Part shown: piece after piece, positions 1 to 64,000 of the stretch | How positions within the stretch are numbered: position 1 is the first letter of the stretch | How the letters are laid out: every line of letters starts with the position of its first letter | From: an uncultured archaeon | GTDB lineage: Archaea > Iainarchaeota > Iainarchaeia > Iainarchaeales > VGJJ01 | Length of the DNA stretch: 64,000 nucleotides | Direction: 5' to 3' | NCBI GenBank assembly: GCA_964363635.1 | Contig: CAYIIU010000001.1 | Coordinates: forward strand, 5,112-69,111 | Made by a program: the position numbers and the translations under genes | Notes under the pieces: model-generated | Seen by the model: only the letters and a program-made list of their open reading frames with translations | What the model was told of the DNA's origin: nothing | Databases searched by the model: none

Positions 1-86
1 CAACCACCACAGCGCCCCAACACACACTCTCAACACCTACCATTTCATCGAGCACGTATGTTCCGCCCGCGCCGCCCGCTCAACCG

Positions 87-1316
87 ATGGCAACCGAAAA
101 ATTATGGGAGAAAGGAATACTCGCAACGGTGGACGCACGTTTAGCGCAAATGGAACGCTTGAAGAAAGAACTCGATGACGTGATGGAAAAACGAATTCAA
201 ACGCATTATGATTCCATGGAAAAAAAATTGGAAGCACTATTTGATGCGCAACGGCAATTATACAAGTTCAAAATGGACGCGGAATTGAATGCCAAAACGA
301 AAGAAGTGGAAGATATTTTCGACCAAAAAATAAATGAAATAAAATCATTGAACTTGAGCACGCAGGAAGACTTGCAGCGAATCAAGGGACAAAAAATGAT
401 TATTGAAGATTTGGCCAAAGACTTGAGCGACAAATCCATTGCCCTTGATGCCACGAAAAAAGCCATCATCGATGACACGGGACAAAAATTAGAGGATTTA
501 CAGGAAAAAGTGGATGACTTGGTGGGAGAAACCGAAACACGCATGAGGGAAGTAGAAAACCGCGCGTCAAAAACACTTGAACTCGAGGAAAAAATAACAT
601 CCAACTTGAGTGCGCAGATGGAAGAGCAGGCCAACAAGATTGTCGAGGCAAAAGTGGAAGATTTACGGATGGAAATCAAAAAAGAAATTATCGAATTGAA
701 AAAATTGGGAGCGGATTTAGCATCGAAGGACATTCAAGGCGTCGTCGAGGAATTCAAAGAGATGAATGAGAAGATGGAGAAGACCAAAAAAGGAATTGAC
801 GAACTTGTTGAGAGTAAAACCCGCGAAGTGGATAAGATGATTGAGACCAAATTAGTGGATGTGGAAAAAATTGTCAACAACAAAATGGAGTCTCTTGTAA
901 AAGAGAAAGAACAATCATTCTCCAAAAAAGTGGACACGCAATCCATGGATGTGAACTCGCTCAAAAAAGAACTGGCCCAAAAACTGCTTGAAACCGAAAC
1001 ACGCATGCAGGGGTTGGACGGATTTCAGAGACAGTTTTTGGAAACACTCAAAAAAAGCAACTTTGAACGGGAAGAATTAATGGGAATTTTGAAAAAGAAA
1101 ATTGAAACATTTGACGTTCGAGCGGATGAAAAAGTGGCCATCATCGACCAACGCTTGAAACAATTGGACGCAGTTGTTGGCGAGCTGGGAACGCTGCTCA
1201 CGCAATGGAAGGGGCAGCAGGCGCAGAATATGGCGAACGCGAACATTGCTGCCAGCCACGCAAACGACGCACCCACTCCCGCGAAAAAGGGCGGATTAAA
1301 CCCATTCAAGAAGTGA
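87..1316 (+). CDS. Hypothetical coiled-coil protein, 409 aa. It is E/K-rich with heptad repeats throughout.
   Basis: The long ORF has periodic charged/hydrophobic repeats such as EKKLEALFDAQRQLYKF and LEEKITSNLSAQMEEQANKIVEAKVEDLRMEIKKE. I recognise no catalytic motif. Confidence 0.5.
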   Translation: MATEKLWEKGILATVDARLAQMERLKKELDDVMEKRIQTHYDSMEKKLEALFDAQRQLYKFKMDAELNAKTKEVEDIFDQKINEIKSLNLSTQEDLQRIKGQKMIIEDLAKDLSDKSIALDATKKAIIDDTGQKLEDLQEKVDDLVGETETRMREVENRASKTLELEEKITSNLSAQMEEQANKIVEAKVEDLRMEIKKEIIELKKLGADLASKDIQGVVEEFKEMNEKMEKTKKGIDELVESKTREVDKMIETKLVDVEKIVNNKMESLVKEKEQSFSKKVDTQSMDVNSLKKELAQKLLETETRMQGLDGFQRQFLETLKKSNFEREELMGILKKKIETFDVRADEKVAIIDQRLKQLDAVVGELGTLLTQWKGQQAQNMANANIAASHANDAPTPAKKGGLNPFKK

Positions 1317-1378
1317 ACCCAAAGGAAAATACGCATGACAAACCAGATGCTTTTTATGCCACAAATCAAAAACAGGGT

Positions 1379-2239
1379 ATGGCATCATCAAAGTTAAGAC
1401 GGAAAGTACGCGGACCATTATTGGTTTGGAGGGCCTTTCAGCTTTTCTCTCAAAAAAAACCTTCACGAGCAGTTTATGAAGAATTAATTAAAGAGCACCC
1501 TGAACTGGGAATTCAGACTCCTGAAAAAATGGAACAATACATGAAAAGGCTCATTGGACTTACATCGGGACAAAAAATAGAACACATTTTTGCAGGAAAA
1601 AATTCAAGAGAAACTTGGGAACAATTCATTGTTTACTTGAATGCGCACAGTCGAAAAAGAGAAAAAATAGTTGCAGCGTTGAAGGGAAGACCGCTCGCGC
1701 GTGATCTGCGGGAAAAAATTGCGGCTGCCAATCGGACACCTGAAAAAAGAGCCATTGTTCGCGCGGCAAACACCGGACGAGAATTAACACCTATGGAAAG
1801 CGCCAACCGCTCGCGCGCACTCAAAAAAAGATGGGAACAAACCATTGCAAAAAACCCAGAGGCGGGAAAAGTGGCTGCTGCACATGCCAACCGAGCCCAA
1901 ATTCTTACCAGACGCCAACGATTGCGCCAAGCTATTAATGAAGGAACAATCCAAGAGGGAGAAACCACTTTTGGGACAAACACAAGAGAAGTGATTGCAG
2001 GAAAGGAGTTTTCTCCCGAAAGAGAAATGTCACGACGGGAAATTAGAAATCTGTTGAATGAAGAGGCAAGGAGATTAAGTGGGATCAAGCGACAAATAAT
2101 CCTAGAACATTTCTTTGAAGAGAAATCCCTTGAAACAATTGCAACCGAGACGGGAATAGGATTGGAACGTATTCAAAAACATTACCGAGAGGCCCTCCAG
2201 ATATTATCCCGGAAATGGAATGTCCGCGCGTTGGTTTGA
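1379..2239 (+). CDS. Basic protein with a C-terminal HTH resembling sigma-70 region 4
   Basis: The C-terminus reads LSGIKRQIILEHFFEEKSLETIATETGIGLERIQKHYREALQILSRK. This matches the region 4 pattern L..RER.VL..RF......TLEEIG..LG...ERVRQI...AL.KL. The N-terminus is K/R-rich. I chose the start at ATG 1379, which is in frame with ORF 1205, to avoid a 112-nt overlap with the upstream gene. Confidence 0.45.
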   Translation: MASSKLRRKVRGPLLVWRAFQLFSQKKPSRAVYEELIKEHPELGIQTPEKMEQYMKRLIGLTSGQKIEHIFAGKNSRETWEQFIVYLNAHSRKREKIVAALKGRPLARDLREKIAAANRTPEKRAIVRAANTGRELTPMESANRSRALKKRWEQTIAKNPEAGKVAAAHANRAQILTRRQRLRQAINEGTIQEGETTFGTNTREVIAGKEFSPEREMSRREIRNLLNEEARRLSGIKRQIILEHFFEEKSLETIATETGIGLERIQKHYREALQILSRKWNVRALV

Positions 2240-2334
2240 CCACTCCTACGCACCCGCTTTAAAAGGATTCTGAGGGCGTTTTGATACGTCAAAGGGGATT
2301 TGCTTTTTTGATCGAACTTTTTAAAAAAAAGTTC

Positions 2335-2406
2335 GGGCGCTTGGCGCAACGGTAGCGCGCTTCCATGGCATGGAAGAGGTTGGGGGTTCAAATCCCCCAG
2401 CGTCCA
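2335..2406 (+). tRNA. tRNA-Ala (anticodon GGC)
   Basis: The 7-bp acceptor stem GGGCGCT/AGCGTCC carries a G3:U70 wobble pair, the alanine identity element. The anticodon stem CTTCC/GGAAG flanks the loop ATGGCAT, and the T-arm is TGGGGGTTCAAATCCCCCA. CCA is not encoded. Confidence 0.85.
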
Positions 2407-2543
2407 TAACCGGAAACCTCCGGTGGTGCGGCAGCCTTTTAGAAAAAGGCTGGCGAAAATTTCGATGAACCCTTTTCCAAAGGGTTCAAGGACTAGGAGG
2501 GATTTTCAATCCCTCGGTAGGCCAATTAGTAGTAGAGGCAAAT

Positions 2544-2614
2544 GCGGATGTGGTGCAATGGTAACATCAGAGCCTTCCAAGTTCTGGACCTGGGTTCGAT
2601 TCCCAGCATCCGCA
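2544..2614 (+). tRNA. tRNA-Gly (anticodon TCC)
   Basis: The acceptor stem is GCGGATG/CATCCGC. The anticodon stem AGAGC/GTTCT flanks the loop CTTCCAA. The T-arm is CTGGG-TTCGATT-CCCAG. I could not fold the D-arm cleanly by eye. Confidence 0.75.
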
Positions 2615-2615
2615 T

Positions 2616-3506
2616 TTATTCTTTTTTTGAAGCCGAAATGCTTGAATAGTACGCGCCCCACAATCCACCATTGTCACCTAATTGCGTTGCAACGATTGGA
2701 GGAACAGGATGCAACGTAAATGGTTTGATTTCATCCGCACTCGGAATAATTTCGGAAAATTGAGATACGCCAATGCTTCCCATAATAATTATCTTATCCA
2801 CCGCAAAAACATTGAGCATCGTTCCAATTCCACGTGCATTCACCGCGCGTGATTTTGCAACAATGGATCTTGCTTTATCATCTCCTTTTTTCGCAAGAGC
2901 AAAAACTTCCTCGGGAGAAATAAGATGATTGAATACTTTTTCGGTTTGCATTTGAATTCCTTTTCCTGACGAAAATGAGAACCAACACCCTTTGTGATCC
3001 AAAACACATGCGGGCGCACCTGAATAAGTGTCTAAAATCATGTGTCCGAATTCACCCATCGTTCCTTCCACAAGAGTTTTATTCCATACTAACCCCGCGC
3101 CCATGCCCGTGCTAATGGCAAGGAGGTAGAATGAGTCCAATCCTTTTCCATATCCGAGGAAAAACTCCGCTTTAACAGCGAGCTTCAGATCGTTTTCGAT
3201 TTTAACGGGATTTGGAAACGCACGAATGAGCGACTCGAGGGAGATGGATGACAAAATTCCTAAGGGACCTGAATTGAGGAGAATATTTCCTTGAATCGGA
3301 CCGGGAAGGCCGATGACGGTGCACTCCACGCTTGTTTTTTTCGCAGCACCACGAATTTCAGTTGAAAGATTTTTGATTAACAAAACAAGAGATGGAAAAC
3401 CAGCTTGCGTGCTGGGGATTATTTTCTTCGCGAGAATCTTTTCATTCTCGATAATAGCGCCGCGGATGGATGTCCCACCGACGTCAAAACATTCGATGAG
3501 GGGCAT
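2616..3506 (-). CDS. ROK-family sugar kinase (glucokinase-like)
   Basis: The N-terminus has DVGGTSIRGAI, the actin-fold phosphate-1 motif. ISTGMGAGLV and GEFGHM are ROK signatures. Confidence 0.8.
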   Translation of the reverse strand: MPLIECFDVGGTSIRGAIIENEKILAKKIIPSTQAGFPSLVLLIKNLSTEIRGAAKKTSVECTVIGLPGPIQGNILLNSGPLGILSSISLESLIRAFPNPVKIENDLKLAVKAEFFLGYGKGLDSFYLLAISTGMGAGLVWNKTLVEGTMGEFGHMILDTYSGAPACVLDHKGCWFSFSSGKGIQMQTEKVFNHLISPEEVFALAKKGDDKARSIVAKSRAVNARGIGTMLNVFAVDKIIIMGSIGVSQFSEIIPSADEIKPFTLHPVPPIVATQLGDNGGLWGAYYSSISASKKE

Positions 3507-3512
3507 AATCGC

Positions 3513-3749
3513 CTACGGTGAAATCAATAGGATGTTGTCGCCGCGAAGAATAATCTTCCCGTACTTTGTCTTCGGCTGGCCGTTTTCCCAACTCTCGGCG
3601 CTTTCCATGACAATGTTCATGTGCACATCAAATGCTTTCAACACGCCGCGGAAGGACCACCCTCCCTTCAATTCGACAAGGACGTTTTTTCCAATGCTTT
3701 CACTCAACAAATCGAATGGTCGAGAGGCGTTGGGGTTGTTGGTAGTCAT
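3513..3749 (-). CDS. Sm-like archaeal protein (SmAP/LSm)
   Basis: The 78-aa protein contains LKGGWSFRGVLKAFDVHMNIVM, matching the Sm1/Sm2 pattern. Confidence 0.75.
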   Translation of the reverse strand: MTTNNPNASRPFDLLSESIGKNVLVELKGGWSFRGVLKAFDVHMNIVMESAESWENGQPKTKYGKIILRGDNILLISP

Positions 3750-3783
3750 GGGTATCTATCACTCCTAATCGTAAAATAATCAA

Positions 3784-6027
3784 TCACACTTTCATCTCTT
3801 CCATTCCTTTTCCGGAAGGAGAACTTTTCTTTCCTCCGCCGAACAAGCGGGCGAAGAAACCGAAAATGGAACCAAAGAAACCTGAATGAGTTTTATTCTC
3901 GTCGAAATTGACAGGAAGACCGGCAAGGCGCGCGGCGAGCTTCTGAATTTCAATGGAAGACTTTGCCTGCGTATTGCGAAGCATTACGGGAACGGCTTTG
4001 TCGCGCTGAAACGAATGACGCATTTCATCATCGTAGGGCACCGTTGCATATACTGGGAGTTCCATCATGCGCGAAACTTCATCCTTGCCAATTTCACCTT
4101 TTTCAAAACGAACCATGTTGAGGACAATTCCCAAGGGTTTGTTTCCCAAACGCTGCGCGACGATTTTTGTTTTCAACACGTCTGCGATGGATGGAGAATC
4201 GGGCGTGGCGATGAGCAAGGATTCTTCCGTGGATGCAATCGTGGCGAGCACGGATTTTTCAATCCCTGCGGGACCGTCCAACAAAACAAAATCGAACTTA
4301 GGTTGAATGGTTTTGATGACCGTTGCCAATCTGTCGGCGTCGACGCGGCGATAATTTTCGAGTGATAATCCGGAAGGAATAAATTTCAGCCCATTGGGGC
4401 CATCGTAAATAGCATCATGGATTCCCGCTTCGCCGAGCAAAACATCGTGTAATGTGATTGGAGAGGATTGCATTCCCAACAAGAGTGAAAGATTCGCCAT
4501 CGCAATGTCCGCATCCACTAAACATACGGACACGCCGCGCTGCGCAAGGGCGATTCCTAAATTAGCACAAATGGATGTGTTGGAGAGAATGATTCCCGAT
4601 GCGTGCGTGAAATGGCCACCGTATTCAGAAACCTGGAAGTCGTAAACATATGGACGATTGTAATCAATTCGTTTCACATCGTCCACGCGTCGAAACTCCA
4701 CATTGTCTTGAAGCATTTGCTCCAACCACGAAATGAGTGGGTGCTGGACATTCATTTCTTTGTAAACATTCAAATAACGCTGCACCGTTTGTTTGGACAG
4801 CGCATAGTATTCCCATTCGTATTCATAGACCATTTGCTTGGTGCATCCCAGCTTCTTTTCAATTTGCAACGCAGTCAAATCGGATTCCTCTCGGATTTGT
4901 TTCAATAATTTTCCAACTGGATACACATCGATATTCGTATTCTCCTCTGCGGGACTCTGCAATTGATCAAATAAGCGGTTGGCCTTTTCCTGATGAGTAA
5001 AACCAATGTAATCGGAATATTTTTGTGCATTTTGTCCGGTAAGATATAAGCGCCAATAGGGCTGCTTCTCTGTCATTTTACCATTTGTTGCCATTTTGTA
5101 CGTTAGGGTTATTTGAGATGAGATGCCAAAACGGTTGCGCAATAATGACGCGACTTGGAACGCAAGCTTCTTTGATTTCGTATCATACTCGATCTCTCGG
5201 CGGTCAATATTCACTGTTCCATCGGTATCAAATAGACCCCGAATGAATGCAGCAATTGACGGATTGCTGGAGTTAAATAATGCAGTCGGAACTTCTTTAT
5301 CGCCGGCCAATGCCATTTTTACGCCGTACTTTTCGAATAGTTTGCGAATGGGCTCTTTTTTGTAAACGCTCATAACAAATGAATTACGATCCTTGTTCTG
5401 GAAAACCTCTCCAAAAACTTTTAAGTACGATTCACGAATGTTTCGAACCATGTCGGGCGGAGTGGCAACCACAGAAATGCCATTCTCTTTCATATTGCCA
5501 TCACCAATCACATATCCTAACCATTGAGCAACATACACAGGAACACTATCTTCGTTTTCGATATCGTGCGTGTTTTTGTACAAAAGCAAATAATCTTTTT
5601 TGGAAACGATTTCGTCCGCGCGAACTTTTTGCAACTTCCCCGAGCGCATGACGACAAATTGATGCTCTGGAGTGACGGAAACATCACCCGCTGCACAACA
5701 GATGGTAAACAATTCCTTAGGAGCGGGCTTGCGCATCAATGCAAAAGGTTTATTTTGAAAGTGGGTCACTTTCTGATTTTCTTCGGAAAACAAAAAAGAA
5801 TTAAGTTGGAATTCAGACGGAGAATCAATCACTTCAAAAAACTCTTCTGAACCGTCCGTCAGTTTGACAGCGACTTTCTTCACGGTTTGCGGACTTTTTT
5901 CGATTAAAGAGTCAATGAATGGACCGATTTGAATAACATCCCCATTTGACAAAGAAATGTATTCATCGTAGGATTGACTTTTCCCTACTCCACCCTTTCC
6001 TGAAACGATTGCTATACTTCGACCCAT
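3784..6027 (-). CDS. MinD/ParA-family ATPase whose deviant Walker A box is interrupted by an intein
   Basis: The N-extein is MGRSIAIVSGKGGVGK. The C-extein begins TSICANLGIALAQRGVSVCLVDADIAMANLSLLLG and continues with LLDGPAGIE, which is MinD-like. A 467-aa insert carrying a LAGLIDADG motif lies between them. Confidence 0.75.
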   Translation of the reverse strand: MGRSIAIVSGKGGVGKSQSYDEYISLSNGDVIQIGPFIDSLIEKSPQTVKKVAVKLTDGSEEFFEVIDSPSEFQLNSFLFSEENQKVTHFQNKPFALMRKPAPKELFTICCAAGDVSVTPEHQFVVMRSGKLQKVRADEIVSKKDYLLLYKNTHDIENEDSVPVYVAQWLGYVIGDGNMKENGISVVATPPDMVRNIRESYLKVFGEVFQNKDRNSFVMSVYKKEPIRKLFEKYGVKMALAGDKEVPTALFNSSNPSIAAFIRGLFDTDGTVNIDRREIEYDTKSKKLAFQVASLLRNRFGISSQITLTYKMATNGKMTEKQPYWRLYLTGQNAQKYSDYIGFTHQEKANRLFDQLQSPAEENTNIDVYPVGKLLKQIREESDLTALQIEKKLGCTKQMVYEYEWEYYALSKQTVQRYLNVYKEMNVQHPLISWLEQMLQDNVEFRRVDDVKRIDYNRPYVYDFQVSEYGGHFTHASGIILSNTSICANLGIALAQRGVSVCLVDADIAMANLSLLLGMQSSPITLHDVLLGEAGIHDAIYDGPNGLKFIPSGLSLENYRRVDADRLATVIKTIQPKFDFVLLDGPAGIEKSVLATIASTEESLLIATPDSPSIADVLKTKIVAQRLGNKPLGIVLNMVRFEKGEIGKDEVSRMMELPVYATVPYDDEMRHSFQRDKAVPVMLRNTQAKSSIEIQKLAARLAGLPVNFDENKTHSGFFGSIFGFFARLFGGGKKSSPSGKGMEEMKV
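4579..5979 (-). mobile_element. Intein with a LAGLIDADG homing-endonuclease domain, inside the MinD-like ATPase
   Basis: The insert begins with Ser straight after GKGGVGK and ends in Asn followed by Thr (ILSN|TS). A block reading FIRGLFDTDGTVN is present. Splicing would restore GKGGVGK-TS-ICANLG. Confidence 0.7.
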
Positions 6028-6118
6028 ATTGATTCACCGAATACTACACGGAATGTACTCTAAACGTGGTTTAGGCATTTAAAGGCACCGATAGGAAGGG
6101 GCTCCATAAACCCGCTTG

Positions 6119-6592
6119 TTAATCCCCGTGGGCTTTGAGGAAGGACTCAATTTCCTTAGCAAGGACTTGCAACTCGACTCGCGTGAGGTCGCTGCCGGCG
6201 CGGATGATGTAGATTTTCCCGTTGTAGGGGAAAATCATGAACCAGTTTTCTTTGTCTTTCACGAGAATCGTTTCACTTTCAGGCAATTCCGTCTTGATGT
6301 AATTGAACATCGCGCTTCCGATGATGGCTTCCGAAAAATCATTCTCATCCGTGGAAATGACAATGCTTCCATTGGGGGAGCAAATGCAAATCGAATCGAC
6401 CAAATGCTTTTTTTTCATGGATTGAACTAATTCCTGGATGGACGTGGTGTTCAATTCAAGTTTGTGGCGCGACAAAAAAGTGTTCAACAATTTCATCTGC
6501 TCCTGCGGCGTGTGATTGTCATCTACATCGAGCACGCGCTTGGTCATACTGCGCACAAATTGTTTTACTCCGCGAATCACCATATTATTCAT
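6119..6592 (-). CDS. Small protein, possibly of roadblock/LC7 type, upstream of the MinD-like ATPase
   Basis: The 157-aa protein has a segment HLVDSICICSPNGSIVISTDENDFSEAIIGSAMFNYI that resembles the roadblock core. The assignment rests on weak pattern similarity only. Confidence 0.3.
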   Translation of the reverse strand: MNNMVIRGVKQFVRSMTKRVLDVDDNHTPQEQMKLLNTFLSRHKLELNTTSIQELVQSMKKKHLVDSICICSPNGSIVISTDENDFSEAIIGSAMFNYIKTELPESETILVKDKENWFMIFPYNGKIYIIRAGSDLTRVELQVLAKEIESFLKAHGD

Positions 6593-6614
6593 TCACCTTC
6601 ATTCCATTGTTAAA

Positions 6615-7121
6615 CTAACGACCTTCAATTCCGGCCAAGCCAAAACGCTTGAACAATGATTCTTTGGACGCGGACTCGACTTCTTTGGCAGGACCAATCT
6701 TTTTGGCCAGTGTTGCATCGAACGAATCTTTTACAAGGGGTTTGAACTGTCCCTTCAAAATGGGTTTAGATAATTTTATTTGGGGATTGAATGCCGTGAC
6801 CAAATCCACTTGCTGTATGGAAAGATCAACCATGTCCAACACCCCAAACTCGGAAAGAAAACCATTCATGACGTGAACAACCGCTTCGTCGCCGTTCAAT
6901 GTTTGCTTGAGACCATAATATTCGTACACGGCACCCATCCCCTGTCCTTGACGGAATAGCACGGCAGACTCTTCCACGCCGCTCTCACCAAACAAGGACT
7001 CGACGACGTATCCGGAGAAATCCGCCGCGGACAAGTCATCCAAATCCTTCTTGGCATCAAACGATTTGACGCTCTTTCCTAGGATTCGCGTTACTCCAGC
7101 AGGTAAATTCATGGTTTTCAA
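6615..7121 (-). CDS. Hypothetical protein, first gene of a putative three-gene operon with the MinD-like ATPase
   Basis: The 168-aa ORF is co-directional with the two downstream genes and separated from them by short gaps. I recognise no motif. Confidence 0.4.
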   Translation of the reverse strand: MKTMNLPAGVTRILGKSVKSFDAKKDLDDLSAADFSGYVVESLFGESGVEESAVLFRQGQGMGAVYEYYGLKQTLNGDEAVVHVMNGFLSEFGVLDMVDLSIQQVDLVTAFNPQIKLSKPILKGQFKPLVKDSFDATLAKKIGPAKEVESASKESLFKRFGLAGIEGR

Positions 7122-7275
7122 TCACGCTCAACGAACACCATCACGGCACGGGCATTATTAAGCGTTAGCTGACGACCCAACCGCACCGCCATGGAATTGT
7201 TTCGCCCTTCCAAGTAGGCTTAAAAAGCGTCCGCCACCAAACTAGTGAGTTGAACCCGTTTAAGGTGAGCAAAAA

Positions 7276-7680
7276 ATGTCTGAAATCAAATTTACCCACG
7301 TTGGACAACTCCGCGAAGGCGGATATGTGATGATTGACGGCTTCGTCTGCCAAATCAAGACATTTGAAAAATCAAAACCGGGAAAGCACGGTGCCGCTAA
7401 GGCACGCATTACGGCCACGGGATTGTTTGATGGACAAAAACGCAACTTGATGGCCCCCGTCCACGGCGATGCGGAAGTTCCTATTGTAGACCGAGGAAAC
7501 GCTCAAGTAGTTGCCGTCATGGGCGGACAAATCCAGATCATGGACGTAGCCACGTATGAGACGCACAACGTGCCAAAACCGGCTGAATTGAAAGACTTGG
7601 CGAGCGGGGATGAAATAGAATACCTCCGATTCGGAACCAACTTGAAGATTTTGCGCAAACGCACCACGACGACGGCGTAA
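7276..7680 (+). CDS. eif5a: Translation initiation factor 5A (aIF-5A)
   Basis: EKSKPGKHGAAKARI is the hypusine loop, whose consensus is SKTGKHGHAK. Confidence 0.85.
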   Translation: MSEIKFTHVGQLREGGYVMIDGFVCQIKTFEKSKPGKHGAAKARITATGLFDGQKRNLMAPVHGDAEVPIVDRGNAQVVAVMGGQIQIMDVATYETHNVPKPAELKDLASGDEIEYLRFGTNLKILRKRTTTTA

Positions 7681-7761
7681 ATAAGAAAAATCGCATTCCA
7701 TTGCCTTTTCCATACACCGCAACGGCTGAAAGTATATAAACACGGAAACGATTAGGCGTGC

Positions 7762-9519
7762 ATGCGACGCACGCCAGTACCTATTTTTGTTTTAGCTGCT
7801 TTTTTGATTATTTTTTCCACTGGAGCGTGGGGATTAGTTTGCGGAGACACGAGTGGAGCGCTTCCTGCAGGAGCGGTTTCACTTTTTAGAATTGATTCGG
7901 TGCACAATGCACATGCGGAAGAAGCAGCAGGCACGACGTACAATAGAGTTGTTTACTGCGCGCCCAGCGTAGGAGAACCTGCACTCGTTGCAAATGCGGC
8001 TGGCGGAACAGAACTGTTACACCTAAATACCCCCACCAGTGCGCATGCCGAATTTCCAACAGGAACAAATTACACTATACCAATTAGATTGGGCACGAAT
8101 AATGGAACACAAGTACTGGTGCTAATGGTAGATGCTGCATCAGACACCTGCACAACACACAATGCCTCGGGCATCACCTACCAAGAAGTAGTTCGACTCG
8201 CACGCCCCACCAATTCTCATTTGCAAAGCAACAGCTACAATGGCCCTAGTTCGCTTTACCCGCGCCGCGTGTGCGTGTCAGTAAATATGAGCGGGGGAAG
8301 CGTGCCGGATAATGATATTGTTCAAACAACCGTAAGTGGAACGCCTGCAACGGTTGCAATGAACGGCGCAATAAGCTCCAATATTTTAACACGAAATTTA
8401 GTAGCGGGCGATACAGACTATACTGATATTTCTACTATAACAGTTACAACAATGTGTCGAATTGGAACAGGAAATTGTGATGCTATTTCAAGTTCGCCAT
8501 CAAAATACGACGCATATTTGAATGAACTAACATTGATGAGCGCAAATGGTTATTCTGGAGCACTCATCCCGGCATCCCTCGACATTGTACAATATGGGTC
8601 GAACTCGCAGAGCGGATTTGTGGGCGCCATGAGTGCACTTTACGGTGCAAACAAAATAACATCTACAGGGCAATTAGATACAATAACAAATGCATCTAAC
8701 GACACGCACACGAAAGTGTATAACATCAATCCAGCAGCACAATTACTCACGCCCGGGCAATATCGAATATTTTCGCTCACTTGGAGAGCAGATTTTGATT
8801 ATCAGACTAACCCAAAAGTTGAAGTGGATTATCAAACATCAAACTTTAGCGAAACAACTTTTTCAGTAACTGGATTTTGTGGGGATGGATACATTGACCC
8901 GACAAGCACACCTATTGAAGTATGTGAACCGCCAGGATTTCCAGGAGGGTGCCCAGCAACCTCAACATGCAACAGTACATGCGATGCATGCTTATCAAGC
9001 GGGCCTGGGACTTCAGGAACGGCCGGAGACGTGTACGTGCTGAAGAATATTGTCTTCCCGAACGTGTACAACGGAAGCGATATTGTCGCGAACATCACCA
9101 TCGAAAACAAAAACATGACGGCGGCATCCGACCCCATCCAAGAAAAGCTCCTCATCACAATTCGCGACTCACAGGGGGTTTTAGATCCGATTTGGAATCA
9201 ATATCCTATTGACATCCTTAGCTTTGGAGGCGTGTCCAAAAAGACGATTCAAGTCACCATCCAAACAGGTGGAGTGGCACCATTTTTGACACCGGGAAAA
9301 ACATACACGCTCTACGCGACGGTGCAGAAATTTATAGACACCATTCCACCCATCGACGCTACTGAAACAATCACCGCCAACAACAGCGCGTACAAAACAT
9401 TTACCACACTCAATGCGCCCCAAACGTTTGCCATCCCCGATTCGCCTTGGTGGATGAGTATACTTGTGTTCGGAATGATTGCGGGATGGTTATTCGTCTC
9501 CGCTCGCAAGAAAAATTAA
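7762..9519 (+). CDS. Secreted Ser/Thr/Asn-rich cell-surface protein with a C-terminal membrane anchor
   Basis: The N-terminus carries a signal peptide, MRRTPVPIFVLAAFLIIFSTGAWG. The C-terminus has the TM helix WWMSILVFGMIAGWLFV followed by RKKN. The composition is low-complexity and rich in T/S/N. Confidence 0.55.
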   Translation: MRRTPVPIFVLAAFLIIFSTGAWGLVCGDTSGALPAGAVSLFRIDSVHNAHAEEAAGTTYNRVVYCAPSVGEPALVANAAGGTELLHLNTPTSAHAEFPTGTNYTIPIRLGTNNGTQVLVLMVDAASDTCTTHNASGITYQEVVRLARPTNSHLQSNSYNGPSSLYPRRVCVSVNMSGGSVPDNDIVQTTVSGTPATVAMNGAISSNILTRNLVAGDTDYTDISTITVTTMCRIGTGNCDAISSSPSKYDAYLNELTLMSANGYSGALIPASLDIVQYGSNSQSGFVGAMSALYGANKITSTGQLDTITNASNDTHTKVYNINPAAQLLTPGQYRIFSLTWRADFDYQTNPKVEVDYQTSNFSETTFSVTGFCGDGYIDPTSTPIEVCEPPGFPGGCPATSTCNSTCDACLSSGPGTSGTAGDVYVLKNIVFPNVYNGSDIVANITIENKNMTAASDPIQEKLLITIRDSQGVLDPIWNQYPIDILSFGGVSKKTIQVTIQTGGVAPFLTPGKTYTLYATVQKFIDTIPPIDATETITANNSAYKTFTTLNAPQTFAIPDSPWWMSILVFGMIAGWLFVSARKKN

Positions 9520-9550
9520 CTTTTGGGAAAAAAAATATTGAGAACCCTCA

Positions 9551-11077
9551 TTACTTTTTTTCTATTTCAAACTTAGGGAACAAAACAGGCCCTTTGACGA
9601 TTTTCTTTCCGCTCAACGAAGGGGTTTTGTTCAGCGCCGTGAACGAGGGCTTTTCGAAACCAATTTGTGAAATTATTTTCTCGCACGTTTGGGGAAGGAC
9701 GGGTGCGAGAAGGATGCTCAGCACGCGGATGATTTCAATCTCCGTAGCAAGCAGCGACTCTACTTCCGCACGCTTGCCCTCTTTCATTAATTTCCACGGC
9801 TCGGTATCGGCGATGAATTTGTTTCCCACCGCGGAAACCTTCATCACTTGAACAAGGGCATTCTGAATGTCATGCTCCAAATAGAAACGATACGCTTCCT
9901 GCGCGTGAACGCGGGCTTGTTGAAGAACCGCCTCATTCAATGCCGCGTCGGGAATGACTCCATTCGTGTATTTTTCCATCATGGATAACACACGAAAAAC
10001 CAAATTGCCGAGACTGTTTCCTAATTCAGAGTTGGCACGCTCGACGAGGTTCTTTTCCGAAAAAGCAATGTCATTTCCCAATGGGACTTCGCGTAAGAGG
10101 TAATAGCGCAGGGCTTCCATGCCATATTTTGGAATAATTTGCAATGGGTCAACGCCATTTCCCAAACTTTTGGAAAATTTTATTCCATTTTCATCATTAA
10201 CGAAGCCATGAACGATAACTTGCTTGGGCAAAGCAATATTCGCGCTCATGAGCATGGCAGGCCAGAGCAATGAATGAAAGCGGTTGATGTCCATCCCGAT
10301 AACATGTACATCTGCCGGCCAAAAGTCCGTGTATTTCTTTTCGGGAAAACCGCACACCGTAAGATAGTTCACGAGGGCATCAGACCACACGTACATCGTG
10401 TGCTCCGGATTCACGGGCGTGGGAATTCCCCACTTGATGGATTTGCGAGAGAACGAAACGTCGTGCAATCCTTGCTTGAGAAAATTTTCCATCTCTTTCT
10501 TTCGAAACTCCGGAAAAACATTTCCAGGGGTTTGCGCGTACCACTCTTCGAGCTTTTTTTGAAACGCACTCCATTTGAAAAAATAACTTTCCTCTTTGAC
10601 CTTTTTCAATTCCTTTCCGCAATGCGTATTCGGGCAGAAGCGCTTGCCGAGCTTTTCAACGGTGTCCTTCTCTGTCCAGAACGTTTCGTCCGAAACACAA
10701 TACCATCCTTCGTACATGTCGGGGTAAATGTCATCGTTGTCCCACATTAATTGAAAAAAATGCTGCGCGGCTTTCACGTGATCCGCGTCAGTGGTGCGGA
10801 CGAAGCGGTCGTAGGAGATGAGAGCCATGTCCATGAGCTTCTGGAATTCAGCCGACATCTCATCCACAAATTGTTTGGGAGGAAGATTGGCGTGCTTCGC
10901 GGACTCGGCGATCTTTTCGCCGTGCTCGTCCGTGCCAACCGTGAACAAGACTTTTTCACCATTCAGACGGTGAACGCGGGCAATGACATCCGCTACCGTC
11001 TTCTCGTAGACATGACCCATGTGCAATTTTGCATTAGGGTAGTCAATCGCGCACGAGATGAAGAAACCCTTGGACAT
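9551..11077 (-). CDS. metG: Methionyl-tRNA synthetase
   Basis: HMGH is the class I HIGH motif and KFSKS is the KMSKS motif. A Zn knuckle CPNTHCGKE is present. Confidence 0.9.
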   Translation of the reverse strand: MSKGFFISCAIDYPNAKLHMGHVYEKTVADVIARVHRLNGEKVLFTVGTDEHGEKIAESAKHANLPPKQFVDEMSAEFQKLMDMALISYDRFVRTTDADHVKAAQHFFQLMWDNDDIYPDMYEGWYCVSDETFWTEKDTVEKLGKRFCPNTHCGKELKKVKEESYFFKWSAFQKKLEEWYAQTPGNVFPEFRKKEMENFLKQGLHDVSFSRKSIKWGIPTPVNPEHTMYVWSDALVNYLTVCGFPEKKYTDFWPADVHVIGMDINRFHSLLWPAMLMSANIALPKQVIVHGFVNDENGIKFSKSLGNGVDPLQIIPKYGMEALRYYLLREVPLGNDIAFSEKNLVERANSELGNSLGNLVFRVLSMMEKYTNGVIPDAALNEAVLQQARVHAQEAYRFYLEHDIQNALVQVMKVSAVGNKFIADTEPWKLMKEGKRAEVESLLATEIEIIRVLSILLAPVLPQTCEKIISQIGFEKPSFTALNKTPSLSGKKIVKGPVLFPKFEIEKK

Positions 11078-11122
11078 ACGCTCAACTTGTTCAAAATAAG
11101 TTAAAAGAACAGCGGTGCAGCA

Positions 11123-12064
11123 TCAGTCTTTGGGTTGAAATTGTCCATCTTTATAGACGAATCCATCTGCTGGAGAGGCGCGAACTCGCAATCCTTTCTT
11201 CTTGGCAGCTTCAAAAAATTTGTCATAACGGGCGAGTGCATCTTCGACCATTTTCCAATTCTTTGTAGTGTAACCTGTCATTAATTCATATTGGTAGCTG
11301 GCATTAACCATCTGCATCCAGGTTAAAATAATTCGATCCCGCGATTTTTTCCCCAATAGAATAGAGAAGCACCCCCTTACTTTTCCTTTTTCATCGACAA
11401 CTGCAATGTGTGTCTTTCTCAATGCGTGATTTCCTTCACCCTCTACTAACCGACGATAGGCATCGATGAATCGAACTAAATCCGGCCGACTGTGTTGGCT
11501 CGCCGCACGATTGCGCAAGTGACGCGGCATATCTTTGGGAAACGCTAACAACGGATGAGTGTGGATTTCCGAGGAATCAGTAGAGAGTGGAGGAACGAAT
11601 TCTACTTGGTCGTGTGAACGGGAAAGGGCAGCCCAACGCAATTGACCAGGTTTACCTTTCTGCTTGTACCAGCCTGCTTCGTGAGTAGCAATATCTGGAG
11701 TTTTTTCGATAATCTCGCGCACCGAAGAAGGCTTACGAGTCGAAACGTGTGGCAAACGATTTACCTCATCGTACTTTGCTTGCTTGCGCGCGTCTATTTC
11801 TGCCATTTTATCAGCAACTTTTTTTACACCCATCCAGACAATGGCGGTTGCACCTGCAGCGAGACCTAATTTCAACAAGGCCCGTCGACTAATAATTGGG
11901 GTAGAAGCAGTGACACGTTTTCTTTGCCGATTGTGACGCCACCCAAACATGCAGCTTAAAAGAATGAGAAGAATATAACTATTAGTTCGAAACCCGAAGC
12001 TGAACCGTATTAAGACGGTTCGAAAACCAATGCCAGCGAGGATAAGTAGTCGTACACGCATCAC
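11123..12064 (-). CDS. Hypothetical exported protein with a twin-arginine-like signal
   Basis: STPIISRRALLKLGLAAGATAIV is an RR motif followed by a hydrophobic region. The true start is probably the internal Met near 11950. Confidence 0.4.
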   Translation of the reverse strand: MMRVRLLILAGIGFRTVLIRFSFGFRTNSYILLILLSCMFGWRHNRQRKRVTASTPIISRRALLKLGLAAGATAIVWMGVKKVADKMAEIDARKQAKYDEVNRLPHVSTRKPSSVREIIEKTPDIATHEAGWYKQKGKPGQLRWAALSRSHDQVEFVPPLSTDSSEIHTHPLLAFPKDMPRHLRNRAASQHSRPDLVRFIDAYRRLVEGEGNHALRKTHIAVVDEKGKVRGCFSILLGKKSRDRIILTWMQMVNASYQYELMTGYTTKNWKMVEDALARYDKFFEAAKKKGLRVRASPADGFVYKDGQFQPKD

Positions 12065-12132
12065 ACTAGTCTCCCAAATTTTTTACGTAAAACTCCCCAT
12101 CCGTAGCACGGCGGTCTGCTGACATAACCGCT

Positions 12133-12139
12133 ATAAATG
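12133..12139 (+). promoter_or_regulatory. TATA box (tataaat) about 26 nt upstream of the MCM ATG, implying a leaderless mRNA
   Basis: The sequence is ccgctataaatgataaaatcg. The TATA centre lies about 29 nt before ATG 12165. Confidence 0.35.
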
Positions 12140-12164
12140 ATAAAATCGTGAGCTTACGCAGGGC

Positions 12165-15100
12165 ATGGGTATGGAAAGAGAAAGTTTTGGATTCGAGGAA
12201 GCGAAAGGCTTCCACAAGCCGGAAGAGACGGAGATAGCGCAGACGCCCCTCAAGGGAGCCGCAAACCCCTTCATCCCCAAATTCGAAGAATTCTTTTCCA
12301 CTCAAGAGTATAAGAAAAAGATCGAGAAGCTCGCCCACGAATACCCGCAAAACAAATCGCTGATTGTGGACTACAACGATGTGGATTCGTTTGATTATCA
12401 ACTCGCCGAAGAATTGCTCGCCCATCCTGATTTGTTGATTGAAGCCGCGGAACTGGCCGTGCAAAAAATTGAAGTGCCAGTGCTGCAAATGGATAAATTT
12501 TCTCCCAATGTACGTTTTCGGGGATTGCCCAAAGACAAGTCCCCCCTCGTGCGGGACATTTCCGCGCAGCAATTGGGAAAACTATTCGCCGTGGAGGGAG
12601 TTATTAGACAAGTCACCGAAGTCATGCCTAAATTGAAAAGCGCCACATGGAGATGCAAGCGCTGCGGAAACCAATACATCTTGGAGCAGGACGGGCACCA
12701 ACAGCGCAAGCCCGCATTCTGCAATTGCAAACACCGCGACTTTGAATTGGTTCCCGAAGAAAGCACGTTCGTGGACTATCAAAAAATTCAGATTCAAGAA
12801 CCCTTAGAAATGCTCAAAGGAAGCGAGCAAGCCGTGAATTTGGATGTGTACATTGAAGACGACTTCGTGAATCGCGTGTATCCGGGAAACCGCACGCAGA
12901 TTACGGGGATTTTGAGACTGTATCCGCCCAACAAGGACAAAAAGAATGTCTATGGAAGATACTTGGAAGCCATTCATCTGGAAGAAACGGAAAAAGAATT
13001 CGAAGACGTTACCATCAACGAAGAGGATGAAGTGAAAATCAAAGAAATCGCCAAGAATCCTAAGATTTATGAGATACTCGTACAATCGATCGCCCCCACG
13101 ATTCATGGACACGAAATCGTGAAAGAATCCATTTCGCTTCAGCTTTTTGGAGGAGTAAAGAAGACACTCCCCGGGGATATGAAAATCCGCGGAAATATTC
13201 ACGTTTTGCTTGTGGGCGATCCTGGCACTGGTAAAAGTATCCTCCTGCAAGCGACGGACAAGATTGCGCCGAAGAGCGTGTATGTGAGTGGTAAAGGAAG
13301 CACGAGTGCAGGATTATGCGTTGCACCTGACTCACTTATTTTGAATGATAATGGTTTCAAATCGATTGAAGAGTTTGTTGAAACAAAATTCGACAATCAA
13401 TTGCAGCGGGAAGAATTGCCCGGAGCATTTAGCAATGAATTCATGGGACAGACGCACAGCCTCACTCCACAATTGGATTTCTCAGTTCAACCTGTTGAGA
13501 AAATCTGGAGAATTAAAGCTCCGCCAAAGATGATTCAATTCACTACTAAAACAGGAAGAGAATTGAGCCTTACACCCGCAACCTCGCTGATCCGACTCAA
13601 AAGTAGTAAAGCGGAATGGATTGAAGCAAATGAATTACAAGCAGGAGACTATGTGGCAGTACCTCGCTTTTTGCCTGAAGGACAACGAAAAAATATTCCA
13701 ACCTTCACCGTATTGCTGGATGACCCGTACATCAAAATTGGAAATCCATTAGCGGAATGGATGAAAGAAATAATCGCGAAGCTCGTTCCGAAATACGGAA
13801 GCAAACAGGCCATCGCCAAAAAAGTGGGAAAAAGCAGGGACACTATCTATGCGATCCAAAACCCTAAATTCCACCACGGATGGGAACTGCAGAAAGTAGT
13901 TGGATTAGCACGCGAAGCAGGATATTCCGATAATCAAATCGCCCAAAAGATAACAACCCTATTCATTCGACATGGCTTTACAAATCAAATCCCCACCTAC
14001 CTAGATGACCCTGATGTCACCTACCTCGTTGGAGCCATTATCGGGGATGGAAGCATGGAAGATGCAGAAGATTGCACGACCATTCGTCTCTGCGGGAACG
14101 ATCCGCAGATACTTGATCGATGCACCAAAATATTGCATGATAAATTTGGAATCATTCCTGAAAAGGAGAAGAATGCGGATAGGGAGAGAGTCCCCTCCTT
14201 ACGAATGAGTTCCCGTGTTTTAGGAAAAATTCTTCGCGCGTATGGAATGCGACATGAGAAAAAAGAAAACGCACTGTCTCACATGGCAACAGAGATGCCT
14301 AACCATATTCTTCGAAATTTACTCCAAGGATTATTTGATACAGACGGATACGCAGATGATTCTAAAACAGGTGGAAAAAATGTTGGAATAAGTTCTGTCA
14401 GTCCTGAACTAATTAAAACAATTCACCTCTCGCTACTCAAATTTGGGATTATTTCCAAAAAGAGATTCCGTAAGAGAGCAGGAAATGTCGCAATCGGAAA
14501 AAAAATCACGGTAATAAGCCGAAACGATCAATACTCCATCGAAATTTATGGGAAAAAGAATATGGAGCTTTTCAGAGAAAAAATAGGGTTTGGTCTCGCC
14601 CGAAAACAAGAGACTCTGGATAAAATAATCAACAGCATACATGAAGAAAGGACAAATATTGATTTTATTCCGGAGATTCAAGAGGCACTTCAAACAACAA
14701 ATGCCAAAAGCCAATACAAAAAAGGAAAAGTTCGGATTTCCCGAACAAAATTGAAGGAATTAATGAAGGATCTGGAAGATTGTTTCTTGCAAAAATTGGG
14801 AAACGCCAATGTCCTTTGGGACCAAATCAAAGTGAAGAAAGAGTTTTCGCCCGATTATGAATACGTCTATGATATGACCGTTAGCGGCAGCCATAACTTC
14901 ATTGCGAATGGGTTTTACGTCCATAACACGGCTTCCGCCGTGAAAGATGATTTTGGTGAAGGCGGATGGACGCTCAAAGCCGGTGCGCTCGTGCTTGCGT
15001 CCGGCGGAATGGTTATGGTAGATGAATTTGATAAGATGGAATGCTTGATGGGAGACACGCTCGTCTGCTCCGAAAACGGAGAACTGAAACCCATTCAAAC

Positions 15101-17699
15101 CATTTTTGAAGAAGTCAAAAAAGAAGGAAGAATCGAAAAGACAAAAAAAGGAACAAGTGTGCGCGGCATCCAAAATAGATTCGTTCTTTCAATGGACAAA
15201 AACTTGAAAATGGTCAAACGAAAAGTGTTGGCCGCACATGAGTATTCCCATGATGGAAGAATTTTGGAAATCCGACTTCAGAGCGGAGAAAAAATAAAAG
15301 CCACTCCTAATCACCCTTTTTTTACTTCTACCGAAAAAGAAGTCAAGACTATTAAAGCAGGATTCTTGAAAAAAGGAGACTTTGTGCTAGTCCCTGCGCG
15401 CGTCCCTAATGAGGATGGGGGGAAATCAAATGAGAAACTTTCCCGCATGTATGGATATTTAGCGGGGGACGGAAACGTTACTTACAACCCGCCTGAAAAC
15501 TACTTGGTCCGATTTACGAATAAGGATGCAGACCTCTTGGATGATTTCAGCATATGCTGCGAAAACACGTTTGGTAAACCCACCATTTACCCGAGCGAGA
15601 TAAGGGCGGGAGGATTAATGTGTACGCGCATCAATGGACAAGCGCACATTGACTTCATTGCTGAACACGCTCCCGGACTCATGGAGAAATTTGAGCGCAA
15701 ATACACTCCGACAAGCATCTTTCATTCCTCTCGAAACACGTCCAATTACCTGCGAGGACTCTTTGACTCGGAGGGAAGCGTGGACATGAGACACCAGCAG
15801 ATCAGCTTTGCGTCAACGAGTGAAAGATTGACCTTGGAAGTTAAAGCACTACTATTGAAATACGGCATTCTCTCCCAAATACAGCACAAGAAACCAAAGG
15901 GGAATAAAATGACGGCATACGTGCTTCGAATCACCGACGCCGATTCGCTCCATTCATTTTTAAAAAAAATTGGATTCACCAGCCGACGAAAATACAAAAA
16001 ACTCGAAACATTCATTCAACCTACTAAAGAAAGGAGCGTCATCAATGTAATCCCAAATATTGGGGGGCTTCTCAAAGAAATTCGCATACCATTGGGTTTG
16101 CATCAAAAGCAATGCGGGATAAATAAAACGACCTACAACAATTTTGAAAAGGGGGCCGCCAACATAAGCATAAAAAATGCCCAGAAAGTATTGACGGCAT
16201 TCAAAAAAACAGCGGCGCAAAAGAACGTTTCAGATGAAACAAAAGAGAGAATGAAGTATTTCGAAGCCCTCGCTATGGGAGACGTCCGCTGGAGAAAAGT
16301 CGATGAAATAAAAGAAGCCAGCATTTCTTTGGATACTCACCTAAGCTATCAGCGTACCCACCAGATAAATCAAATTTTAAAAAAAACTGGAATGAAAAAA
16401 GTCTCCCATCAAAAAATGATAGAGAGAATTCCAATACTTATTCAAGAAATAGAAAAGGCCAACGAAACTATTCAAGAATATGTTGACAAAGAAAAGCATT
16501 CGTGGAGTGAAATAAAGGAAGTCATCAGAAAAAACACAATTAGCCACTCTGAAATAGCCAAAGAAGTGGGAGTGAACCAAGCCACTTTTACTAGGTGGGC
16601 GAATCAAAATACAAAACCGCCGCTGAATGCATTGCAGCAGACGGCCCAAGCGGTAAAAAAAAGATTAATTAGAAGAAAACAAACAACTGAAAGTCTGGTA
16701 CAGCTATTAAGTGAGACAATCGCTAAACCAACCGCCAAAATATATGATTTGACTATCGAAGGAAGCCACAATTTCATCGCCAACAATATTATCGTACACA
16801 ACTCCGAAGACCGGTCAGCGATGCATGAGGCGATGGAACAAGGACAAGTGAGTGTAGCGAAAGCCGGAATGGTCACGCGATTCAAAACGGACACTTCAGT
16901 ATTAGCCGCGGCCAATCCAAAACTTTCGCGCTTTGACACGTTCAAACCATTTTTCGAACAAATTGACTTGCCCCCCTCTCTCATTTCGCGATTTGATTTA
17001 TTTTTCATGATTCGCGACACGCTCAACAAGGAACGAGATGAAATGATTGCCGCGCACATCTTGTCCTCGCATAAAGTGGGGGAGCAGATGCTGCAGATGC
17101 AGCGCGCGGGAAAGAAGGGGTACACGGATGAAATGCTGAAAATGGAAGAGAAAGTCACGCCCATTATTGACATCGAATTGTTGCGAAAATACATATCCTA
17201 CTCGCGACAGCGCGTGTTTCCCATTTTGAGTTTAGAGGCCACCCAACTGATTCAAGACTTTTACGTTGGTTTACGTGATCAGGGAAGACAGCAGGGGAGC
17301 TATGCAGCAACGGCGAGACAATTGGAAGGACTCGTACGATTGGCGGAAGCCTCTGCACGCGTACGTTTGAGTGACGAAGTGACGCAAGAAGATGCGGAAC
17401 GTGCCATGCGACTCGTGCGCGCTTCGTTAGAGGATGTGGTGAAAGACCCCGAGACGGGAAGAATTGACATCGATATTGTTACCAGCGGACAAACACAAAG
17501 TTCGCGCGACCATATGCGCACCATCACGGACATCATCAAGGCGAAAAGCAAGGAAATGGACAAAGTCCCCATTCAAGATGTCGTTGCGGAAGCGTTGTCG
17601 AGAGGAATCGAAGAAGAGAAAGTGCGCGATTTGATTACCAAACTCAAGAAAGCGGGAGATATTTACGAACCCTCGCACGGTTTCCTCAAATCGGCGTGA
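12165..17699 (+). CDS. mcm: MCM replicative helicase interrupted by two inteins
   Basis: Extein motifs include a Zn finger CKRCG...CNCKH, the Walker A box GDPGTGKSILLQ and the Walker B box MVMVDEFDKM. They also include the sensor SEDRSAMHEAMEQGQVSVAKAG and the arginine finger VLAAANP. The extein totals about 720 aa. Confidence 0.9.
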   Translation: MGMERESFGFEEAKGFHKPEETEIAQTPLKGAANPFIPKFEEFFSTQEYKKKIEKLAHEYPQNKSLIVDYNDVDSFDYQLAEELLAHPDLLIEAAELAVQKIEVPVLQMDKFSPNVRFRGLPKDKSPLVRDISAQQLGKLFAVEGVIRQVTEVMPKLKSATWRCKRCGNQYILEQDGHQQRKPAFCNCKHRDFELVPEESTFVDYQKIQIQEPLEMLKGSEQAVNLDVYIEDDFVNRVYPGNRTQITGILRLYPPNKDKKNVYGRYLEAIHLEETEKEFEDVTINEEDEVKIKEIAKNPKIYEILVQSIAPTIHGHEIVKESISLQLFGGVKKTLPGDMKIRGNIHVLLVGDPGTGKSILLQATDKIAPKSVYVSGKGSTSAGLCVAPDSLILNDNGFKSIEEFVETKFDNQLQREELPGAFSNEFMGQTHSLTPQLDFSVQPVEKIWRIKAPPKMIQFTTKTGRELSLTPATSLIRLKSSKAEWIEANELQAGDYVAVPRFLPEGQRKNIPTFTVLLDDPYIKIGNPLAEWMKEIIAKLVPKYGSKQAIAKKVGKSRDTIYAIQNPKFHHGWELQKVVGLAREAGYSDNQIAQKITTLFIRHGFTNQIPTYLDDPDVTYLVGAIIGDGSMEDAEDCTTIRLCGNDPQILDRCTKILHDKFGIIPEKEKNADRERVPSLRMSSRVLGKILRAYGMRHEKKENALSHMATEMPNHILRNLLQGLFDTDGYADDSKTGGKNVGISSVSPELIKTIHLSLLKFGIISKKRFRKRAGNVAIGKKITVISRNDQYSIEIYGKKNMELFREKIGFGLARKQETLDKIINSIHEERTNIDFIPEIQEALQTTNAKSQYKKGKVRISRTKLKELMKDLEDCFLQKLGNANVLWDQIKVKKEFSPDYEYVYDMTVSGSHNFIANGFYVHNTASAVKDDFGEGGWTLKAGALVLASGGMVMVDEFDKMECLMGDTLVCSENGELKPIQTIFEEVKKEGRIEKTKKGTSVRGIQNRFVLSMDKNLKMVKRKVLAAHEYSHDGRILEIRLQSGEKIKATPNHPFFTSTEKEVKTIKAGFLKKGDFVLVPARVPNEDGGKSNEKLSRMYGYLAGDGNVTYNPPENYLVRFTNKDADLLDDFSICCENTFGKPTIYPSEIRAGGLMCTRINGQAHIDFIAEHAPGLMEKFERKYTPTSIFHSSRNTSNYLRGLFDSEGSVDMRHQQISFASTSERLTLEVKALLLKYGILSQIQHKKPKGNKMTAYVLRITDADSLHSFLKKIGFTSRRKYKKLETFIQPTKERSVINVIPNIGGLLKEIRIPLGLHQKQCGINKTTYNNFEKGAANISIKNAQKVLTAFKKTAAQKNVSDETKERMKYFEALAMGDVRWRKVDEIKEASISLDTHLSYQRTHQINQILKKTGMKKVSHQKMIERIPILIQEIEKANETIQEYVDKEKHSWSEIKEVIRKNTISHSEIAKEVGVNQATFTRWANQNTKPPLNALQQTAQAVKKRLIRRKQTTESLVQLLSETIAKPTAKIYDLTIEGSHNFIANNIIVHNSEDRSAMHEAMEQGQVSVAKAGMVTRFKTDTSVLAAANPKLSRFDTFKPFFEQIDLPPSLISRFDLFFMIRDTLNKERDEMIAAHILSSHKVGEQMLQMQRAGKKGYTDEMLKMEEKVTPIIDIELLRKYISYSRQRVFPILSLEATQLIQDFYVGLRDQGRQQGSYAATARQLEGLVRLAEASARVRLSDEVTQEDAERAMRLVRASLEDVVKDPETGRIDIDIVTSGQTQSSRDHMRTITDIIKAKSKEMDKVPIQDVVAEALSRGIEEEKVRDLITKLKKAGDIYEPSHGFLKSA
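13317..14927 (+). mobile_element. MCM intein 1, 537 aa, with a LAGLIDADG endonuclease
   Basis: The insert starts at Cys after GKGSTSAGL and ends YVHN before TASAVKDD. It contains LVGAIIGDGSMED and LQGLFDTDGYADD. Confidence 0.85.
15042..16802 (+). mobile_element. MCM intein 2, 587 aa, with a LAGLIDADG endonuclease
   Basis: The insert starts CLMGDTLV after DEFDKME and ends IIVHN before SEDRSAMHEAMEQ. It contains YLAGDGNV and LRGLFDSEGSVD. Confidence 0.85.
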
Positions 17700-17736
17700 A
17701 GCAAAACCATAAATAGAGAAACTTGTTTTCTCCCAC

Positions 17737-17997
17737 ATGGGCAGACAAGGCCGAAAGCCAATGGGATCGAACCAAAAATCGCACGCCGAAATAACATTGC
17801 GTTCGCATTATGGTTTGGCGCGAAAAGCAGGAAATGCATTCAATCAAAGCCAAAATCCAAAAACGAAAGCGGCAGTGGAAGGAATCATGGAAAGTGCACG
17901 AAAACATTTACGCGCAGTTAATGCCGAGCGCGCCAAAGAATACAAAAAACCCCTTACGTTGAAAGAACTCATCGAATTTATCCAAGACAGTGAATAA
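17737..17997 (+). CDS. Hypothetical small basic protein
   Basis: The 86-aa ORF has no recognisable motif. Confidence 0.3.
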   Translation: MGRQGRKPMGSNQKSHAEITLRSHYGLARKAGNAFNQSQNPKTKAAVEGIMESARKHLRAVNAERAKEYKKPLTLKELIEFIQDSE

Positions 17998-18499
17998 TAT
18001 GCCCCGCCCGCTCAAACGATTTATTCAAAAGTGGATTATTTCCCACCGCGCACGAAGACCGGTTTCGGTTCAAGACGCACAACTGAAACTTCACGCACCC
18101 ATCCATTCAGAATACCAACGCGTACGCGGACAGTTGAACAATCCGCAATCAGACCAAGCGGTGAATAGAATGTTCGGACGAATACGAAACACCAATCACT
18201 GGTTCGCCCTCACGCGTGCGTTCCGCGCTGCAGGAATATTCGGGAACGAAACACGAAATGACCTGTTAAACGTCCGCACGTGGAGTGAAGTGGAACAAAA
18301 AATAGGACAAAAACGCGCCGAAATGATGCAGCGGACGTATCAACAAGCACTGGATGCCGCACACGAAGCGGAAAAAAACATTTTTGTCGAAGGAGAATCA
18401 CGCGCGCGGCAACGAATGGCAGAACCGGCACAACGGCCGGTGCACGGCAGCGTCATCCAAGGAAATTTTGGTCAAAAATCAAAGAAGCGGGCCGCTTAA
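17990..18499 (+). CDS. Hypothetical basic protein
   Basis: The 169-aa ORF is Arg/Gln-rich. Confidence 0.35.
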   Translation: MNNMPRPLKRFIQKWIISHRARRPVSVQDAQLKLHAPIHSEYQRVRGQLNNPQSDQAVNRMFGRIRNTNHWFALTRAFRAAGIFGNETRNDLLNVRTWSEVEQKIGQKRAEMMQRTYQQALDAAHEAEKNIFVEGESRARQRMAEPAQRPVHGSVIQGNFGQKSKKRAA

Positions 18500-18539
18500 T
18501 CAACCAACCATTAAAAGCCCTTAACACGTTCTTTGACGC

Positions 18540-19376
18540 ATGGACAAACACCTCATCGCCCAGCTGGCGGGATATTTTCTCATCGTCAATTTGCTTGGAC
18601 TGTTTGTGGGGCACTATTTGATACAGCAGGACGTTCAACCCATTATCATCAACAATGACCCGAATGACATCGTGAACTCGTTCGGGTTGTTAGGATACAT
18701 GCTCGTGGGAACGATTATCATCCTCGCGGCCATCAAATTCTTCCCCGATAAAGTGTTGTATTGGTTTCTCAAAGGGTTGGAATCCATGGCCCTGCTTTTC
18801 AGCACCGTCATTGTGATGATTGCATTTTTGCCCGAAGAATTTGCCATATTTTTAGCATTCGTAATTATTGTCATTCGAATATTTTTTCCCCAATATTTGA
18901 TTTGGAGAAATATTTCCTCCACACTCGCAACGGTGGGAGTGGGCGCACTCTTGGGGGCGAGCATCGGCGTGTGGCCCGTGATTGTATTTTTGATTTTGCT
19001 CGCCGTGTACGATTATATCGCCGTGTTCCAAACCAAACACATGGTGACGATGGCCAAAGCGGTGGCGAAGAAAAATCTCTCGTTCACGTTCGCACTCCCC
19101 ACGAGCAAGCACCAATTCGAATTGGGAACGGGCGACTTAGTCATGCCCCTCGTTTTCAGCGTAGCCATATTAGGAGAATCATTAGACGCCGGATGGATGT
19201 GGCCCTATGCAGTAGTCCCGTCGTTTGGCGTTCTGGTGGCGTCGTTCGCGGGACTGGCATTTACACTCGATTACGGGAGCAAGAACGTTGGAAAGGCCCT
19301 GCCTGCCCTCCCCTTGCAAGTGGGGCTGATGATCCTCATGTACGGCGCGTTGAGCGTCTCCGGGTTATTCGGATAA
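18540..19376 (+). CDS. Presenilin/signal-peptide-peptidase family intramembrane aspartyl protease
   Basis: The protein is polytopic. It has LAVYDYIAVF (the YD motif), ELGTGDLVMP (the GxGD motif) and KALPALPL (the PAL motif), in the canonical order and spacing. Confidence 0.65.
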   Translation: MDKHLIAQLAGYFLIVNLLGLFVGHYLIQQDVQPIIINNDPNDIVNSFGLLGYMLVGTIIILAAIKFFPDKVLYWFLKGLESMALLFSTVIVMIAFLPEEFAIFLAFVIIVIRIFFPQYLIWRNISSTLATVGVGALLGASIGVWPVIVFLILLAVYDYIAVFQTKHMVTMAKAVAKKNLSFTFALPTSKHQFELGTGDLVMPLVFSVAILGESLDAGWMWPYAVVPSFGVLVASFAGLAFTLDYGSKNVGKALPALPLQVGLMILMYGALSVSGLFG

Positions 19377-19467
19377 AAACTAGAACGCTGTATATGCGTG
19401 CATGACCACCGGTGTGCTGTTTATTTTTTCCCCCGCGCTGTACCCTCGCTCAACGCTGGAAAACAAA

Positions 19468-19893
19468 ATGGTTTTTACGCATGGCGCGGTGCAAGAACTC
19501 AAAATGCGGAACGGTGAAGTAGTGGTGCGGGTTAAAGACGAGAAAGGGGAATGGGAAGGATTCATCGAGGAGAAAAATGCCCCCGCGATGAGCGAAGGAC
19601 TCATGGTGCGTGCGTACGGAATCATTTCCGCGCAGCCCGATGGACGGAATGTGCTGGCGTGCAAGTGGATTAAGATGATTCACGACGAAGAACAACAATT
19701 TTGCACACGAAAGACAAATGAAACGTGGGAAAAATTAACAAACGAACATGCTGAACTCGCCGAATTGAAACCATTCGTTCTCCCGCAGCCCAAACTGGTG
19801 AAAACCGAGCACACGATTGCCAAACCGATTGAAAATGCATCCGCGGAGTTCATTTCCGCGGCCGAAATCAAAGTAGAAAGGGAATATTTGTAG
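19468..19893 (+). CDS. Hypothetical protein, possibly a small OB-fold protein
   Basis: GEVVVRVKDEKGEWEGFIEE has a beta-rich character. The start is taken at the internal ATG 19468. Confidence 0.3.
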   Translation: MVFTHGAVQELKMRNGEVVVRVKDEKGEWEGFIEEKNAPAMSEGLMVRAYGIISAQPDGRNVLACKWIKMIHDEEQQFCTRKTNETWEKLTNEHAELAELKPFVLPQPKLVKTEHTIAKPIENASAEFISAAEIKVEREYL

Positions 19894-19900
19894 GCCTCCC

Positions 19901-20026
19901 GAGGGGTTGCAAAACCCCTCTCCGTCCACCGGCACGACCGCAGCCTTTTGAAATGGCCTTTTCAAAAAAGGCCGGCGAAAACTTTTGCTCGAGCTTTTTG
20001 AAAAAGCTCGAAAGGCTGGCGAAAAC
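19901..20026 (+). promoter_or_regulatory. Cluster of three short GC-clamped hairpins with repeated GGCGAAAAY motifs, upstream of aIF-2β
   Basis: gaggggttgcaaaacccctc is at 19901-19920. ggccttttcaaaaaaggcc is at 19955-19973 and is followed by ggcgaaaac. gagctttttgaaaaagctc is at 19991-20009 and is followed by gaaaggctggcgaaaac. Confidence 0.4.
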
Positions 20027-20105
20027 CCGACGCGCGGGGGCGGAACCCCGCATCGGAAGCGGTCCGAAACTGGCCTTTTATAAGGGTTTTTCCGTGTTTT
20101 CATGT

Positions 20106-20519
20106 ATGGAACTGTCCTATGAGCAGATGCTCGACCGCCTCTACACGCAAATTCCGCAAAAATCGTTAGACAAGGAACGATTTATCTTCCCGCGTGTGGA
20201 GAGCTTCATTCAAGGACCAAAAACGTATGTGAAGAACTTTGTCCAATTGATTAAAGTCATGCGGCGCGAAGACCCCAAAGACTTGCTCAAATTTTTGACC
20301 AAAGAAAGTGCGGCACCCGCCAAACCGGAAGGCGACCGTCTTGTTATCGTGGGAAAATTCTCCGAAAAACAAATCAACGACTGGTTCACGCGTTTTTTGG
20401 AAGAATTTGTCATCTGCAAAGAATGCGGAAAACCGGACACGCATTACATTGAACACAACGGCGTCCGTCAGTTAAAGTGTGAAGCGTGCGGAGCCATCTC
20501 TCCGCTGCGGAGAGGATAA
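20106..20519 (+). CDS. eif2b: Translation initiation factor 2 β subunit (aIF-2β)
   Basis: The C-terminus has a zinc ribbon, CKECGKPDT...CEACG, and a preceding KFSEKQINDWFTRFLEEFV region. The start is taken at MELSYEQ. Confidence 0.8.
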   Translation: MELSYEQMLDRLYTQIPQKSLDKERFIFPRVESFIQGPKTYVKNFVQLIKVMRREDPKDLLKFLTKESAAPAKPEGDRLVIVGKFSEKQINDWFTRFLEEFVICKECGKPDTHYIEHNGVRQLKCEACGAISPLRRG

Positions 20520-20522
20520 CCC

Positions 20523-20825
20523 TTGGACAAAAAAATTGCGATGCGCATGCATGCGAATGAAACAGGAAGCGTTCTCGCAGCCGCGGACGCGGAATTGATT
20601 GGAAAAACGCTCAACGAGGGAAAAATCTCCTTGAACGTGAGCAAGACATTCTATCACGAGAAAATAGTGGATGAAAACGAATTCGCCGAACACTTAAACG
20701 AAGCGGAAAACGTCAATTTGATTGGAGAAGAAACATTCAAAGTTGCCGTGAAACAAGGACTTTTGACGCAGAATGGAGTAAAGCGGATTGCTGGAGTGCC
20801 GCACGCGCAAATCTATAAAATCTAA
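20523..20825 (+). CDS. Hypothetical conserved protein co-oriented with the aIF-2β / aIF-1A genes
   Basis: The 100-aa ORF is tightly packed against aIF-2β. Confidence 0.4.
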   Translation: MDKKIAMRMHANETGSVLAAADAELIGKTLNEGKISLNVSKTFYHEKIVDENEFAEHLNEAENVNLIGEETFKVAVKQGLLTQNGVKRIAGVPHAQIYKI

Positions 20826-20854
20826 TTGTTACACGCAGGGAATGGGAAACACAC

Positions 20855-21172
20855 ATGGTTGAAACAACGAATACTGAGGGAGAAACCCAATACAAACTCA
20901 GACTGCCGTATCGGGATCACGGAGAATTGTTTGCGGTTGTAGTGAAACTCCACGGAACCGACCAAATTCTCGCCGCGTGCGAAGACGGAGTTGAGAGACA
21001 TTGCCGCATTCCGGGAAAACTGAAAAAGAAAGTGTGGATGCGTGAAGGAGATGTGATTATTGTACGCTTATGGGATTTTCAACCCATCAAAGGCGATGTC
21101 GTGTGGCGCTACTTGCCCATGCAAACCGAAAAACTGCGACGAATGGGACTGTTGACGAAATTACCTATTTAA
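20855..21172 (+). CDS. eif1a: Translation initiation factor 1A (aIF-1A)
   Basis: GELFAVVVKLHGTDQILAACEDGVERHCRIPGKLKKKVWMREGDVIIV matches the eIF-1A OB fold. Confidence 0.85.
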   Translation: MVETTNTEGETQYKLRLPYRDHGELFAVVVKLHGTDQILAACEDGVERHCRIPGKLKKKVWMREGDVIIVRLWDFQPIKGDVVWRYLPMQTEKLRRMGLLTKLPI

Positions 21173-21197
21173 AGTTCTGCGGCGAAATAGCATACGA

Positions 21198-21419
21198 ATG
21201 GTTAAAAATATGAAAAAACAAGTAAAGAGCATGAACGATGCCGATTCTATTCAAGTACTACAGCAGAGAATGGATCATTTAGAAATGAGAATGAAAGCGC
21301 TTTCGGTAAAAGAAGTTAAACCAACAAAGCAAGATTTACACGACATTCGCCAAGCCCGCAAAGATATTGCTGCTGGAAAAGTAATTCCTTGGTCTAAAGT
21401 GAAAGAACGCCACGGGTGA
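21198..21419 (+). CDS. Putative antitoxin, addiction-module component of the TIGR02574-like type
   Basis: The small helical protein ends AAGKVIPWSKVKER. That C-terminal motif, (G)xIPWEEVK, is characteristic of that antidote family. It sits immediately upstream of a RelE-family toxin. Confidence 0.55.
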   Translation: MVKNMKKQVKSMNDADSIQVLQQRMDHLEMRMKALSVKEVKPTKQDLHDIRQARKDIAAGKVIPWSKVKERHG

Positions 21420-21425
21420 CCAAAA

Positions 21426-21698
21426 ATGGACACTTTTTATGTCGAACTCACCCATCGGGCTGAAAAAGAATACTCTAAACTGGAACCCAAACTAAAAGAA
21501 AGAGTACGGAAAGCCATTAACGCGCTCGCTCAAAATCATGCACCAAAAGAGGAATTTGATGTGGAAAAACTTAGTGGAACCGACTCTGAATATCGCATTC
21601 GAATTCAAACCCACCGCATCAAATATACTGTTTATCACGATGCTAAAAAGATTACTATTTTCAGAATTGAGCGCAAAAAGGATAGAACCTATAAATAA
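21426..21698 (+). CDS. RelE/ParE-family toxin
   Basis: The 90-aa protein contains SEYRIRIQTHRIKYTVYHDAKKITIFRIERKKDR, the RelE pattern YRI..G.YRIiY.v......I..I..R. Confidence 0.7.
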   Translation: MDTFYVELTHRAEKEYSKLEPKLKERVRKAINALAQNHAPKEEFDVEKLSGTDSEYRIRIQTHRIKYTVYHDAKKITIFRIERKKDRTYK

Positions 21699-21718
21699 TC
21701 GCCCCCCTCAACTTATTC

Positions 21719-22483
21719 ATGTCCATGCCCGACGAGTACAATCTGACCAAACTCTTTCCAGAGGAAGACTTGCGAAAGACGTTTGCCAAAGTGTTCGACA
21801 AGAATGTGATTCGAATCATCCACACATTCGCATCACAGGGGCAGATTGACCATTTGGAATTCACCATTTCAACGGGAAAAGAAGCCCATGTGTTCCGCGC
21901 GGCGGACAATTCAGGACACTATCGCGCAGTGAAGATATACAAGATTGAAACAAGCGACTTCAAACGAATGGAAGATTATTTGGATTTTGAACCGCGATTC
22001 AAAAAAGCCAAGCACGATAAACGGAATATTGTGTTTGCGTGGACCCAAAAAGAATTTTCCTCATTACAACGATTTCAAAAATTCGGCGTTCCCGTTCCCA
22101 CGCCGCTGGCAGCGAAAGAAAATGTTTTAGTCATGGAATTCATCGGACAAAAAAACGGACACGCCGCACCGCGTCTGAAGGATGCGCACGTGAAGGATTT
22201 GAAAAAGTTTTATGATGCGGTGTGCTTGGCAATCGCCAACATGCTCCACGCCAAACTCATTCATGGGGATTTGTCCGAGTATAATATTTTAGTCAAGGAT
22301 GATTTGCCGGTGATTATTGACTGCGGACAATCCATCCCCACCATCCACCCCAACGCCAAACACTATTACGAACGTGACATCACGAACATGCTCAAAGTAT
22401 TCCACCGGATTGGAATGAAGGATTTGACGTATGAACAGTTTTACGAAGATGTCAAAAAAATAAAAAATGAAGGCGAATTTTAA
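21719..22483 (+). CDS. rio1: RIO-type serine/threonine protein kinase
   Basis: STGKEAHVF is the P-loop, LIHGDLSEYNILV is the catalytic loop and IDCGQS is the metal-binding loop. Confidence 0.85.
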   Translation: MSMPDEYNLTKLFPEEDLRKTFAKVFDKNVIRIIHTFASQGQIDHLEFTISTGKEAHVFRAADNSGHYRAVKIYKIETSDFKRMEDYLDFEPRFKKAKHDKRNIVFAWTQKEFSSLQRFQKFGVPVPTPLAAKENVLVMEFIGQKNGHAAPRLKDAHVKDLKKFYDAVCLAIANMLHAKLIHGDLSEYNILVKDDLPVIIDCGQSIPTIHPNAKHYYERDITNMLKVFHRIGMKDLTYEQFYEDVKKIKNEGEF

Positions 22484-22490
22484 AATAAAA

Positions 22491-22850
22491 TCACACGAAA
22501 ACAGTGTCGCGGGACCCATCTGGGCGGGTGTTGGCAGGGTTTTCAACAGCTAACAATATCAAATCTTTTGGGCCCGCTTTAAATCCATGAACTTCCTTGG
22601 GAGGATAATAGAGAATATCCCCCTGTTTGATGGGGTGTTCTTTTCCATTCAAGAAAACAACTCCATCTCCTTCGAGAACGTAAACAAACGAATGAGAGTA
22701 ATGGTGATAGTGGCGTGCCACTTCTGAATGCGAGGAAATCACGACGCGAATGACACCGGGACCATCAAAAGGAATGTTTTGAATAGCAGCACCGCTCTCG
22801 GAAGAATTAGGTTTAGGCCACGAATGAGAGGGGTGAATCCACGCGTCCAT
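22491..22850 (-). CDS. Cupin-domain protein
   Basis: The His cluster HYHHYSHSFVYVLEG and PKEVHGF match the two cupin motifs. Confidence 0.6.
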   Translation of the reverse strand: MDAWIHPSHSWPKPNSSESGAAIQNIPFDGPGVIRVVISSHSEVARHYHHYSHSFVYVLEGDGVVFLNGKEHPIKQGDILYYPPKEVHGFKAGPKDLILLAVENPANTRPDGSRDTVFV

Positions 22851-22929
22851 ATAGGCAAAAAAGCCAGAATCCTCTTAAACCCTCTTTACTAACCTCCTAG
22901 TATGCACCTTTGAAAGGTGGATCCCCTCC

Positions 22930-23463
22930 ATGACTGTTGAAGAATTCGCCATCCCCAAAGACCGAGTGGCCGTGGTAATAGGTCCAAACGGGGGAACCCG
23001 TAAAACGATTGAAAAAGAAACCCAGACACGAGTGAAAATCGACAGCAAGAACGGAGACGTTGAGATTGAGGCAGAGGATGCCGTTCAAGTTTTGAAATCC
23101 GCCAACATTGTTCGCGCCATTGGTAGAGGATTTTCCCCCGAACACGCGATGAGACTCGCGGACGATGAATACTATTTGGAAATAATCAACCTTACCGAAT
23201 TTTTGGGAAAACACCACAAGGCGATTCAGTCCAAAAAAGGGAGAATCATTGGAAAAGAAGGCGCCATTCGTTCCCAAATTGAAAAAGACACGCAGACATT
23301 CATTTCAGTATATGGAAAAACAGTCGCCATCATTGGGAAAGCCGATAATGTAGCTAAAGCGATGGAAGCCATCACGATGCTCGTGAAAGGCGCCGAGCAC
23401 GCCACTGTATTAAATTACTTACGCCAATCACTCTCAACAAGCGAAGAGTTTGAATTCAGGTAA
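22930..23463 (+). CDS. KH-domain RNA-binding protein, archaeal Dim2/Krr1-like
   Basis: There are two KH GXXG loops, VIGPNGGTRKTIE and IIGKEGAIRSQIE. The gene neighbourhood aIF-1A-Rio-KH is conserved in archaea. Confidence 0.75.
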   Translation: MTVEEFAIPKDRVAVVIGPNGGTRKTIEKETQTRVKIDSKNGDVEIEAEDAVQVLKSANIVRAIGRGFSPEHAMRLADDEYYLEIINLTEFLGKHHKAIQSKKGRIIGKEGAIRSQIEKDTQTFISVYGKTVAIIGKADNVAKAMEAITMLVKGAEHATVLNYLRQSLSTSEEFEFR

Positions 23464-23467
23464 AAAT

Positions 23468-25189
23468 ATGGCCGCACACGCTCAACAATCGGAAAAACCC
23501 GCTAAAACGGAAGCTGTCACGGCGCAAGACTTGGAAAAAGAGTTCCGCGAACACTCGGTGGCGGAATTCTTCAAGAAAAACAAGCAAATGCTTGGGTTGA
23601 GCGGAAAAACAAAAGCACTCACTACCATCATTCATGAATATGTGACGAATTCCTTGGATGCGTGTGAAAACGCCAACATTCTCCCCGACATTGAAGTACA
23701 AATCAAAGAATTGGGAGACGAATACTACGAAGTCACCAGCACGGACAATGGCCCCGGCCTCACACGTGAAACGGTTGGAAAAGCATTTGGACAATTGCTC
23801 GCGGGAACAAAGTTTCACCGCTTGATGCAAATGCGCGGACAACAAGGAATCGGCGCCGCGGGATGTACGATGCTTTCGCAGATGACCACTGGAAAAGAAG
23901 TAAAAGTCATCACGGGAAACGCCAAAGAAGTATTTTCGTGCGACGTGAGCATTGATACCAAATACAACCACCCAAAAGTATCGAACATTGTTGTTCTCAC
24001 CAAAAAATTCCGAGGAACGGCCGTAAAGGCACACTTCAAAGAAATGAAGTACGTGAACAACGAACAAGGACCGTATGAATATTTGCGACGCACGGCCATC
24101 GCCAATCCTCATGCAAAGATTACATTCACCGATCCCGCCGGCACTACAACAGTGTTCGAACGCACGGCGAAAGTCATTCCGGACAAACCTGAAGAAGTCC
24201 AGCCGCACCCGAAAGGAGTCACCGTTGACGAGCTCTTGAACATGGCCAAAGCCACCCCTTCCCGCAAAACAAATTCGTTTTTGAAAACAGAACTCGACCG
24301 AATGGGAGAAACGGCTATCAAGGAACTGGCGGAAAAGGTTTCATTCGATTTGGACAAGGACCCGCATCAACTCACATGGCAGGAAATTGAAGAAATAATC
24401 AAGGGGTTCAAAACGATTACATTCATCGCCCCGCGAACCGATTGTTTACGCCCGATTGGGGAAGAACAAATAATCAAGTCGTTGAAATCAATTGTGGAAC
24501 CCGAATTTTTATCCGTGGTCACACGCAAACCGCAAGTTTCGCAAGGAGGATACCCATTCCAAGTGGAAGTGAGTGTGGGATACGGAGGAAAAGCCGGACG
24601 AAGAGTAGGAGAAGAGATGCGCATGGAAATTATGCGCTTCGCCAACCGCGCACCCTTGTTGTTTGACACGGGCGGATGCGGCATTACGGAAGCGGTGAAA
24701 ACGGTTGACTGGAAACGCTACGGAATCAAAGACGCGGAAACAGCGCCTGTTACGGTTTTTGTGAATCTGATTTCCGTCCACATCCCCTACACGGGAGCCG
24801 GAAAGCAAGCGATTGCCAACGACGAAGAAATCGTCGAAGAAATCCGACTCTCTTTGATGGACGCCGGACGAAAAACCGCGCGGTACATCATCGGAAAAGA
24901 ACGCGAACGTTTGAAGATGGAAAAGAAACGAATCTATTCCAAATACGCCATTGAAGTGGCCATTGCGTTGGGAGAACTCGTGGAGAAGGATCCCAAGCCC
25001 ATCGAGCACAAACTGCTTGACATTGTTGCCAAACGCTTGAAGATTGATGAAGCGCAAGAAAAAGAATTGGAAGCTGAATCGGATGCGGAATTGGAAAAAG
25101 AAATTGCGCGATTAGGCAAATTAGACAAGGAATCCAAGGGCGGAAAGGCCAAAAAGAAAGAAGACGATGAAAATGGCGGTGAGGAATAA
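23468..25189 (+). CDS. top6B: DNA topoisomerase VI subunit B
   Basis: The GHKL/Bergerat ATPase motifs EYVTNSLDA, TDNGPGL and GQQGIGAAG are present. The stop overlaps the top6A start (ATGA). Confidence 0.9.
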   Translation: MAAHAQQSEKPAKTEAVTAQDLEKEFREHSVAEFFKKNKQMLGLSGKTKALTTIIHEYVTNSLDACENANILPDIEVQIKELGDEYYEVTSTDNGPGLTRETVGKAFGQLLAGTKFHRLMQMRGQQGIGAAGCTMLSQMTTGKEVKVITGNAKEVFSCDVSIDTKYNHPKVSNIVVLTKKFRGTAVKAHFKEMKYVNNEQGPYEYLRRTAIANPHAKITFTDPAGTTTVFERTAKVIPDKPEEVQPHPKGVTVDELLNMAKATPSRKTNSFLKTELDRMGETAIKELAEKVSFDLDKDPHQLTWQEIEEIIKGFKTITFIAPRTDCLRPIGEEQIIKSLKSIVEPEFLSVVTRKPQVSQGGYPFQVEVSVGYGGKAGRRVGEEMRMEIMRFANRAPLLFDTGGCGITEAVKTVDWKRYGIKDAETAPVTVFVNLISVHIPYTGAGKQAIANDEEIVEEIRLSLMDAGRKTARYIIGKERERLKMEKKRIYSKYAIEVAIALGELVEKDPKPIEHKLLDIVAKRLKIDEAQEKELEAESDAELEKEIARLGKLDKESKGGKAKKKEDDENGGEE

Positions 25190-26292
25190 TGGCTGGACTC
25201 TCAACGAAAGATAAGGAAGTCATCAAGAAACTCGAAGTATTGGGAAACCAGCTCGTTTCGCAGATTAACAAGGGAGATAATCCGTCGATGGAACTGCCAG
25301 TCCGTTCACTTGGAAACATTTTCTTCGACCAAAAGTCACGAACCATCAAATTAGGAGACAAAACATCCGAACGACAATTCCTGAACATTGCCCACACGCG
25401 AAAATTCATGCAAACCACGCTTGTGGCGAATGAAATCAAAAAAGTCATTCAGCAGAATGCCACAGTATCCATTCGTGATCTCTATTACGCACTCAAACAT
25501 ACCATTGAAGGGACGCAGGAGAATACTTTCGAAGACCAGTCCGAAAGTGATCCTCTTGTGGAAGACGTAGAAGCCTCGCTCAATTTGCTCCGCGAAGAAT
25601 TGCATCTTGCAGCATCGGCGAAAGGAATCATCGCCGGAGACATGGTGGTGCAGGATGGAAAGGACATCATTGATTTAGCCAAAATGGGTTCAGGCGGATG
25701 GTCCGTCCCCTCGAATGTGGAAGAGGACCGAATTGAAATAAAGAAAATGAAAGCCGACTATGTGCTTTTCATCGAAAAGGACGCTGTGTGGCGACGCTTC
25801 AATGAAGATAAGTTCTGGGAGAAAAATAATTGTATCATTATTACTGGTCGTGGACAAGCGGCGCGCGGAGAACGACGATTCGTTCAGCGTTTGAGCCGCG
25901 AACATAAATTGCCCGTGTACGCACTCATGGATGCGGACCCGTGGGGAATGTACATTTACTCGGTGATCAAACAAGGATCCATTTCACTTTCGTATTCGGA
26001 AGAAAAACTCGCCACTCCCGATACGAAATACATCGGTTTGACGGTTGGAGATGTGGACAAGTTCAAAATCCCCAAAGAAGTGACGATTAAACTCAACACG
26101 CTTGATTTGAAACGCTTAGATGAACTCAAATCATACGAGTGGTTCAAGCACAAGAAATGGCAGCAAGAGTTCGACTTGATGAAAGAGAAAAACATCAAGA
26201 TGGAATTGGAAGCCCTTTCCAAAAAAGGAATCCGCTTCATCACGGAGGAATACTTGCCACGAAAGATTAAGGACGAAGACTTCCTTCCATGA
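25189..26292 (+). CDS. top6A: DNA topoisomerase VI subunit A (Spo11 homolog)
   Basis: IRDLYY contains the catalytic Tyr region. ALMDADPWG is the Toprim DxD motif. The size is 367 aa. Confidence 0.9.
   Translation: MAGLSTKDKEVIKKLEVLGNQLVSQINKGDNPSMELPVRSLGNIFFDQKSRTIKLGDKTSERQFLNIAHTRKFMQTTLVANEIKKVIQQNATVSIRDLYYALKHTIEGTQENTFEDQSESDPLVEDVEASLNLLREELHLAASAKGIIAGDMVVQDGKDIIDLAKMGSGGWSVPSNVEEDRIEIKKMKADYVLFIEKDAVWRRFNEDKFWEKNNCIIITGRGQAARGERRFVQRLSREHKLPVYALMDADPWGMYIYSVIKQGSISLSYSEEKLATPDTKYIGLTVGDVDKFKIPKEVTIKLNTLDLKRLDELKSYEWFKHKKWQQEFDLMKEKNIKMELEALSKKGIRFITEEYLPRKIKDEDFLP
26212..26292 (+). repeat. Direct repeat copy 1, the authentic 3' end of top6A
   Basis: It encodes ALSKKGIRFITEEYLPRKIKDEDFLP*. 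Confidence 0.7.
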
Positions 26293-26428
26293 TTCTTTTC
26301 ATGGCTTTAACCGATTGATTGCCTTCAAATGGCCAAATTCAAGTCAAAAGATACATCAGTCTAACACTTGTTAATTTGGCGACTTAGCACCCCAACCATT
26401 AAGATATTGTCTGTTTTGAGAAATAAGT

Positions 26429-27274
26429 ATGGATAAGCAGGTCATCACACAGCTTACAAAAAAGTTTGAGGAGTATACCCGAGAAGCGGGGGGAATAGAG
26501 TTTTGGTTTGCAAGAGACCTTCAAATCCTTTTAGACTATGATAAATGGGAAAATTTTCTAAATGCAATCGACAAAGCAAAAATGGCTTGTACAAACTCAG
26601 GCTACGACTTAAATGACCATTTTCCCGGCATCAGGAAAATGGTTGATATTGGTTCAGGAGCAAAAAGAGAAATTGATGATATGATGCTGACCCGGTATGC
26701 GTGCTATCTCATTGCGCAGAATGGAGACCCTAGGAAGGAACAAATTGCTTTTGCTCAAAGCTATTTTGCCATCCAGACAAGAAAGCAGGAATTGATTGAA
26801 CAAAGAATAGGACTGCAAGAACGAATGTATGTGAGACAAAAACTCATAACTTCTGAAACAGAACTTTCCAAATTAATCTATGAGAGGGGAGTCGATGATA
26901 ATGGTTTTGCTAGAATCAGAAGCAAAGGAGACCAAGTTCTATTTGGCGGTTATTCGACTGGTCAGATGAAAAGTAAACTAGGAATCCCCCAACATAAACC
27001 ACTAGCCGATTTTCTCCCAACCATTACCATAACAGCCAAAAACCTTGCAACGGAAATTACTAACTTTAATGTTAAAAAAGAGGAATTGCGAGGCGAAAAT
27101 ACTATCACAAAGGAACATATGAGAAACAATTCAGATGTGCGGGATTTATTGAACAAGCGCGGAATAAAGCCCGAAGAACTCCCGCCCGAAGCGGATATTA
27201 AAAAGTTAGAAAGAAAAGTCAAGAAGGATGAACAAAAAATGGCCAACCGTTCAAAACACCAAAAACTAAATTAA
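26429..27274 (+). CDS. dinD: DinD-like protein, DNA-damage-inducible protein D family, normally bacterial
   Basis: FEEYTREAGGIEFWFARDLQILLDYDKWENF, HFPGIRKMVDIGSGAKREIDD and LTRYACYLIAQNGDPRKEQIAFAQSYFAIQTRKQEL are present. They closely resemble E. coli DinD as I recall it. The gene is more AT-rich than its flanks. Confidence 0.6.
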   Translation: MDKQVITQLTKKFEEYTREAGGIEFWFARDLQILLDYDKWENFLNAIDKAKMACTNSGYDLNDHFPGIRKMVDIGSGAKREIDDMMLTRYACYLIAQNGDPRKEQIAFAQSYFAIQTRKQELIEQRIGLQERMYVRQKLITSETELSKLIYERGVDDNGFARIRSKGDQVLFGGYSTGQMKSKLGIPQHKPLADFLPTITITAKNLATEITNFNVKKEELRGENTITKEHMRNNSDVRDLLNKRGIKPEELPPEADIKKLERKVKKDEQKMANRSKHQKLN

Positions 27275-27322
27275 TCCGGTTAAACCAGCGAAAACCTTTA
27301 GGAAATTTTTGGGAAGACGATG

Positions 27323-27402
27323 CCCTATCCAAGAAGGAAATCCGCTTCATCGCGGAAAAATACTTGCCACGAAAGATTAAGGACGAAGACTTCCTACCTT
27401 GA
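27323..27402 (+). repeat. Direct repeat copy 2, a diverged duplicate of the top6A 3' end, about 90% identical
   Basis: It encodes ALSKKEIRFIAEKYLPRKIKDEDFLP* in frame. A 37-nt stretch, aatacttgccacgaaagattaaggacgaagacttcct, is identical to copy 1. Confidence 0.7.
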
Positions 27403-27438
27403 CAGCAACTATTTATTCAAGCGAAATTCTAGTTTGAC

Positions 27439-28143
27439 ATGCCTGTTTATCGCCGTAATAGAAAGGTCAAAGTAATATCGGAATCGCGCACAATTCTTAG
27501 TTGGATATTTCGAAGATTATCAAAGAAACGACCAAAATCGCCTCATCTTTTGGCAACCAGCCGAATTGTTCGACGTAATGGAAGACGCACCTTTAAACTA
27601 GCCAAGGAATGGCTTTTCACGCACAGTGGGCTAAACCAAGTGGAAAAGGCATATGGTCTACCAGCAGGAGCTAAATTAGGAGATATTATCAACATGGCTG
27701 AAAAAAATGATCGGAAAAATCCGCTCAATGTGGTTGAGTGGGGATGTGGTGCAGGCGTAGCATTATCTGAATTAGCACAAAAAAATGAGTATGGAAATCG
27801 AACCCGTTTTTTCGGATTCTCCGATGAGGCCTTTTCGCAATGGGAAAAGTATTTGAAAGCGGTTTCGTTTATTCAAGCGCCTGCAACTGACTTTCAACAC
27901 TATTTGAAAAAAATTAGACCAGGGGTTATCTTTTCGCACTATGGGCTGATTCACCTTTCTCCAGCAGACCTTGCCCAACATATCAAAGAAATTGCTCCTT
28001 ATCTGCGCCCAAAAGGTTTTATTGTAACAGATTACAAATCAAGAGAATATGAAAATCCACAAATCATGATCGATATTTTCGCGCGGGCGGGTCTAAAATT
28101 GATGGCCACAGGCAAAAACGCACTCGTGTTCCAGAAGGACTAA
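27439..28143 (+). CDS. Putative SAM-dependent methyltransferase
   Basis: VVEWGCGAGVALSEL is motif I, the glycine-rich SAM loop. The very basic N-terminal 85 aa may not be translated. An internal start at MAEKND is possible. Confidence 0.45.
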   Translation: MPVYRRNRKVKVISESRTILSWIFRRLSKKRPKSPHLLATSRIVRRNGRRTFKLAKEWLFTHSGLNQVEKAYGLPAGAKLGDIINMAEKNDRKNPLNVVEWGCGAGVALSELAQKNEYGNRTRFFGFSDEAFSQWEKYLKAVSFIQAPATDFQHYLKKIRPGVIFSHYGLIHLSPADLAQHIKEIAPYLRPKGFIVTDYKSREYENPQIMIDIFARAGLKLMATGKNALVFQKD

Positions 28144-28149
28144 CGCTAA

Positions 28150-29580
28150 TTGCCAGCGCAACAATCGGGGAATCCATATAAAGCCCAATTTTACTCTGAG
28201 AGCATGCCTACCAACCTAGAGTATGCCTTCTCAGCGAAAAGCGTTGCCGTGATTGGGGCATCGCGAAACCCGGGAAAAATAGGGTATGTTACGCTGGAAA
28301 ACTTTGTGAAAGGGGGGTTTCGAGGCAAACTATTCGCGGTGAACCCGAGCGCGGAATCTATTCTGAATGTGAAATGTTTTCCATCCATTTCTGCCATCAA
28401 AGACAAGGTGGAATTAGCCGTCATCACCATCCCCGGAGAATTCGTCCCAAAAACGATTGAAGAATGCGGAAAAAAAGGTGTAAAGGCATGCATCATTATC
28501 TCCGCGGGATTTTCAGAAGTGGGAAACGCTCAACTGACTAAAAAATTGCAATCCGCCATGAACAAATACCCCTCCATGAAATGCATCGGACCCAATTGTT
28601 TGGGAGTGTTAGACACTCATTCCAATATTGACACCCTATTCTTGCCGCGCTACCGCTTGATGCGGCCTAAACGCGGAAAGATTTCCTTCATTTCTCAAAG
28701 CGGAGCATTGGGAAGCGCAGTGTTAGACTGGGCCGGAAGCAAAGAGTATGGAATCAACAAATTCATCTCATATGGAAATGCCATGAGCACGGACGAGGCG
28801 GATTTGTTGGAATATTTGGCCGAAGACAGGGATACGAAAGTCATTTGCGTGTACTTGGAAGGCGTGCGCAACGGACAGAAATTCTTCAAAGTTGCAAAGA
28901 AGGTCTCCGAGAAAAAACCCGTGATTATCATCAAAGGCGGAATGAGTGAAGCCGGAGGAAAAGCCACGGCCTCGCACACGGGAAGCCTGGCGGGAAACGC
29001 TAAAGTGTTTGATGCGGTGGTCAAACAGACCGGACTCATCCGCGCCGATAGCATGAGGCAAGTGTTTGATTACGCACGCGTGCTCGCGAGCGAACCTCGA
29101 CCCAAAGGAAACCGAGCGCAGATTATCACGAATGGAGGAGGATATGGGGTCCTCACCGCGGATGCATTATCCGATTCGTGCTTGAATTTGGCCGAGATGA
29201 GCGCCGAGTCGCGCAAACCCATTATCGCTGCGTCTCCTTCCTATGCCGTAATCAAAAACCCAATGGACTTAACGGGAGACGCGGACAACAACCGTTTTAT
29301 GGTAGCGATGGACAACGCACTCAAGGACGGGAATGTGGATTCCATTATTTTGATCCTATTATTCCAAGTTCCCACACTCGATTCGGATATTATTGAAGGC
29401 ATAAGCGGATTGCTCACGAAACGAACAAAGCCTGTTCTCGTGGTGAGCGCCGGCGGGGAATTTGCCAAAATGCACATGAAATTATTGGAAAAAGAAGGAA
29501 TACAAACATTCGAGGAACCCATTGACGCGGCGAATGCACTGCATGCGCTGACATATTATCATCATGGCAGTAAAAATTAA
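28150..29580 (+). CDS. Acyl-CoA synthetase (NDP-forming) alpha-type subunit / CoA-binding domain protein
   Basis: The N-terminal CoA-binding Rossmann fold reads KSVAVIGASRNPGKIGY. A succinyl-CoA-synthetase-like alpha domain contains SQSGALGSA and a CoA-ligase region. No beta subunit is adjacent. Confidence 0.6.
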   Translation: MPAQQSGNPYKAQFYSESMPTNLEYAFSAKSVAVIGASRNPGKIGYVTLENFVKGGFRGKLFAVNPSAESILNVKCFPSISAIKDKVELAVITIPGEFVPKTIEECGKKGVKACIIISAGFSEVGNAQLTKKLQSAMNKYPSMKCIGPNCLGVLDTHSNIDTLFLPRYRLMRPKRGKISFISQSGALGSAVLDWAGSKEYGINKFISYGNAMSTDEADLLEYLAEDRDTKVICVYLEGVRNGQKFFKVAKKVSEKKPVIIIKGGMSEAGGKATASHTGSLAGNAKVFDAVVKQTGLIRADSMRQVFDYARVLASEPRPKGNRAQIITNGGGYGVLTADALSDSCLNLAEMSAESRKPIIAASPSYAVIKNPMDLTGDADNNRFMVAMDNALKDGNVDSIILILLFQVPTLDSDIIEGISGLLTKRTKPVLVVSAGGEFAKMHMKLLEKEGIQTFEEPIDAANALHALTYYHHGSKN

Positions 29581-29934
29581 TTATTTCTGATGCACCAGAT
29601 TATTTTCAGCGTTTTTGTGATTATATTTTGCGAGAATTTCCTTCTGCACCATATTGAACGCTTCTTCGATGTCCACGTTTAATTGGTTTGCAAGGCGACA
29701 CATTCCAAAAAATAAATCTCCAATTCCGTCGACAAAAATTTCTTTTTTGTCCTTGATTATTTGAATCCGCTCCTCTTCGGATTTGTACCGCAAATGCTGG
29801 GACATTTCAATCAACTCCTCGTGCAGATGATCAAATTTGTCCACATTTGGAAAATCTTTCCATTTATTTCGCTCAGCAAAACCTCTAACGAGTTCCTGAG
29901 CACCTTTCATTGTTGTAATTTGCTTTTCTTCCAT
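29581..29934 (-). CDS. MazG-like nucleotide pyrophosphohydrolase
   Basis: HLHEELIEM and DGIGDLFFGMCRLANQLNVDIE match the MazG EExxE/D helices. The start is taken at MEEKQ. Confidence 0.5.
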   Translation of the reverse strand: MEEKQITTMKGAQELVRGFAERNKWKDFPNVDKFDHLHEELIEMSQHLRYKSEEERIQIIKDKKEIFVDGIGDLFFGMCRLANQLNVDIEEAFNMVQKEILAKYNHKNAENNLVHQK

Positions 29935-29947
29935 CTCATTCACGCTC

Positions 29948-31267
29948 CTATTTTTTTTCCACTGCAATTACCAGTTCTTCTTTCTTTTCCGGCTGGACTA
30001 ATTCTCCTTCACGCAGCAATTGTACGACCTTGTCAATATTATCTTTTTCTTCGAGCAGCTCGAACAAGCGTTTCACATCAATGCGCTTGTCCATGAGGGT
30101 TTGCTGCAGGTTTTTTTCGAGCAAATCAATCCCCATCTTCGATAACGAGGTGTTTGACTTATGCAGGGCGCGCAATTCATCCAAACGGAATGAAAATTCT
30201 CCCGTGGAAAACTTTTTCATGCACGAAAACAAGGCTTTGGACTCGAACTCTTTCACTAAAGGGGAAATATCCACATCTGCCTGCGTAAAACCCTTAGCGA
30301 GCGTGCCCGTGACCTTGAGGCGGTAAAGAGGGAGCATATCGTGCGTTAGTTTGGAATGAATCAAATCTTTTTCAATCACTTCGCGGCAGACTTTCAGAAT
30401 TTTCTGCGGCGTTCCGTCTTTGAATTTCAATTTGTGATAGTACAGTTTACGCTGCTTGGGAAGATGGTGCATTTCGAGTTGTTTGGTTTTCGTATCGTAG
30501 ATGTACCAACCCTTTGGTTTCTTCCCTTCGAGGTTTTTCATCTGGGTGAATACGGTTGAACCGGGAATCAACAATTTTTTGCCCTCCCACTCGGTCAATG
30601 AGGTCCAGTGCAAGTGTCCATTCAGGAGCAAATCGAATCCACTCGGAAGATTTTCCAACCCAATCGTGGCGACCATATCATCTTTGCTCGGGAGAAACTC
30701 TTTGATGGACTGATGAAGCACGAGAAGGTTGTGCACGTCCGAAATGGGTTGGGGATTGTACATCTTCAACGCCTCAAGGGCGCGCTTCTCGGGAATGCCG
30801 CTCATGCCGTGCACGGCGACTTTTTCGAGTTCGCCTTTTTCGTTCTTTTTTTCGATTAAAGCGTGGGAAGCATGCAAGCAAATGAGAAAATTCCCCGTTT
30901 CCAACACTTGCAGGGCGTTCTTCAAATCTTTTGAACGGTATTCGTGCGTGCCTGCAATGGCAATGAGGGGAATTCCTTGGTAATTGAATCCATTGGCAGA
31001 ACCATCTCTTTTTTGGTGAGTGATTTTTACTTCCGGGTCTTTCCCATTTTGAAGAATGCTCAACAAGTCGAAGGATTCGTTCCACACTTCCTGAATAGGA
31101 ATCTTGTGGTCAAAAAAATCCCCGGGGTGGATAATAGCATCCACATTTTGGTTGGCAATGCCTTCGAGGGCCTGCTTTAATGCGAGATACGCGTCCCCTT
31201 CACGTGAACTACCGCGGGCAAACCCTAAATGGGTGTCGGAAACGATGGCGAGGCGCATGAACACCAT
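29948..31267 (-). CDS. mre11: Mre11 DNA double-strand-break repair nuclease
   Basis: Phosphoesterase motifs I-V are present: IVSDTHLG, HPGDFFD, IAGTHE and GHLHW. There is a C-terminal coiled region. Confidence 0.8.
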   Translation of the reverse strand: MVFMRLAIVSDTHLGFARGSSREGDAYLALKQALEGIANQNVDAIIHPGDFFDHKIPIQEVWNESFDLLSILQNGKDPEVKITHQKRDGSANGFNYQGIPLIAIAGTHEYRSKDLKNALQVLETGNFLICLHASHALIEKKNEKGELEKVAVHGMSGIPEKRALEALKMYNPQPISDVHNLLVLHQSIKEFLPSKDDMVATIGLENLPSGFDLLLNGHLHWTSLTEWEGKKLLIPGSTVFTQMKNLEGKKPKGWYIYDTKTKQLEMHHLPKQRKLYYHKLKFKDGTPQKILKVCREVIEKDLIHSKLTHDMLPLYRLKVTGTLAKGFTQADVDISPLVKEFESKALFSCMKKFSTGEFSFRLDELRALHKSNTSLSKMGIDLLEKNLQQTLMDKRIDVKRLFELLEEKDNIDKVVQLLREGELVQPEKKEELVIAVEKK

Positions 31268-31325
31268 TACGGCGCGGACTCATTTAAGGATTGTGAATAA
31301 AATTGCCAAATTGAGCTTGAACTGA

Positions 31326-32009
31326 CTAGTACCCTTCCCCGTGCGCGGGCTTGATGTAGCGGTTTTCCAGCAGCCATTGGGGAAGGTATTGCACGCTCGG
31401 AATCATATTTTCACGCGCAAGCCCCTCGCGGGAAAACTTTTGAGCAGAGTGAAAACCGCTCAGCACGGCGCAGAAATCAACCCCCGCTCCGCGCGCAGTG
31501 AAATAATCAACGGTAAGATCACCCACATATAACATTTCATTTTTCTTGATGTAGTGCTTCTTGAACTGAAACAAGACTTCATCAAACGCCCGCGAATCCG
31601 GCTTCTTGAAAAAAGTGGACTGCTCTCCAAAAACGAAGGAGAAAATTTTAGGGTTTAATGCCGTGTATTCGATTCGCTCCAACAATTGCTCCGTAGGTTT
31701 GTTGGATAAAATCCCCAACTCGATATGATGCTCGTGCAGAAAATTAATGGTTTCCAGCGCGCCGGGGATTAAGGGATAACGCGAGGATTTACGAATTTTA
31801 GAGTACGCGGCAATGAACTCATTCACATCCGCATGAGGAAAAAGTGCGAGAATCATGGCGTGCCAAGGCTTCCCCCAGAATTTCAAAAAAGTCGAAAAAG
31901 CGGGCTTGGGCCACCCGAGAATTTGGGCGGTTTTGCAGTGGTTGCGGTACGAGGTTTCCCCACTCTTGACTAGGGTATCATCAAAATCGAATATAACAGC
32001 CTTGAGCAT
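31326..32009 (-). CDS. HAD-superfamily hydrolase
   Basis: VIFDFDDTL is HAD motif I and YVGDLTVD is motif IV. The start is taken at the internal Met MLKAVIFDFDDTL. Confidence 0.7.
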   Translation of the reverse strand: MLKAVIFDFDDTLVKSGETSYRNHCKTAQILGWPKPAFSTFLKFWGKPWHAMILALFPHADVNEFIAAYSKIRKSSRYPLIPGALETINFLHEHHIELGILSNKPTEQLLERIEYTALNPKIFSFVFGEQSTFFKKPDSRAFDEVLFQFKKHYIKKNEMLYVGDLTVDYFTARGAGVDFCAVLSGFHSAQKFSREGLARENMIPSVQYLPQWLLENRYIKPAHGEGY

Positions 32010-32183
32010 GCTCGTAAAACAACGCCTTGCATTAAAACCCTTGCCCAGATTATCCATATGGTCGCTCGGTGGATTTTGGGGAATGTAAAATTCCCCAAGA
32101 AGCCACATGATTGAATGTTGTAGGGGTACCGCCCCGCGGTACCCGTACGCATTTTGATCAAACTTTTGCGATAGCAAAAGTTT

Positions 32184-32254
32184 GCGGGGGTGGCAGAGAG
32201 GTTATGCGCCGGCCTGCAGAGCCGGATAGCCGAGTTCGATTCTCGGTCCCCGCT
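32184..32254 (+). tRNA. tRNA-Cys (anticodon GCA)
   Basis: The acceptor stem is GCGGGGG/TCCCCGC. The anticodon stem CCGGC/GCCGG flanks the loop CTGCAGA. The T-arm is CCGAG-TTCGATT-CTCGG. Confidence 0.85.
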
Positions 32255-32345
32255 TACGATTAGTAAACCGTACGCGCCAATCATCGGGTTAATCGGCGAT
32301 GCCCCGAGCACACCTTTTTATTGAATCAATACAGTAATAGATAGT

Positions 32346-32534
32346 ATGAGCGACACTGCTGTACTAAAAGCCATCCAAACCAGGCTTGAGACCATGGATA
32401 CTAAACTAAATGCCTTACTCGTGAAAGAGGAAGCTCCAACCAAAGAAGAACTACGCGCGATGAAACGCGGACATAAAGAAATCGCCGAAGGAAAAGTAAT
32501 TCCTTGGGAAACGGTAAAAGCTCGAAACCAATAA
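32346..32534 (+). CDS. Putative antitoxin, paralog of 21198-21419
   Basis: It ends AEGKVIPWETVKARNQ and lies immediately upstream of a RelE toxin. Confidence 0.55.
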   Translation: MSDTAVLKAIQTRLETMDTKLNALLVKEEAPTKEELRAMKRGHKEIAEGKVIPWETVKARNQ

Positions 32535-32546
32535 AGGCCCTCTATC

Positions 32547-32819
32547 ATGTCTGTCTATACTGTCGAATTGACGCGCGTAGCAGACAAACAATACACCAAA
32601 CTCGAACCCAAAATGAAAGAACGTATCAAAGAAGCCATTGACGCTCTCCGTGAAAACCCCGCACCAGTGAACCAATTCGATGTTACCAAAATAACTGGAA
32701 GCCAATCCGACTATCGTATCAGAATAGGAGACTATCGAATCCAATACACCGTAAACTGGAAAGAAAAATACGTCAAAGTGTACGACATTGACCGAAAGAA
32801 AGATCGAAGCTACAAATAA
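32547..32819 (+). CDS. RelE/StbE-family toxin, paralog of 21426-21698
   Basis: SDYRIRIGDYRIQYTVNWKEKYVKVYDIDRKKDR matches the RelE pattern. Confidence 0.7.
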   Translation: MSVYTVELTRVADKQYTKLEPKMKERIKEAIDALRENPAPVNQFDVTKITGSQSDYRIRIGDYRIQYTVNWKEKYVKVYDIDRKKDRSYK

Positions 32820-32929
32820 GCAATTTTTTCACCAAAAAGTATAGACCTATAATACCACGTTGACCCTAAGGAAATGGGCAATCAGGGTGTTGAATTACCA
32901 TGGACAGAGACCCGATCCGTTGTCCGGAC

Positions 32930-32945
32930 TCTCGGTCCCCGCTTA
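32930..32945 (+). repeat. 16-nt exact repeat of the tRNA-Cys 3' end (tctcggtccccgctta), an att-like site
   Basis: It is identical to 32241-32256 inside and just after tRNA-Cys. Confidence 0.55.
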
Positions 32946-33060
32946 TACTTTGGCGTTGAAGCGCTGTGGGAATAGTAGAAAAACGCGCTTTAACTGGGAT
33001 GCGAATCTTGGCTTGTCAATGTACCAAAAAAGATTTATTGAGGGATAGTAGACAATAAGC

Positions 33061-33405
33061 ATGTCATTAAAGAATCACAAACAGATATTTGCAGGAGCAC
33101 TAATTATAGTTTTTCTATTTTTTGCTTTTATTGTAAGTGGCTTTTTGGTAATTATAGAAGACAATTACGAAACTCCATGTGATGAACTTCCAACCACACA
33201 TGAATCCCAACAAATTTTATCAGCACACACCCAGGAACAAAATCAGGTAAACGCTATTTCCTTCGGAATGAGTATTGATACCTCTCGATGTCCTGGGAAA
33301 GCCGAAATTGTTATCAATTATCAAACTTTATCTGATCGACAAAAAATAAAAGACCTAATTGGAAACACTTTTTTTGGCATTCCCTATCGAATGAGCAACA
33401 ATTAA
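33061..33405 (+). CDS. Hypothetical small membrane-anchored protein
   Basis: The N-terminal TM helix is FAGALIIVFLFFAFIVSGFLVII. Confidence 0.4.
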   Translation: MSLKNHKQIFAGALIIVFLFFAFIVSGFLVIIEDNYETPCDELPTTHESQQILSAHTQEQNQVNAISFGMSIDTSRCPGKAEIVINYQTLSDRQKIKDLIGNTFFGIPYRMSNN

Positions 33406-33539
33406 ACAGGCAACAGCAAATTACCACGTTTCCAATTCGTTCAGAAACTCACCCTTACTCATTTTGATAAACTTTCCTTCATCATGTCTTTTCCAGGCTT
33501 TTTCAACGCGCTTAGAAAATATTGCATTATTCATAACAA

Positions 33540-33797
33540 TCAAATCCGCTTGTAAATAGTACTACGATGACCCACTACGCGCACCCAAATAATATCCGGG
33601 TTTCTTTCCACATCAACAATGGCGCGATAATCTCCAACCCGAATTTTGTGCCCATATTCTTTATCGTTAATGGATTCGATTCCGCGACCAGTTTGGGCCA
33701 CTTCACCCAATTTTCGAACAATCCGGGCCGCCACATCCTTTGGAAGCTTTTCTAACTGCTTCTCCGCTTTAGGGTCGTAACGGACCTCATAGGTCAT
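33540..33797 (-). CDS. RelE/ParE-family toxin
   Basis: HKIRVGDYRAIVDVERNPDIIWVRVVGHRSTIY is the ParE/RelE core. Confidence 0.65.
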   Translation of the reverse strand: MTYEVRYDPKAEKQLEKLPKDVAARIVRKLGEVAQTGRGIESINDKEYGHKIRVGDYRAIVDVERNPDIIWVRVVGHRSTIYKRI

Positions 33798-33988
33798 CGA
33801 AACTTCTTTTCCATTTCCTTTTGAGACTTAAACTCAATGTGAGCCCGTTTGCGGGATTCTTTTACTTGTGCTTTCGTTTCGTCATTTAATTCAAATTGGG
33901 ACTCTTCAAAGAGTTCTCTGAACTCATGCAAGTCCCTTTGGATTGCATCCACTTTAGTATTGATTTGTTTCAACTCAGTTTCAGTCAT
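33794..33988 (-). CDS. Putative antitoxin partner of the ParE/RelE toxin
   Basis: The 64-aa helical ORF overlaps the toxin start by 4 nt. Confidence 0.45.
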   Translation of the reverse strand: MTETELKQINTKVDAIQRDLHEFRELFEESQFELNDETKAQVKESRKRAHIEFKSQKEMEKKFR

Positions 33989-34123
33989 ATTAAATTAGGC
34001 GTCAAAAGACTATATAAAAATACCCACGCCAAATCGCCAAAAAAGCTTAAATCAGTTTATGTATCCAATCAGAGTCCAGAAAGTAGCACTTTAACACGCA
34101 GTATAGGAACGGCCTCCGCTTAT

Positions 34124-34333
34124 TTATTCCTTTATTCCGAGAGACACTAAACGTCGGCTGAAACGCGTGGAGAACTTTTTCGAGTGGCGGGATTTTTCAA
34201 CGATTTTATCAAAAACGGCTTCTCTTCGTTCATCGGATTCTCTCCGGTCTCGCTTGATTTCCCGCACGATTTCCCCCATTGAAACGGGGCTATTTTTGTC
34301 GGAATATTTATCAAATGGAAATTTCTTTTTCAT
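34124..34333 (-). CDS. Hypothetical small basic protein
   Basis: It overlaps the PIN gene end by 4 nt. No motif is recognised. Confidence 0.25.
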   Translation of the reverse strand: MKKKFPFDKYSDKNSPVSMGEIVREIKRDRRESDERREAVFDKIVEKSRHSKKFSTRFSRRLVSLGIKE

Positions 34334-34716
34334 AGATTCACCACCTGTGCATTAGGAAGGTTTCTAAAATCATTGTCGGAAGAAATGAGCAATGCTCCTG
34401 CGGAAAGGGCAGATTGATAGATGATGCTGTCCATGGAAGCGAGGTGATGCTGAACGCTTATCTCGGCGGATTTCAAAGCAATGTCTTCATCGATTGGAAC
34501 AATCGTGCTGTTTTCGTGCATGAAGCGAATGACTTCTTTGACGTAGGCTTCATTCGTCTTCAAGCGAATGAGACGGCGTGGCACTTCGTGAAAACAAACA
34601 ATGGACGTGAGCAATTTTCCTTCGTGGGAGTCCATCATTTTTCCCACCAGCTCGTCCGTGTGGAGGAAATAATCCAGCCAGATGCTCGAATCAATGAACA
34701 AGTTAGTATTTGTCAT
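34330..34716 (-). CDS. vapC: PIN-domain toxin (VapC-like)
   Basis: The N-terminus LFIDSSIWLDY carries a conserved Asp. The acidic PIN residues lie in FHEV...DSIIY...SSDNDF. Confidence 0.7.
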   Translation of the reverse strand: MTNTNLFIDSSIWLDYFLHTDELVGKMMDSHEGKLLTSIVCFHEVPRRLIRLKTNEAYVKEVIRFMHENSTIVPIDEDIALKSAEISVQHHLASMDSIIYQSALSAGALLISSDNDFRNLPNAQVVNL

Positions 34717-34933
34717 TCTTATCCCTCAATCCTTTCAAAATTTCCTTCATGGAAATATCCTTTCCTTCATCGGCCAAAAAGCCATGCAAGGACTTCGTCT
34801 TCTTCTGAATCAATTGGTTGATGACTGCATCATAGGTTTTCATGCCATACGCCTCCTTGAGCGAGTCTAAAAATTTCTTCGTGCCTTTTTCCACCTGAAT
34901 CGTTGTCGTGTCTACCACTAAAATCACCATCAA
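34703..34933 (-). CDS. vapB: Putative VapB-type antitoxin
   Basis: It is a small ORF of 76 aa that overlaps the PIN gene start. Confidence 0.45.
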   Translation of the reverse strand: MMVILVVDTTTIQVEKGTKKFLDSLKEAYGMKTYDAVINQLIQKKTKSLHGFLADEGKDISMKEILKGLRDKNDKY

Positions 34934-35016
34934 CTATAGTGCTATAGTATTTAAGAATTCGTGTGCGAGAACGCCGAGGAAGAGATGTTTAAACACATGC
35001 GAATACCCATAATGAT

Positions 35017-35622
35017 ATGGAAAATTCAACTGCTTTTTTCGAAGCCATTACCGCGTTGGAAGGACTCAAGAAACGCGCCCGCGCAGGATGGGTTAAGCGC
35101 GGCGTGAAAAATGCGGAAAGCGTTGCCGACCATTCATGGCGCGCAGGACTCATGGCCTACATGCTCGCGCCCGAAGGATACGATAAAGACAAAATGTTGA
35201 AGATGGGGCTCATTCATGACGCCACAGAAATATTTGGAGAGGATTACACCCCCGTAGATGGGATTGCGAAAGAAGAAAAAGAAAAAAAGGAACGTGAAAC
35301 GGCAGAAAACTATTTCAAATTGTTGCCTAAGAACTTGCAGAAAGAATTTCGCGGATTGTGGGAAGAATTTGAAGAACGAAAAACAAAAGAAGCGCAGTTC
35401 GTAAAACAAATCGAAATATTAGAAATGCTATTTCAAGCCCTGGAATATGAAACAGAAGAAAACTTCAAACAGGATTTGACGGAATGGTTGGAATACGAGA
35501 AAAACAATCGAAAAACAGAATGGCATCCGGTGCTAAAACATTATTTTGATGAAATTGACAAACGCTGGCCCGCGGAAGCGAAAAAGAAATTTGACGCGAG
35601 CAAATACAAGTACCATTACTAA
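35017..35622 (+). CDS. HD-domain phosphohydrolase, resembling the YfbR-type 5'-deoxynucleotidase
   Basis: RAGW...ESVADHS contains the H-D motif. LIHDATEIFGEDY contains the second HD. Confidence 0.7.
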   Translation: MENSTAFFEAITALEGLKKRARAGWVKRGVKNAESVADHSWRAGLMAYMLAPEGYDKDKMLKMGLIHDATEIFGEDYTPVDGIAKEEKEKKERETAENYFKLLPKNLQKEFRGLWEEFEERKTKEAQFVKQIEILEMLFQALEYETEENFKQDLTEWLEYEKNNRKTEWHPVLKHYFDEIDKRWPAEAKKKFDASKYKYHY

Positions 35623-35640
35623 ATAGTTGAAACAATATTG

Positions 35641-36867
35641 CTAAGCAAAAAGAAGTTTCAGAAACGCCGTCGTCGAAACCGTTTCATTCGAAGGGAACTT
35701 GGGTTCATTCAACCACGCGCGCGTCAAATGGGCACGCAGCGCAGGCTTCTGCGCCGCTTGAGCGAAAGTAAAGTCGAGCGCCGGGGCGAAAGAGGCGAGC
35801 GTGTGCAATTGTTTTGCGGAGGAAATATCATTTTCTAAATGAGCATTCAAAATGGTTTCGTATTCGTGCAGCATCGCATACGAAACATCATTTTTTTCCA
35901 ACGCGTTCGTAATGGTTTCCGCCGCAAGCTTGCCGGAAAGCAAATGGTTTCCCAACCCGTCGCCGGAAAACGATTCACCTAGACCTGCAGCGCTCCCTAG
36001 TAATACTGCCCCCGGAAATGCACGCGTGCGCGAATGCGATGCAAGAGAATGGGACCACATTTCAGAGTTTCCAACCAATTTGGCATCTTTGAAACGCGCC
36101 GCGAATGGTTCGCTGGCAAGAATTTTTTCGAATAATGTGGGAACGTGTATATTATTTTTCTGCGCATCCGCTAATTGCACGCTCAACCCGACGTTGCACG
36201 TGTTGTTTTCGAGCGGAGTAATCCAAAGTTGTGCACGTGTGCCATTGGAAAGAAAATGCACCTCTGCTTCGTCCGTCAAACCCTGCACATTTTCATAATA
36301 GCCGCGCACACATGAAAGAGAATGTTCCGGAACCACATCATTGGCGTTCAATTGTTGTGCGACCGTGGAAGAAATTCCATCCGCACCCACCACAATGCGC
36401 GAACGAATTTCTTTGGTTTCTTTCGTGGACAAATCCGCGATGCGAACGCCAACCACACGGTCGCCTTCTTTGAGCAAACCAACGACGTGGGTTTTTTCGC
36501 GGAACTCGCATGTTTTAGAAGCGTGTTCGAAAAGAATGTTGTCCAAGAATGTACTCTTTATTCCCCAGCCGTGGGTTTCGCCGCTCTCGACACGGGGTAG
36601 TCTTTGGGAGAAAATTTTTCCTCCGGGGGACGTGAAACGGATACCCCTCACTTTGGCGTGGGGCTTGCTTTCGAGGCGGGAAATAATGCCCATTTCTTCC
36701 ATCAGCGAGCGGCTTTTGCCTGCGAGACATAGGTCCCGGGAGGGTTTTTCCCGAGGAAAGGAAGCCTTGTCTAATAGTAAAACGCGGGCCCCTTTTTCCG
36801 CTGTTAAACGGGCGCAAACCGCGCCGGAAGGGCCCCCACCCACGACAATTACATCATAATCGGACAT
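35641..36867 (-). CDS. Geranylgeranyl reductase family FAD-dependent oxidoreductase
   Basis: DVIVVGGGPSGAVCARLTAEKGARVLLLDK is a Rossmann FAD-binding motif. The architecture is GGR-like. The start is taken at MSDYD. Confidence 0.8.
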   Translation of the reverse strand: MSDYDVIVVGGGPSGAVCARLTAEKGARVLLLDKASFPREKPSRDLCLAGKSRSLMEEMGIISRLESKPHAKVRGIRFTSPGGKIFSQRLPRVESGETHGWGIKSTFLDNILFEHASKTCEFREKTHVVGLLKEGDRVVGVRIADLSTKETKEIRSRIVVGADGISSTVAQQLNANDVVPEHSLSCVRGYYENVQGLTDEAEVHFLSNGTRAQLWITPLENNTCNVGLSVQLADAQKNNIHVPTLFEKILASEPFAARFKDAKLVGNSEMWSHSLASHSRTRAFPGAVLLGSAAGLGESFSGDGLGNHLLSGKLAAETITNALEKNDVSYAMLHEYETILNAHLENDISSAKQLHTLASFAPALDFTFAQAAQKPALRAHLTRAWLNEPKFPSNETVSTTAFLKLLFA

Positions 36868-36985
36868 ACCACCCATCACGCTAAAGGGCGTTAAAAGCGC
36901 TCCTATAGGAAATACCAAGGGAACGCAGGGCGTCGATTTTTAAATGATTCTCAGGGGTTTTTGAGTATCTAGAACACGAAAAGGA

Positions 36986-37023
36986 CGTTGGTTTTTCGCC
37001 AACGTTTTTTGCGAAGCAAAAAA
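36986..37023 (+). promoter_or_regulatory. Two adjacent T-run/A-run palindromes in the L10e 5' region
   Basis: They are cgttggtttttcgccaacg and ttttttgcgaagcaaaaaa. The first contains the reverse complement of GGCGAAAAAC. Confidence 0.35.
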
Positions 37024-37032
37024 GGTTGTTTT

Positions 37033-37806
37033 ATGGGATTGAGACCTGCACACTGTTATCGAGGGCAAGACAAGCCCGCCTATTGCCGCATCGCGGTGAC
37101 GGTTCATGATAAGAACTTCATCGGAACGAATCCCCATTTGCGCACACGACAGTTCAACATGGGAAACCCCCTCAAGAAATACTCGCACATCGTAGACCTT
37201 TACTGCAACGCAGGAGACGTTCAAATCCGCGACAACGCCATTGAGTCCGCACGCTTGAACGTGAATCGTGCGCTAATCAAATCACTCGGAAAAGAAAACT
37301 TCTTCATGCGACTCCGAATTTATCCCTTTCACATTATCCGCGAAAATAAGTTAGCACAAGGAGCCGGTGCCGACCGTGTCTCGTCCGGAATGAAACACGC
37401 GTTCGGAAAACCCATTGGAAAAGCCGCGCGCTTGCGACAGGGAAAAGTTATTTTGTCTGTTTTATGCGACGAGACGCAAATCTCGGAAGCCAACCGCTGC
37501 CTCATGCGAGCGATGCCAAAAATGGGATTCCCCATGGGCGTGCGCGTGCACCAAGACTTGGAATCCATTGGAAAATTGCCCAAGAAAATGCGTGAAGAAA
37601 AAGTGGAAGTGGTTGCCGAAGTCGCAGCCGACGGAACGACCGCTCCCGCAGCCGAAGGAGACGCTGCCGCCGCCGGTGCCAAAGGCGCTGCAGCCCCCGC
37701 GAAAGGAGCCGCGCCTGCCAAAGCCGGTGCCAAGGATGCCAAGCCCGCCGCGGGTGGAAAACCAGCTGCCGGAAAAGAGGACAAAAAGGATGCCAAGAAA
37801 AAATAA
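37033..37806 (+). CDS. rpl10e: Ribosomal protein L10e (uL16) with an Ala/Lys/Pro-rich C-terminal extension
   Basis: MGLRPAHCYR, KPAYCR, MGNP, IRDNAIESARLNVNR, RIYPFHIIRENK and FGKPIGKAARL form the L10e core. After about residue 175 there is an 80-aa tail (AAPAKGAAPAKAGAKDAKPAAGGKPAAGKEDKKDAKKK). Confidence 0.85.
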   Translation: MGLRPAHCYRGQDKPAYCRIAVTVHDKNFIGTNPHLRTRQFNMGNPLKKYSHIVDLYCNAGDVQIRDNAIESARLNVNRALIKSLGKENFFMRLRIYPFHIIRENKLAQGAGADRVSSGMKHAFGKPIGKAARLRQGKVILSVLCDETQISEANRCLMRAMPKMGFPMGVRVHQDLESIGKLPKKMREEKVEVVAEVAADGTTAPAAEGDAAAAGAKGAAAPAKGAAPAKAGAKDAKPAAGGKPAAGKEDKKDAKKK

Positions 37807-37868
37807 TTCTCGGCCTCCGTTTCCCCCATCTTTGTTATCCCATCCCCTCGGCTCTCGCGTGAAAAAGT

Positions 37869-38888
37869 ATGGACAACCCGCCATTACAACTCAACGAATT
37901 GCTAGCTGAAGTCCGTTCACGTAAACCCAAATCTGTTTTGATTCAACTTCCGGAAGGATTGAAGACGAATGTGGTGCAGATTGAAGACGCATTCACGCGC
38001 GAAAATATCCCGGTGATTACCGTTCTTGACCCGTCATTCGGCGCGTGCGACATTGCGGACCACAAAGCCCAAATGCTCGGATGCGATTTGATTGTGCATT
38101 TGGGACATTCCAAAATGCTCCACACGGGAATCCCCGTCATTTATTGGCCCGTGGAATTTCCCATCGAAAAAAATATGATTCCCGGATGCGTGAAGGCGCT
38201 CGCCAAAGAAAAATTCTTCTCAACAAACAAAAAGATTGGAATTTATGTCACGATTCAATTCCACCGACACTTGAATGAGATCAAAAAAGAATTAGAATCT
38301 AAAGGATTCGAAATCTTTGTAGGAATGGGCGACTTGAAGGACGGGCAAATCCTCGGATGCGACGTTTCCGCGCGCAGAGATATTGAAGATAAAGTTGATG
38401 CGAATGTGTATTTCGGCGACGGATACTTTCACGCGCTTGCCATCGCATTCGCGAGCAAGAAACCCACGTACCAATACAACCCGTTCACGCTCAAAATTGA
38501 AAACTTGGAAAAATACAAAGAAAAATATTTGCGCCAGCGCTTCGGACTCATTGCCCAAGCGCGCGACGCGCAAACATTCGCCGTTATTTTGTGCACCAAA
38601 AAGGGTCAGCTTCGAAAAGCCCTCGCCATGCGCATGAAAAGCGAACTTGAACAAGCGGGAAAGAAAGTTTCTCTCGTCGCGATGGAACATGTTTCTCCCA
38701 ATTCATTGTTGGGAGTGGATGTGGATGCGTACGTGAACACGGCATGCTCACGTATTGCCACGGATGACTTTGAATCGTACAAAAAACCCATGCTCACTCC
38801 GATTGAAGTGGAAATTTTGTTAGGAAAACGCACGCCCGAAAACTACGTGTTTGATGAAATCAAACATTTAGGTATGAAAGTAATGTGA
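37869..38888 (+). CDS. dph2: Diphthamide synthesis protein Dph2, 2-(3-amino-3-carboxypropyl)histidine synthase
   Basis: The N-terminus reads VLIQLPEGL. Cys residues are spread across three domains. The size is 339 aa. Confidence 0.8.
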   Translation: MDNPPLQLNELLAEVRSRKPKSVLIQLPEGLKTNVVQIEDAFTRENIPVITVLDPSFGACDIADHKAQMLGCDLIVHLGHSKMLHTGIPVIYWPVEFPIEKNMIPGCVKALAKEKFFSTNKKIGIYVTIQFHRHLNEIKKELESKGFEIFVGMGDLKDGQILGCDVSARRDIEDKVDANVYFGDGYFHALAIAFASKKPTYQYNPFTLKIENLEKYKEKYLRQRFGLIAQARDAQTFAVILCTKKGQLRKALAMRMKSELEQAGKKVSLVAMEHVSPNSLLGVDVDAYVNTACSRIATDDFESYKKPMLTPIEVEILLGKRTPENYVFDEIKHLGMKVM

Positions 38889-38904
38889 ACGTGTACGCGT
38901 AGAA

Positions 38905-39777
38905 TTAATTCGCGCCACTCACAACCCACGTTCCTTCATTGGATTGCTTGTTCAGAATGGCTTCGAGCTTGGAAACGTGCTTGTCGGATAAGAGAAGGGT
39001 TTCGACTTTGGAGCGGGCCATGACCAACGCCGTAAGCGGGTCCACAATGAACTGCTGGCTCGTCTTGAACGCGGCCTCGCTGGCCATCTTGGAAAAACGA
39101 CCGTGGTGCAACGTGTTCGAGGGGATATCCATGTCGGAAAACAAAACTAATTTTGCCCCCGCATTTTCGGCGAGCATCGCGGCACGGGCTTCCATCGATA
39201 AGGAGTCTTTGGAACCCAACATCACGGGCATCGCATCGCTCTGCAGCATGGAAACAGTTTCGCTGATTTCCTCGCACACTTGAGGGTGCGCTTGCGAAAG
39301 GGTGCGCAGCACTAATGAAGCGTTCAATCCGGAGCTCGCGCGCATTGCTTGCGAAATTTCATTGGGATGCAAACTCAATTGGTGCGCCGCGCGAGAGGCT
39401 ACTCTCACATCGGGAGATTCTCCGACAACAACAGCGATTTTTGTTCCGTTCGCACGCAAGGATTCGATTGTGGTTGCGAGTCGAGAAAGCCATGCGAGTT
39501 GGAATGAGTTTCCGCGCAAAATGGTGGAGCCGGGAATGGCAATGACGAGAGAATTAGAAATGGCCGTGCGAGATGCGGGGGCGAGTGTAGAAGGAAACGC
39601 GGATTCGTTCATGTCTCCATCAGGAGAAGGTTGGGTGTACAATCCTGCGTCTCCGCCAGACTCATTTTCAAATGCACTTTCCTTTGCGGAAGATTGAATT
39701 GGCGGACCATCCGTTTCAGGGGGGCTTTCAACCGGTTTCTTAGCGTCGGCTTCGCGAAATAAATCAAACATATCCAT
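38905..39777 (-). CDS. Amino-acid-kinase-fold protein, UMP-kinase-like, with degenerate glycine motifs and a disordered N-terminal extension
   Basis: It is collinear with archaeal PyrH. LVIAIPGSTIL corresponds to the GGS motif, IAVVVGES to VVGGG and FIVDPLTALVMARS to the C-terminal motif. The catalytic Gly residues are replaced. Confidence 0.45.
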   Translation of the reverse strand: MDMFDLFREADAKKPVESPPETDGPPIQSSAKESAFENESGGDAGLYTQPSPDGDMNESAFPSTLAPASRTAISNSLVIAIPGSTILRGNSFQLAWLSRLATTIESLRANGTKIAVVVGESPDVRVASRAAHQLSLHPNEISQAMRASSGLNASLVLRTLSQAHPQVCEEISETVSMLQSDAMPVMLGSKDSLSMEARAAMLAENAGAKLVLFSDMDIPSNTLHHGRFSKMASEAAFKTSQQFIVDPLTALVMARSKVETLLLSDKHVSKLEAILNKQSNEGTWVVSGAN

Positions 39778-39881
39778 AAGGCGCCCCGCCTATCCAGACA
39801 GCTGCTACACCGCCACTCGTGATAATCCACCCACCTATAAAAACGTGTCGACTTCCTTACTATTCAGGACCATTCCACGTT

Positions 39882-41132
39882 ATGGCTAAAGAAACCCTTT
39901 TGGAAATAGATTCGGCTGAGCAAGCCCTATTCAAGAAAAAGCTCAAGGAGCTGGGCGGCTACAAGGGACGCGGAACCGAATTGATTTCCGTGTACATCCC
40001 CTATGGCACGGATCGCGGAACGGTCATGAACCAGCTCGCCACGGAAGTGGGCCAGAGTGGAAACATCAAATCCCCTCAAACACGGAAGAATGTTCAATCG
40101 GCACTCAAAAAAATTTCCAATTATTTGAAACAAATTGACTTTGCACTGCCTCCAACGGGACTCGTGGTGTTTGCGGGGAACGTCTCCCCCATCGAAGGAC
40201 GAAATGATTTGCGCATGTTCCCCGTGAAGCCATTGAAACCGCTGCGCACGAAATTGTATTGGTGCGATTCTTCGTTTCATTTAGCTCCGTTGGAAGAAAT
40301 GATGGTCCCCACCGAGGTGTACGTGTTCATTGTCATGGACAAGCGCGAAGCGACGGTTGCACTTCTGGTGGGAAAGCGATACGACATCATTGGACATTTT
40401 ACATCCAATGTTGCCGGCAAATTTAGGGCCGGTGGACAGTCGGCGCAGCGATTCGAACACTTGCGCGAGGAAGCCGCGAATGATTTTTACAAAAGTGTTT
40501 CGGGAAAAATAAACGCCACGTTAGAAGGAAAATGGGACAAGTTGCGCGGGATTATTGTGGGCGGGCCTGGGCAGACGAAAAAGGACTTTTTGGACGTGGG
40601 GGAGCTTGACTACCGCTTGAAGGACAAGATTTTGGGAATCATTGACTTGTCTTATACGGACGAATCGGGGATTCGCGAAATTATTCAGCGCTCGGATGAC
40701 ATTTTACGCAACACGGATTTGATGAGGGAGCGTGCGGTGTTGGAAAAGTTCATGCAGGCGGTTGCCAAAGATGGCCTTGCCACGTATGGACAGTTTGATG
40801 TGGAAGCCGCGCTCGCCAAAGGGCAAGTTTCCTTGTTAATTTTATCGGAAGGAATCACGTGGAGAATCATCAAAGTCAAATGCACGCATTGTAACGAGGA
40901 AAAAGTCTTCACGTTGAAAGACCCTAAGCAAGAATTTGATGATACCAAAATCAAATGCGAAAAGTGCCAATCCCCCGTAGAGGAAGTGGAAGAGACGGAC
41001 TACTTGGACCACTTGCTCGACACCGCCCACGCGATGGGAACGGAAACCCACGTTGTGAGTATGGACTCCGATGAGGGAGCGCAATTCTACAACGCATTCG
41101 GCGGGATTGGAGCGATGTTACGTTACAAATAA
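39882..41132 (+). CDS. prf1: Peptide chain release factor aRF1
   Basis: GNIKSPQTR is the NIKS stop-codon recognition motif and GGQSAQRF is the GGQ motif. There is a C-terminal Zn ribbon CTHCN...CEKC. Confidence 0.9.
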   Translation: MAKETLLEIDSAEQALFKKKLKELGGYKGRGTELISVYIPYGTDRGTVMNQLATEVGQSGNIKSPQTRKNVQSALKKISNYLKQIDFALPPTGLVVFAGNVSPIEGRNDLRMFPVKPLKPLRTKLYWCDSSFHLAPLEEMMVPTEVYVFIVMDKREATVALLVGKRYDIIGHFTSNVAGKFRAGGQSAQRFEHLREEAANDFYKSVSGKINATLEGKWDKLRGIIVGGPGQTKKDFLDVGELDYRLKDKILGIIDLSYTDESGIREIIQRSDDILRNTDLMRERAVLEKFMQAVAKDGLATYGQFDVEAALAKGQVSLLILSEGITWRIIKVKCTHCNEEKVFTLKDPKQEFDDTKIKCEKCQSPVEEVEETDYLDHLLDTAHAMGTETHVVSMDSDEGAQFYNAFGGIGAMLRYK

Positions 41133-41141
41133 GGTGATACA

Positions 41142-41564
41142 ATGACGATTCGACTCGCAACCCTCGCCGATTTGGAAATTATTCTTCCCATCATGCGGAA
41201 ATTGGATGATGAAAACAACCATTATTCGGACGAGAAAGCGATAAAGGACATTACCAACAAACACATGTATGTTTCCGTGCATGACAAAAAAATCGTGGGA
41301 ACGATGGTCGTGGACATCTACATCGGCACGTGCGAGATTGTGCGCATCGTCTCCAACCAAAAAGGCTGCGGACGAGAAATGGTCGAATACGTGATTGAAA
41401 AATGCAAAAAGGAAAAAATTCCCAAGGTATGGTGCTGGAGTTCCGCTTGGCACGGCGCAGAAGGGTTTTACAAGAAAATGGGTTTTGAAGAACAATATCT
41501 GCTCCGCAAGCAGTGGCACGGGAAGGATTGCTGGATATTCGGGAAAGTCATCCCACTCATATAG
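41142..41564 (+). CDS. GNAT-family N-acetyltransferase
   Basis: The 140-aa protein has a QKGCGREMVEY acetyl-CoA binding loop. Confidence 0.6.
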   Translation: MTIRLATLADLEIILPIMRKLDDENNHYSDEKAIKDITNKHMYVSVHDKKIVGTMVVDIYIGTCEIVRIVSNQKGCGREMVEYVIEKCKKEKIPKVWCWSSAWHGAEGFYKKMGFEEQYLLRKQWHGKDCWIFGKVIPLI

Positions 41565-41586
41565 AAATCAAAATTGAAATGGGCTA

Positions 41587-41838
41587 ATGAATTTACGTCC
41601 ACCAAAAATTCAACATAGTTTTTTATTCGCAAGCGAAGATATAGAAGAACCTATGAACCGGTTTCAAGAGTTTATTGCGTTGGTGGTATCGGTATTTGGA
41701 ATATCGACCAGCCAGTCTACCCTGCTCATTTTCTCCAACATCACCGTTGGAATGGTAGGAACAATTCTCTTTTTCGCCGGTGTCATTGGGATGATTTTTG
41801 ATGACATTAAAGAGTTCTTTGACTTTACGGCATACTAA
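41587..41838 (+). CDS. Hypothetical small membrane protein
   Basis: Two predicted TM helices are present. Confidence 0.3.
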   Translation: MNLRPPKIQHSFLFASEDIEEPMNRFQEFIALVVSVFGISTSQSTLLIFSNITVGMVGTILFFAGVIGMIFDDIKEFFDFTAY

Positions 41839-42055
41839 ATATGTTGCCTATGTCCAGATTTGGGCGGCATTCTGCCTTGCAATATTTGCCAGCCAATTTT
41901 TGGGTGTTGTTGAAATTCGAACCAGCACGCAACAAATTATTGCCATCAATAATTTTGTGATTGCCATTCTATTTGGGCTCACCGGGTTCTTTTTCTTCCG
42001 CTCCAGACTCCGCAGGATAGAACGAATGGTTCATACTGGAAAGGTAGGGGATTAA
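41798..42055 (+). CDS. Hypothetical small membrane protein; its start is uncertain because it overlaps the previous ORF
   Basis: Hydrophobic helices are present. It overlaps the previous ORF by 40 nt. Confidence 0.25.
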   Translation: MMTLKSSLTLRHTKYVAYVQIWAAFCLAIFASQFLGVVEIRTSTQQIIAINNFVIAILFGLTGFFFFRSRLRRIERMVHTGKVGD

Positions 42056-42074
42056 AGACGCCGCGCAATAATCT

Positions 42075-43325
42075 ATGTCCATGAACCTCCCGTATTTGAC
42101 GAAAACGCCCCCATTGGGAGGGGAGCTCAAACGCCGCATTGAGGACTTTGTGGTGGAGGAGATATTGGAAGATGGCACGGTTTGCGAACTCGAACAATTG
42201 AACCAAAATCCTCCGCAGAAGATTGCGTTGGCGATTCCAGACAATCCTAACCCCGCGAAAATGGACCAGCTGCATGTGCGGATGGAAAAATTCAACATTG
42301 AAACCACATTCGCCATTCGAACGCTTTCACGCGGAACCGGGGGGAGCGTGAAGCGCATTGGCTACGCGGGATTGAAGGACAAGCGCGCACTCACATGCCA
42401 ACGCGTATCTTTTTGGCGCCCCGACGTGGCAAAACTTTCGAAGTTTTTTGTGAAGGGTTTAGCGTTGCATCATGCGCAATGGTCCGACAAGCGAATCGAT
42501 TTGGGAATGTTGCGCGGAAATAAGTTTACGATTGTCATTCGAAACATGGAAGGAAATGAAGAGGATATTCGAAAAAAGATTGACGAATTTGCATTGCAAC
42601 TTGGACAAGGGGTTCCCAATTATTTTGGAGAGCAGCGCTTTGGGGGGTATCGCGAAATTACGCATGTCGTGGGAAAATTGCTCTTGCAAAATCGCACCGA
42701 AGAAGCCATCATGGAATATTTATGCAAGGAAAGCGAGGGAGAACTGGATAGCCTGCGCGACGCACGCAAACGATTGCGTGAAACAAGGGATTTTGCTGCC
42801 GCGTTAAAGGAATTTCCCGACTCGGCGCACTTTGAAATCGCCATGCTGAATCATTTGGTGAATTTGCCTACCGATTTTGCAGGAGCATTCCAACGATTGC
42901 CCGCGCAGACGCGGTATTTGTTCACGCACGCGTACCAGAGCCACGTGTTCAATTTGATTGTCGCCGAACGTGTGAAACGGAAGCTGTTTTACCCTATGGA
43001 AGGAGATGTTTTAGAAAATGGAATTCCAACCGCCGTGTTACCCGGAATCCGCTCCAAACTTGCGAAGGGAATTCCGGGCGAACTTGAGCAACAAATCATG
43101 ACGGAGGAGAAGATTACCCCTGCGTTTTTTGCCAACCCCAACATGAACGAATTGGCGAGCTGGGGCGGGAGAAAACCCATCTTGCTGCGCGTGCACGATT
43201 TTAGATTGAACAAAGTGGTGGCGGATGCATTCTATCCTGAAAGGATGGCCGCAAGTGTTTCATTTTGGCTGGACAAAGGAACGTATGCTACCGTGGCGCT
43301 GCGCGAACTGCTGAAGAACGAATGA
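42075..43325 (+). CDS. truD: tRNA pseudouridine synthase TruD/Pus7
   Basis: GYAGLKDKRALT contains the catalytic Asp motif GxKD. The size is 416 aa. Confidence 0.85.
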   Translation: MSMNLPYLTKTPPLGGELKRRIEDFVVEEILEDGTVCELEQLNQNPPQKIALAIPDNPNPAKMDQLHVRMEKFNIETTFAIRTLSRGTGGSVKRIGYAGLKDKRALTCQRVSFWRPDVAKLSKFFVKGLALHHAQWSDKRIDLGMLRGNKFTIVIRNMEGNEEDIRKKIDEFALQLGQGVPNYFGEQRFGGYREITHVVGKLLLQNRTEEAIMEYLCKESEGELDSLRDARKRLRETRDFAAALKEFPDSAHFEIAMLNHLVNLPTDFAGAFQRLPAQTRYLFTHAYQSHVFNLIVAERVKRKLFYPMEGDVLENGIPTAVLPGIRSKLAKGIPGELEQQIMTEEKITPAFFANPNMNELASWGGRKPILLRVHDFRLNKVVADAFYPERMAASVSFWLDKGTYATVALRELLKNE

Positions 43326-43406
43326 GCCGGCATTAAAGAAATATTAAAAAAAATAGAAATATTGTGAGAAGGAAGAAAAGGGGGAAAAAAATCATTTCAG
43401 GATATT

Positions 43407-44057
43407 CTATTTTTGATTCGCAGCCACCACCCGATTAGTGGAATCAATCAACTCTCCCGCGTCGGGAAACATTCCGCGCAAAAACAAAAAATTGACTCCG
43501 GAAACATCAGTGTCTTTCACGGGTTTGATGGTGACTTTTTTTGAGGAGAGCTCCACAATGGGGCGTGATTGAGAAGCATTGGGAAAATCCAATTCTAAGA
43601 CGACTGAATTAGGGGCATCCAACAGGGAAACACATTCGCTCACCGAAATAGTTTCATTGTCTTTCCCCGAACCGAAGTCGGTCTGGCAGGAAACCCACTT
43701 TCCATTGGACGCAGATGAGTCAAACACTCGAATTACAGTCAGCGTGCTCTTTCGGTGGCCGCTTAGCACAATCTGATCTTGAATCAGGAGGTTGGCCGCG
43801 GCCGTGTTAAGCGGACTATTCCCCAACACCATGTGGGGGGAGATAATGAAACTCTGTTCCGCTGATAAGAGGGATAATAGTTGAGTGGGGACCCCCTCAT
43901 TGGATGCGAAAAGGATTCCCTGCGCGCTCTCCGTATATGCGTACCCCTGCGAAAAAAGGGCGTTCCACGCGTTGTGGGGGGTGACACCTGAAAGATAGGC
44001 AAAAGCGGCTATCCCAAACAAGACGACAAAAACAGCATACAATTTGGCGTTGCGCAT
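43407..44057 (-). CDS. Hypothetical secreted protein
   Basis: The N-terminal signal or anchor is MRNAKLYAVFVVLFGIAAFAYL. Confidence 0.45.
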   Translation of the reverse strand: MRNAKLYAVFVVLFGIAAFAYLSGVTPHNAWNALFSQGYAYTESAQGILFASNEGVPTQLLSLLSAEQSFIISPHMVLGNSPLNTAAANLLIQDQIVLSGHRKSTLTVIRVFDSSASNGKWVSCQTDFGSGKDNETISVSECVSLLDAPNSVVLELDFPNASQSRPIVELSSKKVTIKPVKDTDVSGVNFLFLRGMFPDAGELIDSTNRVVAANQK

Positions 44058-44156
44058 AGGTGTAACACGAGCAAAAAAGACTTTAAATCCGGCAGGAAAA
44101 GAATGGGAAAAAACAATGTGAAAGATTTGACTGAAATTTTAGGAGAAAAAATGGTT

Positions 44157-44198
44157 AAAAAAAAAAAAAAGATAGAGGAAGGGTCGAAACCCTTCCTC
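44157..44198 (-). terminator. Intrinsic-terminator-like element with a 9-bp GC-clamped hairpin followed by a T14 tract on the transcribed strand
   Basis: gaggaagggtcgaaacccttcctc is at 44175-44198. A14 at 44157-44170 on the plus strand reads as T14 on the minus strand. The element lies 15 nt past the S-layer gene stop. Confidence 0.5.
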
Positions 44199-44213
44199 GT
44201 GTATTGAATGTAT

Positions 44214-47200
44214 TTATGCGGCGTCCAAGGCTGAAATAAGCTCTTGGGCAGCGGTACCGGTGTCGGCTGCGGTGTATCCGGCCACAATGATGTTGCTGCC
44301 GTATACTCCAGCGACTTTGTCTCCGGAAGCGTTCAACAAATCAGCCACTTCTGTAGCCAATGCGTTAACCGCGGGTCCGCCGACCACAATCTTAGGTCCC
44401 GGGACTGACTGAGCGTCCGTATAGACTTGCGCCTTACCATTCAAGGGGGCGGGCGTCATGTACGTGAAGCCTGTTCCGTTCGTAACGACTGTGGATCCGT
44501 CCGTAACCGTGGCGGTGTAGGTGACATCCTTCACGGTAACCGTTGTTCCCGTAGTGAATGTTCCAGTCTCGCCTTCCTTGACCGTAATTTCTTCTCCACC
44601 CGTTACTGTAGAAGTCGTGGACTCCCCAGAAACGAGGAACGAAATATTCGGTCGTGCGTCAGGAATCCACCACTCGGCGGTCTGTCCGTCGGCGATAGAC
44701 ATCTTGGTACCCCAATCGGTGTACGCGCTGGCTAACGAAGAGCTGGACGTACTGTCGTTGCTCAACGATAACGTGACGCCGTTCAAAGCTTGGGCGGTTC
44801 GACCATAGTTCACATCGACAGTTGGAGTAGAGATCTTGTTAGATGCTCCGCCCAACAAGGGGATGCGGTCATTTCGTGTGTCAATGTGGGCGCGCGAATT
44901 GTATCCAAAGGCTGTACCGTTGTTTTCATCCACACCGAAGAATGCAGTAATAACAGTCTCGGCGGAAGGATCCTTACCATAGTTGTCAATCTGCGGAACA
45001 TAGAAGTTAATATCCGGTGTTCCATCTTCTCCAAGATCTGAACCGAAGAAGGCCAAATTCTTGGACTTCTGCAATCCACCACTCACAGGAATAGCTTGAC
45101 CGGTACCGCTCGAGACGGCGTTGAAGATATTACCCTGCAACGACAGATAGACACCCTCGCTGGATCCTCTGCTGTTAATGGATGTTCCACTCTCATTGAC
45201 GAAGAACCCGTAGGCAACCGCGTAGTTGTCTCCCGACAAATTCAATCGAGGACCAGCTCCGATTCCGCCCAAGTTACCGGCTGCGGTAACATTGGCATCG
45301 TCGTAGAAGAACACGTGCGCCATCGCGGCCGTGGTCATTCCCGCTCCATTTACTCTCGGATTCGATGCACCCGCTGCTCCGTCTAAGAAGTCGGACGAAG
45401 CCGTGGACGAATTGATTTGGGCCTTCGCAAATCGAGCCCATCCGTCGGCCTGCAAGCGAACCTGCGTATAGTTGGTTGTTGGAGCGACCGTCAAGTAACT
45501 CACTCCACTCAACACAACGTTGACAGGGCCTGTGCCGTTAATGTCGATGCTACCTAAATCCGTTGTCATTTCCAACGTGACGGGGTTGATGTCGATTGCA
45601 ACACCATTCAGAATATCTCCGTCTGCCACATTGAAGTCCTGCGTGGCTTGGTTCACATCGTAATAGAGTGTCTTGTTTCCATTGTCGAAATTGAACTGGA
45701 TTCCGTTCGAGTTCGAGGCAAAAGTACCGGCACTCAATGTACTGCTTCCACTATCTCCTGCTTCAGGCAATCGGACCCACATGGGAACGCGGTGTGTCGT
45801 GTCTTGGGCATCTTTGAATTCTAATTCATTGTTTCCAATCTGCACATACACCATGGCTTGGTCTTCCTTGAAACCATTGAAGGTTATCTTGAAGGCATCC
45901 TCACCTAATGCTCCTGTTCCATCTAAGAAGGATACTTCGTGCGTACCGGCTGTTCCAGCGGCGGTCAAAGAATCATCCGTCGAATAGAAGGGATGGTCCG
46001 AGTCAAATACGGAAATAGGCCAACCTTTGACTAAGTTCGCGGCAGTAGTGGTCGCAGTCGTAGTCGACTTGGTCGTGTTCTTAATCACAATTTTTGTCAA
46101 TCGATTTGAGCTCGCGGTCTCGGTTAATGTAACCTGATAGGGTCCGTTGATGTTTTCGGCATCCACTTGCTCGTTATACGGATAGTTTTGCCCATCCAAT
46201 AAGCGAACCGAAGAAGTCCCGACTAAGACTTCAACTGCACCTTCATTCGTTCCGGTATTCACCGAGGCAGAGTCCAAATAGACATCGCCGCTAATGACAT
46301 CGTCACCAGCTGAGTCTTCGAATTCTACGAAGTTTCCAGCGGACACTGTTTGCGTGTCAACCACGTTTCCGGCTTCATCCGTCAAGTTAAACTTAGCTTG
46401 ATAGGTTGCAGCAGCAGGTCCGGTTGCAACGACTGAAACCACAGTAACAGTCAACGTTTGACCACTATAGGCTCCAACTCCCTGCGCGGTAAAAGATTCC
46501 CCAGCGACGAATGTCTGCTTGGCCTTATCCTCCACTAAGCGCAACTCTACAACGTTGTTGCTGTCGTCAATATCGACTTTCTGAACCAAAAAGGTTTTCC
46601 CGAAGAAAGGGATGCGAATATTGTCATCCGACGTGTCGGTGAAATCGGTTGTCGAATTGGCGGCTGCACTCGTGGGAATTCCCGCACCGAGGCTGACCAC
46701 ATAGTTGATGTCTCCAGAGTCGAGTCGCGTAACCAAGTCTTTCACTTGCGTGGCGGTATCGAACTTAGGATTCAATTTTACTCCAACGGTTTCCTTCACA
46801 TCAATGGATGTGGAGCTTCCATTGTATTTGTACGAAAGAGATTTATCGGTCAAAAAAGATAATGGATCTTTTCCGATATCAGACGAATATTCGGCTGTTG
46901 CACCCGTCGAGTTCAACGGAGTGTTGTCAAATGTTTTTCCACCCGATGTGGTGACTGTTCCTCCTAACGCTAAGACAGCAGCAATGTCTGTAACAACGGC
47001 TGTACCGGTTCCGGTTCCGCCTGTGTAGACTTTTTCCATGACTGCTTTTTCAACGACCTTTCGGGCAATGTTTCCGGCCCAGACACCGTCTGAAACAGCG
47101 GCGCTTGATCCAACCACAATGTTCACATTGGGGGACATTTCGGCGTTGTATGTAACTGATTTGGCTTCTGCGCTAGTAATGGCTGAAACCATCGGGGCCA

Positions 47201-47267
47201 TTGCGGCACCTAACAAGGCTCCACCAGCTACAATAGCTGCGAGTTTGCGTACTTTCAAAACATTCAT
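44214..47267 (-). CDS. Large S-layer-like cell-surface glycoprotein
   Basis: A signal peptide MNVLKVRKLAAIVAGGALLGAAMAPMVSA is present. Its size is 1017 aa. It is T/S/G/N/V-rich and has many N-x-T/S sequons. Confidence 0.6.
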   Translation of the reverse strand: MNVLKVRKLAAIVAGGALLGAAMAPMVSAITSAEAKSVTYNAEMSPNVNIVVGSSAAVSDGVWAGNIARKVVEKAVMEKVYTGGTGTGTAVVTDIAAVLALGGTVTTSGGKTFDNTPLNSTGATAEYSSDIGKDPLSFLTDKSLSYKYNGSSTSIDVKETVGVKLNPKFDTATQVKDLVTRLDSGDINYVVSLGAGIPTSAAANSTTDFTDTSDDNIRIPFFGKTFLVQKVDIDDSNNVVELRLVEDKAKQTFVAGESFTAQGVGAYSGQTLTVTVVSVVATGPAAATYQAKFNLTDEAGNVVDTQTVSAGNFVEFEDSAGDDVISGDVYLDSASVNTGTNEGAVEVLVGTSSVRLLDGQNYPYNEQVDAENINGPYQVTLTETASSNRLTKIVIKNTTKSTTTATTTAANLVKGWPISVFDSDHPFYSTDDSLTAAGTAGTHEVSFLDGTGALGEDAFKITFNGFKEDQAMVYVQIGNNELEFKDAQDTTHRVPMWVRLPEAGDSGSSTLSAGTFASNSNGIQFNFDNGNKTLYYDVNQATQDFNVADGDILNGVAIDINPVTLEMTTDLGSIDINGTGPVNVVLSGVSYLTVAPTTNYTQVRLQADGWARFAKAQINSSTASSDFLDGAAGASNPRVNGAGMTTAAMAHVFFYDDANVTAAGNLGGIGAGPRLNLSGDNYAVAYGFFVNESGTSINSRGSSEGVYLSLQGNIFNAVSSGTGQAIPVSGGLQKSKNLAFFGSDLGEDGTPDINFYVPQIDNYGKDPSAETVITAFFGVDENNGTAFGYNSRAHIDTRNDRIPLLGGASNKISTPTVDVNYGRTAQALNGVTLSLSNDSTSSSSLASAYTDWGTKMSIADGQTAEWWIPDARPNISFLVSGESTTSTVTGGEEITVKEGETGTFTTGTTVTVKDVTYTATVTDGSTVVTNGTGFTYMTPAPLNGKAQVYTDAQSVPGPKIVVGGPAVNALATEVADLLNASGDKVAGVYGSNIIVAGYTAADTGTAAQELISALDAA

Positions 47268-47622
47268 TTGTGTTCACCTCACGATCACAAACGAGCATAC
47301 GCACCAATACAACATTCAAAGAATAGTCGGTATCGATGACTGGCTCATTGAGTCATACCCTAGGTCAAGCCCTTTAAATATCTTACTAGTTTTGTACGAC
47401 TCTTAACGAAGTATCGGGACCCTTTATAACCAAACGACCCCCCAAACCACGTACAATCATCGAACGAGGGTAAGTCAATCTTCGAAAGGTTGGCGGGTAA
47501 CAAATGCAGTATTCAGGATTAGGAATGGAAAAAAATCCTTTTTACGAGGGAAAACCCCATTTGAATGGGTGTGGGGGAAGTGATCGGGCGAGGACCCTTT
47601 TGGGGGCCGGGCGATGAATATG

Positions 47623-48348
47623 CTATATCGTAGGCAAATCTTCCGGGAGAGTGGTCTTTTCCACGTTGGAAGCGGGGGTTCGAGCCGAAGAAGAGGGGGC
47701 GCGGCCCATCCCTTTGAAGAGTTTGGTGTTGAACTCTTCCACTTGTTTTCGGGAGAGAATGCCCATGATGTAGTTCGCATACGCGTGGACCATGTCCGTC
47801 ATGTCCACGAGACCATCTTGGAAGTCATTCTGGGTGAATTCTATCTTGTTGGGTTTGATGACCTCGATGGAAGCAGGGCCGTAGAAGAACATCAAACGCA
47901 CGATGGCGCGGAAATCCCTTACCGAGAGATTGACGTCTACGAACGTGGAGAACTTGTCCTCCACGGGAACAATCGTCTCTATTTTCTGCGAATAAATCTT
48001 GAAAAAAGGCTCCTTCTTGAGGTTTTCGAGGATCTTTTCGGCTTGATTTTTGACGAGACTTTCCTCCACTCCCTGAACTTCAATCATCATTTGGACGCGG
48101 AACGTGTTATCGTCCTCTTGCTCCAAAGACTTTCTGCGCTTCATTTCCGCGGACACGTCATCCTTCAACGCATACACTGGAGGGGTGCCCTGCAGCGCAA
48201 CCAATTTCAACTGCATCAAAAACTTCAACTCTTCCTGCGCCTCGCTCATTTTCATGTTAGTGCGCTCGGCCAACTGTTCAAGGGAAAGCGGACCATTGAT
48301 TAACGCAGTGGAGAGCTTCTTTTGTTTATCATTGAATTGAAGAGACAT
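47623..48348 (-). CDS. Hypothetical protein with a winged-helix-like N-terminal domain
   Basis: LSTALINGPLSLEQLAERTNMKMSEAQEELKFLMQLKLVAL looks like an HTH. The start is taken at MSLQFND. Confidence 0.35.
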   Translation of the reverse strand: MSLQFNDKQKKLSTALINGPLSLEQLAERTNMKMSEAQEELKFLMQLKLVALQGTPPVYALKDDVSAEMKRRKSLEQEDDNTFRVQMMIEVQGVEESLVKNQAEKILENLKKEPFFKIYSQKIETIVPVEDKFSTFVDVNLSVRDFRAIVRLMFFYGPASIEVIKPNKIEFTQNDFQDGLVDMTDMVHAYANYIMGILSRKQVEEFNTKLFKGMGRAPSSSARTPASNVEKTTLPEDLPTI

Positions 48349-48385
48349 ACTAAGAAAGAGCGGAGAATTGTTTATAAGAACAGGG

Positions 48386-49189
48386 TCAGGGATGGTATCG
48401 TTTGCGGAGAAAATGTTCGTATTTTCGTCGATTTGCCCAATGATTCCAAGCGCGAGAAAAAAGATTCCCACGCCGGATCTGCCGCCATGATTCGATGGTC
48501 TCATCGCGTCCTACTAGCTCCCTAGCATTGCGTTTAATCCATTGGGTGTACGTTTCAAATCCGACCGGAATATCCAAATACCCTCTCCAACGCCAGAAAT
48601 TTAATCCTACTTTTCCGGGAAAACGCAGTTGATACTGAAAACGCGCCCGTTCTGCGCGCGAGGGCTTGATGAAAATCAAATCGCCATTCCGTGCAATGGC
48701 AAAAATAGGGTGAGTGGATGCAATGACTGATGAATTTTTCCATCCCGGAGGATAACTATCCTCCGATTCCCCAATCACATGGTGGATTTTCATCAACTGC
48801 ACCATTTCTCTTTGCAAAATCATTATTTTGTACGCGGAAAATTGCCGAACACCCAAACTTAGGGAAGAACCTGCTATGCTCATGGGGGCAAACACCCCCG
48901 TTGCTGCTCCAATGCCCTGCGCTGCCATCCCTGCTTCTCCCAACGCACGAGTACGGCGCCAAAACCGCATTTCGAAGATTGCCTTTTTCATTTCAGGAGT
49001 GAGATCCGCATACGTTATCCGCACCCGATTCTGACTTGACGATTGGGGAGTCTCTAGGCTCGCGCGCGGCGGCCGGTATAGATTTTCATCGTACGCACGG
49101 GACATGACCACTCCATCGCATCGAGGGTTATATACTTTGATGAAACAGTAGAGGCATGAACATCCTCTTGCAAGTCCCCGCCGCTCCAC
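48386..49189 (-). CDS. Hypothetical protein
   Basis: It is a long ORF with no motif I recognise. Confidence 0.35.
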   Translation of the reverse strand: MERRGLARGCSCLYCFIKVYNPRCDGVVMSRAYDENLYRPPRASLETPQSSSQNRVRITYADLTPEMKKAIFEMRFWRRTRALGEAGMAAQGIGAATGVFAPMSIAGSSLSLGVRQFSAYKIMILQREMVQLMKIHHVIGESEDSYPPGWKNSSVIASTHPIFAIARNGDLIFIKPSRAERARFQYQLRFPGKVGLNFWRWRGYLDIPVGFETYTQWIKRNARELVGRDETIESWRQIRRGNLFSRAWNHWANRRKYEHFLRKRYHP

Positions 49190-49452
49190 TCGAAACGGTC
49201 ACGAATACGATTTCGGGAAACATTTCATGGCTGCTGATTGGAATCGTTTTGTTTGCCGCCGCGGCCGTGGTCATTTACTTTTTGAAAAATTTTATTGCCA
49301 ACGCCATACTAGGAATTATTGGATGGGCCGTGTTAACGTATGTGTTTCACGTCCCTCTCCCATTCCTTCCATCCCTACTCATTTCAGCGATATTTGGATT
49401 GGCTGGACTGGGCGCGATGGTCGTGCTCGCTTTTTTAGGAATCGTGACGTAA
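49156..49452 (+). CDS. Hypothetical small membrane protein
   Basis: It has three hydrophobic helices. Confidence 0.4.
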   Translation: MNILLQVPAAPLETVTNTISGNISWLLIGIVLFAAAAVVIYFLKNFIANAILGIIGWAVLTYVFHVPLPFLPSLLISAIFGLAGLGAMVVLAFLGIVT

Positions 49453-49475
49453 ACTTTTTTGAAAAAAAAGTTTAA
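49453..49475. terminator. Near-perfect T-run/A-run palindrome between convergent genes, a putative bidirectional terminator
   Basis: aaacttttttgaaaaaaaagttt starts immediately after the plus-strand stop at 49452. It lies 20 nt before the minus-strand gene end at 49496. Confidence 0.45.
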
Positions 49476-49495
49476 TCAAAAAAATAATCAAAACC

Positions 49496-50251
49496 CTAAC
49501 GCACGTAAGGGAGATCTAATTTCTTGTTCCCGCCCTCTTCCGCCTGCATCGTCTCGGCGAGTTTCTGGAATGCTTTCTCAATCTCCTTCGACTCGGCTTC
49601 AATCTTGTCCATCTTTATTTTGAAGCCGTATTTTTTAATCAAAAGGTCGAGAACGCTCTTGCTCGCGCCCGGGTCACCATAAACAAGGCGCGCAGAGGTT
49701 TCTCCCATCAAACACACGCCCGGAATGCCCTGCGTCTTTCCTATTCCCAACAACAAACCCGCGTGGCCCCAAATGGTTCCTTCCGGCTGATCCGTTTTCG
49801 CACCGGCCTTTTTCCATTCTTCCAAGGATTTTTTGTCCGTGGCCGCGGCAATGACATGCGGCGTAATCTTCATGCGTTCTTCACCAATATTCAACCCCGC
49901 AATCGTGCACACTTCATTGATGCCAAGCTCTTTGAACGCCGCCACTAATGTTCGGGAAAAATCATACTGGTCTCCCGTGTTGGAGACATTCTGGTCCCAG
50001 TTTGGAATCACAGGACCCGCGACGAAATAGAATGCCTGTCCTTTGTGATTCAAATAATAAATATGGTCGGAAAACATTTCCACGACGCCGCTCTTGGTAA
50101 TGACTGCGGGGGGAAACGAATCACTAAAAACTTCGGCAATTTTTTTGGGCTTCAATTCTTTCACTAAATAATCCACGACAATTTTTCCCACGAGACCAAT
50201 GCCGGGCAAGCCGATGAAAACCATCCCGCCTTTCTCTTTGGGCTTTTCCAT
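49496..50251 (-). CDS. PAC2-family (proteasome assembly chaperone-like) protein
   Basis: MVFIGLPGIGLVGKI is the PAC2 N-terminal signature. The size from MEKPKEK is about 250 aa. Confidence 0.55.
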   Translation of the reverse strand: MEKPKEKGGMVFIGLPGIGLVGKIVVDYLVKELKPKKIAEVFSDSFPPAVITKSGVVEMFSDHIYYLNHKGQAFYFVAGPVIPNWDQNVSNTGDQYDFSRTLVAAFKELGINEVCTIAGLNIGEERMKITPHVIAAATDKKSLEEWKKAGAKTDQPEGTIWGHAGLLLGIGKTQGIPGVCLMGETSARLVYGDPGASKSVLDLLIKKYGFKIKMDKIEAESKEIEKAFQKLAETMQAEEGGNKKLDLPYVR

Positions 50252-50277
50252 AATGAAAACTTGCGTGGGCATGACTT

Positions 50278-51228
50278 TCAACTCACTACCTGTCGAGCGA
50301 ACGAAATGGTACCATTCTGGCCTATATATTTGTGCAGTTTTTCCTGCACGCCTGCCAATCCTTTTTCGGCGAGCTTGAAATCGTACGAAACGACTTTCAA
50401 CAAATATTTTCCCCCGCCCAAATAGGAATAATGAATGTTGGCATTGGAGACATTTTTGGCGCTTTCCAACAAAGCCGTTTTGACCAACTCCACACCATTG
50501 GGAGCAGTGCATGCAATCGTGAGTGTGCCCTTCACTTCCTTCTCTGCAGGGCGGACATTCTTTTTCACCACTTCAACGAGAATAGGAATCCACTCTTTAC
50601 TGATTCCATCAATCGCACGTTCTCCATCCATGGCAATGGCTTCAAAGGCTTGGGGAATGTTTCCATACATCGCAATGAGAGGAGGCGCAATGGCCGCCCA
50701 ACCTTCTTCTTTGGTCTTGTTGAGTGTTTTCGCCATCTGCTCAATCAATTTTTTATTTCGATCCAATTGTTTGTACTCTTCGATGCGCAAACGTTGCTGA
50801 CGCTCGGTGACTTTCGTGAGTGAAAGGTCGATTTGCAATTTTTCCTTGTCAATCTTTTGAACAAGCGCCGCGCGCATCTGTCCTTCGCTCACGTAATTGC
50901 GAATATTCTTGATCCAGCTCGATTCGACTTGAGAGATGTGAACGAAACCCGTGGCGTTTTCATATTCTAACAGCGAACAAAAAACTCCGTAATCCAAAAC
51001 CTTGTCTACTTTCACGACGACAATTTCATTGATGTTGGGCCACTTCTTCACATTTTGATTTCGCATCGACGCGGCACTGGACTGCGGACGCGGAGAAAAT
51101 CCTCCGGCGGTGTTTAAACCTTGGCCCGTCCCTGTTCCCGTTCCCGTGCTCGTCGTGCGCCCATGATACGGTTTGGAAGGCCGGGCAAAACGCGGACGAT
51201 TGAAATTAGGTCGCGGGGGGAAGGGCAT
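50278..51228 (-). CDS. eif2a: Translation initiation factor 2 α subunit (aIF-2α); the start may be the internal Met at 51066
   Basis: The S1 domain is NEIVVVKVDKVLDYGVFCSLLEYENATGFVHISQV, followed by alpha-helical and alpha/beta domains. An in-frame 54-aa Pro/Arg/(TG)n N-terminal extension is present. Confidence 0.8.
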   Translation of the reverse strand: MPFPPRPNFNRPRFARPSKPYHGRTTSTGTGTGTGQGLNTAGGFSPRPQSSAASMRNQNVKKWPNINEIVVVKVDKVLDYGVFCSLLEYENATGFVHISQVESSWIKNIRNYVSEGQMRAALVQKIDKEKLQIDLSLTKVTERQQRLRIEEYKQLDRNKKLIEQMAKTLNKTKEEGWAAIAPPLIAMYGNIPQAFEAIAMDGERAIDGISKEWIPILVEVVKKNVRPAEKEVKGTLTIACTAPNGVELVKTALLESAKNVSNANIHYSYLGGGKYLLKVVSYDFKLAEKGLAGVQEKLHKYIGQNGTISFARQVVS

Positions 51229-51281
51229 ATGTACGAAAGCGGGGGCAAATAGTTCTTAAATAAACGTCCTTTCCGCACGGT

Positions 51282-51992
51282 TCAAACGTTTTCCCCGAGT
51301 TTGCGGGAGAGAAATAATTGTGCAATCTTCTCCGGGAGTTCAACAATTTCGCCGGGCTTGTAGGGGCCGTACTCTTTCAAATCGGTTCCCACAAAACTTG
51401 GAATATCTGAAATGATTTTTACCGGAGAAGAGGGGCCGGATGATGCAGAAGGATTTCGCGCGGGCGTGGAGGAAGAGGAAAATGAATGGGATGGGGGAAC
51501 CGTTTCCACCATTTTTTCAACGGGAGGAGACTCGGGAGAAACATGTTTCAGTGAATCCATCCGCGCTTCTAATGGTGAAGGAGATTGCGGAGTGGAGGGA
51601 ATTCCAATCGCGACAAACTCTCCATTGGCATCCATGACTTGCTTGGCAATGGCGCGGTGGTCCATGAGCGCGGCATACACGAGCGCGACCATTTTCTTTT
51701 CTTCCGCGGCCATATGTTGAGAATCCATTTCTTCTAAACGCGCGGCCATGAGAACGGCATTCAACAATTTCTTTTCGCGCACGACAAACCATTCATCCAC
51801 GAGCTTTTTCAAGTTCCCAAAGTCCCTTGCTCGAGTGGTGTTCAAATCCTTCAACGAGTCAAAATATTTCTTCCGCTCCTCATCGATGAGACCGTGCAAT
51901 AAGGTGAAAAAATCGTCGGGAACGTCCACTAATCTTGCCGTGCTCTTTTCCAAGCGGTATATTCTCCGCATTTCTTCAAAATCAATCGCCAT
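51282..51992 (-). CDS. gins51: Putative GINS subunit Gins51 (Gins15)
   Basis: The helical A-domain reads MAIDFEEMRRIYRLEKSTARLVDVPDDFFTLL and continues to LVYAALMD. A Ser/Pro linker follows, then a small C-terminal beta domain. It is adjacent to priS, as in many archaea. Confidence 0.5.
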   Translation of the reverse strand: MAIDFEEMRRIYRLEKSTARLVDVPDDFFTLLHGLIDEERKKYFDSLKDLNTTRARDFGNLKKLVDEWFVVREKKLLNAVLMAARLEEMDSQHMAAEEKKMVALVYAALMDHRAIAKQVMDANGEFVAIGIPSTPQSPSPLEARMDSLKHVSPESPPVEKMVETVPPSHSFSSSSTPARNPSASSGPSSPVKIISDIPSFVGTDLKEYGPYKPGEIVELPEKIAQLFLSRKLGENV

Positions 51993-52088
51993 ATTTTCCC
52001 AACCTATTGCTTGGTGTGAAACGGCTTTCCAACCTAAATGACTGCCTACTTCACTTTCCCAACTTCCTTCGGTTTCCAACCATTTGCT

Positions 52089-53327
52089 TTAGCGCAGCGT
52101 GGCTGCACCCCAACCGACTAAATACACGCTCAAGGGGCCGGGAACCACCATTTCAGCAGGTTCCAAGACTGGGTCGAGCGTGTATTTCCCGATAGTAATC
52201 TGGGGAGCATGGTCCACTAAAAGCTTTCGCTCGGGAAGCATGAAAAATGGTGCGGAATCGACGAAGGGATTGTAATCCTTGAGTTGTGCGATGGGAATCG
52301 TCTGCGCCACTAATCCGGTGCTGCCGTGCAGCGTGTCCGGCACGCGAATCAACTTGAAAATATCCCCCGAGGTCTGCCTGTCGATGGGCAAGCGAAGTTT
52401 TTCCACCAACGCAGATAAGACGGCGTTCCAAAACGCTTCCGTTTTTTTCCCGGGCAACGCGGGCAAATACCCTGAATGGATTTCCTGAAACCACTGCTTC
52501 CGTTTGTTCACGTCGCCTAAATACGAACGAATACTCCGCGGCGCGGAACCGGAAATGAGCACCCATTCGTCTTCGGTGCCACTCTCAACAAGTCGCAAAA
52601 GTTCGGCGAGCAATCGTTTGGCGTGACCTGATGCTTTCGCGTAACGCGGACAGCGATACGCCTTTCCATCGAATGAAAAACCGGCTAGTTGAGCGTCAAA
52701 CTCGTGCATAGAAAGATAATCCATCAATTCTACGCGTGCGGATTTGGGAAGCGTAAAAATACTTTGCGAGCGCACGTAAACATGATACCCTTTGCTCCCA
52801 GAGAAATTGACGTGTAACATTTTTTCATCAAAACCAAAATCGTCTTGGAGAACTTTGAGTAAGGAAAACGTTTGCGTCTTCGTCGCACCCACACATTCGT
52901 TGCACACCCATTCATCCAGCGCAGTGCCCTTTCCGCAGGTGGTGCATTTTTTCACACGGCCTTTTCCTATCGCACCGCAGCTGGTGCATTTCCACGAGTC
53001 ATGTTTTTCTTTGCAACTCGTGGGAACGTCATCCGCATCAAATTCGTAAATCAAGTCGCTCCCCACGAGGCCTTTTTTTTCCATCGGTTGTATCGCGGGA
53101 TTCATGAACTCTGAAACGGACGCGGACACAAACAAAGGAGTTTGGTTTCTCAAAAAGGAATTGAACTCGGCATTATTTTCAATGTGAACATGGCGCTTGT
53201 CGATTTTCCCTTCGATTCCCCACCCGAATTCGCGGCGCGACGCATCATAGGGAAGGGAAAGCGTATGTTGAGCGTAATATTTCTGGAACAGGCCCCTCAA
53301 CCAGATAATTTCATTGGAATAATTCAT
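52089..53327 (-). CDS. priS: DNA primase catalytic (small) subunit PriS
   Basis: DLIYEFDAD contains the catalytic acidic residues and FSGSKGYHVYV is the SGxRGYH motif. A Zn knuckle CTSCG...CTTCG is present. Confidence 0.8.
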   Translation of the reverse strand: MNYSNEIIWLRGLFQKYYAQHTLSLPYDASRREFGWGIEGKIDKRHVHIENNAEFNSFLRNQTPLFVSASVSEFMNPAIQPMEKKGLVGSDLIYEFDADDVPTSCKEKHDSWKCTSCGAIGKGRVKKCTTCGKGTALDEWVCNECVGATKTQTFSLLKVLQDDFGFDEKMLHVNFSGSKGYHVYVRSQSIFTLPKSARVELMDYLSMHEFDAQLAGFSFDGKAYRCPRYAKASGHAKRLLAELLRLVESGTEDEWVLISGSAPRSIRSYLGDVNKRKQWFQEIHSGYLPALPGKKTEAFWNAVLSALVEKLRLPIDRQTSGDIFKLIRVPDTLHGSTGLVAQTIPIAQLKDYNPFVDSAPFFMLPERKLLVDHAPQITIGKYTLDPVLEPAEMVVPGPLSVYLVGWGAATLR

Positions 53328-53442
53328 GAACGCACAACCCTATAGGGAATATGCCGGAGGAGAGATATAAAGAAAACGAAGAAGAAACGCATTATCAGGG
53401 TTTTGGTCCAAAACCCAGACCCAAATTGCCATTCTCATTTAT

Positions 53443-56148
53443 ATGCCACCAATTCCAGCTCGAAGGATGCCAGAGCACTATCAACAGGACGTGAACAGTG
53501 TCCTGCGCGCACTGAAAACGAGCGCAAACGGACTCTCCAATGAGGAAGCCGCGTTGCGGTTGAACGAAGACGGGTCCAACACGATTCAACTGGACAAAAA
53601 AATCAATGTGTGGGGATTGTTAATCGGACAATTCACGGAACTGCTCGTAGTCGTGTTAATCGGCGCGGGCATACTCTCCTATTTGGTGGGCGACCCGCTC
53701 GATACCGTGGTTATTTTTGCGATTGTCATCATCAACGGCCTCCTAGGATTTTTTCAAGAATACAAAGCCGAACGCGCCATTGACGAATTAAAAAAAATGG
53801 GAGCGCAAGGGGCAACTGTCAAACGCAATGGCAAACTGATTCAAATCAGCGCCAAAGACTTGGTGCCGGGAGACATTGTACAGCTCGAAGAAGGAGACAA
53901 AATCCCCGCGGACATTCGATTCATCGACGTCATTGAGACATCCGTGGATGAGGCCGTGCTCACCGGAGAAAGCAGTGCAGTGAATAAGAAAGTGGAAGCG
54001 TTAAGCGGAACACTGGCGGTCGCGGACCGCGTCAATTACGGATACGCCAACACTTCCATCGTTCGCGGACGCGGAATGGGAGTGGTTATTTTCACCGGAT
54101 TGAAAACAGAATTTGGAAAAATCGCCGAAAAATTAGAAGAAGTGGTGGACGAACCCACTCCCCTCAAGCAAAACTTGGAAGTGCTGGCCAAACAGCTCAC
54201 GATAGGCGTGGTTATCGTGATGGTCATTTTGTTTATCATCGGATACTTCATCCAAGGACGCGAATTAGTAGAAATGCTCCTGCTTGCTATTGCGTTAGGA
54301 GTGGCTGCCATTCCGGAAGGACTTCCGGCCGTGACCACCATTACGCTTGCGCTGGGCATTCAGCAGATGGCCCAGCGAAACGCGCTCATCAAACATCTGC
54401 CAAGCGTGGAAACATTGGGGTCAACGGACGTTATTTGCTCCGATAAAACGGGAACACTCACCAAGAATGAAATGACCGTAGAATACGTGTACGCGGACGA
54501 GCAACTCGTTCACGTCACGGGCGTCGGTTACGCGTCCGCGGGGGAAATACAATGGAACAACCAGCCGTTTAATGTGGAACGCGAAAGCGCGCTTGAAATG
54601 ACGATTCAAAATGGCGTGCACAACAACAATTCCCAATACCACGTTGACGAGGGAACCATTTTGGGGGACCCCACGGAAGGGTGTATGCTCGTGCTGGGAC
54701 ACAAAGCCCGGGTGAATGCAACCCTTGTACGCATAAAAGAAATTCCTTTCACGAGCGAACGAAAAAAAATGACAACCGTGAATACGCTCAACACGAATGC
54801 ATATCGTATTTTCATGAAGGGAGCAGTGGAAAAAATATTGGAAAAAAGCATCCTCGTTTTAGAACACGGAAAACGCGTACCCATGACGGAAGGAAAACGC
54901 CAGCAGATACTCCAACAAACGGAAACGCTTTCCAAGAATGCGTACCGCGTATTAGGGTTTGCCTACCGCGACGTGAATGCGCTTTCGGATGATATGGAGC
55001 ACAGCCTCGTGTTCACCGGACTCATGGCGCTGCGCGACCCCCCGCGAGAAGAGGTTACTCAAGCTATTCAGAAATGTTTAGACGCCGGAATTCAAGTGAA
55101 GATGATTACGGGAGACCACCCGGTTACCGCTGCTGCAATCGCGGAGAAAATCGGACTCAAGGGAAATGCCATCACAGGAGTAGAATTGAACCAAATGGAC
55201 GATGCACAATTCAACGACGCCGTACGAACGCACAACGTGTTCGCGCGCGTGGACCCGGAGCACAAATACAAAATTGTTTCGTTTTTACAGAAACAAGGAC
55301 ATGTGGTCGCGGTGACGGGAGACGGCGTGAATGATGCCCCCGCGATTAAGAAAGCGGACATCGGAATCGCGATGGGAATCAAGGGAACGGATGTGGCGAA
55401 AGAGGCAAGCGACATGGTGCTGCGCGACGATAATTTTGCGAGCATTGTGAACGCGGTGGAACTTGGACGCACGGTGTATCAGAACATTCAAGCGTTTGTA
55501 CGCTATTTGTTGGGCGCCAATTTGGTGGAAGTATTAGTCGTGTCGCTGGGATTCTTTTTTGCTTTGGGGGAAGTGATTACACCCATCCAATTATTGTGGA
55601 TTAATCTCGCCACCGATGCCCTTCCTGCACTCGCCCTCGGAGAAGACCCGCCCGGAAAGCACGTGATGCAGCAGAAACCGCGCTCTAAATTCGCGGGGGT
55701 CTTAGACGGAATGGGCTCGTTCATCGGCATCGCAGGAATACTCGGCACGGCCGCGACGCTGGGAATGTACATGTACGGACTCTCAACGGACGAAGATTAC
55801 GCGCGCACGCTCGCATTCACCACGCTCGTCGTGTTTGAACTCATGCTCGTATTCAACGCCCGCCAAATTGGAAAGAGCTGGCTGCAGTACAGTCCGTTCA
55901 ACAATATTTGGCTGATTGCGGCGGTGCTAGCATCGTTCGCTCTGCAGATGATTGCAGTGTACGTTCCTTTCTTACATCCCATTTTCAAAACGGAAAGCAT
56001 TGCGCTGAATGACATGCTGATTATTTTGGGCGTGTGCTTGAGCACGACGCTTGTTCCATATCTGGCGGAGTCGTACAATCGATTGACCAAAAAGAAAAGC
56101 GAAAAAGAATATTTTGAAAACGCATGGCCCGCGCCGAATGTGAACTAA
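53443..56148 (+). CDS. P-type cation-transporting ATPase (type II, Ca2+-ATPase-like)
   Basis: ICSDKTGTLT is the phosphorylation site. TGDGVNDAPAIKKADIGIAMG is the hinge and KGAVE/MITGD are further motifs. Ten TM segments are predicted. Confidence 0.9.
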   Translation: MPPIPARRMPEHYQQDVNSVLRALKTSANGLSNEEAALRLNEDGSNTIQLDKKINVWGLLIGQFTELLVVVLIGAGILSYLVGDPLDTVVIFAIVIINGLLGFFQEYKAERAIDELKKMGAQGATVKRNGKLIQISAKDLVPGDIVQLEEGDKIPADIRFIDVIETSVDEAVLTGESSAVNKKVEALSGTLAVADRVNYGYANTSIVRGRGMGVVIFTGLKTEFGKIAEKLEEVVDEPTPLKQNLEVLAKQLTIGVVIVMVILFIIGYFIQGRELVEMLLLAIALGVAAIPEGLPAVTTITLALGIQQMAQRNALIKHLPSVETLGSTDVICSDKTGTLTKNEMTVEYVYADEQLVHVTGVGYASAGEIQWNNQPFNVERESALEMTIQNGVHNNNSQYHVDEGTILGDPTEGCMLVLGHKARVNATLVRIKEIPFTSERKKMTTVNTLNTNAYRIFMKGAVEKILEKSILVLEHGKRVPMTEGKRQQILQQTETLSKNAYRVLGFAYRDVNALSDDMEHSLVFTGLMALRDPPREEVTQAIQKCLDAGIQVKMITGDHPVTAAAIAEKIGLKGNAITGVELNQMDDAQFNDAVRTHNVFARVDPEHKYKIVSFLQKQGHVVAVTGDGVNDAPAIKKADIGIAMGIKGTDVAKEASDMVLRDDNFASIVNAVELGRTVYQNIQAFVRYLLGANLVEVLVVSLGFFFALGEVITPIQLLWINLATDALPALALGEDPPGKHVMQQKPRSKFAGVLDGMGSFIGIAGILGTAATLGMYMYGLSTDEDYARTLAFTTLVVFELMLVFNARQIGKSWLQYSPFNNIWLIAAVLASFALQMIAVYVPFLHPIFKTESIALNDMLIILGVCLSTTLVPYLAESYNRLTKKKSEKEYFENAWPAPNVN

Positions 56149-57239
56149 TTGGAAACAGGTTGGTTAGGGAACACGGAATTATTTTCTTCAATTGGTTCAT
56201 CTTTCTTTTTAGGCGCCGAGAGTTCGCGCTGGTAAAATTGCAATGGGTGCGTGACGTTGCACGTGCGGGAGATGCAGAACCCGTGTTCTCTAATTTTGGC
56301 GCACGCGGGAGAAGAATACGTTTTCCCATGCTTCCCGGCAAGATTATCTAAATGATAACGCGTAATCTTTTCATCGTAGTTGGATGCTTTGGCAAACACG
56401 GAAACAATATCTTCGAAGGGCATGTGCACATTTACCAAAAATGTTGCCAAATCGAAGCGCGCCATGTGGGGAATGTTTATTCCGCTTGAAATGTCGGTGT
56501 ACAACTTGTCCATGCACGGAGGAAACGCTTCCAAAACGAGGCCGGAAGAAATAGTTAATTTTGCTTCCTGCATGCGCAGCGCTTGCAAACGCGATTGGGC
56601 GACTTTTTGAATATCGTTGAAAATGGTTGGAAGCCCTTGCGTGTCTACTGGAAGGGAAGATAGAACGTGTGCGTGCACACGCTCAGCCATCCAGCGGCAG
56701 GCGACATTCCATTCGAGCTTAACAAAACCTTTTTCCAACGGTTGATGGACCAAATGAAGTTGTCCATCGCGGAAAGGGATTGAGAGGTATGTGGGAAGCG
56801 AAAGCGAAACAACAGGTTGCTCGTCCAGTGAAACATCCACGAGCACATTCAAATCGCGCGCGAGGTCGGAAAACGCGCCGCGCTTATCCTTCTCCGCATT
56901 CAAATATTCGAATGTCAAATCGCCCATCAGCTGGGCGAAGCGGTCATACAATTGAGGGTGACGGAGATTGGAGAGAATTATTTTTGCCAGCGGATACGCT
57001 AACACGTCGTTTTGGAGAAATTCCGCATACGAAAGTTCGCGCTTGGAAAAATGGTCCTCGACAAATATCCTTCTTGCTTTGGGCGACGCTGCGGAGCACG
57101 CATCCACCATCGCTAGGGCAGCTTCGAAGGATGATGGGTCGATTTGCATGAGGTCGGGAACGAGCTGCTTGACCACGCTTTTCGAGTGAGTAGAATACGG
57201 GTATTTCCGCGCGAGCTGCAATTGTGAAAGGGGGACCAT
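56145..57239 (-). CDS. priL: DNA primase large subunit PriL
   Basis: The C-terminal 4Fe-4S cluster Cys residues lie in PPCMDK, SPACAKIREHGFCISRTC and HPLQFY. There is a helical N-terminal domain. It overlaps the ATPase gene convergently by 4 nt. Confidence 0.75.
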   Translation of the reverse strand: MVPLSQLQLARKYPYSTHSKSVVKQLVPDLMQIDPSSFEAALAMVDACSAASPKARRIFVEDHFSKRELSYAEFLQNDVLAYPLAKIILSNLRHPQLYDRFAQLMGDLTFEYLNAEKDKRGAFSDLARDLNVLVDVSLDEQPVVSLSLPTYLSIPFRDGQLHLVHQPLEKGFVKLEWNVACRWMAERVHAHVLSSLPVDTQGLPTIFNDIQKVAQSRLQALRMQEAKLTISSGLVLEAFPPCMDKLYTDISSGINIPHMARFDLATFLVNVHMPFEDIVSVFAKASNYDEKITRYHLDNLAGKHGKTYSSPACAKIREHGFCISRTCNVTHPLQFYQRELSAPKKKDEPIEENNSVFPNQPVSN

Positions 57240-57324
57240 AGAATATCTTCGGCTTAACCGGCATTAAACCCCTACGGCAGAACGGCGCCGCAAGGATTAT
57301 ATATAGAACATAGAATATAGATTT

Positions 57325-57528
57325 ATGGATGAAGAAACAACTACCATTGCTGTGAAGAAGACTACCCTTTGGCTTTTGCGTGAGCTAAAACAGGAGTGGA
57401 AGACCCCCTCTTTTGACGACACCATCCAGAAAATGATTGCCAAAACCAAGAAGCCTAAAAAATCATTTTTTGGTGCGTTCCCCGAGTTACCATCTTTCAG
57501 GAGGGAAGAACTTGACCGTTTTACTTGA
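57325..57528 (+). CDS. vapB: Putative VapB-type antitoxin
   Basis: The small ORF has a stop that overlaps the downstream PIN gene start. The N-terminus TIAVKKTTLWLLRELK suggests an RHH or SpoVT-like fold. Confidence 0.45.
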   Translation: MDEETTTIAVKKTTLWLLRELKQEWKTPSFDDTIQKMIAKTKKPKKSFFGAFPELPSFRREELDRFT

Positions 57529-57883
57529 TTCATGGGCGTGGATTGAATACACTCGCCGCAGTCCGCGAAGTGAAAAAATCCGAAACTATATCGAAGGAGA
57601 TGAACCTGTTATTTTAAGCGCAATTAATATCGCTGAAGTTTATCGATTTTTTTTGGCCAATAAACCGCGTGAAACTGAACACTTTGTTGCATTCATATTA
57701 GCACGCGCAAGTGTCATTCCGGTGGACATATCCATTGCAAAAGATGCGGCCAAAATAAGACATGAGAAAAAATTTGGATTGGGCGATGCTATTGTATTAG
57801 CAACTGGTCAACAAAAAAATGCGAAAATCATTACAGGCGATTCTGATTTCAGAAATGAAAAAAATGTCGAAATAATTACCTAA
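57512..57883 (+). CDS. vapC: PIN-domain toxin (VapC-like) with a TTG start
   Basis: (M)TVLLDSWAWIEY starts the PIN core, ILSAINIAEV continues it, and GDAIVLATG and ITGDSDF carry the acidic PIN residues. A GGAGGG Shine-Dalgarno sequence lies 7 nt upstream of TTG 57512. Confidence 0.65.
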   Translation: MTVLLDSWAWIEYTRRSPRSEKIRNYIEGDEPVILSAINIAEVYRFFLANKPRETEHFVAFILARASVIPVDISIAKDAAKIRHEKKFGLGDAIVLATGQQKNAKIITGDSDFRNEKNVEIIT

Positions 57884-57885
57884 AA

Positions 57886-58614
57886 TTACAAAATCATGTG
57901 CGCTAAATAGTACTGCATCTTGGCCTTTCCGATGGGATAGGTGATGCGCATGGGAGCATCGGATTTGAATTCGAGGAGGATGGGCGAATCGTTATCGGCT
58001 TCCTTGATTACATTCGAGAGAAAATTCAATGAGTATTTTGACGTGACATTCACACTCGTGTGCACGGAAATCATGTGCGATTGTTTGGAAACGGTTTTGA
58101 GAATACCGGGAGAACCTTTGGCTTCGATTCCGAATTTTCCATCCTTGACTTTAACGACAACACTCGAACCGAAAATTTGCGCATCCTTGAGGGCTTCTTT
58201 GAGGAGGCGAGCGTTGACTTCAACCTTCGCATCAAAATTCTGCGCCGGAAGTTTCAATTCTTTTTCACTCTCCGAAACATCAATCAACGGGAGTTGAAAG
58301 GAACGCGAAAAATCCCCCTCCAAATTGAGCGTGATTTCACTCTCGCCCACGTCCAACAACAACTTGTCGTTCGGAAGCGAGCGCGCGAGCATACGCGAAA
58401 ACTCTACAACATCCACTCCCACGAAGGTGGGCTCAAGGTCATAGGTTGAGAACGCGCCTTTTTCGATGAAGCAGTCCACGAGAACGATTTGAGAAGGGTC
58501 CACCGCACGCAGGCTGATTCCTTTTTCGGAAAAGCGGAAGTTCCCCTCCGAAATGAAAGAGGAAATGGCATCAATGGCCTTCTTGAATGAGTTCACGTCC
58601 TGGGTTTCAATCAT
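57886..58614 (-). CDS. pcn1: PCNA sliding clamp, paralog 1
   Basis: FKKAIDAISSFISEGNFRFSEKGISLRAVDPSQIVLVDCFIEKGAFSTYDLEPTFVGVD is the PCNA N-domain pattern. The size is 242 aa. Confidence 0.85.
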   Translation of the reverse strand: MIETQDVNSFKKAIDAISSFISEGNFRFSEKGISLRAVDPSQIVLVDCFIEKGAFSTYDLEPTFVGVDVVEFSRMLARSLPNDKLLLDVGESEITLNLEGDFSRSFQLPLIDVSESEKELKLPAQNFDAKVEVNARLLKEALKDAQIFGSSVVVKVKDGKFGIEAKGSPGILKTVSKQSHMISVHTSVNVTSKYSLNFLSNVIKEADNDSPILLEFKSDAPMRITYPIGKAKMQYYLAHMIL

Positions 58615-58670
58615 ACGAACTAGGTTTTCCCCGGGCTTTTGGTAAAAGGCCGAATCATCGTACGTTAAAT

Positions 58671-59279
58671 ATGCCCCCGATGTTTAAAGAAATACCGGGT
58701 GAAAAACACATAGCAAAAACGACCGAAATGGGAATGGGACACGTCCTCGCATGGGGATTGCGCGGGATTCTAGTGCTCGGAATGGTAGGATACGTGCTCG
58801 AACTCAAGTTTGTTTTAGCCGGAATTTTATTGATGAGCTTTGCGGGGAGCGGACTCATCTATTACGTTTGTAAACATTATTTTGGAAAGACCGGAGAATA
58901 TTTGGACGTGCTTTTTGCACTTTTAGTGGTGTTCAACAATTATTTCGGAGTGGTGTTAGACTTTTACCACACCGTGCCGGGGTGGGACATCGCCACGCAT
59001 TACACGACGAGCGCGTTTTTGGCCGTTTCTGCGCTGGTGCTCATGCAGCGCGCGTATGGGGTGGTGTTAACGGAGGCGCCGCAAATGATTATTGTCATCG
59101 CCATGATTCTGTTTAGTTTGGGACTGGGCGGCGTGTGGGAGATTGGAGAATTTACCTCCGATTTTTTGCGCGGAACGGACTTCCAACATGGTCTCGTGAA
59201 TACGATGCAGGACTTGATTATTGACATGTTCGCGGGACTCATTGTTGGAATGGCGTGGGTGAAGACGCGGAGAAAATAG
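58671..59279 (+). CDS. Hypothetical integral membrane protein
   Basis: Multiple TM helices are predicted. The start is taken at the internal ATG MPPMFKE. Confidence 0.45.
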   Translation: MPPMFKEIPGEKHIAKTTEMGMGHVLAWGLRGILVLGMVGYVLELKFVLAGILLMSFAGSGLIYYVCKHYFGKTGEYLDVLFALLVVFNNYFGVVLDFYHTVPGWDIATHYTTSAFLAVSALVLMQRAYGVVLTEAPQMIIVIAMILFSLGLGGVWEIGEFTSDFLRGTDFQHGLVNTMQDLIIDMFAGLIVGMAWVKTRRK

Positions 59280-59294
59280 CACTACCTTTTTGTT

Positions 59295-59699
59295 TTACGG
59301 ATTGGTTTGCTGCTGATAGACTGTCATACCTCGAATGGCATCGGCCAAAGACCCCTTACATTCGAGAGTACTGCCAGAAAACTCATAGTTTCCAAATTCA
59401 TCCGAAGAGAGAAAGCAGTCCATATTCAGAAGCACATTCTCAGGATTCCCTTCTCCATATACGTGACATTTGTCTTCAACCAACCCAACTACCTGCAGAC
59501 GCATTTTGCCTTCCCTGAAGTTATTTTCCAAATACCCTGACGAACACGTTTGAACAAGATTCTGAAAGCATAGTATCCCTCCATCTGCACAGTTTTTTCC
59601 TTTAATTTCTGGACGTGAAACCAGGCAACCCATCATAAAAACATATACAATGAGGATTGCTAGAACACAATTCCATTTTGTTGAATTAAATGATTCCAT
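59295..59699 (-). CDS. Small Cys-rich secreted protein
   Basis: The signal anchor is WNCVLAILIVYVFMMGCLVS. Eight Cys residues are present. The gene is AT-rich. Confidence 0.35.
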   Translation of the reverse strand: MESFNSTKWNCVLAILIVYVFMMGCLVSRPEIKGKNCADGGILCFQNLVQTCSSGYLENNFREGKMRLQVVGLVEDKCHVYGEGNPENVLLNMDCFLSSDEFGNYEFSGSTLECKGSLADAIRGMTVYQQQTNP

Positions 59700-59738
59700 G
59701 CCAGTGCATCGAATCAGGAATTAATAATCCTTACGGGA

Positions 59739-60530
59739 TCACGCGCTCTCAATCCGCGGCGCGAGGAAATAACGCAAGCGGGCTTCGCCGATGTGGTAAT
59801 TCAATTCTACCGGGGCGTTGTCTTTGATTTTGACGGTAACATCGGTGTCTCCGACGGCGGCTTTGAGCATGTCGCTAAGATAGTCTAATGGAAACATCGA
59901 GGAACAATCCTTCTTCACGCTCAAATCGGGCAAGGACTCGCTTCCTTTGGCGGTCTCGTTCAACAATTCTCCTTTGCTCGACGTGGCTTTGACATAAAAC
60001 ATATCCATCTTCGCGCCTAAAGTCAAATGGGTTGACAATAAGGAAGCATCTTTCAGCGCGTCCTGCAGCAAGCCGGCCTTGATTTTCACCGTGGCATCGA
60101 ATTCAATCTTGGGATTGGGCAATTCTCCAGAAGAAATGTCGATGAGGGGGACGGAAAATGTTCGCACGCTCGTTCCGCGGAACGTGACGCTCAACTTGGA
60201 CGAATCATCATCCAATTTCAACTCCACTTCATCGCTGGGTTTTGAACGCGACATTACTTGATTCAAGTATTCCAAGTCCATTCCGATGCGAATCGTTCCA
60301 TCCACGTGAAACTTTTTGAAGGCTTTCTTTTCCAATTCAAAATCGACCATGGAAATCTGGGAAGGGTCGGTGGCTTTCAATGTGACTCCCTTGTCGGAGA
60401 TTTCAAACTCGGCTTCGTCAATCAAAACCGCAATAGCATCGACGCTGCGCTTCAATACATCGGCACGTTCCAAAACAATATGCATCATACTTCCAACCCC
60501 TTTATTCGATATATGATATTTTTTATCCAA
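59739..60530 (-). CDS. pcn2: PCNA sliding clamp, paralog 2; the likely start is the internal MMHIV
   Basis: MHIVLERADVLKRSVDAIAVLIDEAEFEISDKGVTLKATDPSQISMVDFELEKKAF is present. Its domain order matches paralog 1. Confidence 0.8.
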   Translation of the reverse strand: MDKKYHISNKGVGSMMHIVLERADVLKRSVDAIAVLIDEAEFEISDKGVTLKATDPSQISMVDFELEKKAFKKFHVDGTIRIGMDLEYLNQVMSRSKPSDEVELKLDDDSSKLSVTFRGTSVRTFSVPLIDISSGELPNPKIEFDATVKIKAGLLQDALKDASLLSTHLTLGAKMDMFYVKATSSKGELLNETAKGSESLPDLSVKKDCSSMFPLDYLSDMLKAAVGDTDVTVKIKDNAPVELNYHIGEARLRYFLAPRIESA

Positions 60531-60575
60531 CCTAATTTGATATGAAGATACGCTGCCGAGAGATATAAAACTACG

Positions 60576-61346
60576 CTAAACGCGGGCATTTTGCCACGAG
60601 TCAACGAGGAGGAGTTTAATGTACCCTAAATAAGGGACCCACACGAGGGCTTTGCCTCTCACAAGGGAAAGGGGAACGGGATAGGGTGAAGGACACGATT
60701 TGGACGTGACGATCTGCCCGTTGGGAGAACCGGGAAGAAGGAGCTCATCCACGTTTCCGCAGTCTTGGTCTAGGGAAGGATTGTTATCCCCCTTCGTTAA
60801 AACAAAATATTCTCCATTCGAACGGATTTTGATGACCGCACGATGAATGATTTCGAGATTCTTGTGCGTGGAATTGTAGACGACAATGCTGCTCGACCCT
60901 TTTTTGGGAACATTCACCATTTGGCCGGTTTCCTTGAATGTGATGTTCCACCCGCCCGAACCATCCGAAGAATAGACGGCCAAATCGGAAAGAGACGTGT
61001 GACCAACGTCCACGCCGTCTAACACGACTTCGGGCGCGTTCACGTGCGCGCCATCCACGCCCTGCAAAATAACCACATCGCCTCGCGACATGGTGGGAAG
61101 CATGCTGCCGGAAACAACGATGACTAAGGGAGACTGCGTCTGCAAAATAAAACCAAAAATAGTGTACAATGTGTATGCGAAAACGAATGAGAAGACAATG
61201 TACACGGCCCAATTAACTATTTCATTATTGCTTGGATTAATTTTGGGAATAATATAATCATCCACATACGTAAACGGGTCGAGTTTTTCCCAAAAAGAAC
61301 GAGAACGTTTAACGCTCAAAACGGGCGCGCGGGATTTGATGGACAT
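60576..61346 (-). CDS. Signal peptidase I (archaeal Sec11/SPC18 type) with an extended C-terminal region
   Basis: An N-terminal TM helix is followed by IVVSGSMLPTMSRGDVVIL, the catalytic Ser box. A later segment reads YFVLTKGDNNPSLD. Confidence 0.65.
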   Translation of the reverse strand: MSIKSRAPVLSVKRSRSFWEKLDPFTYVDDYIIPKINPSNNEIVNWAVYIVFSFVFAYTLYTIFGFILQTQSPLVIVVSGSMLPTMSRGDVVILQGVDGAHVNAPEVVLDGVDVGHTSLSDLAVYSSDGSGGWNITFKETGQMVNVPKKGSSSIVVYNSTHKNLEIIHRAVIKIRSNGEYFVLTKGDNNPSLDQDCGNVDELLLPGSPNGQIVTSKSCPSPYPVPLSLVRGKALVWVPYLGYIKLLLVDSWQNARV

Positions 61347-61406
61347 GTTCTAAGTCAAACAGGAATGGGGTTAAAAAGAGCTGGGGGAAATGAAAGCGCG
61401 CACGCC

Positions 61407-61652
61407 TCACTCGTACACGTGACCCCGGTCGTCTAACCATGCAAACTGAATGGTCGTGTCATTTACTCTGTAAATAATTCGAAGATTCTCGATGCGCTCG
61501 CTCAAGTAGTGCTGCAGGGGCGCGTGAAGCGGTTTTCCCAACGCAGGATTTTCAACGATTTTCAAAATCTTTTTCTTAACGAGTTCTTGCTGATGTGGGT
61601 CCAACTTTTTATACTGTTTCTTGAAGCGCTCCGAATAGAAATAGTCGACCAT
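61407..61652 (-). CDS. RelE/ParE-family toxin
   Basis: The 81-aa protein contains LRIIYRVNDTTIQFAWLDDRGHVY. Confidence 0.6.
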   Translation of the reverse strand: MVDYFYSERFKKQYKKLDPHQQELVKKKILKIVENPALGKPLHAPLQHYLSERIENLRIIYRVNDTTIQFAWLDDRGHVYE

Positions 61653-61654
61653 TT

Positions 61655-61873
61655 TTATCGATCCAAATCGTCAATCATCGCTTGGATGGTTGTAAATTTT
61701 TTCCCTTTGCCCTGCTGAACTTCCTCCATTGCTTTCCAAAAATCGGGCTTGCTGAATAGTTGCAAATCTTCTAAATACGATTCAAATTCGCCCTTCAAAC
61801 GCGCAGCCTCTTTTCTCAGCGCGGGAATGGATTGGGCTTGCAGTAGGGTGGTATTCATTTTGGATCGCTTCAT
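61655..61873 (-). CDS. Putative antitoxin; the start is uncertain, either the internal Met at 61873 or at 61858
   Basis: It is a helical ORF immediately upstream of the toxin. The ORF as listed runs into the rpoL stop. Confidence 0.4.
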   Translation of the reverse strand: MKRSKMNTTLLQAQSIPALRKEAARLKGEFESYLEDLQLFSKPDFWKAMEEVQQGKGKKFTTIQAMIDDLDR

Positions 61874-61955
61874 ACAAAGTACGGGTTGAAGGTATTTATA
61901 TCTTTTTAGGCCAAACCGCCGAGAACGCCCTATGAAAAGATAGATTATATGAGAA

Positions 61956-62231
61956 TTACTTGAGCGCTTTATCCAACGCACTTTGCAATTCTTTCACATC
62001 TTCTTGAACGCGCTTCGCGGCTTCAAGCAGGACGGCCTTCGCGGGCTTGCCTTTGGTTTTCAACACAAACATGGCATCTTTGTCCATGGGGTGTTCAAGC
62101 TTGTACGCGACAAACTCCACATTGGCATCATCCACTAAATGAGACTTCAACAAGTTGGCAAACGTGTGCGTCTCGCCGAGTATTTTGAACTCAATGTGGT
62201 TGGCGGTCTTCTTCAAAAACTGGATTTCCAT
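61956..62231 (-). CDS. rpoL: DNA-directed RNA polymerase subunit L (Rpo11)
   Basis: In the 91-aa protein, HTFANLLKSHLVDDANVEFVAYKLEHPMDKDAMFVLKTK matches the Rpb11/L fold pattern. Confidence 0.75.
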   Translation of the reverse strand: MEIQFLKKTANHIEFKILGETHTFANLLKSHLVDDANVEFVAYKLEHPMDKDAMFVLKTKGKPAKAVLLEAAKRVQEDVKELQSALDKALK

Positions 62232-62237
62232 ACGATA

Positions 62238-62771
62238 TCACTCCTGCTCCGTATTGGTTGCTTCAGGAAGCGTTTCTTTCCCGTCGCGCATACTCTGAAT
62301 AACATCATCTCGCGACAAAATCTTTCCTAACCCTTTGTCGGCGGTCATTAGTTCAGTAGAATAACGTGTAACGGACGAAACTTTCGCACGCACAAAATCG
62401 CCTATTTGAAACAAGTCATGCATGGAACGGACGAAATCGCGCGACGCTCGTGAAACTCCTATGGCGCCCGTGGCGTCGAAGATTTGGCGCTTCTGACCAT
62501 TCTTCTCCGCGTAACCGATCGTCATCAAGGCCACGGCGTCTTTCACTAGGGTAATGCGCCCCACCACGATGGAACCCACTTCCACCCCTTTGGCATTGTG
62601 GTGTTCATTCTGGACGTGCACTTCGCGCGCGTCTTCGTTGAACGTGACGTGGCCGGCCGTGGTGGAAATGACATTCCCTTCGTCATCGGTATACGTGTTC
62701 GTGCCGGGCTCGTATTCTTCCTCGACTGTGAGTCGTTGACCGGGCAATACAATCTTTTTGGAATCAGCCAT
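62238..62771 (-). CDS. csl4: Exosome RNA-binding subunit Csl4-like (S1 domain); it lacks the usual Cys4 zinc ribbon
   Basis: The N-terminus is KIVLPGQRLTVEEEY. The S1 domain reads GSIVVGRITLVKDAVALMTI ... GDFVRAKVSS. Adjacency to rpoL is typical. No Cys is present. Confidence 0.5.
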   Translation of the reverse strand: MADSKKIVLPGQRLTVEEEYEPGTNTYTDDEGNVISTTAGHVTFNEDAREVHVQNEHHNAKGVEVGSIVVGRITLVKDAVALMTIGYAEKNGQKRQIFDATGAIGVSRASRDFVRSMHDLFQIGDFVRAKVSSVTRYSTELMTADKGLGKILSRDDVIQSMRDGKETLPEATNTEQE

Positions 62772-62870
62772 AGGGGTTTTCACCGAGTGTTTTACCATCG
62801 TTATAGCGGATGGTCGATATACGAAAAGGCCACGGAATGGTTTTAAATACCCCAACATGGGCGTTGCGTA

Positions 62871-63827
62871 ATGGTCCTAGAAACACTCCTTCCAAGCTCC
62901 ATTGCGAGGCAAAAACCCCATTACATGATGGTCATCGCCTTCCTCTTTGCCATCGTGGGGATGTGGCTGGCCTACTTCATTTTCCCCTATTCCGCGTCCA
63001 TTTTGACGATTGCATTCATTGTAATCGCGGCCGAACCCCTTATGCGAAGGACTTTTTTGCAGGAAGAGGATGAGGAGGCCCGCGCGCCCGGACCCGCGGC
63101 AACGTTTTTGGAACGACACTTTGACATCATCGTCATGTATTCATGGTTTTTCGTGGGACTCGTAATTGCATTCATGGCATGGTACATCATCCTCCCCGCC
63201 GCGACGCCGGAACGATGTCTAACAGACGGATTGTGCGGAGAGTTTCCCACGCGCACGAGTATTTTTGCGGAACAAGAACGCCAACTCGGAGGCATTGCGC
63301 AGCTGCGCGATAGCGCCAATTTGGGAACAACGGGAAATTTTATTTTGCCACTCACGGGATTTGGAGTTCCCCCAACTATTCAGGGAGATTTTTGGGGAAT
63401 CGTGCAGTTTTTGTTTGCCAATAATACCACGGTGCTATTACTGGCGATTTTATTTTCATTTTTGTTCGGAGAAGGGGCGCTGTTTTTGATTTCATGGAAC
63501 GCGAGCATCATTGGAACGGTGATGGGAAAGATTTCCGCGCAGGCCATGGCATTGAGTCCGACGCACGATATCATTTCAATCATTTATTCACTGGGATATG
63601 GAATCTACCACGGAATAGGATTTGTTCCGCACGGAATACCCGAAATTGGAGCGTATTACATCGGCGCCATCGCAGGGGGAATCATTTCCGCGAGCATGGC
63701 CAAACAAGCGTATCGGAAAGACGAATTCAAAATCATTGCCAAAGACGCGGCTGGGTTGATTATCATCGCAGTGATACTGCTCTTTGTGGGCGCGATGATC
63801 GAAAGCTATTTGTGGATGACGGCGTGA
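62871..63827 (+). CDS. SpoIIM/DUF95-family integral membrane protein
   Basis: It has six or more TM helices. YYIGAIAGGIISASM is near the C-terminus. Confidence 0.5.
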   Translation: MVLETLLPSSIARQKPHYMMVIAFLFAIVGMWLAYFIFPYSASILTIAFIVIAAEPLMRRTFLQEEDEEARAPGPAATFLERHFDIIVMYSWFFVGLVIAFMAWYIILPAATPERCLTDGLCGEFPTRTSIFAEQERQLGGIAQLRDSANLGTTGNFILPLTGFGVPPTIQGDFWGIVQFLFANNTTVLLLAILFSFLFGEGALFLISWNASIIGTVMGKISAQAMALSPTHDIISIIYSLGYGIYHGIGFVPHGIPEIGAYYIGAIAGGIISASMAKQAYRKDEFKIIAKDAAGLIIIAVILLFVGAMIESYLWMTA

Positions 63828-63840
63828 TTATTCTATGTTC

Positions 63841-64000
63841 CTCTTAACTCGAATGATCCAGCCCGCGCCACCAACGTAGGTGTCTGTAGAGAAGGATTCA
63901 GATAATTCATCTCTTAATTTCTCTTGAATACGCCTTGCTAAATGCTGAGGAACATCCACAACCAAAAGTCCGCCAAGTGCTAATTTGTCACATAGTTTTC
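63841..64000 (-). CDS. Partial gene, C-terminal part, possibly a SAM-dependent methyltransferase
   Basis: The reverse-strand translation reads ...KLCDKLALGGLLVVDVPQHLARRIQEKL...GGAGWIIRVKRNIE*. The gene runs out of the window. Confidence 0.3.

Follow-up and report, generated by a model that had tools for sequence, protein, structure and literature searches.

A dinD-like gene between two copies of the topoisomerase VI subunit A terminus in a DPANN archaeon: a candidate for homology-anchored gene gain

Direct repeats that restore the 3′ end of a gene are the classical attL/attR footprint. Single ORFs parted by repeats of 60-150 nt are found in integron cassettes and T4 PeSL mini-circles, which occur as cassette arrays and in some cases have promoters. 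In the mitochondria of the fungus Allomyces, a mobile ORF is said to bring a replacement 3′ end to atp6, with the original terminus left downstream. The DinD protein of E. coli is SOS-induced and is reported to modulate RecA filaments. A model in which homology serves as the anchor has been put forward to explain T6SS effector-immunity arrays as well as the C-terminal displacement in rhs (Kirchberger et al. 2017, PMC5361080, with Jackson et al. 2009 cited there for rhs). DdrC of Deinococcus radiodurans has been described as a protein without known structural homologues (PMC9303277), and its dimer binds two nicks or DNA ends and circularises DNA (PMC11347143).

Here we describe a locus of a DPANN archaeon, contained in a 64-kb stretch of DNA that was analysed as a whole (the window), in which a dinD-like gene lies between top6A, the gene for topoisomerase VI subunit A, and a second copy of the top6A 3′ terminus. 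As in the rhs, CDI and T6SS systems, a conserved upstream gene would anchor the incoming DNA, the new module adjoins the anchor gene, what was the 3′ region before remains downstream as an orphan, and repeated events would lead to arrays (compare locus L173, below). Unlike in those systems, the anchor is the essential housekeeping gene top6A, or elsewhere one of varied unrelated genes, rather than a toxin gene; what has been displaced is a conserved orthologous terminus and not a variable toxin tip; and the cargo is one DNA-binding gene in a DPANN host. The order at Allomyces atp6 is also similar, in that the mobile ORF separates a hybrid gene carrying a foreign terminus from the displaced original one, but the mitochondrial ORF is an endonuclease that drives the event, whereas DinD is a protein without a detectable nuclease. 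Integron cassettes and T4 PeSL are like the dinD loci in having single ORFs between repeated segments and in forming arrays; unlike integrons, the dinD loci have no attC structure or IntI, and their repeats are local host sequence instead of element-borne sites. The reading that we favour, and to which we give about an even chance of being correct, is that the segment is a recombinational gene gain, i.e. a homology-anchored import from a relative that displaced the resident terminus, and not a self-mobilising element.

The top6A locus and its second terminus

The top6A gene is intact and occupies positions 25189-26292 of the window; it and all features described below are on the forward strand. 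It encodes 367 aa with the Pfam domains TP6A_N, Topo_VI_alpha and TOP6A-Spo11_Toprim, and its orthologues are 86-95% identical. Its functional terminus up to the stop codon (DR1, 26202-26292) was found in a repeat search to recur as a displaced, non-functional copy (DR2, 27312-27402), the two forming a direct repeat of 91 nt with 86% identity. BLAST gave the same repeat as 26209-26292 against 27319-27402 (84 nt, 88.1%, E 1.8e-21), and self-comparison of the whole window returned DR1/DR2 and no other repeat pair. A first-pass annotation of this DNA had described an in-frame terminus copy about 1.0 kb downstream at about 90% identity, and alignment agrees closely: between the copies as first delimited, 72/81 positions match (89%), and DR2 is in frame and encodes ALSKKEIRFIAEKYLPRKIKDEDFLP*. 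In both copies the similarity runs as far as the stop codon and no further, and the left homology edge of DR2 is fuzzy, falling anywhere from 27312 to 27322. The copies share a 37-nt identical block and differ at 10-13 positions, with diverged sites spread over the whole length of the repeats. Close top6A orthologues end in exactly the peptide that DR1 encodes; in DR2, three positions at which all orthologues are invariant have changed (G->E, T->A and E->K). GC3 is 0.56 in DR1 and 0.62 in DR2, which is host-like and unlike the flanking foreign genes. The 36 nt directly 3′ of DR2 read CAGCAACTATTTATTCAAGCGAAATTCTAGTTTGAC, and a search for inverted repeats in 25000-28600 found none.

The sole gene between DR1 and DR2 is dinD-like (26429-27274) and encodes 281 aa with an N-terminal Bro-N domain and a helical C-terminal domain in a predicted DdrC-like fold. 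It is preceded by an AT-rich leader of 136 nt (26293-26428, GC 0.35) in which the A/T-rich stretch TTAAGATATT, ~25-35 nt before the dinD ATG, is a putative TATA box. This leader has no counterpart at any other dinD locus or 3′ of top6A in relatives. A tail of 37 nt of unique sequence (27275-27311) follows the gene, and its 3′ edge would be a non-homologous joint. The GC content of 26293-27311 is 0.385 compared with a window mean of 0.465, at the 0.2 percentile of windows of the same size, in keeping with the lone AT-richer gene that had been reported between the copies. Beyond DR2 lie a gene for an orphan SAM-dependent methyltransferase (27439-28143, 234 aa, Methyltransf_25/31/11) and an acetyl-CoA-synthetase-like gene (28204-29580, CoA_binding / Succ_CoA_lig), referred to here as the CoA-ligase gene. 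GC3 is 0.369 in dinD and 0.353 in the methyltransferase gene versus 0.48-0.55 in core genes, and both genes are compositionally foreign.

In the closest top6A relatives, L192 (95% aa identity) and L085 (87% aa identity), top6A is followed directly by the CoA-ligase gene. Positions 1-2683 of L192 align to 23600-26282 of the window and positions 2737-4014 to 28201-29478, so that ~1.9 kb (1,911 nt) in the window stands in place of 46 nt in L192. This adjacency indicates that the window gained ~1.9 kb comprising dinD and the orphan methyltransferase gene, and the insertion 3′ of top6A that had been proposed on first pass is borne out. The methyltransferase, which had been regarded as the native neighbor of top6A, is a foreign orphan and is absent from L192, L085, L178, L089 and L090; judging from the aligned relatives, the ancestral 3′ neighbor is the CoA-ligase gene. 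The methyltransferase gene was probably the earlier arrival and was then pushed downstream. Homologues of the methyltransferase were sought in order to locate an empty top6A-methyltransferase site, but a search among 5.8 billion proteins returned the protein itself as the sole match, and no exact empty site (a top6A-methyltransferase junction) was present in the data. A donor-type locus, with top6A adjoining dinD, was likewise absent among ~190 dinD or top6A loci.

The DinD protein and its relatives

The dinD product scores 360.8 bits against NCBIfam NF008573 ('DNA damage-inducible protein D', an equivalog; cutoff 242), with residues 1-276 aligned to profile positions 1-285 of 288, and its Bro-N domain (PF02498) spans residues 22-108 (39.4 bits, cutoff 25.6). 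It also corresponds to the PADLOC defence candidate PDC-S13. The assignment to the DinD family made on first pass is therefore secure, and the label 'bacterial-type' is not: the closest relatives are found in DPANN archaea (76-82% identity), and bacterial ones are 64-70% identical. Together they form a very conserved clade of DPANN archaea, Bacteroidota, Geobacter, Nitrospirota and Omnitrophota. A vector for dinD was sought in viral contigs, phage and plasmids and none was identified; viral contigs contained just four dinD loci, all distant, and phage/plasmid copies are at most 65% identical. The protein resembles E. coli DinD in its full-length match to NF008573, its Bro-N domain and its similar length, at ~37% identity (tblastn). 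Unlike E. coli DinD, it belongs to a separate, very conserved clade in an archaeal host without an SOS system, and its gene has no LexA box: E. coli dinD carries the LexA box CTGTATATAAATACAG, and the motif CTGT-N8-ACAG does not occur in the window.

The structure of DinD was modeled with AlphaFold from a diverse alignment; a model from a shallow alignment, in which all sequences were >70% identical, reached a pLDDT of 55 and was discarded. In the retained model a beta-hairpin precedes a winged-helix domain of Bro-N type, and a long helix connects this domain to a bundle of helices at the C-terminus. The fold is DdrC-like (PDB 7qvb, 7udi, 8u0g), and the structural matches were DdrC and phage antirepressor/KilA-type proteins. 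DdrC and DinD have 14% sequence identity, and DdrC was not found from DinD by sequence with phmmer or with a profile search of PDB sequences. No nuclease or recombinase domain was detected by Pfam, which gave Bro-N only, or among the structural matches. DinD most likely acts as a dimer that binds DNA lesions or DNA ends, and by homology it may have a role in the stress response, recombination control or anti-phage defence. No evidence was found for DinD catalysing its own insertion, and our literature search returned no paper on DinD mobility, nor any in which DinD and DdrC are connected.

Recurrence at other dinD loci and competing explanations

Flanking direct repeats occur at ~18 of 133 non-redundant dinD loci and at 0 of 133 control ORFs. 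In a first set, repeats of at least 35 bits were present at 13/114 dinD loci versus 0/133 control ORFs from the same loci (Fisher p = 2.9e-5), and in a larger set they were present at 20/135 dinD loci, ~18 of these being distinct; ~85% of dinD loci have no flanking repeats. The control ORFs were mostly core genes, and the excess may mark recent gene gain generally and not dinD specifically. At seven loci (the window, L106, L173/174, L084, L149, L145 and L040) the repeated sequence is that of the upstream gene's 3′ end, and these genes are unrelated between loci. At L173 there are three copies of the terminus of an Eco57I-type methylase, with a Bro-N gene and dinD parted by them; such a three-copy array is a prediction of serial displacement. 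A Bro-N gene is the cargo adjoining dinD at two loci. The dinD loci share the ORF only, with unique leaders and tails; no conserved leader or cassette-end motif was found among them, and no core sequence common to the repeats of different loci was seen. Other repeats are promoter duplications (L005, L014), a tRNA-like att site or tRNA-like 3′ end (L168) and multicopy palindromic repeats (L048, L079). At L020/L107, dinD has a 132-nt terminal redundancy made up of its own end, a 66-nt spacer and its own start, i.e. a head-to-tail junction. A single mechanism may not account for all of these repeat types. In E. coli, the site between yicC and yicG is polymorphic for the presence of dinD, which has no flanking repeats there.

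The differences between the terminus copies were classified as synonymous or non-synonymous. In the window they give Sd 6, Nd 3 and pN/pS 0.14 (p = 0.06), and the synonymous bias in these 9 differences is, by itself, only suggestive. Pooled over six loci, Sd is 38, Nd 20, pS 0.324 and pN 0.044, a ratio of 0.136 (binomial p = 9.6e-7 versus the ratio of at least 0.5 expected for in-place decay of one copy). This synonymous-biased divergence in six pairs suggests that the two termini evolved apart, each as a functional gene end in a lineage of its own. Frameshifts and non-conservative changes in the terminus pairs sit in the downstream copy. In the window, DR1 and DR2 are nearest to each other (72/81) and each matches every sampled orthologue at 61-66/81, with no signal that either is closer to particular relatives; being equidistant from the sampled orthologues, their distances do not tell which copy is the imported one. 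A search for a third terminus copy 3′ of the methyltransferase gene gave nothing usable, nor did comparing the sequence after DR1/DR2 with that after top6A in relatives.

The top6A protein may itself be a mosaic. Residues 1-243 have derived states in common with the P0405/P0396 clade and residues 290-329 are without them; informative positions divide 10:1 (clade X) in residues 2-187 versus 0:6 in residues 290-329 (Fisher p = 0.0006, uncorrected). The same test at the DNA level is weak, with p = 0.009-0.8 depending on the reference, and no compositional discontinuity was found along top6A. The protein pattern could alternatively stem from recombination in P0405.

Several other origins of the repeat were weighed against homology-anchored import. 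Strain mixing in a metagenome could give a chimeric contig and a false duplication, and the source is metagenomic, with two contigs (L002, L003) breaking at the repeat. However, the number of differences between the copies is not that of a collapsed or duplicated identical k-mer path, the L001/L004 contig spans top6A-DR1-dinD-DR2-methyltransferase, and two further assemblies agree base for base. Since the arrangement is the same in three independent assemblies (ENA ERZ1292617, ENA ERZ1292616 and Logan ERR3858112, Hainich groundwater well H52), an assembly artefact is hardly credible. A real duplication could instead have arisen in place, by tandem duplication or replication slippage of the top6A terminus, with dinD inserted independently and the downstream copy decaying. 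The mutual closeness of DR1 and DR2 relative to any sampled orthologue and the three derived non-synonymous changes in DR2 at invariant positions fit such an origin, and at p = 0.06 the data of the window alone do not reject it. Against it stand the mostly synonymous differences of the six analogous loci (p ~1e-6), the two coincident events required per locus at many unrelated loci with dinD always central, and the control ORFs, which are without such repeats. In-place duplication is quite improbable for the window and, from the pooled substitutions, appears disfavoured at the class level.

Site-specific integration at the top6A 3′ end through a tyrosine integrase of viral or plasmid origin, with the replacement terminus borne on attP and later deletions leaving dinD and the att sites, has a small chance of being correct. 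As in integrase-type integration at the 3′ ends of tRNA and protein genes, direct repeats bracket the insert, the target gene is kept intact and similarity stops at the gene end; DR1 and DR2 restore the terminus as attL and attR do, and the block of perfect identity lies inside the repeat. The dinD repeats of L168 include a tRNA-like 3′ end, and in the relative L085 an integrase gene lies at a distance of a few kb. Unlike integrase-type elements, the locus is a ~1 kb single-gene insert with repeats diverged throughout, and no integrase, transposase or other element gene lies between the repeats or among the neighboring ORFs within ~10 kb, as had been noted for integrase on first pass. The target also varies by locus, unlike that of a site-specific enzyme, and with single-gene architecture at >10 loci with unrelated targets, equally precise decay to dinD would be needed repeatedly. 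The first-pass annotation had envisaged an element that supplied a replacement terminus; the terminus part is favoured over in-place duplication by the synonymous-biased pairs, but there is no sign of a self-integrating element. By analogy with DdrC, DinD might alternatively bridge DNA breaks and, where the chromosome is broken near a conserved gene end, tether the dinD fragment or close it into a circle. It would then act as a minimal selfish or defence cassette in the form of a ~1 kb circle or concatemer. The head-to-tail junction at L020/L107, the second Bro-N gene adjoining dinD at two loci and the enrichment of dinD for flanking repeats are consistent with this capture by DinD itself. No catalytic domain was found in DinD, however, no circular form was detected, most dinD loci are without repeats, and the E. 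coli polymorphism also occurs without them; we consider such capture very doubtful.

Further candidates were considered and rejected. A transposon or insertion sequence was set aside for having no inverted repeats, no transposase and a repeat length that is not short or fixed (30 to 317 nt across loci). An integron gene cassette does not apply where the repeats are coding-sequence copies with no conserved cassette-end sequence, nor does a free-standing homing endonuclease gene where Pfam gives Bro-N only and no LAGLIDADG, GIY-YIG or HNH-like domain. Logan contig L003, with identical 23-nt ends, was considered as a circle and proved to be a unitig (k = 31) with its boundaries in the 37-nt identical block.

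Proposed mechanism and implications for DPANN archaea

Under homology-anchored import, top6A would at the start have adjoined the CoA-ligase gene, with the orphan methyltransferase gene gained first and dinD second, the order of arrival that we infer. Donor DNA, presumably from a related archaeon, would have carried the 3′ part of its top6A and then dinD. Homologous recombination within top6A would have served as the anchor at the left end, and a joint that was probably non-homologous would have formed at the right end, ~91 nt 5′ of the resident stop codon. The process would be homology-facilitated illegitimate recombination; a small circle with one terminus copy could have yielded the same product by a single crossover. 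The outcome would be an intact top6A with an imported terminus (DR1), followed by dinD with its own AT-rich leader, and a resident terminus (DR2) stranded between dinD and the methyltransferase gene, where it would be decaying. No integrase, transposase or nuclease would be involved. Neither DNA uptake nor recombination of this kind is known to have been shown in DPANN archaea.

If this reading is correct, the locus would be a footprint of single-gene acquisition by genome-reduced DPANN archaea in which no mobile-element machinery takes part: recombination would be anchored in the conserved end of a housekeeping gene, and the former end would stay behind as a datable fossil. Its recurrence around the widely transferred DinD/PDC-S13, in archaea and bacteria, would open the turnover of small defence-type genes to systematic study. 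DinD matches DdrC confidently in structure. This match points to sensing or bridging of nicks or DNA ends as a possible function of a poorly understood SOS gene, and it calls into question the idea that relatives of DdrC are missing outside Deinococcus. Were capture by DinD itself true, single genes would move within and between bacteria and DPANN archaea without a recombinase, and DinD and DdrC would be one widespread family of DNA-break sensors instead of a Deinococcus speciality.

Insertions behind top6A and the duplicated terminus

The source of the window is a DPANN archaeon from groundwater, with contigs identical to the window present in the Hainich well H52 0.1-µm metagenomes; relatives of its top6A carry the label Diapherotrites or Iainarchaeum. 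The 3' terminus of top6A (DR1, 26202-26292) recurs at 27312-27402 (DR2), with 86% identity over 91 nt in the repeat search and 88% over 84 nt (E 1.8e-21) in a second alignment. Self-comparison showed this to be the sole repeat pair in the whole 64 kb. The similarity of both copies ends at the stop codon and DR2 is in frame, encoding ALSKKEIRFIAEKYLPRKIKDEDFLP*, as the first-pass annotation had described. Both copies have a host-like GC3 (0.56 for DR1, 0.62 for DR2), and DR2 carries non-conservative G->E, T->A and E->K changes at invariant positions.

The closest top6A relative with available DNA, locus L192 (protein P0405, 95% amino acid identity), aligns to window positions 23600-26282 and then 28201-29478; therefore, 1,911 nt of the window correspond to 46 nt in L192. 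Top6A likewise adjoins the CoA-ligase gene (28204-29580, forward strand) in L085 (87% amino acid identity), within conserved synteny. These two loci bear out the insertion proposed from the sequence alone. Other top6A relatives have different genes at this spot, which is thus a variable hotspot. No exact empty site was found. Both dinD and the neighboring methyltransferase gene are insertions, with GC3 values of 0.369 and 0.353, respectively, versus 0.48-0.55 in the surrounding core genes; GC content between the repeats (26293-27311) ranks at the 0.2 percentile within the window. The SAM-methyltransferase-like ORF (27439-28143) matched only itself among 5.8 billion proteins and is missing from all top6A relatives, and is therefore considered an orphan that entered at this hotspot too. 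The insert and its surroundings lack an integrase, a transposase and inverted repeats, in agreement with the earlier remark that an integrase is lacking.

The single ORF between the repeat copies (26429-27274) encodes a full-length DinD, as the first-pass annotation had recognized; the product scores 360.8 bits against NF008573 (cutoff 242), carries a Bro-N domain, and matches phrog_8036 and the PADLOC single-gene defence candidate PDC-S13 (383 bits). The DinD family is unusually conserved and widespread, with 608 clusters at 50% identity (E <= 1e-30) and identities of 70-82% among DPANN archaea and 64-70% to Bacteroidota, Geobacter, Nitrospirota, Omnitrophota and others. The gene had been called bacterial-type, a label that is not accurate because the nearest neighbors of the window DinD are archaeal. 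Phage and plasmid copies share at most 65% identity with the window protein, and IMG/VR holds only four dinD copies, all distant. Across dinD loci, conservation is limited to the ORF, and the leader and tail in the window are unique.

The window lineage gained several isolated small genes. Two paralogous toxin-antitoxin pairs (21231-21698 and 32346-32819), each coding for a 62-aa antitoxin and a 90-aa ParE-family toxin, have a protein identity of roughly half by eye and no DNA similarity; the former is missing from L085, and the latter lies shortly after tRNA-Cys (32184-32254). A cupin gene (22491-22850, reverse strand) and a 128-aa ORF without family match (29581-29967, reverse strand) are single-gene differences from the syntenic L085. 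Outside this lineage's window, a SprT-like 130-aa gene is variably present in Rifle groundwater contigs (L179 ~4543-5331 vs L180 ~3502-3517), on a segment of ~758 nt with a 16-nt direct repeat at its two ends; the empty form has one copy of this repeat.

Divergence of the two termini

Origin in place with decay of one copy predicts a pN/pS of at least 0.5 between copies. The window pair gave 0.14 (Sd 6, Nd 3), and similar terminus pairs at other dinD loci gave 0.07 (L106; Sd 12, Nd 4), 0.21 (L149; Sd 7, Nd 5), 0.12 (L145; Sd 8, Nd 4) and 0.15 (L040; Sd 5, Nd 3), with L084 (Sd 0, Nd 1) not defined since pS = 0. Pooled over the six pairs (Sd 38, Nd 20), pN/pS was 0.136 (p = 9.6e-7); for the window pair alone, with its small counts, the synonymous bias is suggestive (p = 0.06 against in-place decay). 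The downstream copy bears frameshifts in L149, L145 and L173 (copy C). Across these pairs, the low pN/pS indicates that the two termini evolved apart in separate lineages, each still serving as a functional gene end, before they came to lie together. The pooled value thus supports the idea of a supplied replacement terminus and argues against the alternative of a simple local duplication, both of which had been raised in the first-pass annotation.

Within window top6A (25189-26292), compared with 12 close orthologues, derived residues are common with the clade of P0405 and its partner P0396 to at least residue 243; residues 321-329 are without that clade's derived residues, and D290 and L307 are common to P0121/P0122. 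The informative positions split 10:1 vs 0:6 (p = 0.0006, uncorrected). At the protein level top6A therefore looks mosaic and may include a donor tract, being apparently P0405/P0396-like over 1-243 and P0121/P0122-like over 290-329; DNA-level tests were weak and pointed in the same direction. DR1 and DR2 are more closely related to one another than to any sampled orthologue, with neither assignable to donor or resident, and no donor-type locus was found.

Repeats flanking other dinD genes

In fetched loci, the 600 nt upstream and 600 nt downstream of dinD were compared for direct repeats of at least 35 bits, using 200-400 aa ORFs from the same loci as controls. Repeats occurred at 13/114 non-redundant dinD loci and at 0/133 control ORFs, mostly core genes (Fisher p = 2.9e-5), and in an enlarged set at 20 of 135 loci, ~18 of them distinct. 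The flanking-repeat footprint is recurrent, and the origin of the repeats is not uniform, falling into several classes. In class (a) the repeat is the 3' end of an unrelated upstream gene: top6A in the window, an Eco57I-type methylase in L106 and L173/174, a GIY-YIG protein in L084, peptidase S51 in L149, the C-terminus of an upstream ORF in L145 and an upstream ORF without family match in L040. The others are (b) promoter or intergenic segments (L005, L014, the P0005 locus), (c) multicopy palindromic repeats (L048, L079), (d) a tRNA-like att site (L168) and (e) a head-to-tail junction (L020/L107).

In L106 the methylase stop codon and the start of dinD overlap, as do the displaced copy and the start of the gene that follows it. 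In L173, serial insertions of single genes have built up an array: the methylase 3' end occurs three times (1398-1489, 2361-2428 and 3301-3369; 82-90%, diverged), separating a Bro-N gene and dinD, and the start codon following copies A and C overlaps a methylase-type stop (ATGA). The 132-nt repeat bracketing dinD in L020 (902-1033 and 1811-1942), with the same structure in L107, comprises the last 26 nt of dinD, a 66-nt promoter-like spacer holding all six mismatches, and the first 40 nt of dinD; this arrangement is a hint that an intermediate may have been circular or concatemeric. The L168 repeats (191-334 and 1747-1890) include a tRNA-like 3' end (GGTTCGAATCC...), the pattern that att duplication by a classical integrase would leave. 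The P0005 dinD repeats (L183, 2818-2910 and 3963-4056) hold a conserved 11-12-bp stem (GCCAAAAATCGG ... CCGATTTTTGGC) with a loop of ~36 nt and may be a structured intergenic repeat. L013 contains two extra partial dinD copies (832-1140, residues 1-103; 6455-6964, residues 1-170) near the full gene, left behind as insertion recurred in this region.

In E. coli, dinD lies between yicC and yicG and shows presence/absence polymorphism (L195 1531-2692 vs L194 1531-1607), with query coverage of at least 80% in 4,185 of the 5,425 complete genomes having a match and 77 unrelated nt in place of dinD in the dinD-less allele. The E. coli gene has no flanking repeats; thus, the footprint is not universal.

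Proposed gene gain by terminus displacement and likely DinD function

The feature is best read as a terminus displacement by recombinational gene gain, a known kind of event, and homology-anchored import is its simplest account. Such a model has been proposed for T6SS effector-immunity arrays and rhs C-terminal displacement (PMC5361080). The left side would be anchored by homologous recombination within top6A and a non-homologous joint would fall ~91 nt ahead of the resident stop codon, so that the newest gene would adjoin the anchor gene and older arrivals, such as the methyltransferase, would be shifted downstream. A small circle with one terminus copy, inserted by a single crossover, would give an equivalent product; no evidence of circular forms was found. 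One candidate circle, L003, was rejected as a de Bruijn unitig bounded by a 37-nt identical block.

Dimeric DdrC can bind a pair of nicks or DNA ends and turn linear DNA into circles (PMC11347143); no structural homologue of it was known at the time of its description (PMC9303277). In the literature searched, no paper connects DinD with DdrC. No LexA box is present in the window. We infer that lesions or ends of DNA are what the window DinD binds; it may serve in repair, in the control of recombination or in defence. The wider interest lies in the recurrence of the footprint around DinD genes and in the structural link between DinD and DdrC.

Follow-up and report, generated by a model that had tools for sequence, protein, structure and literature searches.

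Tandem units at the tRNA-Cys 3' end of an Iainarchaeia genome, probably inserted in series at one attachment site

The tRNA-Cys gene of the groundwater DPANN archaeon studied here is followed by DNA that, judged by comparison with related genomes, is an insertion in which at least two units, E1 and E2, lie in tandem, each with its own end sequences. Integration at a tRNA gene is an established route by which genomes acquire genes. The most probable history, in our view, is serial integrase-mediated insertion at one att site, followed by the loss of everything except toxin-antitoxin (TA) genes and small cargo. Copies of the tRNA end bound the units, relatives carry the unoccupied site, the ends of E2 are homologous to those of other inserts at the same site, and in one relative arms of the same type stand beside an integrase gene. 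The first-pass annotation of the window (the whole 64,000-nt stretch analyzed) had described a single decayed element at 32184-34933. The integration scar it recognized is real, but the inserted DNA spans only 32257-34109 (1.87 kb, 35-43% GC vs. 45-50% in the flanks), is closed by a degraded repeat of the tRNA end (34110-34122), and comprises at least two units rather than one.

The integration target (attB/attL) is an intact tRNA-Cys (GCA) gene at 32184-32254 on the forward strand, recognized by ARAGORN and by the Rfam tRNA model (56.2 bits). Its end is itself the first copy of the 16-nt core TCTCGGTCCCCGCTTA (32241-32256, forward strand), which consists of the final 14 nt of the tRNA plus two flanking nucleotides and thus covers the 3' strand of the T-stem, the 3' strand of the acceptor, U73 and 2 nt beyond the tRNA. 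The exact repeat at 32930-32945 (att copy 2) marks the E1/E2 junction. Both copies were found where the annotation had placed them, and the core occurs exactly twice in the window, on the same strand; if one mismatch is allowed, the similarity reaches 19 nt (32238-32256 vs. 32927-32945). Simple arithmetic predicts ~3e-5 exact 16-nt matches to a given site per 128 kb, both strands counted, in agreement with the earlier remark that such a match is unlikely by chance in 64 kb. The left-arm sequence after att copy 2 is the sequence directly after tRNA-Cys in L126, L011, L109 and L251. A third, eroded copy, CGGCCTCCGCTTA (34110-34122, forward strand), matches the tRNA-Cys end of L008, L013 and L126 at 12 of 13 positions and is probably a displaced old tRNA 3' end.

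The distal limit of the insertion was set by empty sites. The tRNA region of L140 is 100% identical to the window tRNA-Cys over 74 nt, and there the gene directly abuts a homolog of the 69-aa ORF located after PIN in the window. Since the tRNA end and downstream flank of L140 (10188-10379) align to window positions 34110-34300 with 82% identity, the boundary lies at 34110-34122, and the eroded third core coincides with it exactly. A second empty site, in L120, has the order tRNA-Cys, small ORF-PIN-VapB, HD, and L008 provides the empty site for the insert of L010; in all three the junction lies at the repeat. The repeat together with the empty sites of L140 and L120 bears out the proposed att-type scar at the tRNA-Cys 3' end. 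Nine same-site Hainich contigs were all collinear with the window, and none was an excised or empty variant.

The same comparison of tRNA-Cys neighborhoods, which the first-pass annotation had recommended, removed part of the proposed island, since the PIN/VapB operon is shared without the repeat. This three-gene operon (34124-34933, reverse strand) lies outside the insertion. It consists of a VapB-position ORF (34703-34933), the PIN/VapC gene that it overlaps by 14 nt (34330-34716; PIN 1.3e-14, 55.3 bits vs. cutoff 23.6) and, as its last gene, the 69-aa ORF (34124-34333). The NCBIfam VapC model scored below its cutoff on the PIN protein; a PIN toxin overlapped by a small upstream ORF is the arrangement of a VapBC pair. 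Homologous PIN operons occupy the same locus in L120, L126, L011 and L013, while L140 keeps the small ORF only. In L120 and L013 the operon directly follows tRNA-Cys, with no repeat between them; in L011 and L126 it comes after the repeat. The HD gene accompanies it in L120 and L126. The HD-domain (YfbR-like) hydrolase, correctly annotated at 35017-35622 on the forward strand (HD_3 2.8e-43), is present in L004, L008, L010, L120 and L126, absent in L005, L007, L011, L013 and L140, and truncated in L009. On this comparative evidence the insertion includes neither the PIN/VapB operon nor the HD gene, both of which were at the locus before it. The operon genes had therefore been identified correctly and their membership of the island had not; the same gene content after tRNA-Cys without repeats, named beforehand as grounds for refutation, was encountered for the PIN third of the island only.

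Unit E1 (32257-32929, 673 bp, forward strand) is a cassette of antitoxin and RelE/ParE toxin between perfect repeats. It comprises a 51-nt left arm, an ORF in antitoxin position (32346-32534), the toxin gene (32547-32819) after a 12-nt gap, and a 110-nt right arm. Its toxin scored above the Pfam threshold (ParE_toxin 1.5e-7, 32.3 bits vs. cutoff 23). E1 was absent after tRNA-Cys in every relative examined. Only positions 32308-32818 have homologs elsewhere, namely a TA cassette in L096 and L098 with 76-79% nucleotide identity, which lies in unrelated contexts and without E1 arms; the close homologs of the toxin (84-89% amino acid identity) likewise stand in unrelated contexts lacking these arms. 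No homolog of the E1 arms was found anywhere, nor any significant inverted repeat in them, and for this reason no enzyme could be tied to E1.

Unit E2 (32946-34109, forward strand) carries a membrane protein and a ParE pair between conserved arms. Its left arm (32946-33021, forward strand) is an arm-only unit collinear with unit a of L251. It begins with a 9-nt spacer, the inverted repeat IR-L GTTGAAGCGCTGT (32955-32967) and a 14-nt loop, and continues with IR-R AACGCGCTTTAAC (32982-32994) and a spacer of 15 nt; positions 33010-33021 may be a core that has eroded completely. Positions 32955-32994 form a hairpin unit with a 13-bp stem (fold z = -2.4), and blastn aligned the arm to unit a beside the L251 integrase gene with 90% identity over 29 nt. 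The first cargo gene (33061-33405, forward strand) encodes a small membrane protein of 114 aa with an N-terminal hydrophobic segment and no Pfam or NCBIfam match. The protein is nearly an ORFan; its single distant homolog (36% identity) lies on an uninformative 1.9 kb contig, which closed this route to a parent element. On the reverse strand follows an operon of three ORFs, each overlapping the next by 4 nt (33421-33988): an antitoxin-position ORF (33794-33988), the ParE/RelE toxin (33540-33797; ParE_toxin 1.6e-7, 32.2 bits vs. cutoff 23) and a trailing ORF of 40 aa (33421-33543). The right arm (34075-34109, forward strand) consists of TCCAGAAAGT, an eroded IR-R AGCACTTTAAC and a 14-nt spacer, and can be aligned with its counterparts in the L011, L126 and L109 inserts.

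For both the 32346-32819 and the 33540-33988 pair, the proposed toxin is thus recognized by its family, and the antitoxin by position only; the ORFs 32346-32534, 33794-33988 and 34703-34933 matched no family. The NCBIfam RelE_StbE model stayed below cutoff for the RelE/ParE toxins (21.4 vs. 27.9). As in other type II TA systems (RelE/ParE, VapBC), a small upstream ORF abuts or overlaps a toxin gene whose product exceeds the Pfam threshold, and several paralogous copies occur per genome, in variable regions. The systems described here differ in that their antitoxins match no described family and that two operons have a third, small trailing ORF; BLASTP gave no alignment between these trailing ORFs and the antitoxins. 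A paralogous TA pair at 21.2 kb in the window had no flanking repeats.

Four other genomes carry integrase-less inserts of 0.75-1.3 kb at tRNA-Cys. In L010, L011, L126 and L109 the order is the same: tRNA-Cys, the insert, a copy of the genome's own tRNA end (an exact match of 12-13 nt) and the conserved flank. The E2 arms are conserved in L011, L126 and L109 around cargo that is unrelated in terms of Pfam content. A scan of metagenomes for the core returned mostly chance matches in GC-rich bacteria, with relevant hits only in L103, L109, L120, L126 and L140. Viral contigs scanned for the tRNA-Cys core, the intact palindromic site and the arm motif (93 chance matches), and with three island proteins, yielded nothing relevant. 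On a tree of the HAD protein, occupied and empty sites are interleaved in a patchy manner, which requires either repeated gains or repeated precise losses.

The genome L251 links these arms to a recombinase. Between its tRNA-Cys and a gene for a 427-aa Phage_integrase protein (4.8e-23) lie E2-type arms and cores, including two cassette-less, arm-only units next to the integrase gene, and the gene is followed by those for the small and large terminase subunits; it belongs to a head-tail provirus and its product is a tyrosine integrase. The contig stops before the provirus does, leaving the distal att site outside it, and the link between integrase and arms is one of adjacency in this one relative. 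The core variants of L251 match the tRNA-Cys alleles of three different lineages. Within the arm-only units, found twice in L251 and once in the window, 14-16 nt separate the arms. Identity between the arms of the window and of L251 is ~83% over 46 nt, compared with ~70-75% for coding DNA. The search for a cognate integrase thus led to L251 for E2-type arms and to no match for the arms of E1.

The island itself holds no integrase gene, as had been claimed: its ORFs have no recombinase domain in Pfam or NCBIfam, and none was found among the 20 scanned ORFs of the window that lack clear relatives. The suggested search for pseudogene remnants in 32255-35000, made by TBLASTN with the L251 integrase and with Pfam and NCBIfam models, gave no match there; the best TBLASTN hit in the window had E = 0.03. 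Non-coding DNA in this interval amounts to only ~680 bp. A split integrase of the SSV type was also considered and rejected, as the ORFs over the two att copies are in different frames and, reasoning from these ORFs, the rejoined junction would give only ~31 codons.

In the scenario of serial insertion and loss that we favor, the tRNA-Cys 3' end would be an attachment site re-used by integrative elements in this clade of Iainarchaeia. At each integration, a site-specific crossover would join the tRNA end to an identical core of 12-16 nt carried by the arriving element, rebuilding the tRNA and displacing its former end to the distal edge of the insert. The older E2, with arms of the type that flanks the provirus integrase, would have entered first, its distal core eroding later, and the younger E1 would then have entered between tRNA-Cys and E2, leaving the perfect 16-nt repeat. 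The responsible enzyme would be of the tyrosine integrase class, and the small size of the units could result from decay. Both units now lack a recombinase, and each keeps a RelE/ParE pair, E2 also the small membrane protein; retention of the pairs could be explained if they act as addiction modules that resist loss while the rest of the element is deleted. Several observations sit uneasily with this scenario. Neither the island nor the window retains any trace of an integrase, E1 offers no link to an enzyme, and the Hainich contigs include no excised or empty variant. All five integrase-less inserts are uniformly tiny (0.67-1.33 kb), a size for which independent random decay is not an obvious source. 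The arm-only units could not be produced by core-to-core excision by the integrase and remain unexplained by serial insertion and loss.

The uniform size of the inserts and the arm-only units lend some weight to a different account, which we nevertheless consider unlikely, that E1 and the E2-type inserts are not wrecks at all and are small non-autonomous cassettes, built of att arms and one to three cargo genes, moved in trans by a tyrosine integrase encoded elsewhere. On this account, tRNA-Cys would serve as a platform loosely comparable to an integron array, with a provirus of the L251 type as one possible mover. Integron arrays consist of small cassettes, often TA pairs, separated by imperfect attC palindromes of ~65 nt, with a tyrosine recombinase gene at one end, and L251 has such a gene in the same position. 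Each IR-R/core/IR-L junction is likewise an imperfect palindrome of ~65 nt. The five inserts, in five genomes, differ in cargo and have ends that look intact, conservation of the arms exceeds that expected of neutral intergenic DNA, cassette-less arm units adjoin the L251 integrase gene, and the sites are patchily distributed on the HAD tree. Against cassettes moved in trans, no unit was found in circular form or at another location, the TA genes of E1 have copies elsewhere that lack its arms, and the viral-contig scans for core and arms were fruitless. The parallel with integrons is also inexact. The duplicated segment is the central core of the palindrome rather than GTT at its edge, and AAC/GTT marks the inner end of the stem, not its base. 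The cargo is in both orientations with its own promoters, unlike integron cassettes, and the L251 integrase is not IntI, scoring 48.6 bits on the integron-integrase model integrase_gron (cutoff 265). Integrons are defined by an IntI-type integrase, by attC sites whose stem base carries the R''/R' boxes and by cassettes in a single orientation; the locus does not fit this description, and the window has no integrase. The full proposal, that tRNA-Cys in Iainarchaeia is a modular platform of ~65-nt palindromic sites, in which a core resembling the tRNA end lies between IR-R and IR-L, recombined by provirus-type tyrosine integrases, on which cargo of zero to three genes, TA pairs included, is exchanged between lineages, is more speculative still. 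If it were true, the tandem cassette-less units of L251 would be working parts, such as spare sites or a host-range device, instead of debris.

Much less plausible is that a transposase created the repeats as target-site duplications, as casposons do, the units being non-autonomous derivatives. Casposons are described as having terminal inverted repeats, generating duplications of 14-15 bp and often targeting tRNA 3' ends (PMC5137440, PMC4779613), and tandem insertion into one target has been described for them (PMC6563490). The units here resemble casposon families 1 and 2 in their position at the 3' end of a tRNA or protein gene, in duplications of ~14-15 bp (12-16 nt here), in the 13-nt inverted repeat near both ends of E2-type units and in possible tandem insertion. 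The inverted repeats are, however, not strictly terminal: 9-10 nt separate them from the core at one flank and 14-15 nt at the opposite one, a subterminal and asymmetric placement. The identical block varies between inserts (12, 13 and 16 nt) instead of having a fixed length. Cas1 and PolB are absent from the island and from all gene lists of the locus, the only enzyme beside these ends is a tyrosine recombinase, and the L251 cores that match tRNA-Cys alleles of other lineages fit an element-borne att better than a fresh duplication. Least credible of all is that the 16-mer has no mechanistic meaning and arose by chance, belongs to an unrecognized tRNA-like gene or was left behind when diverged genomes underwent homologous recombination. 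Exact direct repeats of at least 16 nt do form four other families in the window, five in all, but this one lies exactly at the tRNA 3' end and exactly at the start of the E2 left arm, and an equivalent repeat occupies the equivalent boundary in four other genomes. A second tRNA or tRNA-like gene at 32930, which the first-pass annotation had offered as a refuting outcome, was not supported by ARAGORN, by Rfam (nothing at E<=1) or by an unusual fold (z = -0.03). The view that the repeat has no mechanistic meaning is effectively refuted.

Serial insertion followed by loss has close parallels in bacteria. CIMEs (cis-mobilizable elements) are integrated elements that keep attL and attR and have lost their integrase, and their later accretion is documented (PMC5704250). 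The tRNA-Cys units likewise retain attL and attR and have neither integration nor transfer genes; no decay intermediates linking an autonomous element to the small inserts were found. In the ICESt1/ICESt3 family of streptococci (PMC5704250), too, att sites are kept while integration genes are lost, insertion at the 3' end of a gene regenerates that gene, and a later element enters the att site of the resident to give target-att-unit-att-unit-att. The present case differs in its DPANN host, its tRNA-Cys target and its far smaller units (0.67-1.2 kb), as well as in having no conjugation genes and, in a relative, a head-tail provirus instead of an ICE as autonomous partner. The units therefore resemble bacterial CIMEs, in a new lineage, and by this analogy their mobilization in cis is putative. 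Among archaea, a survey of Thaumarchaeota documents arrays of tyrosine-recombinase elements that arose through repeated use of a single integration site (PMC6563490). Archaeal tRNA proviruses and cryptic elements (PMC6563490), and the tRNA fragments of Thermococcaceae (PMC9897764), share with our locus the direct repeats of the tRNA 3' end around the insert, partial tRNA copies left behind, tandem occupancy and sometimes TA cargo. Most published elements measure 9-23 kb or more and encode an integrase, whereas here the repeat measures 12-19 nt and the units have none.

Our results have a practical side in that an island defined by gene content overshoots, and comparison with empty sites alone separated the insert from the old VapBC operon. 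They also provide, for a head-tail provirus of Iainarchaeia, a candidate integrase and a candidate att site made up of a core with inverted-repeat arms. If decay shaped the units, the locus would be one where TA pairs have outlasted the rest of the element. It offers a sequence-resolved example of how a reduced DPANN genome may gain accessory genes, with one tRNA gene through which elements can enter repeatedly and nested copies of its end from which the succession of entries can be read.

The tRNA-Cys(GCA) gene lies on the forward strand at 32184-32254 (ARAGORN; Rfam tRNA, 56 bits) and, as the first-pass annotation had claimed, its 3' end is repeated exactly nearby: the 16-mer TCTCGGTCCCCGCTTA occurs in exactly two copies in the window, at 32241-32256 and 32930-32945. 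The first copy comprises the 3' strands of the T-stem and the acceptor stem, the discriminator U and two more bases, and the match lengthens to 19 nt with one mismatch. Exact direct repeats of at least 16 nt are rare in the window (just five families), and by our own arithmetic one specified 16-mer should find a match there about 3e-5 times by chance. An unrecognised tRNA or tRNA-like gene at the second copy was ruled out, i.e., neither ARAGORN nor Rfam (E<=1) detected a tRNA at 32930-32945, and the 91 nt around it fold no better than shuffled sequences (z = -0.03). A hairpin, AAACTTTTGC-gata-GCAAAAGTTT, at 32164-32187 ends at the first base of tRNA-Cys, and hairpins are also located 5' of tRNA-Cys in the contigs of relatives L004 (9864-9884), L250 (about 104-125) and L140 (10113-10128). 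L140 and L251, another relative, have a different sequence at that position, AAGGGG-cgaaa-CCCTT; the structure appears to be conserved, but not its sequence.

The gene content downstream is as initially described, with ParE_toxin domains at 32547-32819 and 33540-33797, PIN at 34330-34716 and HD_3 at 35017-35622, and small ORFs with no family assignment in the antitoxin positions beside the toxins. The window is archaeal because its flanking genes encode Mre11-like, HAD, geranylgeranyl-reductase-like (GGR), L10e, Top6A/B, eIF-1A and RIO1 proteins; database homologs of its HAD protein carry the names Candidatus Diapherotrites or Iainarchaeum, and identical contigs originate from Hainich groundwater wells. 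The L10e (uL16) gene at 37400-37806 encodes an Ala/Lys/Gly-rich C-terminal extension of ~60-70 aa, with local G+C of 58%. About 20 contigs of relatives conserve the order Mre11, HAD(-), tRNA-Cys(+), variable stretch, GGR(-), L10e(+), and the stretch 3' of tRNA-Cys is different in nearly every genome.

Comparison of this neighbourhood among relatives revealed empty sites in L140 and L120. L140 is collinear with window positions 18822-39738 at 73-80% nucleotide identity, reaching 100% over 74 nt of the tRNA-Cys region, and its tRNA end with downstream sequence (10188-10379) aligns to 34110-34300 of the window at 82%; its tRNA-Cys therefore abuts a homolog of the 69-aa ORF 3' of the PIN gene. A different Hainich well is the source of L120, in which the order is HAD, tRNA-Cys, small ORF-PIN-VapB, HD, as in the window but without 32257-34109. 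The window counterpart of the L140 junction is an eroded tRNA end, CGGCCTCCGCTTA, at 34110-34122, which matches the tRNA-Cys ends of relatives L008, L013 and L126 at 12/13 positions. Based on both junctions and the eroded copy, the inserted DNA is therefore 32257-34109 (about 1.85 kb), with G+C of 35-43% vs. 45-50% in the flanks. The first-pass annotation treated 32184-34933 as one insertion, which holds for 32257-34109 but not for the VapB-PIN-small ORF operon; this operon is present at the tRNA-Cys locus of L120, L126, L011 and L013, accompanied by HD in L120 and L126, and is an old resident outside the insertion.

Similar inserts of 0.75-1.33 kb occupy the site in L010, L011 and L126, each with an exact 12-13 nt copy of its own tRNA-Cys end at the far boundary; beyond it comes the flank found right next to the tRNA where relatives have an empty site (L008 being the empty site for L010). 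Occupied and empty tRNA-Cys sites are interleaved on the neighbour-joining tree of the HAD protein, so that inserts must have been gained several times or else lost precisely several times. L009 (9700-9850, minus strand) also testifies to turnover at the locus: the HD gene after tRNA-Cys is cut down to its initial ~45-50 codons, and the rest is replaced by an unrelated 231-aa ORF on the opposite strand. Strain-level variants with an identical HAD protein also differ here: in L004 a glycosyltransferase-like gene starts 3 nt past tRNA-Cys, and HD is present; both genes are missing from L005 and L007, in which tRNA-Cys is followed by the terminal part of the GGR gene. No tRNA-end repeat was detected in this comparison.

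The insertion consists of two units, E1 (32257-32929) and E2 (32946-34109). The sequence 3' of the internal repeat, tactttggc-GTTGAAGCGCTGT..., is homologous to that directly after the tRNA in L126, L011, L109 and L251 (alignments A3 and A4), and the sequence 5' of the eroded third copy, TCCAGAAAGT-AGCACTTTAAC-14 nt, to that before the downstream tRNA-end copy in L011, L126 and L109 (alignment A2); hence E2 is a member of an insert family with conserved ends. The arms of a 13-nt inverted repeat, GTTGAAACGCGGT and ACCGCGCTTCAAC, are divided between the two ends, one in each, and a contiguous site would have the layout right arm (ACCGCGCTTCAAC), 15 nt, CGGYYCCCGCTT, 9/10 nt, left arm (GTTRAARCGCGGT). 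The cargo differs from genome to genome, i.e., a membrane protein and a ParE pair in the window, a Vut_1 transporter and a small membrane protein in L126, a double-HTH regulator in L011, and unknown proteins in L109. E1 sits between tRNA-Cys and the E2 left arm and bears the perfect repeat; the preferred reading is that it was inserted after E2, at the same core (copy of the tRNA-Cys 3' end). Its relatives are limited to the gene part (32308-32818): L096 and L098 carry the antitoxin-toxin pair in unrelated surroundings, with 76-79% nucleotide and 84-89% amino-acid identity, and the E1 arms had no match anywhere searched.

An integrase gene is located beside the same arms in L251, a 418-kb Diapherotrites contig whose HAD is 70% identical to that of the window. 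From tRNA-Cys outward, the tRNA ending in core1 is followed by left arm, 14 nt, right arm, core2, left arm, 16 nt, right arm, core3 and a last left arm, ~50 nt past which starts the gene for a 427-aa tyrosine recombinase (Phage_integrase, 4.8e-23; XerA-like but below cutoff; PHROG integrase families matched). The small and large terminase subunits are encoded 3' of it, before the contig end. With integrase and terminases at tRNA-Cys, a head-tail provirus thus occupies the site in L251, and its candidate att arms are of the E2 type. The stretch from tRNA-Cys to the integrase gene contains two tandem cassette-less units (6201-6440, minus strand), each made of a core, a hairpin with a 13-bp stem and the next core, and the cores CGGCCCCCGCTT, CGGTCCCCGCTT and CGGCTCCCGCTT are identical to tRNA-Cys alleles known from three different lineages. 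Positions 32933-33021 of the window align collinearly with unit a of L251. The island had been described as lacking an integrase, and TBLASTN with the L251 integrase likewise found neither gene nor pseudogene remnant there, the best match in the whole window having E = 0.03. Profile comparison of this integrase excluded the integron as family assignment.

Integrase-mediated insertion with re-use of the site and subsequent gene loss is the best-supported explanation. A tyrosine integrase would recombine the tRNA-Cys end with an identical element-borne core, the site would be used repeatedly so that older cores are pushed outward, and the integrase and other element genes would afterwards be lost. 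The locus resembles the arrays that archaeal tyrosine-recombinase elements form by integration-site re-use (PMC6563490) and the scheme of accretion and cis-mobilizable elements described for streptococcal elements (PMC5704250), and archaeal tRNA fragments are well documented as by-products of integration (PMC9897764). The RelE/ParE pairs were plausibly kept since addiction modules resist deletion; RelE/StbE pairs are also reported as one of the cargo classes that groundwater lineages with small genomes have on their chromosomes in common with mobile elements from the same samples (bioRxiv 10.64898/2026.05.20.726742). For the decayed tRNA-targeted element of the first-pass annotation, the analysis confirms what was observed and supports part of the interpretation.

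Plain decay fits poorly with the uniformly tiny size of the integrase-less inserts at tRNA-Cys (5/5) and with arm-only units, in which the inverted-repeat arms are 14-16 nt apart. The window has one such unit (32955-32994) and L251 has two; they fold as hairpins (z = -2.4, -1.8 and -4.6), a compensatory change is found at one stem position between the two L251 units, and core-to-core excision cannot create them. Together with the identity of the L251 cores to tRNA-Cys alleles of three lineages, this could point to sites that form a cassette platform, with the provirus integrase acting on it in trans, to which we assign a low probability. A casposon-like origin is unlikely, given subterminal inverted repeats, repeats of variable length and no Cas1.

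Further loci of note were found elsewhere in the window. The last 91 nt of top6A including the stop codon (26202-26292) are repeated 1.1 kb downstream at 27312-27402 (86% identity, with an exact core of 37 nt). Between the two copies lies a Bro-N domain gene (26429-27274), and a methyltransferase-like ORF (27439-28143) comes next; top6A and the CoA-ligase gene are immediate neighbours in L140, L004 and L008. The segment 26293-28150 is a second insertion that lacks an integrase and comes with a duplicate of its target gene's 3' end. A paralogous antitoxin and RelE/ParE pair (21198-21698; ParE_toxin 1.2e-7), which has an exact 18-mer in common with the E1 antitoxin gene, lies between eIF-1A and RIO1 kinase, which are adjacent in the same three relatives; no flanking repeats were found around it. 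With a ParE_toxin gene (81 aa, 5.5e-7) and its upstream 72-aa ORF at 61407-61873 (minus strand), the 64-kb window therefore contains at least five toxin-antitoxin-like operons.

Apart from the arm-only units, which form a small unexplained part, the tRNA-Cys locus is a new and well-resolved case, from a lineage that has received little study, of an already known phenomenon.
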